Shown here one piece after another: positions 1-64,000 of a stretch of 64,000 nt of DNA (position 1 is its first letter; every line of letters begins with the position of its first letter). The notes under the pieces are model-generated. The model made no database searches. It was not told the DNA's origin and saw nothing but the letters and a program-made list of their open reading frames with translations. Origin of the DNA: Octopus sinensis (lineage: Eukaryota); contig NC_043010.1 of the NCBI RefSeq assembly GCF_006345805.1, forward strand, positions 39,370,001 to 39,434,000. The letters run 5' to 3'. Both the position numbers and the translations under genes were made by a program.

Positions 1-110
1 CGTTTTGAGCCTACGCTCTTCGACAGAAAGATACACAGAAAAAAAACGAGGAGAGAAACAAAGAGAGAAAAAAATGCGTGTAGGAGCTAACGATCTATCA
101 TGGCGTCCTG
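1..110 (-). mobile_element. Penelope-like pseudo-LTR remnant (family P1), cut by the window edge, with a degenerate hammerhead-like motif at 1-30
   Basis: Minus strand reads cttt-CTGTCGA-aGAGCgtagGCTC-AAAACG. Homologous to 11271-11470 and 30083-30262. Abuts a (TA)n tract. Confidence 0.55.
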
Positions 111-113
111 ACT

Positions 114-155
<42 letters not shown>

Positions 156-819
156 CATTTTTTTCTCTCGTTCTTTGCGTATTTAACACATTTGTTTTCG
201 CATTTCATGTTGCTTACTGTTGCTGACGTCCTGTATCTATATATGCAAATACATGTGCGTGTGTATGAATTTGTGTGTGTGTATGCGTGTGTGCGTGTGT
301 GTAGTTTCCTTTACCGCAAGTTTAACTGTACTTTTCTTTCCTTGTAAATATGTCACGAATTACTTGGCCGATCAAACCGATTACAATCTCTCGGAGTTAA
401 TATGCCAGTATAAGCATCGTCAAGAGATTGAAGGTACTAAAGCATGCAAAAAAGAAATAATTATATATTTATTCTCTTGTGCATCATTTATAATTCTATG
501 AGAATCGCAATTTTTGCGGTCATTCATGAACTTTGCACTCTCTACCAGTTTAGATTTTACAAGTGACTTTTAATCAATAATTTCTTTATATCGACACCAA
601 AACTATAATTTCTTTTCCACAGGGATAGTATTTGCTAGTCTACATATATATAGATCACTTGAAGTGCAGATGTTCCTTTCAACTTTAAAGTACCCCTGGA
701 AAACAAATAAGGACACTATGAGTTCGTTTGATTTTATAGAAATATCTGATATTTTTTCGCTTAGAAAACATCGTATTTTGAGAAATGATTATATCTGAAT
801 TTCAGTGCAAGATTTAAGG

Positions 820-1220
820 AATCGAGGTTAGTTTATAATAGTAACCCCACTTGCTACCTGGTTAGTATTTTATGTTATCGACATCGGGGGAATGAAAGGC
901 AAATTTGGAAGAATTTGAACTAAGAAGATAAAAGGAAGAGGGACATACTGCAAAGCAAATTTTCCGATTCGTTAATATGTCTATCAGTTCTCTTGAATTT
1001 AGTGTCGGAAAAAAAATGGTTTCAGATTTTGGCACAAGGCCAGAAATTTATAGGTGACGGGGTAGGTCGATTACATCGAACCTCGTGCTAATATTATCGA
1101 ACCTGAAAGGATGAAGAGTAAAATCGACCTCCGTAGATTTGGAACTCGGAACAAAATGAGTCGATAGACATACCACGAGTCATTTTCCGGCTCGATAGAA
1201 TTCGTAACAGCTCGCCCCAT
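820..1220 (-). mobile_element. Two degraded tandem copies of tRNA-derived SINE family B
   Basis: Diverged matches to the family core (tatcgaccccgaaaggatgaaaggcaaagtcgacctc) and tail (ggcacaaggcc). Confidence 0.65.
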
Positions 1221-1682
1221 TTTGTCTCTGAAATGATAAGCTACACGAAAGACAGTGAGAGAAAGAGAGAGAGAGAGAGAGAGTGTGGGGGAGAGAGAGA
1301 TTTATATCCATATTGTTTGAAAGTATGCAGGATAATCATTCATTCCTGGATCGTAAGTTTGGTTGAGCAGAATTAGTCTCGGCGCAAAGAGCTACTGCAT
1401 ATGTGATGGATTGATGTGGGATTATAGTTGCAATAACTGCATCACCGAACCATTAGACTGAAACTGCTGGTGACAACAATGTTAGCACTACTGACAATTA
1501 AAGATCAAACACCGTCCCATAGGCTAGAAATGGTAGCAACATGGTACTACAACTGTTACTTAGCGTAGATATACAATCGAATACATTACACATTATAGCG
1601 AGAGCTGTACAGGTCTTGAACAAATGTGGTTGGAGTATAAGCCATCGTAAGGAAAGCTTGTAATGGCTGACACTTTTCGAAA

Positions 1683-1699
1683 ATAACAACAACAACAAC

Positions 1700-1743
<44 letters not shown>

Positions 1744-1751
1744 TAATAATA

Positions 1752-1820
<69 letters not shown>

Positions 1821-1840
1821 TAATAATAATAATAATGATG

Positions 1841-1901
<61 letters not shown>

Positions 1902-1960
1902 TGATGAGGATATGATGATGATGATATTAATAATAATAATGACGACGACGACGATGATGA
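1683..1960. repeat. Compound (AAC)/(AAT)/(GAT)n microsatellite
   Basis: Directly visible trinucleotide tracts. Confidence 0.95.
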
Positions 1961-2890
1961 TAAAGGCTGCGAATATCATTCAAGCAATAAATACAGGGAC
2001 TATTCCAGTATTAAGAGACACTCTTACCTTTTTACTATGGACAAAAGTCGAGCTAAAGAAATTAGAAAGAAGAATAGAACATAGACCTCTGCTCACAGTT
2101 CAAAACACACATCATGTGACTCTACATACCGGGAAGAGAAGGGGGCAAAGGTTTGATAAATGCAGAGGATAGTGTTTGTACCGCGATATTGGGGGTGAAA
2201 CAGAGTAAAGAAAGATGATTAAAAGTCAACTAAAAGTGCCACTAAAATTACTGGAACGATAAGAGATTAAAGAACACTTGGTCTGGCTGACGGACAGAAA
2301 CCTGAGAACGAAGTGATAATCATAGCCACTTAGGAACAAGATATTTGGACGAATCTGATGAAGCAAAGACGATACAGCTCAGAAACAGCACGTGTAGAAT
2401 TGAGTGAGTGCAGCAAGCTAGCACAAAAAGAGTATGAATGCCTAAGTGAAAGAAGGAATTGGGACGTTAGCTTTGTCTATGGCTTTGAAATAACACATAA
2501 GTGGTATGAACATTAACCATAGGCTGTGACAAAGAATGAAGATTACAGAATCTTATCGGACTTATCTGTAAAAAGACTGGCCTAACTAAAGGAAGAAGAC
2601 CAGATATGATTATAAAGAGCCAAGAAAATGAACACTGTAAAATCATAGATTTTGCAATTCGTAGACTTATATGCAATTCCATATAATAGAGTGGAAACCA
2701 AAGAAGCAGGAGTGTGAAGAAATTGTTACAGACTGGGAAAACAATTACACCATAGGCTGTGACAAAGAATGTGACAGAACATCCAGACTGCAATCAAAAA
2801 GACTGAAACATTGGAATTAACAATCATATTGTCGACTTGCAGAATTGCCCTCCTGTATTCTGCAAGAATAATCATAAGTATTTGTGAGTT
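1958..2890 (+). mobile_element. Degraded R4/Dong-like non-LTR retrotransposon fragment (RT C-terminus to REL endonuclease)
   Basis: Translations IKAANIIQAINT..IPVL...WTKVELKKLERR and RRPDMII..ENEHCKIIDFAI match RT-end and PD-(D/E)xK motifs of this clade. Many stops and frameshifts. Preceded by (AAT)n. Confidence 0.75.
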
Positions 2891-2930
2891 CTATATTTAA
2901 AAGAAGAGAAATTATGTACATTATTTGAAT

Positions 2931-3238
2931 TATTTACATTTGACGGATATTTGTCCTCATTTTGTTTGTTGTTAACACAACGTTTCGGCTGATATATCCT
3001 CCAGCCTTTATCAGGTGTCTTGGGGAAATTTCGAACTTGAGTTCTCATCTTTGTCTCTATATCTACGTAGGGAAGTTAGATAGTTTGAAAAACGAGCTAG
3101 TTTTTGATGGAGTTTCTCTAAATGTCTCCCAGGTTCGAAATTTCTCCAAGACACCTCATGAAGGCTGGAGGGTATATCAGCCGAAACGTTGTGTTAACAA
3201 CAAACAAAATGAGGACAAATATCCATCAAACGTAAATA
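2931..3238. mobile_element. Inverted-repeat element (about 109-bp arms) with a minimal hammerhead motif in each arm; Penelope-like
   Basis: 2931-3039 is the reverse complement of 3130-3238. Each arm reads gacac-CTGATGA(variant)-aGGCTG..CAGCC-GAAACGTT-gtgtt. Confidence 0.8.
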
Positions 3239-4400
3239 CAGTAAATAATGTAAGTATTTTTGAGAATTGTGATTTTTTGTCAGTAGTATTAGTAGTTGTG
3301 GCTTGAGTAGGAATAGAAGTAGTAGTTATGATAATAATGATAAGTTTTATTAAAACTGCAATAAATCCAATTTATGTCTTTCTACGAATTCGAACAGCTA
3401 AAATTGGTAGCAATCCTCTCTTCCGCTACACTCTATACACGTAAAGAATATCTGAGAAATAAATAAAAATTTGAACTTCTTGCGCAGAGAAGGAAATACT
3501 TTAACATTCTTTTCCTTTTCAAAATAAAACAGTCAAATGTTACCGCTTTGCACTGCCTAAAATTAAACCTGTTCAGGCTTTATTGAATTGAAGATTAGAA
3601 AGATGAGAAACAAACGTTTGTGATCGCTTAAGACATCTATATAAATGTGTTTTTTTTTTCTCTGAGACTATAGATAATGGAATTTATGTATCGTTCTACT
3701 TAAATATATTAATGAATAAATACATTTATACGTAACTTGAAAATCATTAGAAATACATCATATAAATCTGAGAGAATCTTAACCAGAATTCGAAAGAGAA
3801 GTGAAAGATATCTATAATGGTGCTTGCATACAAGAACGTTAACATAAATTATAATGCAGATATGCGTCGTTTCCACGAGGACCTCATTTTGATAGTTATT
3901 TTTTTCTCATTTCCGTAGGTTATCAACAACTGGAAATAGAAGGAAAATATTGAAACTTAATTAAACGAAAAGAAAACCAATGTAAAGAAGCATTTCGTGT
4001 ATGTGACCTATCTCTACACAGGCATAAACACACCCTCGCATATTTGATATATACGTATATATGCGTATATATTTGTATTTACCTATATATATATATGTAC
4101 ACACACACACACCTATATATATGTAGATATACATGCATATACTCACACACATCTACACCCACACATATACGTGTGAGGGTGTGTGTGTGTCTGTGTTCAT
4201 TCATACGGCAATTATATAAATATTTACACACAAACTCATTTACGTATATAAAAAAAAACTGTATAATATATACGTGTGGCCGTGCGTAAGTTGCATACAC
4301 AAACGTGCATATGGCACTATATATATATAGGTAGATATATATATGTACAAATATATATAAATACATGCATATATATATACCTACCACACACACATGTATA

Positions 4401-4457
<57 letters not shown>

Positions 4458-4745
4458 TTGCGCGCGTTTGTTCTATTCAGCGAATGTAATAAGATTCCTA
4501 TTTACTGATATTATACGATATTTTCAAGTGACTGAAATATGTGAAATGATGAATTTAATCAAATTTTAATGCAGTTTTTAGTTTACTTTGTAAGCAGACG
4601 TTATGAGCGAGATGTCTGAGCTGCTAAATTGAATATGCATTTCCTGTTTATCATACTTTGTGTACTCTTATGCACGCATGCGCATAAAATGCTGCGAGTT
4701 TCTCTTATAGATGTATATATATATGTATACATATATACAAACGCA

Positions 4746-4780
4746 ATCTATCTATCTATCTATCGATCTATCTATCTATA

Positions 4781-4848
<68 letters not shown>

Positions 4849-4863
4849 AATCTATCTATATAT

Positions 4864-4920
<57 letters not shown>

Positions 4921-4954
4921 AATCAATCTATCTAACTATATACCTATCTATCTT

Positions 4955-5011
<57 letters not shown>

Positions 5012-5025
5012 TTATCTATCTGTCT
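4746..5025. repeat. (ATCT)n microsatellite
   Basis: Directly visible. Similar tracts at about 20730-21025, 29695-29820, 30265-30525, 32246-32470, 44205-44290 and 50311-50580 (GATA strand). Confidence 0.95.
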
Positions 5026-5144
5026 ATACAAACATGCATACATATATATTCATATAAATATAAATGATTTATAAAGTGCTCTATATTTTCAACATAATTA
5101 AATTTTATGAGATTTGTATTTTATATAAAATTGCATGAAGTGCA

Positions 5145-5592
5145 GTGTGTATGTATGTACATATGTATATATGCTTGTATGTATGTATATTTGCTTGTTT
5201 GTATGTATGATTTATGTACGTGTTTGTATGTACGTATGTATGCATATATGTATGTATTTTTGTATGTATGCATGTTTGTATGTATGCGTGTATGTATACA
5301 TGCATGTATGTTTGTTAATATGTACGTTTGTGTATATGTATATATATATATGAGTATGAATGTTTGTAAGTATGTATGCATGTATGTATGTTTGTATGTA
5401 TGTAATATTTGTATATATGTATGTTTGTATGTATGTATATGTGTATGTATGTTTGTATGTATGTTTGTATGTATGTATAAGTTTATGTATGTGTCGATAC
5501 ATGCATATGTGTATGTATGTATTTTTGTATATATGCATGCATGTATATACTTTTGTATGAATATTTGTACGTATGTATGTATATATGTATAT
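5145..5592. repeat. Degenerate (TATG)n low-complexity tract
   Basis: Directly visible. Confidence 0.9.
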
Positions 5593-6017
5593 TAATTATT
5601 AGAGACGGAAGCAGTATGAATGCAAAACGGCAACCTTTATATCCAACTGAAAATGGATGCTTTGTTGCAACACTGTATTCGGAGATATTAGCCTCGGGAT
5701 ATCCTCTCACATAGACTATTGTTGCATAATAGCACACACATAGAACATAGCAGATGAAATCCATCTGTTATTGGTGCTGCAATTCCCATATAACTTGCGA
5801 TTCCTATATCACCTATTGTATGTCATCAACTGCGTTGATTTGCGCTTCTCATGTTGTCTGAAATATATATGTAGTATTACATTTTGTGGTAAAATTTATA
5901 CTTTGTCAGCAAATTCGTTTGAAAGTATTGTTCGGCCAGAACCGCTCTGGAACGATATTAAACAATGCAACAATGAGAATAACGAGGTCCTCATGTGTGA
6001 TTTTTAGAACAATATTC

Positions 6018-6478
6018 TTTTCTTCTCTAAGCACAAGGACCAAAATTTGGGGGAAGGAGCCAGTTGATTATTCGTTTCTACTCTAGGCACAAAGTCTAAA
6101 ATTTGGTGGTAGGGGGGACAGTTGATTCTATCGACCCTGAAAGGCAAAGTCGACCTCGGCTGAATGTGGACTCAAAACATAAGACAGATGAAATACCATT
6201 AAACATTTCGCTCGGCGTGCTAACGTGTCTTCCAGCTCGCCGCTTTATTTTTAGAACAATATTCGTTTCTACTCTAGGCACAAGGCCCGAATTTTAGGGG
6301 GAAGGGGGCCAGTTGATTAGATCGACCCTAGTACGCAACTGGTACAAAATTTATCGACCCTGAAAGGGTGAAAGGCAAAGTCGACCTCGGCGGAATTTGA
6401 ACGCAGAACGTAAAGACAGACGAAATAACACTAAGCATTTCGCCCGACGTGCTAACGTTTCCACCATCTCGCCCCCTT
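6018..6478 (-). mobile_element. Tandem array of SINE family B (one tail fragment, one internally deleted copy, one full copy)
   Basis: Repeated units tttctactctaggcacaagg...gaaaggcaaagtcgacctcggc...gctcgccgc; the flank ttttagaacaatatt recurs at about 6002, 6248 and 6481. Confidence 0.85.
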
Positions 6479-7073
6479 ATTTTTAGAAAAATACTATATC
6501 AGTGACGATACATCCCTCCAATGATGTATCTAAAGTACAGAATGTGAATAATGTATGTCTGTTTCAGATAGAATGTTTCTGAGATTATATAATTCCATCG
6601 ATATTCATTTTATAAAGACTCCATTGTGGCATTCCATGAAATCTTGGACATAATTTTCAATACTCAGTCTCACCATTTGAGGTTTTATCGTTGTTAAGTG
6701 GAGGTCAATATGTGCTTCATAATTTTGATTACTCATGATGTGGTTAAATAAAACGAAGAGATTTCTTTAGGCAATAACGATCGTAGGATATTTTACTTTA
6801 AAATTTCTTAATATAGTGAAGATATTAAGATATTCATAATGATATCCAGTAGATAATGCACATGGACACACAGATATCATCATAAATATGTGCAAAATTA
6901 CTTCCGTGTCCCCTTACCTACGGTTATTTATTTATATACAAATTTACATACACATACACAAACCTACTATTTATACACACACACACGGACATATATATTG
7001 TGTATGTATATATATATATATTATATATATATATAATATATATTATATATATATATATATAATATATATTAAA

Positions 7074-7112
<39 letters not shown>

Positions 7113-7149
7113 TATATGGTGTGTGTGTGTGTGTGTGTGTGTGTATGTA

Positions 7150-7195
<46 letters not shown>

Positions 7196-8031
7196 GGCAT
7201 TACTATACATAAATGCCACACATTAGGAGGGATTCTTACATCAGGACTACTAAAATAAATAAACACATCATACCGAAAGCGTTCATTTATTATATATCTT
7301 GAAGTATGCGTGCACTGACGATTACAGAGTGCATTTCTGCACCAATTATGAAATCATGTGATTTGGAGATACAATATATTTCCTTATTTTAAACAACAAT
7401 AATTTTTGTTTTCTGTTTGTTTGTTTTTTTTTACTGTGATTCAGTTTCATTAACAAATACTAGGTGTCGGTAACATTTGTGAGTTTAGTATCATTCATGA
7501 ATTGATGTCGATTCTTGCACTTAGGCAAGACTTTTCTTGGGCAAGTATTTTTGCTACCACACAATGTGAAAAAGAAAAAAAAATATCAAAGACCAACGAC
7601 ATATATTAATTTCCTTGCAGAGCTGAGATAAAACAGATTTGAGATTGGAGAAGACAACCGGAAATCGATCCAAGATTCTGAAATATATCCGATCCCACTG
7701 GGTTTGAGATTTGGTTCCGATATAATCTTTCTAGTAGATTGTATGGAACGGTTCTTCTTCTTGCTTTAAATTTATCACAAACCATTCTCTTTTATCTGGT
7801 GGATATTTAACTTGGCATCTGAATGATACCATATCGATCTTTCACTCGAAATAAGTTCACGTAATCGTAAACAACCGTACCCAGCACAATCACAACACAC
7901 AGACACACAGACACACACACACACAATAAATAGGATAAACGTTATGTCAACATATGAATAGCTCGCCTGCTGCTTGATAAATTTTACGTTAGGTTATATA
8001 TGACATTTATATATATTATAACATACAACAC

Positions 8032-8039
<8 letters not shown>

Positions 8040-8076
<37 letters not shown>

Positions 8077-8216
8077 TATAATATATCTATATATATATAT
8101 ATATATATATTATGTATATATATATATATATCTATATATATATACATACATATATATATTATATATATATATATATTATATATATATATATATATATAAT
8201 ATACATACATATATAT

Positions 8217-8290
<74 letters not shown>

Positions 8291-8292
8291 CA
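8040..8292. repeat. (TA)n microsatellite
   Basis: Directly visible; one of dozens of (TA)n tracts in the window. Confidence 0.95.
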
Positions 8293-9139
8293 TATGTTTG
8301 TTTGTTGTTTGTTTGAATATAGATTACTCGTGTCTATACTCCGAAGTGGCGTATTCTCTTTAAATAGGAACCATATGCGGTAAGCAGCCTCCGAGAATAT
8401 GATTGGAGTTTTGCCAAATAAGGAAAGTACTGTAAACAAGCTCATTCTTCAAACGTCTAAAATAGATTATGGGTGCTAGGCATTGTTTTAAAATTGATTT
8501 GAACTACAATATATATTCAACGTGGCCACAAATCAATGTTTATTGAAGGAAGTTATGTTAAGTAAATTTGATCGGTTATATATCGTTATGCTATTTTCAC
8601 CCTCGCTTCAATGCTATCTAATAGGCTTTCGTATAATGGAATCCTATATTGCGGTACGGCGCAGTATCTCGATTATTGATGTCTAAAGGTTAATGAAATA
8701 TTAGTTTATTGCAAATTAACGTTATATGTGAAGTGTTTCTAAAGAAAGGAAACAATCACAGCGCAAAAGCGATGAACGTAATAAAAATGTAAAACAGCAA
8801 AAGGGCCTTCTAGACGGTTCCTTGAGCTACTAGAAATAACAGCCAATTATCTCTTCACAACTTCATACTCTGATGATTTAAATATATTGTGATACACAGG
8901 AATTCACCGTATTTCATATATGAAACATAGGATATGTTATGACTAGAGTTCTTTGTGAAATACAAGCAAAAGCCCCACCCCCCGTCCAATGAACGGTGCT
9001 GAGTTGTCAAACATTTAAACCAAATGTTCTGAAAACAACTTGTCCGACCGTCCCATAGGCCTCCCCTTTGAGAAACACTTATTTAACGTAAATTTGAGAC
9101 ACCAGCAAAAGAAGAAATAAATAAAGATAGACTTATTTT

Positions 9140-9670
9140 CTATTCCAATGTAAAACGATTTTACTCACACTAATATGCACCGGAAGAGTTTAAAGTACCA
9201 GTAACAATAAGGCTGCTGACTGGGAGAACACAATTATGGGTTAACCAGTAAGCTTGGCAGGAAAGAAACGTGCCTTTAAGCAGTACAAAGACAAAAAAAA
9301 AATGAAAGTTGCAGGTATGTACAGCAGGACAAAAATGATGCGTGCAAATGGGTTAGCTGGAGGAAAATCTAAATGGAAAGGCATGCTGCTTTTTTTGCGC
9401 AAACTGCACTAGCATTTTTCTCCGTAGCATTGTATCGAGCGCAACAGCTGATGTACTTGCGCCTACAAATGCACGTTCCTACGACTTTGTCGATCGCATT
9501 CTCACCTGGAATCGATTTTTGTAATTTTTTCAAGACTTATACACGCCCTGATACCGTCGGTATCCACATATCGAATTTGAGCGCAATCGGATGGAGGATG
9601 CCTGAAATCCTAGAAGACACACACACACACACACACACATACACACACAGAACGGATTTTATATAATAGA
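9140..9670 (-). mobile_element. Non-autonomous Helitron-like element (5' end at 9670)
   Basis: Minus strand starts A|TCTTATATATAAAATCCGTTC followed by (TG)n, the typical invertebrate Helitron-N 5' architecture. The 3' CTRR end and hairpin were not located. Confidence 0.45.
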
Positions 9671-10189
9671 TATTTGGTCAATCATGGTTGATCTGCAACA
9701 AAACATCAACAAACAACAAAGCCTAAAAATATGTTATGTTAAAATAGGTTGTTTCTATACGCAGCTAAAATTACCCTGTGGTTATAATTACAACACTATC
9801 AATGGATCTTTCTGATATTTGAATAATTTCCTATATATTATACTGGAGAAGTTATTTCACACTATTGTTTTCTTGTTGGTATGATAATAGTTATTCGATC
9901 AAAAGCAGGGGTGAGCTCTGAATAAATGTAAAGGATAATTCAACTATTTCGAGCTGTTGTATTTATATCTAACCATATTTCAAGAATGGACGTAGAAATA
10001 ACATCCTCCTTACATTTTAAGATATTCATAATAGATGCGTTGTTTGCTTTTAGTAGTACATGTATTTGACAAAGGATCTTATCATCTTATTAAGATCGGT
10101 TGTATCTTCTTCTTCCAGTCAGGACTCATGCCATTAGCCACAAAGAATAATCTCTAATTCGAGCCTACTCTAAGCTACTAAGAATGCGT

Positions 10190-10470
10190 GTGGTGACTTG
10201 AAAATCCACCCACCACACGCGGTAGACTGGCGGTTGCACGGTCGCGAAAGCTACGCTGTTATCCTCATTCCGTAAACGGTGGATTTTAACGAATGGAGAG
10301 CTGAACCATCCTGGGGTACAGAGGATTTGCAATCTAGCCCAGGGTCTGAAAGTTTACCACACCATAATGGGCTACACCATGGTTCCTCTGCTTTGTGGCA
10401 GAAACAGGAAGAAAGAGTGAGAGAAAGTTGTGGTAAAAGAGTACAGCGGGGTTCACCACCATCTCCAGTG
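10190..10470 (-). mobile_element. SINE family C fragment (core plus a distinct 3' tail)
   Basis: Minus strand gatggtggtgaaccccgctgtactcttttaccacaactttctctcactctttcttcctg matches the core of 38228-38610; the downstream sequence differs. Confidence 0.7.
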
Positions 10471-10870
10471 TTTTTTTTTTCCTCAGCGCGCAACTGATAC
10501 TTTCATCCATCAACTGACTAAAACATCACGATTTTATTACATTACAGGTCTCCATAGCAGAGGTAAAGATTGTTTCACTCGCGGTGATTGTTTTACTTTG
10601 TTGTCGTTTAAACTGAGGTAAAGAAAGCTACAAGACTAAGCAAATGTATGATGAAAATGTATCTAGAATTGACAATATCACCATTCGGTGCATTAGCTAC
10701 TTGATTTTTCGTCAGTTATCTTTTACTTTTTTCTCATTTACATGTTTCAGCCATTAGACTGCAATCATGCTGAAGGGCGCCGCTAATTTTCTGGGACGTA
10801 AACACACACGAGAAAAACCAACGATTGCGAAGCGGTGATGGAGGGACAAACACAGACACACACGCATATT

Positions 10871-10960
<90 letters not shown>

Positions 10961-10964
<4 letters not shown>

Positions 10965-11224
10965 GGGAATATTATTCCAAACTTACAGGGACAAATTCAA
11001 TTTAATGCTGAATCAAATTTCACAAAATACAACATATGTATATAAATTAGAAAAAAACACCTTTTATCACGTGTAGCCATTTTGCCAATTATATACCTTT
11101 TATTTATTATTTTGTACATTACTTAATCATCGGTATATGTTTTATCGTATATTGAAGTTATTTCTATATGGTATAATTTAATTATTACATTGTTGAATTG
11201 ATAAAAGGTGGTTTTGTTCTAATT

Positions 11225-11230
<6 letters not shown>
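10961..11230. mobile_element. (TA)n-embedded element with an internal inverted repeat
   Basis: tataaattagaaaaaaacaccttttatca (11041-11069) pairs with tgataaaaggtggtttttgttctaatttata (about 11200-11228). (TA)n on both sides. Confidence 0.55.
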
Positions 11231-11270
<40 letters not shown>

Positions 11271-11271
<1 letters not shown>

Positions 11272-11470
11272 GGGAGAGTTTACGAAAAAAACAAAAGACG
11301 AAGACAGGTGGTGTACAAAACAAATGATCAGGAATAGGAAAAGCCTTTTACGTTTCGGGGCCTACGCTCTTCTACAGAAAGGGACACAGAAAAAGAACAA
11401 GGAGAGAAACAAGGAGAGAAAAAATGAGAGGAAAAAACGAGACAAAAAAATATTTGTAGTGGCTAACGAT
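11271..11470 (-). mobile_element. Penelope-like remnant (family P1) with hammerhead-like motif at 11345-11381
   Basis: Minus strand cttt-CTGTAGA-aGAGCgtagGCCCC-GAAACGTA-aaag; stem I is cttt/aaag. Confidence 0.6.
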
Positions 11471-12221
11471 CTAGGCTTCTTTCAGTTTCCTTCTACCATA
11501 CTCACTTACATGACTTTGGTCGGCCTGAAGCTGCAGTAGAAGACACCTGCCGAAGGTTCCATGCTGTGGGACTGAACCCTGAAGCAAATTGTTGGAAAGC
11601 AAGCTTCTTATCCCCACTGCCATACCTAATATATTGCAATTTGAGTGAAGTTTGGCTGTTATATCTATTAGGTCTAACGGTTACGTGTCTATACCCTTGT
11701 TCGTTTGAAACTCTGCAATAATGGGAAAGTAGCTGTATTCTATTTACAACGAAATAGATTTCTCCATAAAGTAGACATAACTACTATTGAATGCAAAACA
11801 TATTACACAACTTCAATATTTACGTATAACGTCTTATATCAATAAATGATTGGAGTGAAATTTTAAATGAAGAAAGAAATAAAACTAGCATTAGTGTTGA
11901 ATCGAAGTATATTTCTTGAGAATGTTTAATGAAACAAGATGACAGTGATTTTAATGCGTTGTGACATTAGCATCTGAATATGTCGGATTTAAAATCTCCA
12001 AGTACGTTAGATATTTTGTCAGTTTTGAAACTACAGCCAAATATTGAAATGATTCAAGTTTGGCAAATATGAAAAGAAATTAAGAGGAACATTTAAAATC
12101 AACTTTCTCATCAATGTTTGTATACACGACATTCTCATATAGACTCACAACCATCGACACACATTAAGATAAACACGTGCATACATACATGCATATATAC
12201 ATGTCTATAACCATATGTGCC

Positions 12222-12261
<40 letters not shown>

Positions 12262-12452
12262 TACACACACATATATATATAGGTACACACATTTAAATGC
12301 ATGCATATACGCATGCACACGCTCATACATACGCACACACACACACACACATATACATATATGTATAGCATATAATTTGTATATACTTATGTACAAATGT
12401 TTACCCTTACGCGCGCAAACAAACACATACACACACGCACGTACACACACAC

Positions 12453-12508
<56 letters not shown>

Positions 12509-12628
12509 CTATTTATGCATATACATAGAAACGCATATGCACCAACATAAATATAATGGACCACTAGAACTATTACCGTACGCTGTTTATATAATGGATA
12601 ATAGTTCATTCTACTTTATATATACGTC

Positions 12629-12663
<35 letters not shown>

Positions 12664-12807
12664 TCGTGTGTGTGTACGTGGGTCTATGCATTCCCGTACG
12701 TGTGTATGCATGCATTATGCACATATATATATGTGTACATATATATATACGTTCATATATATAGATATATACACATATATACACATAGAAATACAATGAG
12801 ATTGGAA

Positions 12808-12858
<51 letters not shown>

Positions 12859-13909
12859 TAATAATAATAATAATAATATAATGATGATAATAACAACAAC
12901 GCCAACCATTTTAATAATAATAATTGATGAATAGAACCATACGTCATACTTTTGGAACCATTTATAGTAAAGTTCGAACGAAACAAATAAGTATATATCT
13001 TAAAATCTTTTCACTTAAAAACTAAGGATAATAAAATAGTGAAATGTGCCCATTTGTTGTAATAAAACAGCACACACAAAGTACTTTAAATGACAACTCG
13101 CAGTTCGATGTAATGGGGCATCTCAGCTCTGGGTTGATTGTATCGAAAGTTTTAAATGGTGACTCTAGTGAACTTTTAGACGGAGGCTGTAGTGAACTGA
13201 TTCTGTTTGGAAGGAAACACCTGAGTAGTGTATATAATTATAGCATCACATATTTGAAGAGCGAACTCAGCGGTCGTTTTAATGATATAGCTAAGCGTTG
13301 ATAGCTCTAAATACCACGCTGTTTGTTTTAACATCACAGACTTTTGTTGGTTGTAATAGCACAGTTCATCTGTAGCTTAAATAAACTCTGCAGTCTTCTT
13401 ACTCGTAATGAAACGTTAGATATACGTGTAATGAGACATCTAGCGGTGACAATTACAGTGACTGATGCAGTACATAGGTTGCTGAGCTCAGCGTGGTTGT
13501 AATGACGTGACCTATTTTTGTTTGCAATGTAGCCATTTTCTTGGTTGCGTTAATGACAAGGCTCAGAGATATCGAAATGTGGAACCCTGCGGTGATTGTA
13601 ATGAAATTGATAAGTGGTAGTTTTATGGCAGACACAATTATACCTACCTACCTACCTACCTACCTACCTACCTACCTACCTACCTACCTTCCTACCTACC
13701 TACCTACATACATACATACATACATACATACATACATACATACATACATACATACATACATGTACATACGTTCATACTTACATATATACATACATGCATG
13801 TATGTATGTGTGCGTATGTATACGTACACACACGCGTTGTTTGTGAGGTGGTTCATATTGCCAAAAGTATGACGCATAATTCTATATATTAATTATTATT
13901 AAAATGGTT

Positions 13910-14215
<306 letters not shown>

Positions 14216-15140
14216 AGACGTCACACAGTATGCAATATCGTGAGGTTGTTAATTGAAGATAGTGTGTCTGCCGGGGATTTGTACTGTTTGTCAAGTCACA
14301 ACGAGGAAATCAGACAGACAGTATTTTTACGTAATATGCGTGCAGTTCCAAGTAATGCTGACTTTTGCAATACATCTAGAATGTAGAGTATTCCTAAGGT
14401 TTTTAGATGGTTTTTTTTTCCAGATTGGGTGGTACTGAACCCAATGCTCCGATGACAATAGGGATGACCTTTATATTTGACTCTCGTAGCTGCCACATAT
14501 TCGCGAACTCAATTCTCAGATCTCCTTATTTATCAACCTCTTCTCTTTCTTTCAAGTTGATATGTTGATCTCCTGGCACTGCCACGTCAACTATTAGGCA
14601 CTCTTGTTTGTCCCTCCTAAAGTTTACTATATCCAACTTTCGGTTCTCTAATATCTTGTCTGTCTGGAAGTCAAGTCCCAGAGGAGTTTGCCTTCCCCTT
14701 TTCGTCCATTACCTTTTTCCGGTGTATGTTGGTATCAAGCACCCGTAACCGTATATTCATACTTACGGCATTGTAGCTAGTGGACGTTTTGGGCTACCTT
14801 CTCGTATCTACGCTCGTACTATTTCTGTGTAAGACTTTCACAAGCATTAACAATATGAATTATGCTTTCGATCCCCTTCCACACATTCTGCAGACTTCTG
14901 TTGCACTTGCGTGGTATATATTCATTTTCACTATGTTGGTAATCAATGCCTGGTCCTGGGCAGCGATGATTAAGATTTCAGTATTCCTTTTAGGTTACCC
15001 TTGTTAAACCACCGCTATGATTCTTCCTGATCTTTTAACTTGTTCGTTTCACAGTGTAAATGACCATGTAATTCCATGCGGAGTAGGGTGTTCTTGTTCG
15101 GAATTCATGAGCACCCTCAAGTCCATGTTTGTTAAATTTT

Positions 15141-15142
<2 letters not shown>
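14216..15142 (-). mobile_element. R4/Dong-like non-LTR retrotransposon 3' fragment, copy 1
   Basis: Minus-strand translations ..LQKSALLGTARILRK, LWDFDFQTD, KLDIV..RDKQECLIVDVAVPGD and a C-x2-C zinc-knuckle remnant. Flanked by (ATT)n. Confidence 0.88.
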
Positions 15143-15228
<86 letters not shown>

Positions 15229-15287
15229 GATTATTATTATTATTATTATTATCATTATGATTATTATTATTATTATTATTATTATTA

Positions 15288-16402
<1,115 letters not shown>

Positions 16403-16416
16403 TAATATTATTATTA

Positions 16417-16940
16417 CTTTTGCACAGCTTTTAATGCTGGAGATGTATTACATTGTCAGCTGTACACTAACAGTGAACTAAGGTAACACTTCTTATTGTT
16501 CGAGCACCTTGCAGTGTATTCAAGCGGTTCCAAGCAGTGCTGTATTCTGCAAGTGCTCCACCCTTATTGTTGCCCCTCTTTCTTCCACGTACTTCTCAAG
16601 ATTTTTGCAAACTGTTCCCAGGGCTCCAACGATTATTGGTACTACCACTACTTTTTTCATCGACTACAACTGCTTAACATCCCAAGCTAACCTGTTATAT
16701 CTCTCGACTTTTCTTTCTTCCTTATCGTATACCTTGTTGTCAGCTGGTCATGCTATATCTATGATCCAGCATAGTTTGTTTTCTTTCTCAATTAAGACTA
16801 TATCTTGCTTCCTGTTCCCTATCTCCTGGTCGCACTGAATCATAAAATTCCATAGGATCTTTGCATTTCTATTTTCGGCGATGCCTTTAGATTCGTGGTC
16901 GTGCATACATTTTGCTCTTTCAAATCCATATATGATTTTT
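16417..16940 (-). mobile_element. R4/Dong-like retrotransposon 3' fragment (different subfamily)
   Basis: KILWNFMIQCDQEIGNRKQDIVLIEKENKLCWIIDIA and a terminal LQNTALLGTA motif; (ATT)n on both sides. Confidence 0.85.
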
Positions 16941-16976
16941 ATTATTATTGTTGTTATTATTGTTATAATTATTATA

Positions 16977-17059
<83 letters not shown>

Positions 17060-17065
17060 TATTAT

Positions 17066-17344
17066 TCAGCAGTCTAATTTTTATCACGTGCTGTTATTGC
17101 ACAACCGAGCGTAGCTCTGTGTGCCCTGGGTATAGGCTGTGGTTTGTTGTGATGCTCTTATTTTTACTGTATTGAGTATTTTACGTAGGATGTGTGCAGT
17201 GCTTAGTAATGCTATTTTCTGTATGTTATATATATATATGTATTTATTTTATAGAAGGAGCTTCAACAGGACTAGAACTGTTTCATTCTCTGCCATGTAT
17301 TGAGTACCTTATTTACTGTGGTTAACCCCTACTCAACCCGGGAC

Positions 17345-17379
<35 letters not shown>

Positions 17380-17602
17380 ATTCCTGGTATTTTTATTATG
17401 TATGTGTATGAATATTTTTTTATCATACCTAACGCGCCTACAATGATAGAAATTGTTTCTGTTTTTAAACTTCACATTCGAGTTACCTCTAGTTCCCACT
17501 CTTTGTACTCTGATAGCTTCTCGATTTCTTTTACAGACACGTTGTCATCTGTTGGTATTGATATTCCCATTAGAAAGCATTTTTTTCTTGATGATCTCTG
17601 AC

Positions 17603-17637
<35 letters not shown>

Positions 17638-17960
17638 TCTTAATTTCTCTATCTGTGTGTATTGGTATATTCAAATGTATGATTGCTTACTTATTTTCTA
17701 TGACTTCTTCTGGCCTGTGCTTATATCATCTTTCTTTTGTTATTCCATAGTTTTGGTATAGCTTCCAGCGTATATAGATCTCTGTCGTGTCTGTGAATAC
17801 ATTCCTTCTTAGCCAGGACATGGCAGCCAGAGACAATATGGTTTATTGTTTCTTCTCCATCTCCAGATTCTGCAGTTACTTGTTATCTTTTTTTTTTTTA
17901 CTAAATGTTTTTGGTAATTTCTGGTGTGGAAGCTTTAGTCTTGCGTTGCAATTAGAAATT
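17066..17960 (-). mobile_element. R4/Dong-like retrotransposon 3' fragment interrupted by a hammerhead-family insertion
   Basis: Minus strand IQKIALLSTAHILRK end, IWNIPIHTDREIKTN and GMPI/IDVSIP-like motifs. Insertion at 17242-17348 inside an expanded TA site. Confidence 0.8.
17242..17348. mobile_element. Rearranged copy of the 31743-31877 hammerhead element
   Basis: 17242-17288 matches about 31811-31857 in the same orientation; 17288-17348 is the reverse complement of 31743-31803. Confidence 0.8.
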
Positions 17961-18525
17961 CTTGTGTCGCTGCTTTGAGTCCTGAGCTTCTCAGCCATCG
18001 ATGGGATTTTGCTTTGTGTATTTTTTCTGTTACGTTTAACCCAGTAGGGCCACAAGTACTAATGGGAATTATATCCTATGTAAAATCACTCGAAAAGGCT
18101 ATAAAACTTGGAACATAGTATGTCAGTTAAAATGTACTGAGGGTGAGTACACACAATGTATCGCATTTTAACTTGGTGAAAATGCAAGTAGCGTGGTTGA
18201 GAAGATGGAGGACACTAGCAAGAATATACAGAGTGAAATTTTGAGTTGAATCTGTAACAGCATGTATATGACAATATGGCGATATTTTGTATAACATAAA
18301 AAATAAAATGTGTATAACCCAGCATTAAAACAAATTCATGTAACCTTAAACAAAACAGGAAAAGACCGATGTAAAAAGGAAAAAAGGAATAGCAATAACC
18401 CTACTACTGCAACACATAGACATAAATCTCGCCTTCATCAAATTTTAGGGCGATCCGTGTCCAAGCGTGTGTGTACATATGAGCATGCGAAACGTGAATG
18501 TTTACACGTGCGCAAATTTATAATT

Positions 18526-19396
18526 ATCTAGATATGAAATTGATTCTACGCCTGTCTTTCCATTGGCACGACTCCTCTACTCATATAATGTAACAGGTTC
18601 ACCTCTCTGCCTTAATTTTCAAATATTTTATTTCCTTAACCGTTCCGGCATTTTGACTGTCAAAATGCTAGGGTTTTACCACATGGGGTGAATATCAAAC
18701 TTTTGAAAATTACTCTTGCAATATTGAGTAACTTGTTGAATAAGGACGTGTTCTTTTTTATTTGCTACGATGGTATAATAGTTTTTCCTATTTTGATGGA
18801 ATAGTTTTCGACGAGTTTTGTATATTAATTTTACAAGGTGATAAACAGTATTTGTTACAAGAAGGTTTCTCTTAATAGGTTCATCCTAATTTTTTCACTG
18901 GAGGCTTTTAACTTGTAGTGGGTTTAATTTCTCAATATATTTTATTTACGTTTACATGTTTCCTTTGTTGAAATATGTGTTTGTGGGAATTTATCGTTTA
19001 TAACGTACAAGCAGTGCCACCCAGTGTTGCTTGGGTTTGTTTCGACGCTTTAGAATTAGAATTTTTGAAAAGTAAAAATTTTGCATTATGCAACTTGTTC
19101 TTCTCTTCAAGTGAACATTTTTGTAGTTGAAATAGACCGAAAAATGGTAACACAGCAGTCAAAAATCGTAAAAAATTGGGATTTTCATAGAAAAAAAGCA
19201 CCTTTTTGATGTAAATAATATTTGGTGTTAACATGGTCCGATTTGAATTTTATCTTCTACAGAATGAAGAGCAAGCCTTCTTCTATCATACTCTCAATTT
19301 TGGTCAACTTGCGTCGCAGGGTCTCGAAGGAGATAGTGTTAGTTGAAGGCTACCAAACCTGTCACACACAGACAACTTCAGCTTTATATAGAGAGA
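18526..19396 (-). mobile_element. Non-autonomous Helitron-like element
   Basis: Minus strand starts A|TCTCTCTATATAAAGCTGAAGTTGTCTGTGTGTG. A candidate CTAG 3' end lies near 18528, but the left boundary is uncertain. Confidence 0.45.
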
Positions 19397-19447
19397 TTTG
19401 TTACACACTACTTTCCATCCTTAATAATGAAACTTGGTAGATCCAAA

Positions 19448-20119
19448 AGTTAAACACACAGACACACACACAGATACACACACAGACACACAAGTTGAGT
19501 TTTATATATATAGATTTCTCAACGGGGATTTCAGGGGATAGTTTCAGGGAGTCGCTGGCGATGTATCGTGATGATCAAAAATCCGACCTGCTAAAATTTA
19601 GTTAAAGTGATTCAAACTGCAGACTCAAGCCAAAATGGTCACATTTAATTCAAAGCGTTAAAAATATTATGAAAACAATTGGTATGTATTCACAAACTCC
19701 AAACGATTAATACGAAAAAACCCTCCAGGCAACATCCCGAAAATTCATTTCTTTGCTGAATTTCTACAATGTTTACGGTGATTCGTTTTTATATCTTGAT
19801 TTTTTAAAATTTTTCATGCAATTTACGCATGCTTGCACGCGTGGTGAACACAGTTCACGTCAAACAGCTGACTGAGTAAAGTTCACTATTCAATGCATGG
19901 GATAAGGCCTAAACAACCACATTATTGATTTTTGCACTTGCGAGATGAATTTAGGAACAGAAATAGCGCAGTTCAATTTCCATTCGCCTAAACATTAAGT
20001 GACTCGTTTTTGGTGGTTCTATGATTTGTTGGTTAGGAGGATATGTGCCGGAAGTTAAACACACAGACACACACACAGATACACACACATATACACAAGT
20101 TGAGTTTTATATATATAGA
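19448..20119 (-). mobile_element. Two Helitron-like 5' ends forming a direct repeat of about 67 bp (19448-19514 and 20052-20119)
   Basis: Both read aagttaaacacacagacacacacacagatacacacaca..acacaagttgagttttatatatataga; the minus strand begins TCTATATATATAAAA. Confidence 0.55.
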
Positions 20120-20728
20120 AGTTTCCATGGCTATAAATAATTCATCCTAATCATGAATATACATATTAAGATCTAGATATGTAGGTAGGAAACTTGAGTA
20201 TAGAGCTATATATTCGTTGCATACGCATATGATATATGAGTGTAGGTATACAATCTACGTCGATATATGAAAATAAACCGTGCATCATTCAACTACTGGA
20301 GTAGAATAATATTCTTAAGACCGCAATTTACTCGCACGCAGCATCTTTCAGAGTTTGTCGCTAATTCAGTCCTTAACCAAATTGAAAGCTACATTTTGAC
20401 ATAAAAAATTGAGATTTCGTCCAGTAAAAAAAAAAGTTACATCAAAATATGTAGCAACGTTACAGGAGAGTAAGTAACGCCTCCAATCAAGTTTAGATCT
20501 AGATAATATTTTTATATTAGCTTCAATGATAGAAGAAAGAATGAGGAATTTTAAGGTTGAGGTTCCGTGCAACAGAAATTGCGTGTTTACATGCCCGTAG
20601 TTTATTGGTTTAGTTAGAACTTTAGAAAAATACATTGGATTGTTGATCTGTTCGACTAAATTCTCCAAAGCAGTGCCCGAAACCGCTATTTAAACACAAA
20701 ATCAAGTTAAAGTACATATTTCTCTCTC

Positions 20729-20766
<38 letters not shown>

Positions 20767-20798
20767 CATCTATCTATCTATCTATCTATCTATCTATA

Positions 20799-20840
<42 letters not shown>

Positions 20841-20947
20841 ATTGTCTGTATGTTTGTCTGTTTATCTATCTATCCATCTATATATCTGTCTATCTATCTA
20901 TCTATCTATCTATTTATCTATCAATCTATCTATCTATCTATCTATCC

Positions 20948-20983
<36 letters not shown>

Positions 20984-20985
20984 AC

Positions 20986-21023
<38 letters not shown>

Positions 21024-21171
21024 GTCTATAATGGAGAGATATACGTTCCTAGAGTTGTATAGCACATTCATTCAAGCCCACACACATACAGACACATGCA
21101 ATTATACAAGCAGACACATAAATCGATATATCTGCAAACACACACACATACACACGTACATATAATTATAT

Positions 21172-21366
21172 AAGTGAAGCGAACGTCTTGCCACATGTGT
21201 CGATCAGTGTTCGAAATTAGGAGTAGATAGAAAGCCGGCAACTCATGAGAAGTCATTCTTTTTGTTACTTCTCCTGTTTTCTATTTGTTTCTCTCGTTGT
21301 TTGCGTATTGAGCTCATTTCTTTTCGTATTTCATGTTGTTCACTGTTGGTGACGTCCTGTATCCGT
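21172..21366 (+). mobile_element. Microsatellite-embedded repeat family P2 (Penelope-like remnant)
   Basis: TCGAAA..aactcatgag..T-rich tract..gacgtcctgtatccgta. Related to 40190-40350(-), 47050-47400(-), 45962-46142, 49660-49895 and 52134-52360. Confidence 0.5.
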
Positions 21367-21372
21367 ATATGC

Positions 21373-21428
<56 letters not shown>

Positions 21429-21454
21429 ATGTATACACATATTTATATATATAT

Positions 21455-21610
21455 GCGAAAGAGTGGCTGTGTGGTAAGTAGCTGGTTTATCGACAACATG
21501 GTTCCTGGTTCAGTCCCACTGCGTTGCACCTTGTCTGCTACTATAGCTGCTGGCCGACTAAAGCCTTGTGAGTAGATTTGGTAGATGGAAACTGAAAGAA
21601 GCCCGTCGTA
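21455..21610 (+). mobile_element. SINE family A, tRNA-derived head
   Basis: Box A-like gtggctgtgtgg and box B-like ggttcagtccc, followed by aaagccttgtgagtagatttggtagatggaaactgaaagaagcccgtcg. Confidence 0.85.
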
Positions 21611-21685
21611 TATATGCATATACATATTCATTTATATATATATACATATATACACACACACACACCCATATATATATATATATAT

Positions 21686-21924
21686 CTAAAGTTAATCCAA
21701 ACAAGAAAACACAGAAAAAAAGAGAAAAAATGAGAAAAAAACACACCAACGCAGGACGTGGAGCAATTAAAGTATTATTGACGCTCAGGAAAGAAGGGAA
21801 GGAGGGTTTAACGTTTCGAGCGGAGCTCTTCGTCGGAAAAAAGGAGAAGGAAAGATCCCAAGGAGGGAAGACAGAGGAGAAAATATTTGAGCTGGTAGTG
21901 CTCAAGAGATCACATGTTGAAAGG
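21686..21924 (-). mobile_element. Penelope-like remnant with hammerhead-like motif at about 21807-21840
   Basis: Minus strand tttt-CCGACGA-aGAGCtccGCTC-GAAACGTT-aaa; (TA)n on both sides. Confidence 0.6.
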
Positions 21925-22811
21925 ATATATATATATATATATATATATATTCATGTGCTATTAAGTTTGGTCATTCTCGTGCACCGTTTACGTTAGTTTA
22001 CTTCATGTTTCTATATTCATATTTTTGCACCCATCGTCATATGGTATTTAATTGTTATCTAATCCATTTGCTTTCAAACTGACATTTTGTTTACACTAAA
22101 GGGGGAAACTATAAAACTAATCTTATATGAATATCAAGCATGGAGCCAAGAGCACTCGTTTTTCGTGAGAAAATATTTATTAACACATAATTATAGCATA
22201 TCCGATTATCACGATGTAAAATAAAGATACGCAACAGGCCATGCTATTATTGTAATTGTTTCATGTCTCTATCACAAATATTTAAAATATTTCTGTAAAC
22301 ATTCAAACAACAAGGTGAACAGGTATGGAATAGGTTATGATTGTGGTTCGTGAGACGAGGAAACAATACGAAAGATTAAAGTAAATGTTGGCAAAATTCG
22401 CAGCCACATTGCAACAGGTGTTAAAATGAGAATAGCAGCACTACGGATCGAACGTCAGATGGCTTATTGTAATTGAGAAAATCTGATAAATTTAAATATT
22501 TTCGAAAATTACAAATACGCGTCTTACTTATAGAAGAGCAAAGAAAAAAGATAATCTGATATTTAGTGCGTGTGAATTTTGTAGAAAAACTTCATGTAGC
22601 ATATGCACTTATTTTTTCAAAAATGCAAGAATGGACTATTAATAATAAAACTGCAAGAATAGATTGACTAAGAGGAGACACATGGGATGGGCAGTCGCTG
22701 AAGAGGTCACAGGCGGCTTGACGAAAGATTACCAGAGAAAAGACATATCATTAGAACAATAATAAGTCTGAAGTGAAGAACATATATACAAGGCGTATGT
22801 TTATTTACAAT

Positions 22812-22950
22812 AGGCGTAGGAATGGCTGTGTGGTTAGTAGCTTGCTTACGAGCCACATTGGCAAGTGTCTTTTACTATAGCCTCGGGCTGACCAAAGCCT
22901 TGTGAGTGGATTTGGTAGACGGAAAGTGAAGGAAACCCGTCGTATATATA

Positions 22951-22982
<32 letters not shown>

Positions 22983-22984
22983 GC

Positions 22985-23017
<33 letters not shown>

Positions 23018-23255
23018 TGTGTGTGCGTGTGTGGTGTGTGGTGTGTGTGTGGTGTGTGTGTGTGTGTGTGTTTGTGTCTGTGTTTATTCCCCCAACATCA
23101 CTTGACAACCGATGCTGATGTGTTTACGTCACCGCAACCCCACGGTTCGGCAAAAGAAACCGATAGAATAAGTACTAAGCTTCTAAAGAATAAGTCCAGG
23201 GGTCAATTTGCTCGACATGGCCTCAGTAAAATGACTGAAACAAGTAAAAGAGAGT
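22812..23255 (+). mobile_element. SINE family A, near full length with internal microsatellite
   Basis: Head, then a (TA)/(TG)n spacer, then the tail cttgacaaccgatgctg...aaatgactgaaacaagtaaaaga. Confidence 0.88.
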
Positions 23256-23695
23256 AAGAAGAGAATAAATAAATAAATAAATAAATAAAAAATAAATAAA
23301 TGACCATCCTGGAATATAAAAATATCTGTTTCAACACATTATTTCACATCAGGAATCTTGCAGAACAAATGCATAAATGTAACGTTTAGCGAATTTGTAC
23401 AGCAATTTGGACTTAAGCAGGTTCGATCCCACTATCTGGCCTCTTTAGTGATGTGTATTCCACTGAAGCATCGTGTCATTTCAAGCATCGTGGGTAAAAA
23501 TGAGTAAATAGGAACAGCGTAGAAGTTCGTCACATGCTAAATATCGATGACTGAAAATGCGAAGCGTATCATATCATATGTCACATTAATACTGTCTTAT
23601 CAGTAAACAAATGTGTACAACGTTCTCTGGAATATGCAAGCTAATTTAACGAGTCGTATTTGTATGTCTTGATCAAAAATTCACGTTCGCATAAG

Positions 23696-23815
<120 letters not shown>

Positions 23816-23934
23816 AAAACATAAGTTGGCCGAAATTTAGTTGGGACGTGTGAATTATTCAGACACTGATTTTTTATGAGATAAGAAACAAGATTTGCAA
23901 TCTCTGCGGTATGTTTTTTCTCAACTAATTCCGT

Positions 23935-24100
23935 CTCAGAAATCTTAGTTTTGAATCGACATGAGGAAGGAATTTCTTCTTAAATGATTCATCGTACTTG
24001 TTTCAGCGAGTCAACATGAAGTTACGAAGATGCTGAATTTCTGAATAATTTACAATAAAGTTTTGATGTTGGCTGAATATAACAAACTCTGTGTTGGACT
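23935..24100 (+). repeat. Old unclassified dispersed repeat, copy 1
   Basis: Aligns by eye with about 35332-35497 (aaatctyagtwttgaatc...gattcatc.tactt.tttcag...atgaagtta...gaattyctgaataattta...gttggctgaat). Confidence 0.6.
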
Positions 24101-24147
24101 GTTCAAGGTAGTTAAAAAGAAAACAATTTAATGATATGTATCTACCT

Positions 24148-24308
24148 ATGCGCAAGAGTGGCTGTGTGGTAAGAAGTTTGCTTCCCAAACGCATGGTTCT
24201 GTGTTCAGTCCTACTGCGTGGAACGTTGGGCAAGTGTTTCCGACGAAACCCTCGGACCGACCGAGAAAAACATACTATGTCCGCGCTGACAAATTGGTAA
24301 AATTCATT

Positions 24309-24343
<35 letters not shown>

Positions 24344-24545
24344 TGTATATTTATATATGTATGTGTGTCTGTGTTTGTCTCCCCACCATTGTTTGACAAC
24401 CGATTTTGTCGTGTTTACGTCCCTGTAACCTAGTGGAATAAATACCAGGCTTACAAAGGGTAAATCTTGGGGGCGATTTGTTCAACTAAAAGCGGTGCCC
24501 CGGCATAACCGCAGTCAAATGACTGAAGCAAGTAAAAGAATAAAA
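24148..24545 (+). mobile_element. SINE family A
   Basis: Head and tail match the other family A copies; the middle is rearranged. Confidence 0.8.
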
Positions 24546-24549
24546 GATC

Positions 24550-24580
<31 letters not shown>

Positions 24581-25829
24581 ATATATATATATAATATCTA
24601 TATATATATATACGTATGCGGGCATGTACATGCGTACATGACACATCCATACATGCGTACAGGCATATATTTGCAGAATATGTCGAAATCATATGACAAA
24701 AATAATACAAATTTGGATTGCGTAATGACTTAATTGCTTACTTATGAATTCAAATTAAATTCAAATGCAGTCAATTTAAACTTCTTAGCTTTAGAAATTA
24801 AAATATGGAGCATTAAATTGTATTCATTGTATACATGTATTTATATGAGAGTGTCTACGTGCATAATCCGCACGCATACATGCATTTCTTCATAGATTTT
24901 GGCTGATTCCTGTTCATGGTAATTTCTGAAATAAGTTTCATATTATTTTACTTTCTGTTATTTATACTGCTTTAAATATGAGATTTCATTTAAACTAGAG
25001 CCTAATTATATACTATAATTAAATAACATTTAGGAATTTGAGAATAAATAAGTTCTTTGTTACTCCGCATGCTATAGCGAGTCGACGTAAAATGGTACCC
25101 AGTTTGGTATCAGATGAACAGCGATGCATAATCACGTCGCTTTCGACAACCAATCGGCATTAATGCATATACACAAAAGCTTTGGGTACCAGTAATTATT
25201 GAGGCCCATGTACTTCACATCTGTTACTGAAGAAGTAGTAGTGGTTCTTGTATATAAGCATGTACATGTTATTTGTAATAATGAATTATTATGTTAGAAA
25301 AAAAATATTCGACACCCCATGCATGATCTGTGCATCTTGGAAAAGATAAGTATACATTTTTTAACGAACAGTCAAAGACTTGAAAAGGATGCAAAGCAAT
25401 CTGGCGTAGAATGATTTGTCACTGTTTCTCAGAAAGATGAGTGAAGACCGCAAAAATAAACCAGAAAAAAAGAGAAACAAAAAGCGGTCATCTTAAACTA
25501 TATACCATTAGAATAGCTCTAACCAAGCATTAGATGATATGAATAGAAATCCCCCCCCCCAAAAAAAAATTATTAGATTTAGTTTAAGAAATGAATCTAT
25601 AAACTTATTATTAAACGGAAAACTAAGTAATATGAAATAATACCAAGAAAGTCATCCATACATGAATGCCAAATTTAAGTATTCTTCAGATCAAGAAACG
25701 AAGATGGATTGCAACAAGCTGTCAGAAAGTCATAAATAGTGATGAGATCAAAATTTCAGTTACACAGAGCGATGGATTGAAATATGAGTTGTATGCCAAA
25801 CGTTTAATTACTGTAATTCTTTATTTTCT

Positions 25830-26265
25830 TTATTTCTTTATTTGTTTCCGTTATTTGACTGCGACCATGCTGGAGCACTATATTTAGTCGAGCAAGTCGA
25901 CCCCAGGACTTATTCTTTGTACATCTAAGTTTGGGATTCATGTATGGATGACTTATTCTTTGTAAGCCTAGTACTTTTTTCTATCGATCTCTCTTGCCGA
26001 ACCGCTAAGTTACGGGGACGTAAACACACCAGCATCGGCTGTGAAGCGATGGGGAGATACAAACACAAACACAAAAACATATACATACATATATACATAT
26101 ATACGACGGGATTATTTCAGTCTCCGTCTACCAAATCCACTCACAAGGGTTTGGTCGGACCGAGGCTATAGTAGAAGACACTTGCCCAAGGTGCCACGCA
26201 GTTAGACTGAACGGGGAAACATGTAGTTGGTAAGCAAGCTACTTACCACACAGCCACTCCTGAGC
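25830..26265 (-). mobile_element. SINE family A, full length
   Basis: Reverse complement of the family consensus. Contains a 28-bp insert flanked by a 15-bp duplication. Confidence 0.9.
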
Positions 26266-26294
26266 CTTTTTACGTTGTATTGAAATATGAGTTT

Positions 26295-26495
26295 TTAATT
26301 TTGGCACCAGGCCGGCAATTTCGATGATGGGGGTGCAGCCAAATACATCGACCCTAGAGCTTAATCGTCACTTGTTTTAACCGACCACAAAAAGATGAAA
26401 GGCAAAACAACCTCGGCGGCAAAACAACTCAGAATATGAAGACCGACGAAGTGTCACTAAGGATTTTGTCCGGTGTACTAACGATCCCGCCAGTA
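26295..26495 (-). mobile_element. SINE family B, diverged
   Basis: ggcaccaggcc...gatgaaaggcaaa..acctcggcgg...aacgatcccgccag. Confidence 0.7.
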
Positions 26496-26609
26496 CGCTG
26501 TATTGAAATAGAGATTTCAAATTTTGGCACAAGGTAAGTTTGTATCGAAATTTTGAGAAGGAAACCAAAATGGCAAGAAATGTAATGTGGATATCTTAGA
26601 ATTTTATTT

Positions 26610-26935
26610 ACTAATCAAGTGGTCTTGATTTCAGTCCTGCAGCGCCTGGGAAGAATATCTTCTTTAATTCCAGGTCAACTAAATCTTTTTGAGTGAATTA
26701 GGTAGACGGAAACTAAAAGAAGCCCATCCTGTATGTATTTTACCCCCGTGACTGTTTGGCGATCGCTGTTGACTTCTTAACATACCTATAACCAAGCGGT
26801 TCGGCATAAGATACTAATAGAATATGTAACGGACTTTTAAAGATTACGTGATGGTGTCAAATCGTTCCTCTAAAACTCTTGAAGGAGGTATCCCAGCATG
26901 GCTGCAGTCCAATGACAGAAAGAAGTGAAAGATGG
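26610..26935 (+). mobile_element. SINE family A, old diverged copy
   Basis: ggtagacggaaactaaaagaagccc and cccagcatggctgcagtccaatgac match family A. Confidence 0.65.
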
Positions 26936-27690
26936 AATCCTGATAATGAATACCACAATTTCACTAGAATCTGACGAAGCAGTTTTTCAGCAAGACATAA
27001 ACCCATGTGAATTCTGCATGAAAAGTTTAAAAGATCATAAAATCCATTTTCTACATTGACTTAGAAATTGTACTTAATCCGAGAGAAAATTTATGGCGAC
27101 CAATCAAGAGACATGTATTGATTCAGTAAGCCATCAACAAAACACTAATGACTGAAACGGTCATTAATGCCAGGTACAAAATCGTAAATTCTGAAGAGTT
27201 GAAGAATATAATTGCTTCCACGCAACGGAAAATTAAAGAAATAATTAAAATAAAAGGCTATCAGGCTAAATACAAGTATAAAACATCGTATAGTAAATTA
27301 AATAAAAACAGCGCAGACTTTCTAATAGGTTTCATATAGCAATGCTTTTGTTGACATTCATGTTTTCGTGTGTTTAAGTCTCTTAGATACTCAGTCAATG
27401 AACAATATAAACTTGAATGTAACATGCAGTGGAGAACAATAAAATGGCCATGATGAAGAGAGAAAATTATACAATTTGAAAAAACACAAATAATGGGTAA
27501 TAGAAATAAAGGAAAAGAAAATATTGGATTTTCTCTTCGTTTCTCACTTTCGATATAAATGCAAACATGCAGCCATAAATGGAGAGCCGTACATGTACAG
27601 AAGCACGCGCTCATGATCAAATTCAGTGTGTATTTATATACACACACATACACATGGCCATATACACATATACAAAGACGTACATATAAT

Positions 27691-27804
27691 CAGTGGCGAA
27701 CTGGGTTTAGAAATATTGGTTGCCAGGAGATTAAGCGGGTCCAGCCGCAAGTACAAGGGGGCCCACCCGCAACTACAATGCAATCATTTATTTTTTTATT
27801 TCTG

Positions 27805-27861
<57 letters not shown>

Positions 27862-28089
27862 GTTATTATTGTTATTGTTGTTGTTGTTGTTGTTGTTAAA
27901 AGTATTCTTTTCAACTGTCTACAGCCAGGCTGAAATAATTAATGCATTCTTCTTGGAGTGAATAAAAAATTCTCAAACTTGAGGTGATGGGCCACTTAGA
28001 TGCTAACATGTGCCCCCATATATGGATTCTATTGGCGCAGGGACCCACTTGCCATCAGGCAAGCTGGTAACCTGGCTAGTCTGCCACTG
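27691..28089. mobile_element. hAT-type MITE
   Basis: Imperfect TIRs cagtggcgaactgg / ctagtctgccactg and an 8-bp TSD catataat / tatataat (7 of 8 match). Internal (ATT)n expansion. Confidence 0.7.
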
Positions 28090-28223
28090 TATATAATCAT
28101 ATACACATACACGCATATATTTGTGTGTATGTTTGTGTGTGTGCTTGTGTGTGTGTGTATTTGTATATTTGTGCATGTACTTATATATGTGTGTACGTGT
28201 ATGTGAGTGTGTCTTTGAAAATG

Positions 28224-28626
28224 CACGAAGCGGTGCTGAAAATTTCCTGGTGTTAAAGGTATCACGAAAGGCCTGATTGAGGGCCCAACTGGGCCAAATG
28301 ATGCAAAAATGACATTGGAAAAACTACAGGAGTTGGAGTTGGACGTCCTCCATCATCCACCATACTCAGCTGACCTTGTCCCCACTGACTACCACTTCTT
28401 CCAGAAGTTGGAAAACTTTTTGATAGGCAAAGAAATTTCCAAGATTTTATTGACTCTAGATTTCCAGGATTTTGCAGTTCCGGGCTGGGCAAACTACCGC
28501 TGAAATGGCTAAAGTGTATTGACAATAAATGTGCATATTTTGATGAATAAAACTATTCCTTGTATTTATAAAACATTAGCAAACATTTTTTTTCTATTCT
28601 ACAAAAATCTTACTTGACGACCTAAT
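28224..28626 (+). mobile_element. Internally deleted mariner (transposase C-terminal fragment plus 3' TIR)
   Basis: ORF 28309-28503 contains HPPYSADLVPTDYHFF (YSPDLAP-D motif). Ends ttgacgacctaa-TA. Confidence 0.85.
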
Positions 28627-28647
28627 AAAATAATAATAATAATAATA

Positions 28648-28690
<43 letters not shown>

Positions 28691-28715
28691 TAATAATAAT
28701 AATAATGATAATAAC

Positions 28716-28777
<62 letters not shown>

Positions 28778-29699
28778 TGATGATGATGATGATGACGATG
28801 ATGAAGATGATGATGATGATGATAATATTAAAGAGAACGAAATTTTAAAAAATATATATACATATGTATGTATATGTATATATATATATATATTTATATA
28901 TATATACATTGATACATACACACACATGCGTACATACGTACATACATACATATATACATACATACATACATACATACGTACGTACATACAAGAGGTATAG
29001 ATACTCATGTATACATTATTTTTTGTTGTGTATAACTGTGTGCCGCTATATTTTTTACTTGCCTGAATGAGTGTTTGCGAATGTCACATAGACACATATA
29101 TCTTTTAAGCCATCATCGTTCAGAAACGGACACGCACAAATGCACACACGACACGCATATATTCTCTTATCTACATATGAACATTTCTGAAGAAAGAAAT
29201 CGTAGGTGTAGGTGGATTGTTCTGTTGTGTAACATTGCTATTAATCTATATGAAATATAAAGTATATACATCAGAAAGTTGTCTTACTGAAACATTAAAG
29301 CGGATATTTTTAATGAGTGGTTGTCATCCGGTGCAGACTGATTTATTAGATAGAAGTATCTGCACGGATTATATAGTTGTGAAATATTATATATATAATA
29401 TTAATATTGTAATGCTTTTACAGTATAATGATGTGTTGGGCAGTGTTGATTTAAGAAACAGTCTTAACTATGGTAAGTATTTTTACGTAGCGAAATATAA
29501 AATGACCTTTGCATGTGTGAGTAGGAGTTGTATGCTCCAAATTTACGTGTATCCATTGTAGAGAGAAATACATAGCTACGAAATACATGTAAACACATAC
29601 TTACATATATAAATGTATGTATGAATGTTAGTGTAAGTATATATGTATACATATCTGTATATGTTTATGTAGAAACATGTATAGCTAGACATATCTATA

Positions 29700-29774
<75 letters not shown>

Positions 29775-29985
29775 ATATCTATCTGTATATCTATATATCT
29801 ATCTATCTATCTATCTATCTTTTTATTTTATTTATTTATTTATTTATTTTTGTTCTTTTCTTCCCTTTTACGATACCTCTTTTTTTGTTTCTTTTGTTTT
29901 TTGTTTTTTTTCATCCCCCAAAAGAAAAGCTCTACCTTGTAACTTGTCCCATCTGTGTGCAGCCCTGTGTGGACAATAAAGAAAC

Positions 29986-30032
<47 letters not shown>

Positions 30033-30033
30033 C

Positions 30034-30065
<32 letters not shown>

Positions 30066-30082
30066 ATATATATATATATATA

Positions 30083-30262
30083 ACGGGAAGACGAAGGCAG
30101 GTGGAGTACAAACAGACAATGTATTAGTACGGCGCTCAGGAATAGATATAAAACAAGTATTTTACGTTTCGAGCCTCCGCTCTTCGGCAGAAAGATACAC
30201 AGAAAAGAAACAAGGAGAGAAACAAGGAGATAAAAAAATTGCATGTAGGGGCTAACGATCCA
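30083..30262 (-). mobile_element. Penelope-like remnant (family P1) with hammerhead-like motif at 30160-30194
   Basis: Minus strand cttt-CTGCCGA-aGAGCggagGCTC-GAAACGTA-aaa; lies between (TA)n and (ATCT)n. Confidence 0.6.
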
Positions 30263-30264
30263 AC

Positions 30265-30392
<128 letters not shown>

Positions 30393-30397
30393 GTCTG

Positions 30398-30469
<72 letters not shown>

Positions 30470-31742
30470 ATTGTCTGCATGCTTGTCTGTTTATCTATCT
30501 ATCCATCTATCTATCTGTCTATCTATGATTTTATCATAAGGATTCATTAGGATCAGGTCACATCAATTTAAAGGACGCCAATAATAATAAAAAAGGACAT
30601 GTATATGGTAGATATAGAAGCATCTAATCCAACTTAAACATCAAATCCGATTCAGGGTGGGTCATTGTTGTGACCTAGATATATAAAAATAAAATCGCGT
30701 TTAAAATTTAGCACTGCCGTTTATTTTACTTAAATTTATTTAATGCACTCATAAAAAGATTACATAATACTCCATCATCAGGTCAAATTCTAAACAGGTA
30801 TGATTTTGCATAAGGTCATAGCTGGGCTAGTAATGCGTTTAAGTTTTACATTCGAATGTATGGGAGAATTTGAATGTTTGTTTACTTCATTGACCTTTTT
30901 AAATTTGCTGCGACATTAAACATGGTCATCACACATTTGTTGATATGGGCAAGCTCTATGAACCTAGGTCAGTAAGTCTCAATGAGGAAAACTAAGTGAC
31001 ATTTTCACAGAGTAGAAAGAAAGAGATCATACAAATATGCAATCTAAATTCACTTACCTAAATTAGTTTATGGTGTAATACTGGCACGACTCATCTAAGC
31101 ATCAATAGACGGAGCAGTTCCAGAAGTTGTGATTAAGAAGTCGTTAAAATTATTCTCAATTAAAGGGGTAAAGTCAAGGAGTTCATTGACCACAAACAAA
31201 CAGTCGTCAGCGTTCACCCCCTTCCTACTTAAATACAATAGAAGCGTACACGCACAGACACACACACACACACAGACACACACACACATACAAACAAACA
31301 CACGCACACACAAATTATATATATATAGTGAGAGAGAGAGAGAGAGAGGCACGCATACAGGGAGAAAGAGAGGGAGAGAGAGGCATACACACACACTTAT
31401 CACAGTACATATAACGACAGCTAAGCATGTAACTACCATGAATATGATATCTATGTGTATATATACAAATACACACGCATACATATACATCTATACGCAT
31501 GTGTGTATACGTGTGTGTGTGTACTAACAATATGTATATATCTGTGTGTGTGTGCGCGTGTGTGTTGTGTACATATAGATGCAGAAATAAACAAGTGGCT
31601 TTTGAGTTGTTTTGACTCTTGTTTCTAGCAATAACTGGTGCTGGTCAGTACCCTCCATCACTTTTGTGACCTTTATTAATTTTGCTTTTAGGTTCAAATG
31701 CTAGTAAGCCACCCATTTAATTTGTTATATATATATATATAT

Positions 31743-31877
31743 GTAGGTCCCGGGTTGAGTCGGGGTTAACCACAGTAAATAAGGTACTCAATACATAGCA
31801 GAGTAAATTAATTTATTTTATAGAAGGAGCTTCTACAGGACTAGAACTGTTTCATTCAAAAGAAATCATCAGGAAGC
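31743..31877 (-). mobile_element. 135-bp (TA)n-embedded hammerhead-bearing element (Penelope pseudo-LTR-like)
   Basis: (TA)n on both sides. On the minus strand the hammerhead is followed by AATAAA. A rearranged second copy lies at 17242-17348. Confidence 0.75.
31829..31877 (-). ncRNA. Type I hammerhead ribozyme motif with intact core
   Basis: GCUUC-CUGAUGA-uUUCuuuuGAAu-GAAA-CAGuucuagucCUG-UA-GAAGC. Stem I GCUUC/GAAGC, stem II UUC/GAA (U-U at its base), stem III ACAG/CUGU, GUA cleavage triplet. Confidence 0.8.
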
Positions 31878-32244
31878 ATATATATATATGCATACAAATA
31901 TATTTGTGTGTGTGTGACAAACATATTTCAACTAACCTAAATTGTGATTGGGGGCACTAAAGTTCATTAATGTAATTGTCAGCATGTATGCCATGGAGAC
32001 ACATGGAGCACGTTCGCGCCAGCCTGGAAGCATTCGCGCTTTGTTTTTCAATCTCGCCATTATTTACGAATACATCGCCTGCCGTAATGTTGGTGTTTTG
32101 ACCACCTACGATTATGATCATGATACAGGTAACGCTTTTCCAATATTCATATGGCTTTCAAACTTCTATATCAGTTGACATTTTCTCAACTATATCTATG
32201 ATTTTTATGCCCTTCAACACCGTTGAGTGTTCACCAATATATGA

Positions 32245-32373
<129 letters not shown>

Positions 32374-32427
32374 AATCTATCTATCTATCTATCTATCTAT
32401 CTGTCTGCCTATCTGTCTATCTGTCTT

Positions 32428-32468
<41 letters not shown>

Positions 32469-32574
32469 TTATTTACCCCTCTGTATGTGTATATATATAT
32501 ATATGGAGAGAGAGAGAGAGGGATAGACGCCATGATTGACCGCTAACTCTAAAAGTTTTTTTATTCTCTCTCTA

Positions 32575-32703
32575 TTCATTTTCTTCCTTTCTGTTGAAGA
32601 GGATAGGCTCGAAACGTAAAAAAGACTTTCTCACCTTCCCGAGCGTCAAACTAATACACCTGTTATTTATACACCCGTCGTTTCTTGTTTTTCTGTAAAT
32701 TTC

Positions 32704-32706
<3 letters not shown>
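32575..32706 (+). mobile_element. Penelope-like remnant (family P1-related) with hammerhead-like motif at 32587-32624
   Basis: cttt-CTGTTGA-aGAGgatagGCTC-GAAACGTA-aaaaag; runs into (TA)n. Confidence 0.6.
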
Positions 32707-32785
<79 letters not shown>

Positions 32786-32789
32786 CTTT

Positions 32790-33578
32790 TGTACGTTTCA
32801 CTCTTTTGGCTGCGGCCATGCTGGACCACTGATTTTGGTCGAACGAATCGACCACAAGACTTACTCTTTGTAAGCCGAGTACTTATTCTATCAGTGTCTG
32901 TGACGATCCGCTAAGTTTCGGGGGGCAAAATCATACTGACATCGGCTGTCAAGCGGTGGTGTTGTAGGGGAAAAACACAAACGGAAAGGCACACAAAAAT
33001 ATAGGTGCATATAATTATACATATGCACGACGGACTTCTTTCAGTTTCTGTCTACCAAATTCACTCACAAGGTTTTGGTCGGCATGATACTATAGTAAAA
33101 TACACTTCCCTAGGCTGCCACGCAGTGGGACTGAACCCTGAACCCGAAACCATAAAGAAGGAAGCTTGTTTATTTAATTTTATATTGGTCATAATGACCT
33201 TACATAGAGATAGGAAGCTGCGGGCTGGGCACAGATGTAATGTTATATGAAATGAAAATGATGATTAATCGGGGAAAAAGCGATGCCCACCGATCGTTTT
33301 TTTTCCTGAGAACATTCATCTTGTATTTTATTCATGATGTAAGAAACCTCTTACATTGTCCACAATTCAATAACAAAATGTGACACTAAGCCTCTTACCA
33401 GTTTTTATTTTCCAAACTAGGAACTTTCAATAACACTGAGGCTTTTCAACCTCTTAAGTTGTGCTTCGATAATTCACGACGTTGGTATACAAAGACGTGA
33501 CGCCAGCAGCGAAGAAGGACGCGTCCACACAATAGTGAGAGAAGCAAGCTTCTTACCACCCAGCCACGCCTGCACCTA
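32790..33578 (-). mobile_element. SINE family A interrupted in its head by an unknown insertion of about 380 bp (about 33155-33538)
   Basis: Body at 32790-33152; the missing head end gaagcaagcttcttaccacccagccacgcctgcaccta resumes at 33541. Confidence 0.7.
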
Positions 33579-34344
33579 AACCTCTTACCACAGTCACATT
33601 GATCAAAATCTCCGCGTTGAAAAGGATAAAATATGGGGGGTGGTTTGGCATATCACACGCGTCAAAATTGTATAATGAAGTGAAATGTGCCAATATATGA
33701 TACTGAAGCGATTCCAATGTCACGAGCGGGAGCCTTTATTATAGGGATGAAATGTAATTAGGAGAAATTTTAGAGGAAAATGTTAATGGAAGAAATATAG
33801 CATGCGAAATTTTTTTATCTGTTTACCTGCCAGGCCTAAATCTAAAACTAATTTGAGTAGTTGTAAGGAAGGACCGGAAGTCGGGGAGAATCTGTGACTG
33901 CATAACAAAGAATGGGAAAAGCGTGGGAAAAGAGGGAGTAAAAGAAATCAAAAATAAGTTAGGAGGGATATGGGGAAAATGCGAAATAGTGAAGGGAAAG
34001 AAGAATGTGTAAAAGAGAGGAGAAAGCCAGGAAAGAACTATAAATATACAATAGTAGTTCCTGGTGGCTTTCAAAGAAAAGGAATTTCACTTTTGATTAG
34101 TCGGGTGATTTATTAGTTAGATATTCGTGTCAGTTTCAATATCTCTGATGAACTCACGAATGCCTGGTGGCGGGCAAGATTTATCTCTTGCAATTAAAGA
34201 TAAGTGCCAGGGCAGCTAAATTATTGCTGTTATTTCTTGTCAATATAACAGCCCGGCCATTGTTGCAGGAAGCATAAAAGCAGTAAAAGTACTGTAATAT
34301 AGGTTATGCTTTTTTATAGAAGAAAGTAAAATGAAAGGTTGGTT

Positions 34345-34782
34345 TCAACTTTAGGCATCAGGCCAACAATTTCGAAGTAGGGTACAGGTCAATTTCATCG
34401 ACCCACCTACTTTACTAGTATTTATTTTACCTACCTTGGAAGGGTGAAAGGCAAAGTCGACCTCTGCAGTATTGAACTCAGAACGTATATAGGTACGAAA
34501 TGGCGCTAAGCATTTTGCCCGGCGTGCTAACGATTCTGCCAGCTCGTTGCCTTAGCAATACGAAATATTCACATTTTAGCACAAGGCCAGCAAGTTTGGG
34601 GGAAGTGGGTGAAATCGATTACATCGATTCCAGTGCTTAACTGGTACTTATTTTATCGACCCCGAAAGGATGAAAGGTAAAGTCAACCTTGGTGCAACTT
34701 GAACCCAGAACGTAAAGCCGGACGATGTCTCGCTAGGCTTATTGCTCGGCATACAAACGATTGTGCCAGTGCGTCTCCTTAG
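34345..34782 (-). mobile_element. Tandem dimer of SINE family B
   Basis: Two consecutive copies, each followed by ccttagcaatac(g/a)aaat. Confidence 0.82.
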
Positions 34783-34999
34783 CAATACAAAATGATGAAA
34801 TAGATTTTGATACAGCTCAGTGAGATTTTTTGATAAGTATCACATTTTGATTCTAATATTCAATATTGAATCCTTTGAGTCAGTTTAAAGGTGTCAAAAA
34901 AATCATGTAAAACTCGCAATTCCATAGTAACAGTATAGTTCATAAGAGCTCAAATGAAGGAGCCGACACTTGGTTGCTGGACTTGTGATAAATAACAGC

Positions 35000-35140
35000 A
35001 CTGGTACTTAATTTATCGACGCCGAAAGGATGAAAGGCAAAGTCGACCTCGGCGGATTTTGAACTCAGAACGTAACGGCAGACGAAATACGGCTACGCAT
35101 TTCGCTCGGCGTGCTAACGGTTCTGGCAGCTCGCCGCCTT
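35000..35140 (-). mobile_element. SINE family B (head plus core)
   Basis: actggtacttaatttatcgac..gaaaggatgaaaggcaaagtcgacctcggcgg...gcagctcgccgcctt. Confidence 0.85.
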
Positions 35141-35331
35141 ATTATAAACCAACCAACATTATAATTTAATGAGTTGTATCTTGTGCTGATCGAAAATTCA
35201 CTTTCGGAACAACATTGTATCAATTTACATATTTTTAGACTAGCATGATTTCTCTATTCAGGCTTTTAAACTGCGTGTGTTATAAACGAAATCACTGATC
35301 TCTGAGGAACGCCTGTCAGCGAATTCAACTG

Positions 35332-35497
35332 CAAAAATCTCAGTATTGAATCTGCATAAGGGAGAAATCTCTCCCTCTATTAAAGATTCATCTTACTTAT
35401 TTCAGTTTGTGTCAGAATGAAGTTATAAAAATTCCGAATTCCTGAATAATTTATGTTATGCTGACGTTGGCTGAATTTGACAAACTATTTGCTGGCG
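35332..35497 (+). repeat. Old unclassified dispersed repeat, copy 2
   Basis: Similar to about 23935-24100. Confidence 0.6.
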
Positions 35498-35652
35498 GAT
35501 TGTGAGGTGTGAAGATAATGGTTACAAATAGTCTTAAACAGCTGTCTTGGAAATATAGATAAATTCAATAGAATGTAATTATTTACTGAGGGATGACAAT
35601 AATGGAGATAATTGCACAAACACACACTGTCACAGCATATATATATATATAA

Positions 35653-35692
<40 letters not shown>

Positions 35693-35789
35693 ACATTTGC
35701 GCATATATATGCATACACATATATAAAGATTTACCTGTATATATATATATATATATATATGCACTCATACGTAGATACAAACATTTATA

Positions 35790-35863
<74 letters not shown>

Positions 35864-37171
35864 ATATATATATTATGTAAATATATATATATATATATTT
35901 GTGTATGTACTAACGTGCATGCACACAAAAACTCACGTACATACACACACACGTACACACACAACCACCTATACATATGTCTATATCTGTGTGTTAGAGT
36001 AATTTAAAATAAAAAAGATGTAACAATTTATACACACTAGATTTCGTCTTTGCATAATTACTTAGTCATGATCAAAATTACATTAGAATTTGATAAAATA
36101 ATAATTCTCTGAACCAGAAATCAAAATATAGAGTATAAAATTCCTATTACACATATGTACACGTTGATTATTTGGCTGTCGGCTGAGTGAAGTCAAGCGT
36201 TGGTGTAATCAACCTGTTGGAATCATAATCTTATGGTTGTGCTTTCGATTCTCGAACTGGGCTGCGTGTACTTGGGCGAGTCACTTTTACACGTTGTTCC
36301 TATTGACACAGTAGAAACGGCTGACCAGTAATATGCGTACATATTTTTACAAAACAACTTGTCAAGGCTCTGCTTGTAAAATAATTCATATTAAAATAAC
36401 AGTACGTTTGCAAGCGAAGTAAGTTAAAAAGTGGACAGTAAAGCAATCATTTAGAATTTCAGATTTTAATTTCAATGTTAGTAAAAGCAATATCTGTATA
36501 TGTTGTAAAGTCACCCAAGAAATACTTGTTTTGTACGAAAGGAAGCTAACTCGTTAAAGTCGTTAGCGCATTGAATGTTCTCACTCTTGGAGTTTTGAGC
36601 TCAAAAACAGCCGAAGTCAGATTGGATTTTCCCCTTCTCCGTATTGATAAAACATACCAAGTGTATGAAAATGGAACCAAATGATTTGAGGTATCTGATC
36701 CGGATATTTGCTGCTCATTCGCTATTTGTCTCAATACCTTACGTGACATATTCTTTGTTTTAGCAAAGCGGACACTATCAGTTGTATTTAAAATATTTCC
36801 CTATCAAGAGATCAATGTTCTCCCACTAGTTCTGAAGGACCTATCAAGGATTATGGGCTCTACTTTCCATTTTTAATAACAACTAAAATAATATCATTTA
36901 CGTGAATTAAAGTTGGTATGGCAATATACATGCACATTACAGATTCCCTCGTAAAGAATGTGACGTTGGGATTACTCATTTCACTTAGATACGCTTAACA
37001 TTTCAGATTAGATGTAAAAGACTATTATGGTCGGAGGTGATTTTGGTGATTCATATATATCTGATACTATCGATGTTTGGCTTGTAACAACTGCTGTATA
37101 TATATATATAATATATATATATATAGTATATATATATATATATATATATAATATATTATATATATATATAT

Positions 37172-37221
<50 letters not shown>

Positions 37222-37261
37222 TTATATATTATATATATATATATAATATATATATATAATG

Positions 37262-37558
37262 TGGATGCGCAATGGCCTAGTGGTTAGGGCAGCGGACTCG
37301 CGGTTTCGATTCCCAGACCGAGCGTTTTGAGTGTTTATTGAGCGAAAACACCTAAAGCTCCACAAGGTTCCGGCAGGGTGGTGGTGGTGGTGATCCCTGC
37401 TGTACTCTTTCGTCACAACTTTCTCTCACTCTTTCTACTGTTGGCCTGCTCGCTTAGCCAACGGGGTGGAGTCATTTGAAGGCTAAAACAATGCGAGGCG
37501 CATTGTGACCAGCGGTATGTAACAACATCTGATAGCCTGGTTGGTCACAGTGATCACG

Positions 37559-37563
<5 letters not shown>
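37262..37563 (+). mobile_element. SINE family C (tRNA head), tail type 1, inside (TA)n
   Basis: Box A tggcctagtgg, box B-like gtttcgattcc, shared core, tail ending ggtcacagtgatcacggtgat. Confidence 0.88.
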
Positions 37564-37597
<34 letters not shown>

Positions 37598-38227
37598 TGA
37601 AAGTATTTGCTGTCGACTACATGCTGATTTGTTTAGATGTATGTGTGCATATATATATAGCTCGTTAGGGTTCGCTAAAGTTGCATTGTCTGCTAAGAGT
37701 AAATGTGCTGCATTAGACAATGAGTTACGTTTCAAATCATATTAGCTACATCCCTTACAAGTGTGGACTTCACACGACCGTGACTGAAACACGTATAGGC
37801 CCTAAAAAAGAAAAAAACAAACAAACACATAGGTTTATGCGCAAAATGCATTGCTTTCTCACCATCGGATTTGAAAAGATTTAAATATTAGTAAGGTGAC
37901 TTCCCTTCTAAGGAAATATTTGATAAAGCACCCCAAACTATAATAGTGGTGTGGTCGACAGTAACTTTAAAATCATATTATATATTACACACCCGACGCA
38001 AAATAAAAACAGGTTAAAATTAGACCTAGTAAAATTATAGAAACCGATTGACTTCTCAGTACTAATATAGGTTAAAAAATCCTAGCTTTGATAGATATAA
38101 TTTCTTCGATAGCTATAGATATATCAGGAAATCATTAATAGACGTTCCGTTAAAGTTATCTACAGCTGCATCTCTAACATGCAAAACAGAATTTTAGTAA
38201 CCCGTTAAATAGTATCACTCCAAAGTT

Positions 38228-38611
38228 GAGGCGCAATGGCCCAGTGGTTAGGGCAGCGGACTCGCGGTCGTAGGATCGCGGTTTCGATTCCCAGACCGGG
38301 CGTTGTGAGTGTTTATGGAGCGAAAACGCCTATAGCTCCACGAGGCTCCGGCAGGGGATTGTGGTGATCCCTGCTGTACTCTTTAACCACAACTTTCTCT
38401 CACTCTTACTTCCTGTTTCTGTTGTACCTGTATTTCAAAGGGCCGGCCTTGTCACTCTCTGTGTCACGCTGAATATCCCCGAGAACTACGTTAAGGGTAC
38501 ACGTGTCTGTGGAGTGCTCAGCCACTTACACGTTAGTTTCACGAGCAGGCTGTTCCGTTGATCGGATCAAAAGGAACCCTCATCGTCGTAACCGACGGAG
38601 TGCCCCCCCCC
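38228..38611 (+). mobile_element. SINE family C, full length, tail type 2, with 13-bp TSD
   Basis: Box A tggcccagtgg and box B-like gtttcgattcc. TSD tagtatcactcca at 38210-38222 and 38612-38624. Confidence 0.92.
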
Positions 38612-40126
38612 TAGTATCACTCCATACTGCAACAGCAAAGACCCAGACACTCGCTCAATAGAAGACGTATTCATGTTTACCCCAGGCGCACACAGAGACG
38701 AGGCCATTTCTGTTCTACCAAATAAGGGACCCAAAAGGAAAAAAAAAACTCGCATATTAGAGTGTGAGAAAATGATTTCAAAACAATATACATCAAAGGA
38801 CCAGACTTGTTTCAGGTGTGTAAAACGTAAGATAAACTTGAAATATAGCAAAACATAACCGGGAAAGGAATGAGACAAATAAATCATAACTATCAAGTGA
38901 AGCATTGCAGAAAGATTTAGGCCATACATTACTTGGTCCAATTAATTCAGGTTTTGTCCTTTCTAAACTCCATCTCAGAGATTTTTATATGTACGCATCA
39001 TGACAAATGTTTGTTGACGTAGACACAGAGACTAACGTACGCTATTCAACCCACATTCGATGATTCTTACCAGGCATGGTTATTTTAGAATTAAATTCTC
39101 AAAATGAACAATATCCATCATAAACAATATCCATCTTCTAATAATGTGCATAAACTTTATTCCATTTACCTTTAATATCATGTTTTTGTTTTCTAGTGAG
39201 TTTTTTTCGTTGTCTTTTCTCGCATTTCCACTCCGAATAGCCTGGTCATTACCATACCGGATCACGCGCGGTATACTACAGAAACCTATCATATTTCTTC
39301 AAAATCCCGGCATCAAAATTGAGTAGACCATCTAAACTTCTGTATGCATTGTCACTATATCGATCAGAATATTTGACGTTCTAAAACACAGCTGGTCACA
39401 ATGCACTTCCTATCTTTGTTTTAGCTTTCAAGGTATACTTATCTCTCTCTAGATTGATCACTTTCCCCTGATCCTACTAATAAGCAAACAGCATTATCGC
39501 TCTCTCTCTCTCTCTCTCTCTCATTATATGTATGAATATATATATGTGTGTGTGTATATGTATATGTGTGTGTATATGTATGTATATGTACGTGTGTATG
39601 TATGTATATGCATGTGTGTGTATAATACACACACACACTCACACGTATATATGTGACAGTTCATTATGTACATGAAAATAATACTCTCTATTTTATTTGA
39701 AGTCTTCTCCCAAGTAATATCTCGATAAATTGAACAAGACAGGAAAGTATGAGTATGGAAATTATTGACAATAAATTGACAATCATCCTTGTAATATTAA
39801 GCTCCAGGGAAATTCAAGCCATCCAAATAAGGTATATACCAATATTTTTGTCCCTATAATTATTTTCCAGATCATTCCCAATCTTGGATTTATAATGACA
39901 CACAATCTTTCACACATGAACAGACGTGCGCATAAATACACATCCACACACACACACACACACACATGCATGTTTATTATATATATATTATATCAACATA
40001 CATGTACTTACATCTATCTATCTATATATCCATCTATCTAAATATATATATATATGTGTGTGTATATATATGTATATATGCATATATATATATATTTATA
40101 TGTATTATATGCATATATATACATGC

Positions 40127-40166
<40 letters not shown>

Positions 40167-40189
40167 GCACACACATACGTATGCACATA

Positions 40190-40350
40190 TGGGTAGAGGA
40201 CGTCACCAACAGTAAACAACATGAATATGAAAACAAGTGTTTTCAATAAGCAAGCAACGAGAGAAACAAATGGAAAAAAAGACAAGTAACATAAAGAACG
40301 ACCATTCATCAGTTGTTGGCTGTCTACCTACTCCTCATTTCGAGCATTCT
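40190..40350 (-). mobile_element. Repeat family P2 copy
   Basis: Minus strand gctcgaaatgaggagtaggtagacagccaacaaCTGATGAatgg...gacgtcctctaccc; (TA)n-flanked. Confidence 0.55.
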
Positions 40351-40352
40351 AC

Positions 40353-40403
<51 letters not shown>

Positions 40404-40911
40404 GGTGTGGGGGTGTGTGTGTGTGTGGGTGTGGGTGTGTGTGTGTGTGTGTGTGTATACACGTTTGTATCTCTCTTCCTATATTATATTAACCGTTAAA
40501 CGAATGTAAAATCACGACTAACTGTGATTATTTTGTAAATGCAAACTCAGCCGAGAAGAAAATTGCTTATGGTAAATTATATTTCATACTATACCAATAC
40601 CTAATAACAATAAAAAAATGAACTGCACAATAACAGGAACAAATGAAACAAGATGCTACGCTGGCAATAGGCAGAGTATTGAATGAGTTAACGAGAGCTC
40701 TTTTTACGTAGTCGAGAAAATTCTCTCCTAAGCTGCTAATCAGCCGTCGGCCATTATATCGTCAGTTCAAGGTCGGATCAGACGACAGTGTTAAACCTTC
40801 ATAAGAATATATTATCACACGCTGTTTGTACACACAAAATGTAAATCACAGACAGACTGAAAACACGAAAATATAGCAAGAATATTTAAACGGATGTAAA
40901 CTAAATATGGT

Positions 40912-41215
40912 AGAGGCACATGGCCTAGTGGTTAGAGCAGCGGACTCGCGGTCGAGGTATCGCGGGTTCGAAACACAGACCGAGTGATATGTGTGTTTAT
41001 GAGCGGAACATCTAAGCTCCATGCGGCGCCGGTAGAAGGTTAATGGCGTACTTCTGCTGACTCTTTCGCCACAATTTTCTCTCACTCTTTCTTCCTGCAT
41101 CTAGCAGCTCGCCTGCGACGGACCGGTGTCTCGTCCACGTTGGGAACCTATACGCCAAGGAAACCAGGAAGCCGGCCCTATGAGCCAGGCATGGATTGAG
41201 AAGGAACAAACAAAT
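40912..41215 (+). mobile_element. SINE family C, tail type 3
   Basis: Same tRNA head and core; tail ...gggaacctatacgccaaggaaacc...gaaggaacaaacaaa. Confidence 0.85.
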
Positions 41216-41499
41216 AATTAAATATGAGTAATTTATAAGAAACCTAACTTTATTCAAATAGGGGAAACGTTATTGGAGGAAAAGGAAGATGAGGCAGAGA
41301 GGCTAAATGATGGACAAACTGTAGTCGTTCATTTTAAGCTACCTCGAGCAGACCCTCGAAAAAGAATAGACGCTGAGTGAACGGAAAGATGGATATGATT
41401 CCTAAACGGAAGTGATCAAAATATGGGAGGAAGTGGAAAAGAGAAAGGAAAAGTGGTACATAAAGGAATAAAGTAGATGTTCAATATAAATGCACCATC

Positions 41500-41935
41500 A
41501 AGGCAACGAGCTGGCAGAAACGTTAGCGCGCTGGGCGAAATGCTTAGAGGTATTTCGTCTGTCTTTACGTTCTGGATTCAAATTCCACCGAGGTGGACTT
41601 CGCCTTTCATCCTTTCGGGGTCGATAAATTAAGTACCAGTTACACACTGGGGTCGATATAATCGACTTAATCCGTTTGTCTGTCCTTGTTTGTCCTCTCT
41701 GTGTTTAGCCCCTTGTGGGTAGTAAAGAAATAGGTATTTCGTCTTCCTTTACGTTCTGGGTTCAAATTCCGCCGAGGTCGACTTTGCCTTTCATCCTTTC
41801 GGGGTCGATAAATTAAGTACCAGTTATACACTGGAGTCGATGCAATCGATTTAATCCCTTTGCCTCTCCTTGTTTGTCCCCTCTATGCTTAGCCCCTTGT
41901 GGATAATAAAGAAATAAGAAACGTTAGCACGCCCC
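41500..41935 (+). mobile_element. SINE family B concatemer with an alternative tail
   Basis: Head aggcaacgagctggcagaaacgttagc, then two core+tail units ending agccccttgtgg..taaagaaata, then a restart gaaacgttagcacgcc. Confidence 0.88.
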
Positions 41936-43184
41936 TCCGCTGCGGCCATGCACTCAAGTCGCACTGGCGGGGTAGCATTACTTCTCGAATGATGGCGCCG
42001 TCCACCTTAATACACCGGCACCCCGGGATCCCCTTCGTCCAAAACTTGGTCTGCACGGTAGTTGGGACTAGGCCTTAGCGAGGAGGCTTCGGTCACTAAT
42101 CTCAGTGATAATATATTTAGCATCTTGCTGTATTATATCATACATTGAATCGTGTGATATTATCATTATTTTTTCATATAACATCAGTTACTCTGTCATA
42201 TTATGTTACGTGAATCGCAATATAAAATACTGTGCGAAATGGTCGATGAGTTCAATATTGTAATGAAATTTTCGCACTAATATTTTGTGTAAAGAATCCG
42301 TCAAGGTTTTTGAGTGTTATTGTTTTAAATATCCAATTGAAAAACCGAGATGCATTTCAGTATTTAAACGGTAAAAGGGACTTTCGTTATATTTTTATTA
42401 AATTCGATTTTAATATATTGGATTGAAGTTTTATCAGGTTCCTTGGTGGAGGAAGAAACCGTTCTAAATAATTTATGCTGTGATCGTGAAATGACTGATG
42501 ATCAAAATATTCTGAAGTAATGGTTCATAAGGCTTTCAATACTCCGTACACCTTGGAAATACTGGATTAACTGTTGCACAACGACAAAAGAAATATCAGA
42601 TTTAAATATTAAAAAATCAATTTTTCTCATTAAAATCTTTTTTAAAAAATGGGCCACAAACGACCACGCTAATGGACAAATCCAACTAAAACATAAAATG
42701 TTTGAATCAGTGGATGTAATGGAAATGTAAACAGAGCACTGATACAAACTAAAAGAGGAGAAATCATTCACAATTGTGAACATAAAACGTTATGACTTCT
42801 TTGTTCCCGCTTCTCTTTCAAGAAGTTCTAAAAAAATAGAATTTCTTTCTCATCACAATTTGCAAGTCTGCTACTGGATTCATGCGATTCTTAAATTTTG
42901 GTTTCATTGACAAACGGTCAATTAATCTAGATTCACAGAAGTATATCGCTACAAGTGGATTAAAAATATACCAATGTGAGGATAATCTCTTAAGCCCATA
43001 TTGTCATCAATAGACGAATGTAGTTTTTAAAGATTACCTGGTAAATTTATTCCTAGGATTGATATTACACTCTGAAATGCCATCTCTTACCATTAAGTGT
43101 TGTGGTCAGCCTATTTTGATGACTATGTTATGATGGAAACAGTGACTTGAATTACGAATTATATTTATATTAACGTTCGATTAA

Positions 43185-43390
43185 AGGCGATGATCGAGGC
43201 AAATTGGTAGAGCGTCGGGAAATGAATCGTGGTATTTGTCCCGCTCTTTACTTTCTGAGATCAAATACCGCAGCGATCCAGTTTGCATTTTATCAACGGG
43301 GCTCAATAAAGTAATTTGCCACACAAATAATGATATCAGTTGTATCATCTGATCTACTGTTCGAAAAATTGCGGGCCTCGTGCTTAAGCC
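43185..43390 (+). mobile_element. SINE family B, very old copy
   Basis: Weak matches to the head, the core (tttgcattttatc..ggggctcaataaa) and the tail (gggcctcgtgct). Confidence 0.5.
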
Positions 43391-44240
43391 TCAAACATTT
43401 ATACTTTAAGTAAGGCTAGGAATCCGCAGTGCTACATGTTTTAACTACATATATATTCCTGCAGGCGAGTATTAACTATTAACCAATTTATTGCTAAGTT
43501 ACTATGAATTTCTGAGTTACATTCCTTTTTCATGTATATTGATAGCTGAGTTTTTTTCATCTTGTAACTAATTCAGTAGAAGCAGAGTTGATGTTAAGAT
43601 CACAATTTTCCAGAAATGATTAATTTTTGAAATTAATTTTAACTTTAATATTTAAAATTCAATTTCAGTAATTATATTTTTAGTTTAGTTTTATATAATT
43701 ATCACTAATCAGATTAAATTCGCTTTAATTGAATTCCGCACTCAAGTACCAATTTCTAATATTTTAACACAAATATGATTAATTTTAAATTTGAAACTGG
43801 AGGGATAAACAATAACAGCAGTTAAAAATATTGAAAATTATGGGACAAAAAAAACATTCGAATTGATATTTACAAAAAGAATTACATGTTTATACAAATA
43901 CATTTTACTTGATGTAACTGAATTTATTACACACATGCACTAACATTGTTCTACATAAAGTAAAAAATTTCATTACATCCTGAAAAATTTTCAACGTACG
44001 AAATTTGATTTCTAATTAGACAGTTGGAAAACTGATGATTAGATGATTAGACAGTTGGAAAAAAGAAAGATTTTTGTGATCTATCCTTTTAATACTGTGT
44101 AGATGTGAAGAGAGACGTGTAGAATGACCGCTGATGTGTTACTGAAGTATGAAACAGCTTACAAATAAGTGCTTACAACATATTAAGAGGGTGAATTATA
44201 ATTATATCTATATCTATATCTATCTATCTCTCTATCTATC

Positions 44241-44550
<310 letters not shown>

Positions 44551-44671
44551 GAGTACAAAATAGAGCTCAGTCACACTTAGAATTACCAATAGCCGCGTAT
44601 GAAAAATAAAATTGAATAAATATATAAATAGCTGCCTGAATGCGCTCCTTCCTACTGACTCTTTTATTTAG

Positions 44672-44712
<41 letters not shown>

Positions 44713-45189
44713 TATATATATATATATGTATGCATATATATCAATCACATGGACTTGCTAAATTCAAATCATGCATATATTTTGATTAAGTTTAAAAAGA
44801 AATATATAAAGGTCATATAATGTGGTTATCTAATACACAATCCAAACATCGTGGGAGAGTAAACAGTTTATGAAATAGCTACAGTTATGCGCTATGTAAC
44901 ATCCTATATTTCAACGTGATGAGAACAAATAAAGCGTAGTTTTGTTGACAGTGAGTCAGATAATCGAGTGAACCAACATAAATTGAAAGGATACGAAAGT
45001 AACAACACGGAGAAATGTGTTTTTTAGCTTGAAATCTGATCTCGCCGGTTTTACTGAACAACGTGTAGGAGTTTGGTATTGGCACGAATACATTTAAAAT
45101 TGCTAATATATCTATACATTACCAGGCATGAAGACGCAGAAACGCCTCCATACATGTATATATCTATATATATTCTTTTAAGTTGTTTT

Positions 45190-45593
45190 TTTTAATTATT
45201 TCACATGTTTCAGTCTTTTGACTGCGGCCATGCAGGAGCATCGCCTTTAGTTGAACATCTCGACCCCAGGACATATTCTTTGTAAACCTAGTACCCATAA
45301 TATCGGTCCCTTTTTGCTGAACTGCTAAGTTACGAGGGCATAAACACACCAAGATCGGTTGTCAAGTGACGGTGGGCGACAATCACAGAAACAAATACTC
45401 ACACACGCACACACACACAACACACACTAACATATATGTATATACGACGGGCTTCATACAGTTTCCGTCTACCAAATCCGCTTACAAAGATTTGGTCGGC
45501 CCGAGGCTGTAGTACTTGCCCAAAGTGCCACACAGTGGGACTGAATCCAGAACCATGTGGTTTGAGATCAAGCTTCTTACCACACAGCCACGC
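45190..45593 (-). mobile_element. SINE family A, full length
   Basis: Reverse complement of the family A consensus. Confidence 0.88.
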
Positions 45594-45628
45594 CATATAT
45601 ATATATATATATATATAATATATATATA

Positions 45629-45663
<35 letters not shown>

Positions 45664-45766
45664 CCGGAGTAAACACATAAATGTGAAACAAGATGGAAAA
45701 AAGAGTACTCAAATACCAGTGGTAGAGTAATATGCTTTATTTAAAGCAGCAGAAATTCAACAAAAT

Positions 45767-45804
45767 CTGTTACTCCGAGTTTCTCGTTGCCGTTCATCAG
45801 ACAG
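45767..45804 (-). ncRNA. Minimal type I hammerhead ribozyme motif with intact core
   Basis: CUGU-CUGAUGA-aCGgcaaCGa-GAAA-CUCgGAG-UA-ACAG. Stem I CUGU/ACAG, short stem II with a GNRA loop, stem III ACUC/GAGU (probably dimeric), GUA triplet. Confidence 0.75.
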
Positions 45805-45820
45805 TTTTTTCTAGCAAAAT

Positions 45821-45857
45821 CTGTCTGATGAACGGCAACGAGAACTCAGAGTAACAG
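45821..45857 (+). ncRNA. Minimal hammerhead motif, inverted partner copy (one A missing from GAAA)
   Basis: CUGU-CUGAUGA-aCGgcaaCGa-GAA-CUCaGAG-UA-ACAG; stem I extends to caaaaucugu/acagauuuug. Confidence 0.6.
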
Positions 45858-45889
45858 ATTTTGTTGAATTTTCTGCTGCTTTAAATAAA

Positions 45890-45961
<72 letters not shown>

Positions 45962-45962
<1 letters not shown>

Positions 45963-46142
45963 CTTGGCCCTGTTTTCGAAGCGCGGATCAGGTGAAACAA
46001 GGACGACTGATGAAGGGGGATATTATTTATGTTGCATATCTCGTGTCTCTGTGTTTTTAGCTGTTCGAGAAAAAAGTTCGTTTTCTATGTTTTCATTTCT
46101 CATTGTGTTCAACGTTTTTTTTTTTGATGTACTGTACCCATA
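45962..46142 (+). mobile_element. Repeat family P2-like copy
   Basis: ttcgaagc...gaCTGATGAaggggg...T-rich tract...gatgtactgtaccca; (TA)n-flanked. Confidence 0.5.
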
Positions 46143-46227
46143 TATGCATTTATATTTACATATATATGTAGGTATGTACATATATGTATGTATATATGTG
46201 CATATATTTATATATTATTTATAAAGT

Positions 46228-46278
<51 letters not shown>

Positions 46279-46885
46279 TGGACTGCGACCTTTCTGGGGC
46301 GCCGCTCTGAAGTATTCTAGTAGAACGAATGAACCCCATACATATGTTGACAATCAGTCTTTATGAGATTATAATATTATTGTCTTTAAACGCTTGATTT
46401 CGTTCTTCATTCTGCTTTATTTTCCTTCCCTTTAATCTGACCATGACGATAAGAATGTAATTTATAAATAACTTCACACAGAAGATTTTCTTCTATTTCT
46501 TTATTTATTTCTCTGTTTTGAATTTTGATTATACCTGCGATTTGTCTGTCACTATATCTATGGTTTCAGCTTTATATGCTAACTGCTGCTGAAAAATGCA
46601 CACTCTATTGCGTCTTCATTCTTTTACAGAGTGAAATGACAGTAATGTTATAAGGAAGGACTTTTTTCAAAAAATCAAGGCATTGCATTACCTATACCAT
46701 CTCACGTATAAACGGGGTAACGATGTGTGAAAACTATTGTAGCGATTTCAATTAGGGAATATAGTTTAATCGATACATTCTTATTTTCTATTCATCTCTC
46801 TCTCTCTCTCTCTTTCTGTGCATATATAAGTATGTATACACACACACACTCACAAAGAAATATGTATATATTCATGTATGCTTAC

Positions 46886-46972
<87 letters not shown>

Positions 46973-47049
46973 ATATAAATAATATATATATGCATATATA
47001 CATACGTATACGTACATACTTACAACTATACGTATATACATACGCATAT

Positions 47050-47400
47050 GTGGACACAGGTCGTCAGGAAACGTAAACAACATAAAAATTAAACGTAAAC
47101 ATGAGATACGAAATACGAATACATGAAATATGAACCTGTTTTTGCAACAACGAAATAAACACATGGAAAACAAGACGAGTAACATAATGAACAACCCTTC
47201 ATCAGTTGTCGGCTGATCAGATTTTCTGAACCATATTTTGAGCAATTTAACGAAAAGAAAGATACACCTTCGATAAAAAAAAGTTGCCCCTGCAAAGCAA
47301 ATTCAATAAAAATTTCGGTTTTGCGGAGGATCAATATTGGTAAGAAAAAAAGGACAGTGAAAACAAACAGGAAGGATTGCTAAGCTAAGCCTAAACTAGG
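47050..47400 (-). mobile_element. Repeat family P2 copy with a longer upstream portion
   Basis: Minus strand cagccgacaaCTGATGAagggttgttc...gacgacctgtgtcca. Confidence 0.5.
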
Positions 47401-47712
47401 CGAGGTGGCGAACGCGGAGAAACAAGCTTAAACAGGAGACAGACAAATATATGTCTCATTCCTCTTCACACACCGACACACATACAGACATTCTATTTCG
47501 TGATGGTCACTATTTTCTTGCCACATAAACACACGCGTTATATATTCATTTTTTCACTTGTTTATTGCTGTTCTTATTCTATGTATATGTTATGTATATG
47601 CTATGTATATATATATATACATATATATATATATACGTATACCCATACACATGTACATATATGTACGTACACCCCCATATATATATATATATGTAATACA
47701 TAAATATATATG

Positions 47713-47766
<54 letters not shown>

Positions 47767-48891
47767 AATATATATGTATATATAATGGTATATATATATT
47801 ATATATATATATATAGATATATATATATATATATATATAATATAATATAATGTATGTATATGTAATAGTGTGTGTGTGGCGCGCGCATGTGTATCAAAAT
47901 ATAAGCATATGATACATTCACATATGAGGATAATCAGCTTACAATTGTACAAATTATATCACCATTTTATACATAAAAACATACCAACTGAATGTATTTT
48001 TTACAATGATTTGTGAGCGGAAGCACACACATACAAATGAACGCACACACACAAACCCATACACACACAGCCGCACCCATACATGCACAATTTATATGCG
48101 TGTATACATATAAAGCGTGATTAGAGAAATTAAATAATTGACGCTACTTCTAAAATTTGTGTTGATTAAATAAACATATTACCAAAATTATACAGAACGG
48201 ATCTGCATTAATGAATTATTAATATTCTCTTCCATGATAATATTATTCTATTCATATTACAACACGAAAATTCCCAATACGTGTCATTGTTAAGGTACCT
48301 GGTTTCAGTTATTGCTTGAATTTCATAATGTATTCTAAGTTTGTAATGTCCTCATCATAACTTCTTTCTATAGTAGACAGCACTGACTCTAAAATATGAT
48401 ACAGCCCTACTTACTGCAAGTGGTACTGGTTGCGTAGGAGTTTTCTATCAACTGAGGTAAATCTTCGCGAAATGTTGTTACATTCTACTGACAGGAATAT
48501 GAGAGATAGCAATATTAATTTTCATGTGTTCTTCATGGCATTACTAAACGTTTAGTTGTATATGGTCGTAACGATAAACTTTCTACTATAGGCACAAACC
48601 ATGAGGAATTTGGTTGGTTGGGATATAGTCGATTACAACACTTCCAGTGGTCATGTGGTACTTATTTCATCGAGTGAATGATTCCTGTTTCGGAGACTCC
48701 CGCCAGACTGCATTGTTTCTCAATAAGGTGCCGCTTGCTAGATCAATTAGTTCCTTGAATTCACTCGATATTTTTCAAGCCATTGTCAATCGCCTATGTT
48801 TGAATAAAAATAAATAAATAAATAAAACACATACATAGGTTGAAAAAAGGAAGGGAATACATAAATAAACTGACAGACAGAATATGCATCC

Positions 48892-48939
<48 letters not shown>

Positions 48940-48979
48940 CACACACAGAGAATGAGAGAGGGGAGAGAAAGCGAGAGAG

Positions 48980-49044
<65 letters not shown>

Positions 49045-49049
<5 letters not shown>

Positions 49050-49981
49050 AGATGTCGGTACGTACATATAGGTTGTATGTATACATATATTATTTATTAC
49101 TCTATTGTCTGACAGCGCTTCGCGTCGGGTTCGTTTGAATTTTCGATTTTGCGAATTCTCACTTCGTTCCATCTCTTTCCTCCCAGTTTGTTTTACAGTT
49201 TACTACAATGATGCGAAATTCTCTCCTTTGCTTTGCCTTCCCCTTTCTCTCTCTCTCTCTCTCTTCCTTCCTCTCACTTTGCCTCACCCTTCTCTCTAGC
49301 CGCGTGTCTTCCTCTCTCTCTCTCTCTCTCTCCCACTCCTCCTCACTTTCGTCACTGCTAATCCTTTCGCCTGTTGCATTCAGGCCCTAAGGTCATGTTT
49401 CCCAGCGCTCGCCGGTTACATTCTCGTCCCCGCCAGAACAAAAGCTTTTTCGTTTGTTCTCTTGTTTATTTTGATTTCTCGTATTGTAATTTAATTCTCG
49501 TTTTGTATTTTCTTGTACATGTATCTTTAATTTTGTATTATTTTTTCCTGTATGTTTTTGTGCAGTTCTTTGTTACGTCCCTTTTTGTGTTACATTTTTC
49601 TTGCTCGTTTTACCCCTCTACGAGGTTATTTTATTTTAATTCTCTCGTAGGGAGGCCTAGCATGGCCAGACGTGTTCTGTCTTGCCTTCGAAACACGCTA
49701 TGTTTGCTAGCGACAGCTGATGAAGGGGATTTTCCTTGTGCAGCATGTCCTGTACTTCGTTTTCTTTTGTACATAATTGTTTTTCTCGTTTTCATTTCGT
49801 CTTGTTCCACGTCTCTGTCCTTCTGTTGTAACAAAATGGCGTTTCCGTTTTCGTTTCTGTTAATTTTTACGTCTTCTTGTGGTGTCCTGTACGTATATAT
49901 ATTTATATATGCATGTATATATACATGTAGATGTCGGTACGTACATATATGTTTGTATGTATGCATATATTTTATTTATTA

Positions 49982-49985
<4 letters not shown>
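49045..49985 (+). mobile_element. Pyrimidine-rich element of about 940 bp with direct terminal repeats of about 55 bp (P2 family, pseudo-LTR-like)
   Basis: tgtagatgtcggtacgtacatata..ttgtatgtat.catatat..tatttattac at about 49047-49100 and 49926-49982. Internal gCTGATGAagggg. (TA)n on both sides. Confidence 0.55.
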
Positions 49986-50036
<51 letters not shown>

Positions 50037-50088
50037 TATAAGCAATAATAAATTTCTGAACGAGGTATAAACAGTAACTGCACGACAG

Positions 50089-50266
50089 TGTGAGGGATAT
50101 TTGCCATCTCAATACGTAGCCCTAGGAGAACGTCGTCTCCAGCTGGCTTTAGGCACACTTTCGTGTGCTTAAAGCCGGCTGGGGACGATGTTCTCCTGGG
50201 GCTACAAGCTACAGTAACACCCACACTTAGTGGTTAGCCATATTGAGATGGCAACTATCCCTCACA
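50089..50266 (+). other. Nested inverted-repeat structure: 26-bp outer arms and a 43-bp inner hairpin
   Basis: Outer arms 50089-50114 / 50241-50266 (one mismatch). Inner arms 50116-50158 / 50163-50205 with a TTTC loop. Confidence 0.9.
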
Positions 50267-50309
50267 TTATATATATATATATATGTATATATATAGAGAG
50301 AGGGAGATT

Positions 50310-50376
<67 letters not shown>

Positions 50377-50389
50377 GGATTGATAGATG

Positions 50390-50453
<64 letters not shown>

Positions 50454-50516
50454 CATAGATAGATAGATAGATGATAGATAGATAGATGGATTGATAGATG
50501 GATAGATAGATAGATA

Positions 50517-50583
<67 letters not shown>

Positions 50584-50995
50584 TGAAACAGAAAATTGTT
50601 CTCTATCTGAATGTATGAAACTGAAACGTTGACAAGGCACTATAATTCATGTCATACTTGCCATTTCCCAGAGAATATCTTACGCACTGCCTTATACAGT
50701 ATTATAGTTTCACTGACAGGACTTCATATTGTCAAGTGTAGTCAGGTATTCAGAAGTTTCTATCCACTCAAATACGAATTTTTTTCTATTGAAATATGGG
50801 TGTCGATATCCGCGTACAACTCTATTCGATGTAAACGTTTAAGATGACGCATTAGGAATGGATCCACGCTTAACCCTTTGCATCCACTTGTAACTTTCAA
50901 CGTGGCATTTTTCTATATAGCTCTTTAACACTATATGCATTAACGATTAAAGCACTGGCAAGAAATATAGAGAAATAAAGAAATGTATATATATG

Positions 50996-51065
<70 letters not shown>

Positions 51066-51266
51066 CATATATATATAAATATGTGTGTGTATGTATGTAT
51101 ATATATATAGGTGTGTACATATATATTTGTGTATGTACATATATAAGTATCTATAAAAAAAACAAATATATATATACATGTATATATATAATTATATATA
51201 TAGAAATATATGTACACACACACACACGCATATATATTCTCACATATGCGTATATATTCTACTCTA

Positions 51267-51582
51267 CGGCACTCCATCGGTTACGACCAGTCTGCTCGCG
51301 AAATTAACGTGCAAGATGCGTGCTATCGGGAGAGATTCAGCGTGACACAGAGTGTGACAAGGCTGAGCCCTTTGATATACAGGTACAACAGAAACAAGAG
51401 GAAGGAGCGAGAGAAAGTTGTGATGAAAGAGTACAGCAGGATTCGTCACCACGGAACGTCGTGGTGGTTTAAGTAATTTTCCCTCAATAAACACTCACAA
51501 CGCCCGGTCCCGGTCCGGGAATCGAAACCGCGATTCTATGACCGCGACTCCGCTGCTTTAACCACTGGGCTATTGCGACCCC
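51267..51582 (-). mobile_element. SINE family C, tail type 2, with internal deletions
   Basis: Reverse complement of 38228-38610, including gtcgtaaccgatggagtgcc. Confidence 0.85.
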
Positions 51583-51703
51583 ACACGTAGATATTACATA
51601 TATGATGATTCATATACAAGTATTTTCACTGACACATATCTGCGTGTTTATGAGTGTCTACATATTGAGTGTATTGACGGTAGTGTATACATGTATAATC
51701 GAT

Positions 51704-51744
<41 letters not shown>

Positions 51745-52133
51745 ACATTTCTTTTCATATTTTTTGTTGTTGTAACTTCAAGAATTGTACTTAACGATGT
51801 GATGGACTCTTTTCTGTCGTCGTTCCATCCTTTACATGAAGTAAAGCTATTATTTATTTGTTGCGACTGACAAAGGGTGCAGAAAAATTTTCCATTATTT
51901 TCCATATTACTGATTGTTATTCATCATGAAACATGACATTTCCTATTCACACCTCACAAAATTCGTTACCTGGACACTTTGCTCCGTATACAAGACACAC
52001 ACACAAACACACATACACACTCACATGTTCTTGTGTTTATTCTTTCAGATACATATACATGCATTCATACATATGTGTGTGTGCATGCATATATATATGT
52101 ATATATATATATATGTGTGTGTGTATATATGTA

Positions 52134-52176
52134 TGAAGAAGGGGATTTTTCGTTGTGCTTATTGTCCTGTATCTCT

Positions 52177-52210
<34 letters not shown>

Positions 52211-52360
52211 TGTCTTGTCCTTGGTTTGTGTCTATGTGTTTCGTCTCTCTATGTGTTCGATGTCTTTTTGGTGTCCTGTACACATATATGCGTGTATATG
52301 TACATGTAGAGGTAGGTACGTACATATATGTTTATATATATGCATATATTCTATTTTATT
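52134..52360 (+). mobile_element. Repeat family P2 3' fragment
   Basis: gaagaaggggattttt...ggtgtcctgtac...tgtagaggtaggtacgtacatatatg matches 49720-49980. Confidence 0.55.
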
Positions 52361-52591
52361 AACATATATATATATATATATATGTTGGCGTGTTATACGT
52401 TCACTTACTTATATGAGCTCACACACACACAGTTACACACATGTGCATGTGTGGGTGGGTGTGTTTGTGTGCTTTTGTGTATGTGTGTTTATTTTTGCGT
52501 ACATATGTATGACTTTATATACTTATGTTTATATGTGTGTGTGTGTGCATATATATGTAAATTTATAATACGCAAACTTATACATTCATAC

Positions 52592-52624
<33 letters not shown>

Positions 52625-52625
52625 C

Positions 52626-52714
<89 letters not shown>

Positions 52715-53331
52715 TCAATGTACACATGTGTATAAATGTATCAATGCATGTATATGTAAATGAAAGAGTGAGCACAACCACAAATCGCATACACACAGAC
52801 AGATATACATATAATATTCTACTCATGGCTTTTAGAATTTAAGAATTTGTTTTGCATGCAATACGGATTTAATAGTTCTGGAAGTGTAGCATGATAACCG
52901 CAAAAAGTTTTTACCGTAGTACGTGTGTAGCTGTGTTTAGATGTATATACACGGGTGAGTGTCTGTGTGTGTGTGTGTGTGTACGTCTGTTTATGATTGC
53001 GTATATACACACATATTTATATTTAGAGCGGATGTGTGTGTGTGTGCTCCGTTGCATACATAGCAGCTACCAATTTCCTGCTGAAATGCATTATAACCTG
53101 TGTAGAATAAAAGGTGAACAGGTAAGAGCAGATACTTCTATTATTATATTAGTCAATGGTTAAACTCATTGTACATCTGAAAATCACAGAATATTCCACT
53201 TACCACAATGCTGCATCGAATAATGATGACTCAATATATCAATGGTTTGGTAAAGCAATTTCAAAATTTCGTACAGGTTATGTATGAGTTCACACTCCTA
53301 TGTTCACCTATCAGCAGAATATTATTATAAT

Positions 53332-53859
53332 CTTTTCTACTCGAGGCACAAGGCCTGAAATTTTAAGGGAGGGGGCCAGTCGTTTAGATCAGCCCCAGTA
53401 CACAACTAGTACTTGATTTATCGACTCCGAAATGATGAAAGGCAAAGTCGATCTCGGCGGAATTTGAACTCAGAATGTAAAGACAGACGAAATAACGCTA
53501 AGCACTTCGCCTGGCGTGCTAACGATCCTGGCAGCTCGCCGTCAAATATTATTATATACTCTAGTTACAAGGCTCGAAATTGTGAAGGAGGGTAGCAGTC
53601 GATTAGATCAACCCCAGTACACAACTGGTATTTAATTTATCAACCCCGAAAGGATGAAAGGCAAAGTCGACCTCGGCAGAATTTGAACTCAGAGCGTAAA
53701 GGCAGGCGAAATACCTATTTCTTTACTACGCACAAGGGGCTAAACACAGAGAGGACAAACAAGGACAGAGAAACGTATTAAGTCGATTATATCGACCCCA
53801 GTGCGTAACTGGTACTTATTTAATCGACCCCAAAAGGATGAAAGGCAAAGTCGACCTCG
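53332..53859 (-). mobile_element. SINE family B tandem array (three units, both tail types)
   Basis: Three cores; the flank aatattattata is repeated at about 53318 and 53545; the third unit carries the 41500-type tail. Confidence 0.87.
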
Positions 53860-54009
53860 CATACACAAGCACTTACACACACACACACACACACATGCAC
53901 ATATATGTACACTGACGCATATATATATATGTCTTTATATAGCTACATCCTATTCGTATTAGCCCAAGCTTCACCTGCATATAAGACCGAAGGTAAGATT
54001 GTAATTAGT

Positions 54010-54442
54010 CGCAGGAGTGATTGTGTGGATAAGCGCAGGTGTGGCTGTGTGGTAAGAAGCTTGCTATCCAGTCACGTGGTTCGGGGTTCAGTCCCTTTTC
54101 ATGTCTCATTGGGCAAGTGTCTTCTCCTATAGCCTCGGACCGACCAAAGGATTTTGAGTGCATTTGGTAGACGGAAACGGAAAGAAACCCGTCGTATATA
54201 TATATATATATGTGTGTGTGTATGTATGTATGTATGTATGTATTTACATTTATGTGTGTCTGTGTTTGTCCCCACCATCACCACTTGGCAACTTGTTTTG
54301 GTATGTTTATGTCCACGTAACTTAACAGTTCGCCAAAAAGGACCAGGCTAAAAAAAATATAAGTATTGGGGTCGATTCATTTGACTAAAACTTCTAGGCG
54401 ATGCCCCAGTATGGCCGCAGTGTAATGACTGAAACCTGTAAA
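54010..54442 (+). mobile_element. SINE family A with a short duplicated head
   Basis: gcaggagtgattgtgtgg then gcaggtgtggctgtgtgg, followed by the full body and tail. Confidence 0.85.
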
Positions 54443-54444
54443 TG

Positions 54445-54680
54445 ATTAAGATAGTGCAGTTTATGGCATGTATGGCATCGTCTAGATTTGTGTAGGTTAC
54501 ATCCTTTGTGGAGTTTGATGCTTTTATTGGGTTAAATGCTCTCGCTTCCTTTGAGATTTCCCCATCAATATCTCGCGCATATTTACTGTTCATACTGAGG
54601 AGGTAAACGCACACCATTACTTCCTCGATTTCATTGCTTCTCACCTCTATTCGGACAATTTAGAAGTGGGTAGAATATCG
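54445..54680 (-). mobile_element. RTE-like LINE reverse-transcriptase remnant
   Basis: EIEEVMVCVYLLSMNSKYARDIDGEISKEARAF resembles the RT-end pattern EEV..FVYLGS...DID.EI..RI..A..AF. Confidence 0.5.
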
Positions 54681-55831
54681 ATTGTTTATATTCTGCTTCT
54701 TGACATAAGCATCTTCAGGATTCCACTACCTATTAAAAATAGACAAAAGACGACAAAAATAAATCCTAATATATTAATGTCTATGTCAGCAACGACTATG
54801 TTCATGTGAGGAATAAAAAAAACAAACGTTGATAATGCTAATAGCGTTCCAAATTTAATACGGGAGTTAACTACCCAAGATAGAATTTGAACACAGTGTA
54901 TTAAGGTAACGAATTGAGATTTATACTGTTTTAAACTGAAGTTCATCTCCAAAGGCGAATTTTCTTTTAACCACTTATGTGATAATCTCATTATTTGCCG
55001 TGTACTTATCATTCGTCCTGCAGTATAAAGATTGAAGTAACTGAAACAGATTTAATAATATGACTACGGAAGATTAAGTATTCTCCTTTATCTATAAATA
55101 AACTATTTACATATTAAGAAATATTACTTCTAAGTATTTATCTTGCTCTTGTTCGTTGCACTTTGTAAGGATTAAAGTAAATATTTCATAAAGACTTTTA
55201 ATGTTTTCAAATATGTCCATTTGTAGAAGAAGTAATGCGTGCTCTTTTCTCAGTCTCCCATTAAATTGCTTTTGTTCAGAGGATAATATAATGGGCTAAA
55301 CATAAACATTTAATCAACTGAATTGCTCCGTTGGTGTTTATAGTCACATCCTTCGAGAAAATTTTGCTGGAATAAATTGATATATTGTGAGTGATTTCTT
55401 TTTTTCATTACTCTTTATTCATTAAACATATAATATAATGTTTCCATTTAAAAACTTAATCGAAAATCATATTTAGAAGAGAAAGAATAAACACGGTTGT
55501 AATAGTGAAGAAAGCGTACGTAGGTTGCTGCTTGAGAGATGTAATGTATTCATTTCGGCATGCTGTGCTCCAGTAGTTTCAAAGTGAATACTCCTATCAG
55601 ACAATCTACTTTACAGCCATTTTCAGTTTGTTTAATATGCACTACTATTGTAAGAATTCAGAAATGTAATGTGAATATTATTATTAATTTTAAAGCATCC
55701 TTAATTCATAGGGATGTCTGAAACACTTTCCTGAAATAACAGAATATATGAGATATGACAGTCAATAAAAATTATGTTGTATACTTGAAATGTATTACAA
55801 TATCTTATATAATATAAGACATTATTATTGC

Positions 55832-55894
<63 letters not shown>

Positions 55895-55896
55895 TA

Positions 55897-57050
55897 CAGA
55901 TTAGGCTTTTGGAAAACAAAAATGTTCTAACATCGGGTTACAGCAAGTAACCGTAGATGCCAACAACCCTTCTAAGTATCTTACTTGTCCCTAATAATAC
56001 TGTTTTCTGGAGTTGTACTAAACTATTTTTTCTATACCTCTCATATTAAGTTTGTCATCATTTGTGAATGCAAAGTCAATTATCTGGCACTGTTTATTCT
56101 CTTTATCTACTACTAAATCAAGCCTTAATATGTCAGTCTGAATGTTCAAGTCCCACAGCAACTTATATTTCTTACTTTCTAGCACATTACTAGGTTCATA
56201 TTCATACGATTTTTCAGTATGGTAAAATCTTAGCTTTCTACAAAATTCCCTGTGAATTACTCTGCCTAGGATGTCTTTTCTTGTATTCTTTCTTTGCCAG
56301 CATGCTATATTCACTTACTATATGAATAACACTTTCTTCTTTTGATTTGCATAATCTGCATAGCGAATCTATTTGGTTTTTGTCTATCTTGCCTTTTATC
56401 CAATTAGTTCTTCATGCCCGATATTGTGCTGCTACTAGCAAGCTTTCTGTCTCCCTTTCCAGCCTTCGTTTTTGCAAACATAACCATGTCTCACTACCAC
56501 TATTTGCTACAACTATCTTTGGGAATCTACCTGCCAGTCAAATAACGTTCTTCTTTATTTTCGGATTTCAACTTCATTCACTATTCCCTACATAGGAGTC
56601 TATATCTGCTATAGCTAACTGTACGTAATCTTCTACTAATATTAACCCTCTTCCACGTTCCTTTTTAGGTAAGTATAATCTTTCTACACCACCCCTTGGG
56701 TGGAGACCTCCATTCATATTGAGTTCTTCTTGGTTTTTCTGTCTAGCTTTGCTAATTTAGATTTTGTCCAATCTTCAAAAGCTGCTGGGTATCTAAGTAA
56801 TGATACCTTCACTAGATTCGGATCATTTAGCTTTGATTCATAAACATCCTCATTCTTCTGACGTACTCCTTCTCAATATTGTCTTTCATTTCCGTCAGAT
56901 TCTGGTAATCCTACATACATATAACTCTCACCTCCTTTCAATGATTTTAATGTCTGGCCATCTGATAATTGGATGCCTTCCCTGTTGACTACCTGTCTTC
57001 TTCTCATGACTAATATTGCACACTTATCCATGCCAAATTCCATGCCTATA
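55897..57050 (-). mobile_element. R4/Dong-like retrotransposon fragment (RT C-terminus, zinc knuckle, REL)
   Basis: Minus strand IGMEFGMDKCA, GGLHPRGGVERLYLPKKERGRGL, and LLWDLNIQTD..DLVVDKENKQCQIIDFA. (ATT)n at the 3' flank. Confidence 0.85.
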
Positions 57051-57218
57051 GCTTGGCTAAAATTTCTTACATTTATGTTGAGGAAATGCTTAATTTTCCT
57101 ATTCTAATTCTAAACTGGTACCCAACCTTTCCCTTCCTTAATACTAAACTGAGGGGGATCAAACATAAGACAAATATTAAAGTGAACGTCGAGTCTCCTT
57201 GGAAAATTTCCCACTTGA

Positions 57219-57352
<134 letters not shown>

Positions 57353-57705
57353 TTTTATCATTGTTCGCAAAATCTAAGGAATGCTGGGAAAATGCTTTAC
57401 GTTATTTCATCTAATACTTTACGTTGCATTCCTTCGGGGATTATAAACTAAATTATCTGTCAAATACAGGACTCGATGGAATTGGCTAATCAGTGACTCT
57501 TAATTACGTTATCATTTAATCCCTTTCCGAGGCCATCAGATGTCTTTCTGCAGCAATTTATTTTTACTAAACGAGTAACATATGACCCACCGCGCAATGA
57601 CGAATATTATAATTCCAGTCAGGAAACTTTTGAATTCCCTCTCATTTTATTCTCAAGCGGCGAGTAATATTATGTAATTACTAATATTACCACTTATCAC
57701 TATAC

Positions 57706-57757
<52 letters not shown>

Positions 57758-57773
57758 TAATAATAATAATAAT

Positions 57774-58712
57774 AGAGAGCGAATGCAGATATCGACAAAG
57801 CCCTGACCCATCAATGGCTAATGGCCTCTGGCTTAAAATCTGAAACAGAGGGGTTTATCATAGCAGCTCAAGATCAATGCCTACCAACAAGAAACTACCA
57901 GGCCAACATATTAAAGATCAGAAGCAGTCCAACGTGTCGTGTATGCAAGCAACAAAATGAAACCATTGACCATGTGGTCTCCAAGTGCAGTCTTCTAGCG
58001 CCTACAGAGTATCTCAACAGGCACGATAGAGCTGCACAATATATTCACTGGGTAATCTGTAAAAACCTGGATTTGCCCCATGAAAAAAACTGGTGGGAAC
58101 ACAAACCACCCCCAGTGCTTGAAAATGACCATATCTCACTCCTCTGGAACTTCACCATTCAAACTGACAGGAAGATAGATGCAAATAGGCCAGACATAAT
58201 ATTGAAAGACTTCAAACAAAGAACATGCCTCCTCATTGATATGACTGTCCCAATCGATATAAACGTATCTGTCAAGACCTACCAAAAACTGAGCAAATAT
58301 AAAGATCTTGAAATAGAAATCAGCAAAATGTGGAAGCTGAAGACTAAAACAATACCTGTTGTCATAGGTGCCCTGGGAATGATAGCAAAAGGGGCTGATA
58401 GCTACCTAACTCAGATACCAGGAAACCCAAAAATGTTCAAAAGATAGTGCTCATGGGAACTGCTCATATCCTACGCAAAATACTCTCTATGTAATCTCAA
58501 GGTTTAAAACAAACATAATTTTCGGTTAAAAAAAAAAAAAAAAAACCTTTTTTTTTATTTTAGACATTCATTAGTACAACATCCCCACCCCCCAAATATA
58601 TGGCACACTAGGCATAACCACAACATGAACTTCCAAACCTGTTGTCTCTTGAGGTCTCTGGGTGAGACTTGGAGCCAACTTGTACAAATATAAAGCAAAA
58701 GTCAAACATAGA
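57774..58712 (+). mobile_element. Young 5'-truncated R4/Dong-like retrotransposon inserted in (AAT)n
   Basis: (AAT)n on both sides; ORF C-terminus plus a 3' UTR of about 220 bp. Confidence 0.9.
57776..58494 (+). pseudogene. C-terminal CCHC zinc knuckle plus restriction-like (PD-D/ExK) endonuclease of a non-LTR retrotransposon
   Basis: LKSETEGFIIAAQDQ, CRVC..ETIDHVVSKC, RHD, RPDIILKD..CLLIDMTVP, K..KYKDL. A frameshift near 58435 precedes QKIVLMGTAHILRKILSM*. Confidence 0.9.
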
Positions 58713-58735
58713 ATAATAATAATAATAATAATAAT

Positions 58736-59140
58736 TTGTCTTGGTATAAAAGATGGGCTACTGCAAATATTCTGCTCAATACCACAGATTTGCTTGTCAG
58801 TTGTTTGACCTTAACCAGTTGACCATATCCCTTAGTGGCTGACGGTATGTGCATCTCTGACCATGAGCAGAAGTAGTGGGGGAGCATCATAGCCATGTGT
58901 TGAAAGGTATTCTTAGAGTTTTGGATAATTCACTTCTGGAAACATGGGTGGTTCATTCAACATCCTTAAACAATCCTTTTAAGCGAGATGGGCCCCACCT
59001 GTAAGGTCATGCGCTGTTTATATTGATATGAGATCACCATGTTGCGCACACATGGATGTGATGGTAGTCAGGATGGGTATACTGGACTTCGTATATTTTA
59101 CCCCAGTTTCACTTTCATGGCATGCACTGCTCTCTCACTC
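58736..59140. repeat. Unclassified element of about 400 bp bounded by (AAT)n on both sides
   Basis: Higher-GC complex sequence with sharp (AAT)n boundaries; single copy in this window; no protein motif recognised. Confidence 0.45.
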
Positions 59141-59152
59141 AATAATAATAAT

Positions 59153-59219
<67 letters not shown>

Positions 59220-59370
59220 CCTTTCTACTACATGCACAAAGTCTGAAATTGTAGGGGAGGCGACTAGTCAATAACAGCAATCCTAGTGCTTAATTGGTAT
59301 TTATTTTATCGACTCCGAAGTAACGCTAAGCATTTCGTCTGGCAGGGTAACGATTCTGTGAGCTTTTCGC
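59220..59370 (-). mobile_element. SINE family B, internally deleted
   Basis: Tail, then ttttatcgactccgaa joined directly to aacgctaagcatttcg. Confidence 0.65.
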
Positions 59371-59399
59371 TTTGTTAAAGAGAAAAAGAATAATCCTTC

Positions 59400-60050
59400 C
59401 TAGCATAGTCGATAAGGGCTTGGCCAAAGAGGAGTCTATGTGTCTCCTAGTCCTTTCAACCGCGTCCACTACATTAACTCTTTCGCTAAAACCATAAGAA
59501 AGTGGAAAACTGCCTTCCCTTCCCGGTCAACAAAAGGTGTCGGTGCGTGCGATCTTCACGACAAACAACCAAATCCCTGTTACAGGCGTCGACAGCTGTT
59601 CAACGAAACTTTACAAGTCAGTGATGTCCGGACACTGGTCGAATGCTCGCAGAGCGGTTTTATCGACCTGCGCACATCTCCGACAGGTCAGTTTGATTGC
59701 ATTTCCGTACCTGTAGAGATCATCTTGAATCAGCAGAGGCTTCAGGTAACACTGTCAGGTCAGGGATTTATGGAAATAATCCACAAGGAATCCATATGTC
59801 CAGTGACAAAAGCCGTCCGGGGAAGAAAAGGTTAATAGATATCTCCCGACGCCCAAAGTTTCTTCGAGATCATTGTCGCACTTAACTGCCACCAATCTCC
59901 TAGATAACTCCACTTTGGAACTTCCACTGACCGCATTGCCTGAGTAGCAGAGGTATACCAGCGCTTGCCGATACACCAGGTGCTCAGTCTACGCTTGATT
60001 CAGCACTAAATGCTTTGCCTGAGTCTCATGGGAGACTGAGCCGCTTGCGC
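59400..60050 (-). mobile_element. L1/Tx1-like LINE ORF2 C-terminal remnant
   Basis: Minus strand ..IQDDLYRYGNAIKLTCRRCAQVDKTALRAFDQCP resembles a decayed zf-RVT (C-x2-C..ET..H...C), followed by a WTRLKG-like segment. Confidence 0.55.
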
Positions 60051-61576
60051 AGTAGCATTATGCATGACCAAAATACCTACCTGCTAGTAAATGACGAAAA
60101 TAATTACCCCTCAAAGCTTACGATCAATTAATTACATGTCACACAACCGAGTATAACATACTCACATTCATCTTTCAGATGTATAACAAAATAGGCCGTT
60201 TTTGACGGATAACAAGATATTCTCCAGTGAACAAAGAGTTGTCAACGTGTTCACATAGTTTTAACCAATTGGATGGTCCTTCACGACTGCCATAAACGAC
60301 GCAAATATCTTTTATTTGCCTGTATTAATTGCAAAAATGTGTTTCAAATGAGACTTGTGAACTTCCTGCAGATATCGTTGGAATTAGAGGAATGTTACCA
60401 GTATCATTATTCCGAACAAAATCGAATTTTAATGTAATGAAATGATGTTAAACGACAATGCAATAAAGTTTGTTTTCTAAAATCTTCGAACGTTCTCTTC
60501 GTATTATTTGCCATTCACCACTGATTCGTGAGAAAGAACCATACATCACTTTTCCACGACGTGCAATAGCACATTTTCAGTATGAGATGTGCTAATTGGC
60601 CGAAATCTTTCCTCACTATTCACCTCACTTTTATTGTTTACAGTCAGTTTTGGATGGATATAAAATCTTAATTCGTATGGATTCTGCTAAATACTGTAAA
60701 AAAAATACTTTGGCCTGTCTTCTACCATACACATTTCATTCTACATCTATACTGAAAATTAAAAGACGATTGTTATGAAGAGCAGTAATCTCAGAGTTAA
60801 TTATATCAGGATTGTAGCCGATTTAAGTTCCCCTTATCCAAACTGAACGCACCCCACCAAATAAAAAAAAACGACAACTACACGATACATGGTATAGAAC
60901 ACCTGAAATTAAAAAAAGTTTTTCAACTATCGCCTTATATTTTCTTCGGTGCTCAACCGATTCTGAGGGCTAGACAGGAATGTATTATGTAATAGTTGCT
61001 TTATAACTGAATCGAAATTGCATAGAAACCGAAAATAATTACTATGAATTTGGTTAAATTCTTCCAATAGATGTAAATAATAAAGATAAGCAAAATTATG
61101 AAACGCCATAGTATTTCTTCTATATTAATCAAACCATTTTTATAGTTCACAACTATAAGCTGCTCATAAAATTTCAGTGGATTATTGGATAATGGAATAA
61201 TATATAATTGATGCTTTTTTATATATATTTCCCATGAGTATCAAAATATTTATATTTGTAGAGAAATACGAAGAATAGTAATTTAAATAATTATGCAGCT
61301 GAATGGGTGTAATAAACTTCAAAATAAATAGTTATATAATACAATAGATGAATGCTATATTAGAATTAGATATCAAACGTATTCAATACATAAAAAGCAA
61401 AAATATCAACAGCGACTCAGAGAGACAGAGGAACAATTCAATTACACAATCACACACATTCACATATATATATGTATGTATACACACGCACGCACGCACT
61501 CTCACAACACACACACATATACATATGTACATATATATACGTATAAGTATATATAAATATATATATATGTATATGC

Positions 61577-61633
<57 letters not shown>

Positions 61634-61870
61634 CATACATATATATATTTCTCTCTCTCATACACATAAAGAAACATAGACACAGACACACACACAATTA
61701 TCTTATTAAGTCGGTGTCAACAAAGAAAGGGCACGCGAAAAAGTTACAGCTGTTTTAATAACTGTAATAGATTATTCAACGAAGTCTTTCAATACAAGTT
61801 TTTTTTATATATTTTGTTAGAAAATGAAGTGTATAAGAAAATAGGGAACACTCATCGTTTCAAATATCTG

Positions 61871-63145
61871 TTGGGTCATCCCATAAATAATGCGGTTTTT
61901 TCAATTGCATGAACTAAAAGCCGGAGATGGTTGAATAAACTCCCTTCATCAACTTACTATAAAAGCAGGTAGTAATTTAATCCTGTTCTTATTCTTAGTA
62001 GAAGTTTCGAAGGGTGCAGTTCGATTTTAAGTTATTTTTTCAAAGGTATGATGGAAGTGGCAAAGGAGCACATTTGCCATATTTTACTTTATGGGTTCAT
62101 TAAAGGAAACAGCCCAACGGAAAGTGCGAAGAATATTAATGCAGTATATGGACATCGGACAATAAGCCTAAGCCAGTGTCAACGGCTGTTCCAGAAATTC
62201 CGAGCCGGAGACTATAGCTTAGAAGATGACCCTCGTCCGGGAAGATCTGTAGAGCTCGATGAGTTCGTCCTGCAAACTCTGGTGGAACAAAATCCCATCG
62301 TAACTGTTGAGGAACTAGCAGAAACGTTTGGATTTGGTAATTCAACCATTTATCGACACCTGAGTTCCATCAGAAAAGTCAGGAAAATGGGTTAGTTGGT
62401 TCATCACAAACTTTCCGAGTTTAATCGTGCGCAGAGTGTCAATGTGTGCTCTTCTTTGGTGTCATATCTCACGAATGAACCATTTTTGGACCTAATAGTG
62501 ACTGGTAACGAGAAATGGTTTCTCTATAAAAATGTCAAGCGCCGAAGATATTCAGTAAGGAAAGGAGAAACACCAACACTCCAGGCAAAAGAAGGACTTC
62601 CCCCATGTAAGGTGTTGTTATCTTTTAGGTGAGATATGAAATGTTTAGTCCACTTTGAACTTTTAAACCCAAAACTAACGATAACAAAGGTGATCTACTG
62701 CGAGCAGCTTGAACGGCTTATGTCAACGCTAGAAGAAAAACGACCATCCTTGTGTTGAAGACGATAGAGGTTCCATCAGGATAATGCGCGGCCACACTAC
62801 AGAGAGGATGATATTCCAAAAGGTGGAGTAGTTTGAATGGTGCACGACCTACCATATTCGCCGGACATTGCCCCACCTGATAAACATTTATTCCGCAGTC
62901 TTCAAAACCATTTGGACTGAAATAATAGGAATTCTGTAGATGAAGTCAGATCATTAGTGGAAGAGTATTTTCCATCATGGGCAAATGAAATTTTGAAGTG
63001 GGGCCTTGCAAGTCTAACAGACAGATGGGAGATCAATGTAGAAAATGAGAGTGAGTATATTTTAGATTAAAAAAGAACTTTGTTTATTTTAATTTTGAAA
63101 AATAAAAGAAGTATAACAAACTGCATTATTAATGGGATGATTAAA
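61871..63145 (+). mobile_element. Full-length degenerate mariner DNA transposon (about 1.28 kb)
   Basis: Imperfect TIRs ttgggtcatcccataaataatgcggttt / aaactgcattattaatgggatgattaaa, followed by TA, enclosing a transposase pseudogene. Confidence 0.92.
62048..63070 (+). pseudogene. Mariner (DD34D-type) transposase pseudogene
   Basis: HTH region, LEDDPRPGR, LVHHKL (WVPHEL), VTGNEKW (TGDEKW), FHQDNARPH and PPYSPDIAPPD. In-frame stops and frameshifts. Confidence 0.92.
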
Positions 63146-63153
63146 TACTTAAT

Positions 63154-63285
63154 GAAATGCCGCCGAGGTCGACTTTGCCTTTCATCCTTTCGGGGTCGAT
63201 AAAGTAAGCTCCAGTTGCGTTCTGGAGTCGATCTAATCGACTGTCCCCCTCCTCCCAAATTCCGGGCCTTGTGCCTAGAGTAGAA
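63154..63285 (+). mobile_element. 5'-truncated SINE family B with 11-bp TSD at the mariner end
   Basis: Core and tail; TSD aaatacttaat at 63143-63153 and 63286-63296. Confidence 0.88.
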
Positions 63286-63527
63286 AAATACTTAATCACA
63301 CACTACACTGTACATACTTATTGTATGGTTAAGATGTGGTAGTCAAGTGGTTCCACGTTCGATTCTACTGCTTGCTTTTTACCATAACTTCTGGTAAACT
63401 ATGCATGGGTAGAATTCTAGATGAAAAATGGTGTGTAGAGGTCTGCCTACACGCATACACGCGCGCGTAGATGCACAGACACATAATATTCATATATACG
63501 TGTTAGATATTTATATAATTATATATA

Positions 63528-63629
<102 letters not shown>

Positions 63630-64000
63630 ACATATGTGTGTGTGTTTGTGTGTGTTTATGTGTGTATAGGTATGTGTGCACTGAGTTACAGAGTCTCACA
63701 ACTACCGACATTGTGATGCAAGTTAAATTCCACTTTGAAATTGTTGTGATTTTCCATTGCTAGCATTCCATATTTCTTCTTAGTATTTCAGTGAAACAAT
63801 TAAATCCCTCTGCAAATATATTACTTTAGCTGATTTTTTTACCATTCATCTGTAAACTATGTTCGATTGGCTAAATTTACTTGAAGTATAAACCTGCGTA
63901 AAATTGTGAACCAACTAACCAATTTTCAATGACTGTAACAAGGGAAACATCATAGATCTGCAAATTTTCAAATAAACATCTCCCTTAAACGGAAATTGCG

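What the first reader, a model, noticed from the sequence alone, without database searches (positions are those of the whole stretch)
31743..31877. 135-bp element that is little more than an intact hammerhead ribozyme plus AATAAA, inserted in (TA)n
Seen: the minus strand folds into a complete type I hammerhead (CUGAUGA and GAAA core, GUA site, 5-bp stem I, closed stem III), followed about 10 nt later by AATAAA, with (TA)n on both sides. Known: Penelope-like elements carry hammerheads in their pseudo-LTRs, and retrozymes are non-autonomous hammerhead retroelements. Inference: this is a non-coding, microsatellite-associated ribozyme mini-element family that may be uncharacterised in this lineage. 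It could cleave any host transcript read through on the minus strand.
Basis: partly seen in the sequence, partly recalled or inferred. Interest (0 to 1): 0.8.

Follow-up and report, generated by a model that had tools for sequence, protein, structure and literature searches.

The report
Ribozyme-bearing end of Penelope retrotransposon
This 135-base piece is not a stand-alone ribozyme element but the hammerhead-bearing end repeat of a common Penelope-like jumping gene, and it was likely copied from the first 135 bases of that gene's RNA into a TA repeat, as hundreds of similar stubs in this genome likely were.

Summary
The hammerhead-like motif, AATAAA and (TA)n flanks are present, but stem II is closed by U•U, not G–C, and Rfam gives no match. 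The 135 bp is identical to the end of a copy carrying a 628-codon RT/GIY-YIG-type frame. In a full-length copy it forms the end of both pseudo-LTRs, 46 nt before the ATG. So it is a fragment of an autonomous Penelope-like element (PLE), about 3,600 tail copies, not a separate family. Of 30 tail-anchored insertions, 15 extend into the body, 13 are short head-to-head pairs and 2 are solo. The 3' ends fit the two internal RT start sites described for PLEs. Less expected: short copies begin at the ribozyme's first bases, TATAAA sits 29 nt upstream in 62 of 69 longer arms, and 15 of 70 solo arms carry an extra G found in neither target nor element. The RNA therefore likely starts, capped, at the ribozyme and is copied uncut; cleavage-site junctions are rare. 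Cleavage of host RNA is unlikely. This scan found similar PLE ends on other DNA.

The parts
31878..31889 (.). (AT)6 target microsatellite at the 5' side of the insert
   Evidence: sequence
31829..31877 (-). Type I minimal hammerhead motif of the PLE pseudo-LTR: 5-bp stem I, CUGAUGA, U•U-closed 3-bp stem II with 4-nt loop, GAAA, 4-bp stem III with palindromic CUAG loop, GUA site (predicted cut between 31834 and 31833). The first base is likely +2 of the PLE transcript.
   Evidence: start site inferred
31811..31821 (-). AT-rich stretch containing AATAAA (31817-31812), where the 'short' arms of the family end; likely the first internal RT start site
   Evidence: interpretation from PMC11167929
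31743..31810 (-). 68-nt PLE 'tail', which is 5' UTR of the ORF. It holds a predicted UACUC/GAGUA hairpin (motif shared with the sister family) and a predicted terminal G/C hairpin with an AC-rich loop; its end is likely the second RT start site.
   Evidence: continues into the ORF in L112 and L037; folds not better than shuffles
31726..31742 (.). (TA)n target microsatellite at the 3' side
   Evidence: sequence
17242..17348 (.). Second insertion of the same family: head-to-head pair of a tail-only arm and an arm starting inside stem II, so no complete ribozyme; TA runs on both sides
45665..45890 (.). Head-to-head pair of a sister PLE family with the same core but different stems, A•A closing stem II, long and short arm, in (TA)n

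Best explanation
The 135 bp is the hammerhead-plus-tail end of the pseudo-LTR of an autonomous Penelope-like retrotransposon, and this copy was likely made by reverse transcription of the first 135 bases of that element's capped, uncut RNA into a nicked (TA)n tract. Shown: identity to ORF-linked and full-length copies, two alternative 3' ends (about +67 and +135), TA targets, and a sharp 5' edge at the ribozyme. Inferred: a TATA box in the pLTR starts the RNA at the A just before stem I. The GIY-YIG domain would nick (TA)n. RT would start at one of two internal sites and, when those sites lie in the 5' pLTR, would run off the RNA's 5' end, often adding a C opposite the cap. Two such cDNAs would usually join head to head through the self-complementary AGCT; here the partner arm is missing. 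When the same sites lie in the 3' pLTR, long body-containing copies would result. The stub has no promoter or ORF and is likely inert; its ribozyme would need a dimer partner or the PLE protein to cut, if it cuts at all.
For: Linkage: L112 reads partial copy, 135-nt unit, ATG at +46, RT/EN-type frame, 3.5-kb UTR, 135-nt unit, (TA)n. L114 has a 135/135 copy downstream of a 628-codon frame on the same strand. The protein has RT motifs, a four-Cys linker and LVY..YIG; its nearest Atlas clusters carry RVT_1 (40-78% of members) and GIY-YIG (21-47%) at scores 0.94-0.96; 151 matches in the genome. 3' ends: 99 short and 71 long arms of 198 end in TA runs, and 2 run on into the ORF (82), as expected from two internal RT start sites (PMC11167929). 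5' edge: 64 of 96 arms start within 7 nt of CUGAUGA, only 2 at 9-40 nt. TATAAA at exactly -29 in 62 of 69 body arms across subfamilies with different spacers. Extra G: 15 of the 70 distinct places in the first 100 rows read (AT)n-G-AGCTTC (hand count) against 3 with a lone C; 5 of 22 by script. 706 genomic arms have this G, and one viewed insertion has it on both arms (L198/199). Cleavage-site junctions number only 18 (66, 71) against 497 perfect palindromes. A sister family shows the same anatomy.
Against: No direct RNA 5'-end data. The start site also sits on a YAG after a pyrimidine tract in both families, and in D. virilis an intron ends at helix I (PMC4209133). In most head-to-head junctions the extra base can also be read as the partner arm's own base. 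In family 2 no TATA is conserved at a fixed distance. Pfam finds no RT or GIY-YIG domain in this protein and only one sub-threshold GIY-YIG hit among 21 homologues; no solved structure matches. The window copy itself starts at +2 without the extra G. Arms of one insertion are not independent, and the 96-arm sample was anchored on one subfamily (in the tail-anchored sample the short forms are 15 of 30).
Confidence: 0.85

Rival explanations
1. An independent non-autonomous ribozyme mini-element (SINE- or retrozyme-like) that has its own source copies and is moved in trans.
For: Short forms are about half of insertions (15 of 30); 497 share one perfect palindromic junction; solo TA-flanked arms recur.
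Against: Minis occur in every subfamily variant of the autonomous element, lack the TATA region, have many different junctions, and are head-to-head rather than tandem. The solo form is 2 of 30 (86).
Confidence: 0.05
2. Same PLE origin, but the sharp 5' edge is a 3' splice site: the template is spliced RNA, as for the 5'-UTR intron of Drosophila Penelope.
For: YAG or AAG directly before stem I, with a pyrimidine tract and a CTAA(A/G) or YTRAY-like motif upstream, in both families; the D. virilis intron end maps to helix I (PMC4209133; PMC2377424).
Against: No common exon-1 sequence precedes the edge; solo arms go straight from (AT)n and one G into AGCTTC (91, 94); the AG itself is kept; few ends at 9-40 nt upstream, where a branch point would stop RT (2 of 96); TATA spacing is fixed at -29 (82).
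Confidence: 0.12
3. The edge is not an RNA end. It arises from ordinary truncation plus joining at the self-complementary AGCT, or from later deletion inside long inverted repeats.
For: AGCT and CTAG palindromes sit at the edge in both families; many junctions show 1-6 nt microhomology; the assembly has homopolymer indels that blur junctions.
Against: It does not explain solo arms with a lone G between (AT)n and AGCTTC (15 of 70), arms with the G on both sides, or the fixed TATA distance.
Confidence: 0.08
4. The motif is a hammerhead-shaped RNA signal (protein binding or dimerisation) that no longer cleaves, because U•U or A•A replaces G10.1-C11.1.
For: U•U is invariant in 67-73 arms and A•A in the sister family; cleavage-site junctions are rare and explicable by 5-6 nt microhomology; catalytic mutants did not affect insertion in the Anolis element.
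Against: All catalytic core positions are kept in two families with unrelated stems; shared variants fall on N7 and loop II; loop III is palindromic, with dimer -12.8 against monomer -1.4 kcal/mol.
Confidence: 0.3

Closest known systems
Canonical EN+ Penelope-like elements with a Cys-rich RT-EN linker (Neptune/Nematis type; Craig et al. 2021, PMC8557442, passages read)
   Same: One ORF with RT then C-terminal GIY-YIG-type domain, partial tandems forming pLTRs, inverted 5'-truncated copy, tail at one end only, hammerhead in the pLTR, (TA)n targets
   Different: Tail is 68 nt (about 72 in the sister family) against 30-40; linker reads CxC-x5-C-x5-C, not literally CX2-5CxxC; 2.5-3.5 kb microsatellite-rich 3' UTR; clade not tested on a tree
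Poseidon element PAc of Anolis (Frangieh et al. 2024, PMC11167929, parts 1-2 of 4 read)
   Same: Two internal RT start sites bounding the tail, AT-rich targets, both strands used, AC-rich stem-loop at the start site, uncut RNA as main template
   Different: In PAc the ribozyme overlaps the start codon and the RT sites lie inside the ORF; here all three lie in the 5' UTR and the ribozyme is predicted to be the first sequence transcribed
Minimal hammerheads of metazoan PLEs (Cervera and De la Pena 2014, PMC4209133, parts 1-2 of 4 read)
   Same: Type I, 5-bp helix I, palindromic helix III suited to dimers, mostly found as dispersed single or opposite-strand motifs from truncated PLEs
   Different: G10.1-C11.1, called highly conserved there, is U•U here and A•A in the sister family; helix II is 2-3 bp instead of 6-8
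Non-LTR retrozymes (PMC7229834, passages; bioRxiv 10.64898/2026.07.22.740005, part 1 of 5)
   Same: Non-coding, type I hammerhead, tied to PLE pLTRs
   Different: Retrozymes are head-to-tail tandem units (about 300 bp) with canonical ribozymes and circular RNAs; these copies are solo or head-to-head stubs that start at the ribozyme

Membership tests
EN+ Penelope-like element | Single ORF with RT and C-terminal GIY-YIG endonuclease | tested here: met
   RT motifs and LVY..YIG in order; Atlas neighbours carry RVT_1 and GIY-YIG. Pfam and PDB sequence searches gave no significant hit
EN+ Penelope-like element | Partial tandem forming direct pseudo-LTRs around the ORF | tested here: met
   L112: direct repeat ending in the 135-nt unit on both sides of the ORF (36-38, 99)
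EN+ Penelope-like element | Inverted 5'-truncated copy adjacent at the 5' end | tested here: met
   L035, L114, L117, L119, L120; 13 of 30 tail-anchored insertions are short inverted pairs
EN+ Penelope-like element | [quoted passage not shown] | tested here: met
   68-nt tail on one arm only in paired insertions; longer than the 30-40 nt reported
EN+ Penelope-like element | Hammerhead motif in the pLTR | tested here: met
EN+ Penelope-like element | Retained spliceosomal intron in the 5' UTR (some families) | tested here: inconclusive
   YAG before stem I, but no conserved donor or exon-1 sequence seen
Neptune clade | CX2-5CxxC Zn-finger-like linker between RT and EN | tested here: inconclusive
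   Four-Cys linker present but spaced CxC-x5-C-x5-C; that this spacing is Neptune-like is recalled, not from a call
Neptune clade | RT phylogenetic placement | not tested
   No named reference PLE proteins among the 120 listed homologues
Metazoan minimal hammerhead | Complete catalytic core and NUH site | tested here: met
Metazoan minimal hammerhead | G10.1-C11.1 pair closing helix II | tested here: not met
   U•U in family 1 (65), A•A in family 2 (46)
Metazoan minimal hammerhead | Palindromic helix III allowing a dimer | tested here: met
   predicted cofold -12.8 against -1.4 kcal/mol
Metazoan minimal hammerhead | Self-cleavage | not testable with these tools
   needs an assay
Non-LTR retrozyme | Head-to-tail tandem units each with a hammerhead | tested here: not met
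   Of 96 arms, one locus (L037) has two short direct arms; the rest are body-linked, inverted or solo
Non-LTR retrozyme | Circular RNA intermediate | not testable with these tools
   only assembled contigs were available

The most novel reading that the evidence does not exclude
In these PLE families the hammerhead is the very first sequence of a TATA-driven, capped transcript. Hundreds of genomic stubs record the PLE reverse transcriptase starting at two 5'-UTR sites on both target strands, running off the RNA and copying the cap. A non-canonical hammerhead (U•U or A•A at 10.1-11.1) would then be a protein- or dimer-triggered switch that cuts off the cap about 45 nt into the RNA, or frees the unit for circularisation, while uncut RNA is the transposition template.
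Probability: 0.35. Interest if true: 0.6.

Novelty: new member of a known kind. Interest (0 to 1): 0.33.

Why it matters
As an object it is ordinary: one of thousands of truncated PLE ends. Its value is as a natural record of how PLEs transpose, which is still poorly understood. The copies support in vivo the two-start-site model shown in vitro for one Poseidon element. They point to a precise transcription start at the ribozyme and suggest that uncut RNA is the template. The 10.1-11.1 mismatch, kept in two families, is a cheap test of whether PLE hammerheads must cleave, and it may be one reason why Rfam misses them.

Tried and rejected
DNA search of the own genome with the 135 bp found nothing because common words are skipped; exact patterns were used instead. 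Rfam at gathering and E<=10: no hammerhead. Folding of the element, ribozyme and tail was not better than shuffles, so energy gives no support. Pfam and PDB sequence searches did not name the ORF (27, 34, 44, 45, 75, 96). The structure prediction had not finished and no fold search was run. Expression: no RNA holder listed on record. Four runs guessed to be RNA were contigs only, so they cannot show start, strand or level; their loose ends also cluster at the ribozyme's 5' edge, which DNA copies would equally give. AATAAA as poly(A) signal: rejected for these copies because short arms end in or at it. Ribozyme cleavage as the source of the 5' edge: rejected, since the edge is 44 nt upstream of the GUA site, 0 of 30 tail-anchored arms start at the site, and the 18 junctions there have 5-6 nt microhomology. 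Host gene: a scan of open frames of 90 codons or more showed only repeat-like frames on reading; short exons are not excluded. Lunse et al. 2017 on PLE hammerhead variants is not held (title only) and may already describe the 10.1-11.1 mismatch. Repbase and Dfam could not be searched. No look-alike in the scan index by sequence or in this genome.

Full report
Observation. The minus strand at 31877-31829 holds all hammerhead core positions, a GUA site, a 5-bp stem I and a 4-bp stem III; AATAAA follows 11 nt later and TA runs flank the 135 bp. A type I descriptor finds only this site in the window, against 0.03 per shuffle in 100 shuffles. The motif is not canonical. Stem II is 3 bp closed by U•U, the hammerhead fold (-5.7 kcal/mol) only ties with another fold (-6.0), the fold is no better than shuffles, and Rfam gives no hammerhead match. 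The host is likely an octopus; this rests on genome size (2.72 Gb), repeat content and a recalled SINE, and was not tested.

Copy number and parent. An exact 26-mer of the motif occurs 1,159 times in the genome and an 18-mer of the tail 3,642 times; reversed controls give 0. Following copies upstream led to a reading frame with 151 scored matches in the genome. Locus L112 is a full-length arrangement: a 5'-truncated copy ending in the 135-nt unit, an ATG 46 nt later, a 688-codon frame that shifts near its end, about 3.5 kb of microsatellite-rich UTR, the unit again, and (TA)n. L114 and L034 carry 135/135 copies of the window sequence, the former downstream of a 628-codon frame on the same strand. 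The protein has RT motifs, a four-cysteine linker and LVY..YIG. Pfam and PDB sequence searches did not name it (one sub-threshold GIY-YIG hit in 21 homologues). Its nearest Atlas clusters carry RVT_1 and GIY-YIG on part of their members, and 768 homologues were found, the 120 listed at 38-56% identity. Partial tandems, inverted truncated copies, a one-sided tail and a pLTR hammerhead are the PLE layout described in PMC8557442 (passages).

Forms of insertion. Of 30 insertions anchored on the tail, 15 extend into the element body, 13 are short head-to-head pairs and 2 are solo. Arms end either in the AT-rich stretch around AATAAA or 68 nt later; of 198 arms, 99 short and 71 long end in TA runs, 2 run into the ORF and 26 are other. 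Frangieh et al. (PMC11167929, parts 1-2 of 4) showed in vitro that a PLE protein nicks AT-rich DNA on both strands and starts reverse transcription at two internal RNA sites that bound the tail. The two ends here fit that, so the window copy is one long arm without a partner. About a hundred such solo arms exist (144 rows with repeats), against 497 perfect head-to-head palindromes.

The 5' edge. Of 96 arms taken from the first 100 listed matches, 64 start within 7 nt of CUGAUGA, 2 at 9-40 nt, 6 at 41-150 nt and 24 run further (paired arms are not independent, one subfamily). In body-linked arms TATAAA begins exactly 29 nt before the A preceding stem I in 62 of 69 cases, across spacers that differ. 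At that A the base before is T in 2,313 places, C in 316 (of 15 viewed, 8 are a subfamily's own base and 7 are partner-arm joins) and G in 706 (of 30 viewed, 27 are junctions to a partner arm, 1 a mutated body copy, 2 unclear). In paired arms that G is often ambiguous. In solo arms it is not: 15 of the 70 distinct places in the first 100 rows have a lone G between (AT)n and AGCTTC (hand count; 5 of 22 by script), 3 have a lone C, 5 have no extra base and 7, including the window copy, start one base later. An untemplated G at a fixed 5' end is what RT leaves when it copies a cap or adds a terminal C (my own knowledge). I infer a transcription start at the ribozyme. The rival is a 3' splice site: a YAG stands at the same place, and the D. 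virilis intron ends at helix I (PMC4209133; PMC2377424 passages), but no exon-1 sequence is seen.

Is the ribozyme under constraint, and does it act? Among 76 arms anchored outside the core, changes shared by three or more arms within the 49 nt fall on N7 and the four loop II positions only; 5 of 5 among 13 free positions has p about 7e-4. This test is post hoc, the copies are related, and the tail is about as conserved. Stronger: a sister family (2,910 matches; linked to frames 33-55% identical) keeps the core with unrelated stems, a palindromic stem III and an A•A closing pair, and shows the same paired short and long arms with an edge at stem I. Stem III is predicted far more stable as a dimer. 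Cut RNA seems rarely copied: 18 junctions lie at the cleavage site, 14 of 15 viewed being true arm ends there, all with 5-6 nt microhomology, and 0 of 30 tail-anchored arms start there. This agrees with the Anolis result that uncut RNA is the template and that the ribozyme needs the protein. Cleavage of host read-through RNA by this single copy is therefore unlikely, though untested.

Novelty. PLE hammerheads, dispersed truncated copies and opposite-strand pairs are in print (PMC4209133; review passages in PMC6765202). A repeat annotation of Octopus vulgaris lists 31 recently active Penelope-like families and does not use the word ribozyme in its main text (PMC13282606, passages; supplements not seen). 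Searches listed no paper on octopus PLE hammerheads or on a cap signature in PLEs, but Lunse et al. 2017, Repbase and Dfam were out of reach. Verdict: a real but ordinary fragment of a known kind of retroelement, with one testable addition, the likely start of transcription at the ribozyme, and one open point, the conserved 10.1-11.1 mismatch.

Noticed in passing
window 45665-45890: Head-to-head pair of a second PLE family (2,910 matches): 2-bp stem II with a GCAA tetraloop closed by A•A; a recurring junction fits an extra base at an initiator-like CCATTCT just before stem I.
   Followed up: partly
window 17242-17348: Second insertion of the same family with both arms broken inside the unit, so no full ribozyme.
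   Followed up: yes
L037:1234-1547: Two direct arms: the first starts at the ribozyme and runs about 65 nt into the ORF, the second is a short arm; both begin with an extra G.
   Followed up: partly
L035:1190-3900; L112:5042-8545: The PLE carries a 2.5-3.5 kb 3' UTR made largely of TA/TG/TATG repeats, so the element itself may spread much of the microsatellite-like sequence in this genome.
   Followed up: no
L188, L207, L211, L216: A loop III variant (one T to A change) that lengthens the palindrome and would add pairs in a dimer.
   Followed up: no
window 31805-31785 and the sister family's tail: Both families share a UACUC...GAGUA hairpin motif in the tail, a candidate binding site for the PLE protein.
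   Followed up: no
window 57776-58444 (+), 56021-56314 (-), 61976-62392 (+), 41548-41916: Frames that read like non-LTR retrotransposon C-termini and a mariner-type transposase N-terminus, and two tandem copies of a 184-bp SINE-like unit; names recalled, not searched.
   Followed up: no
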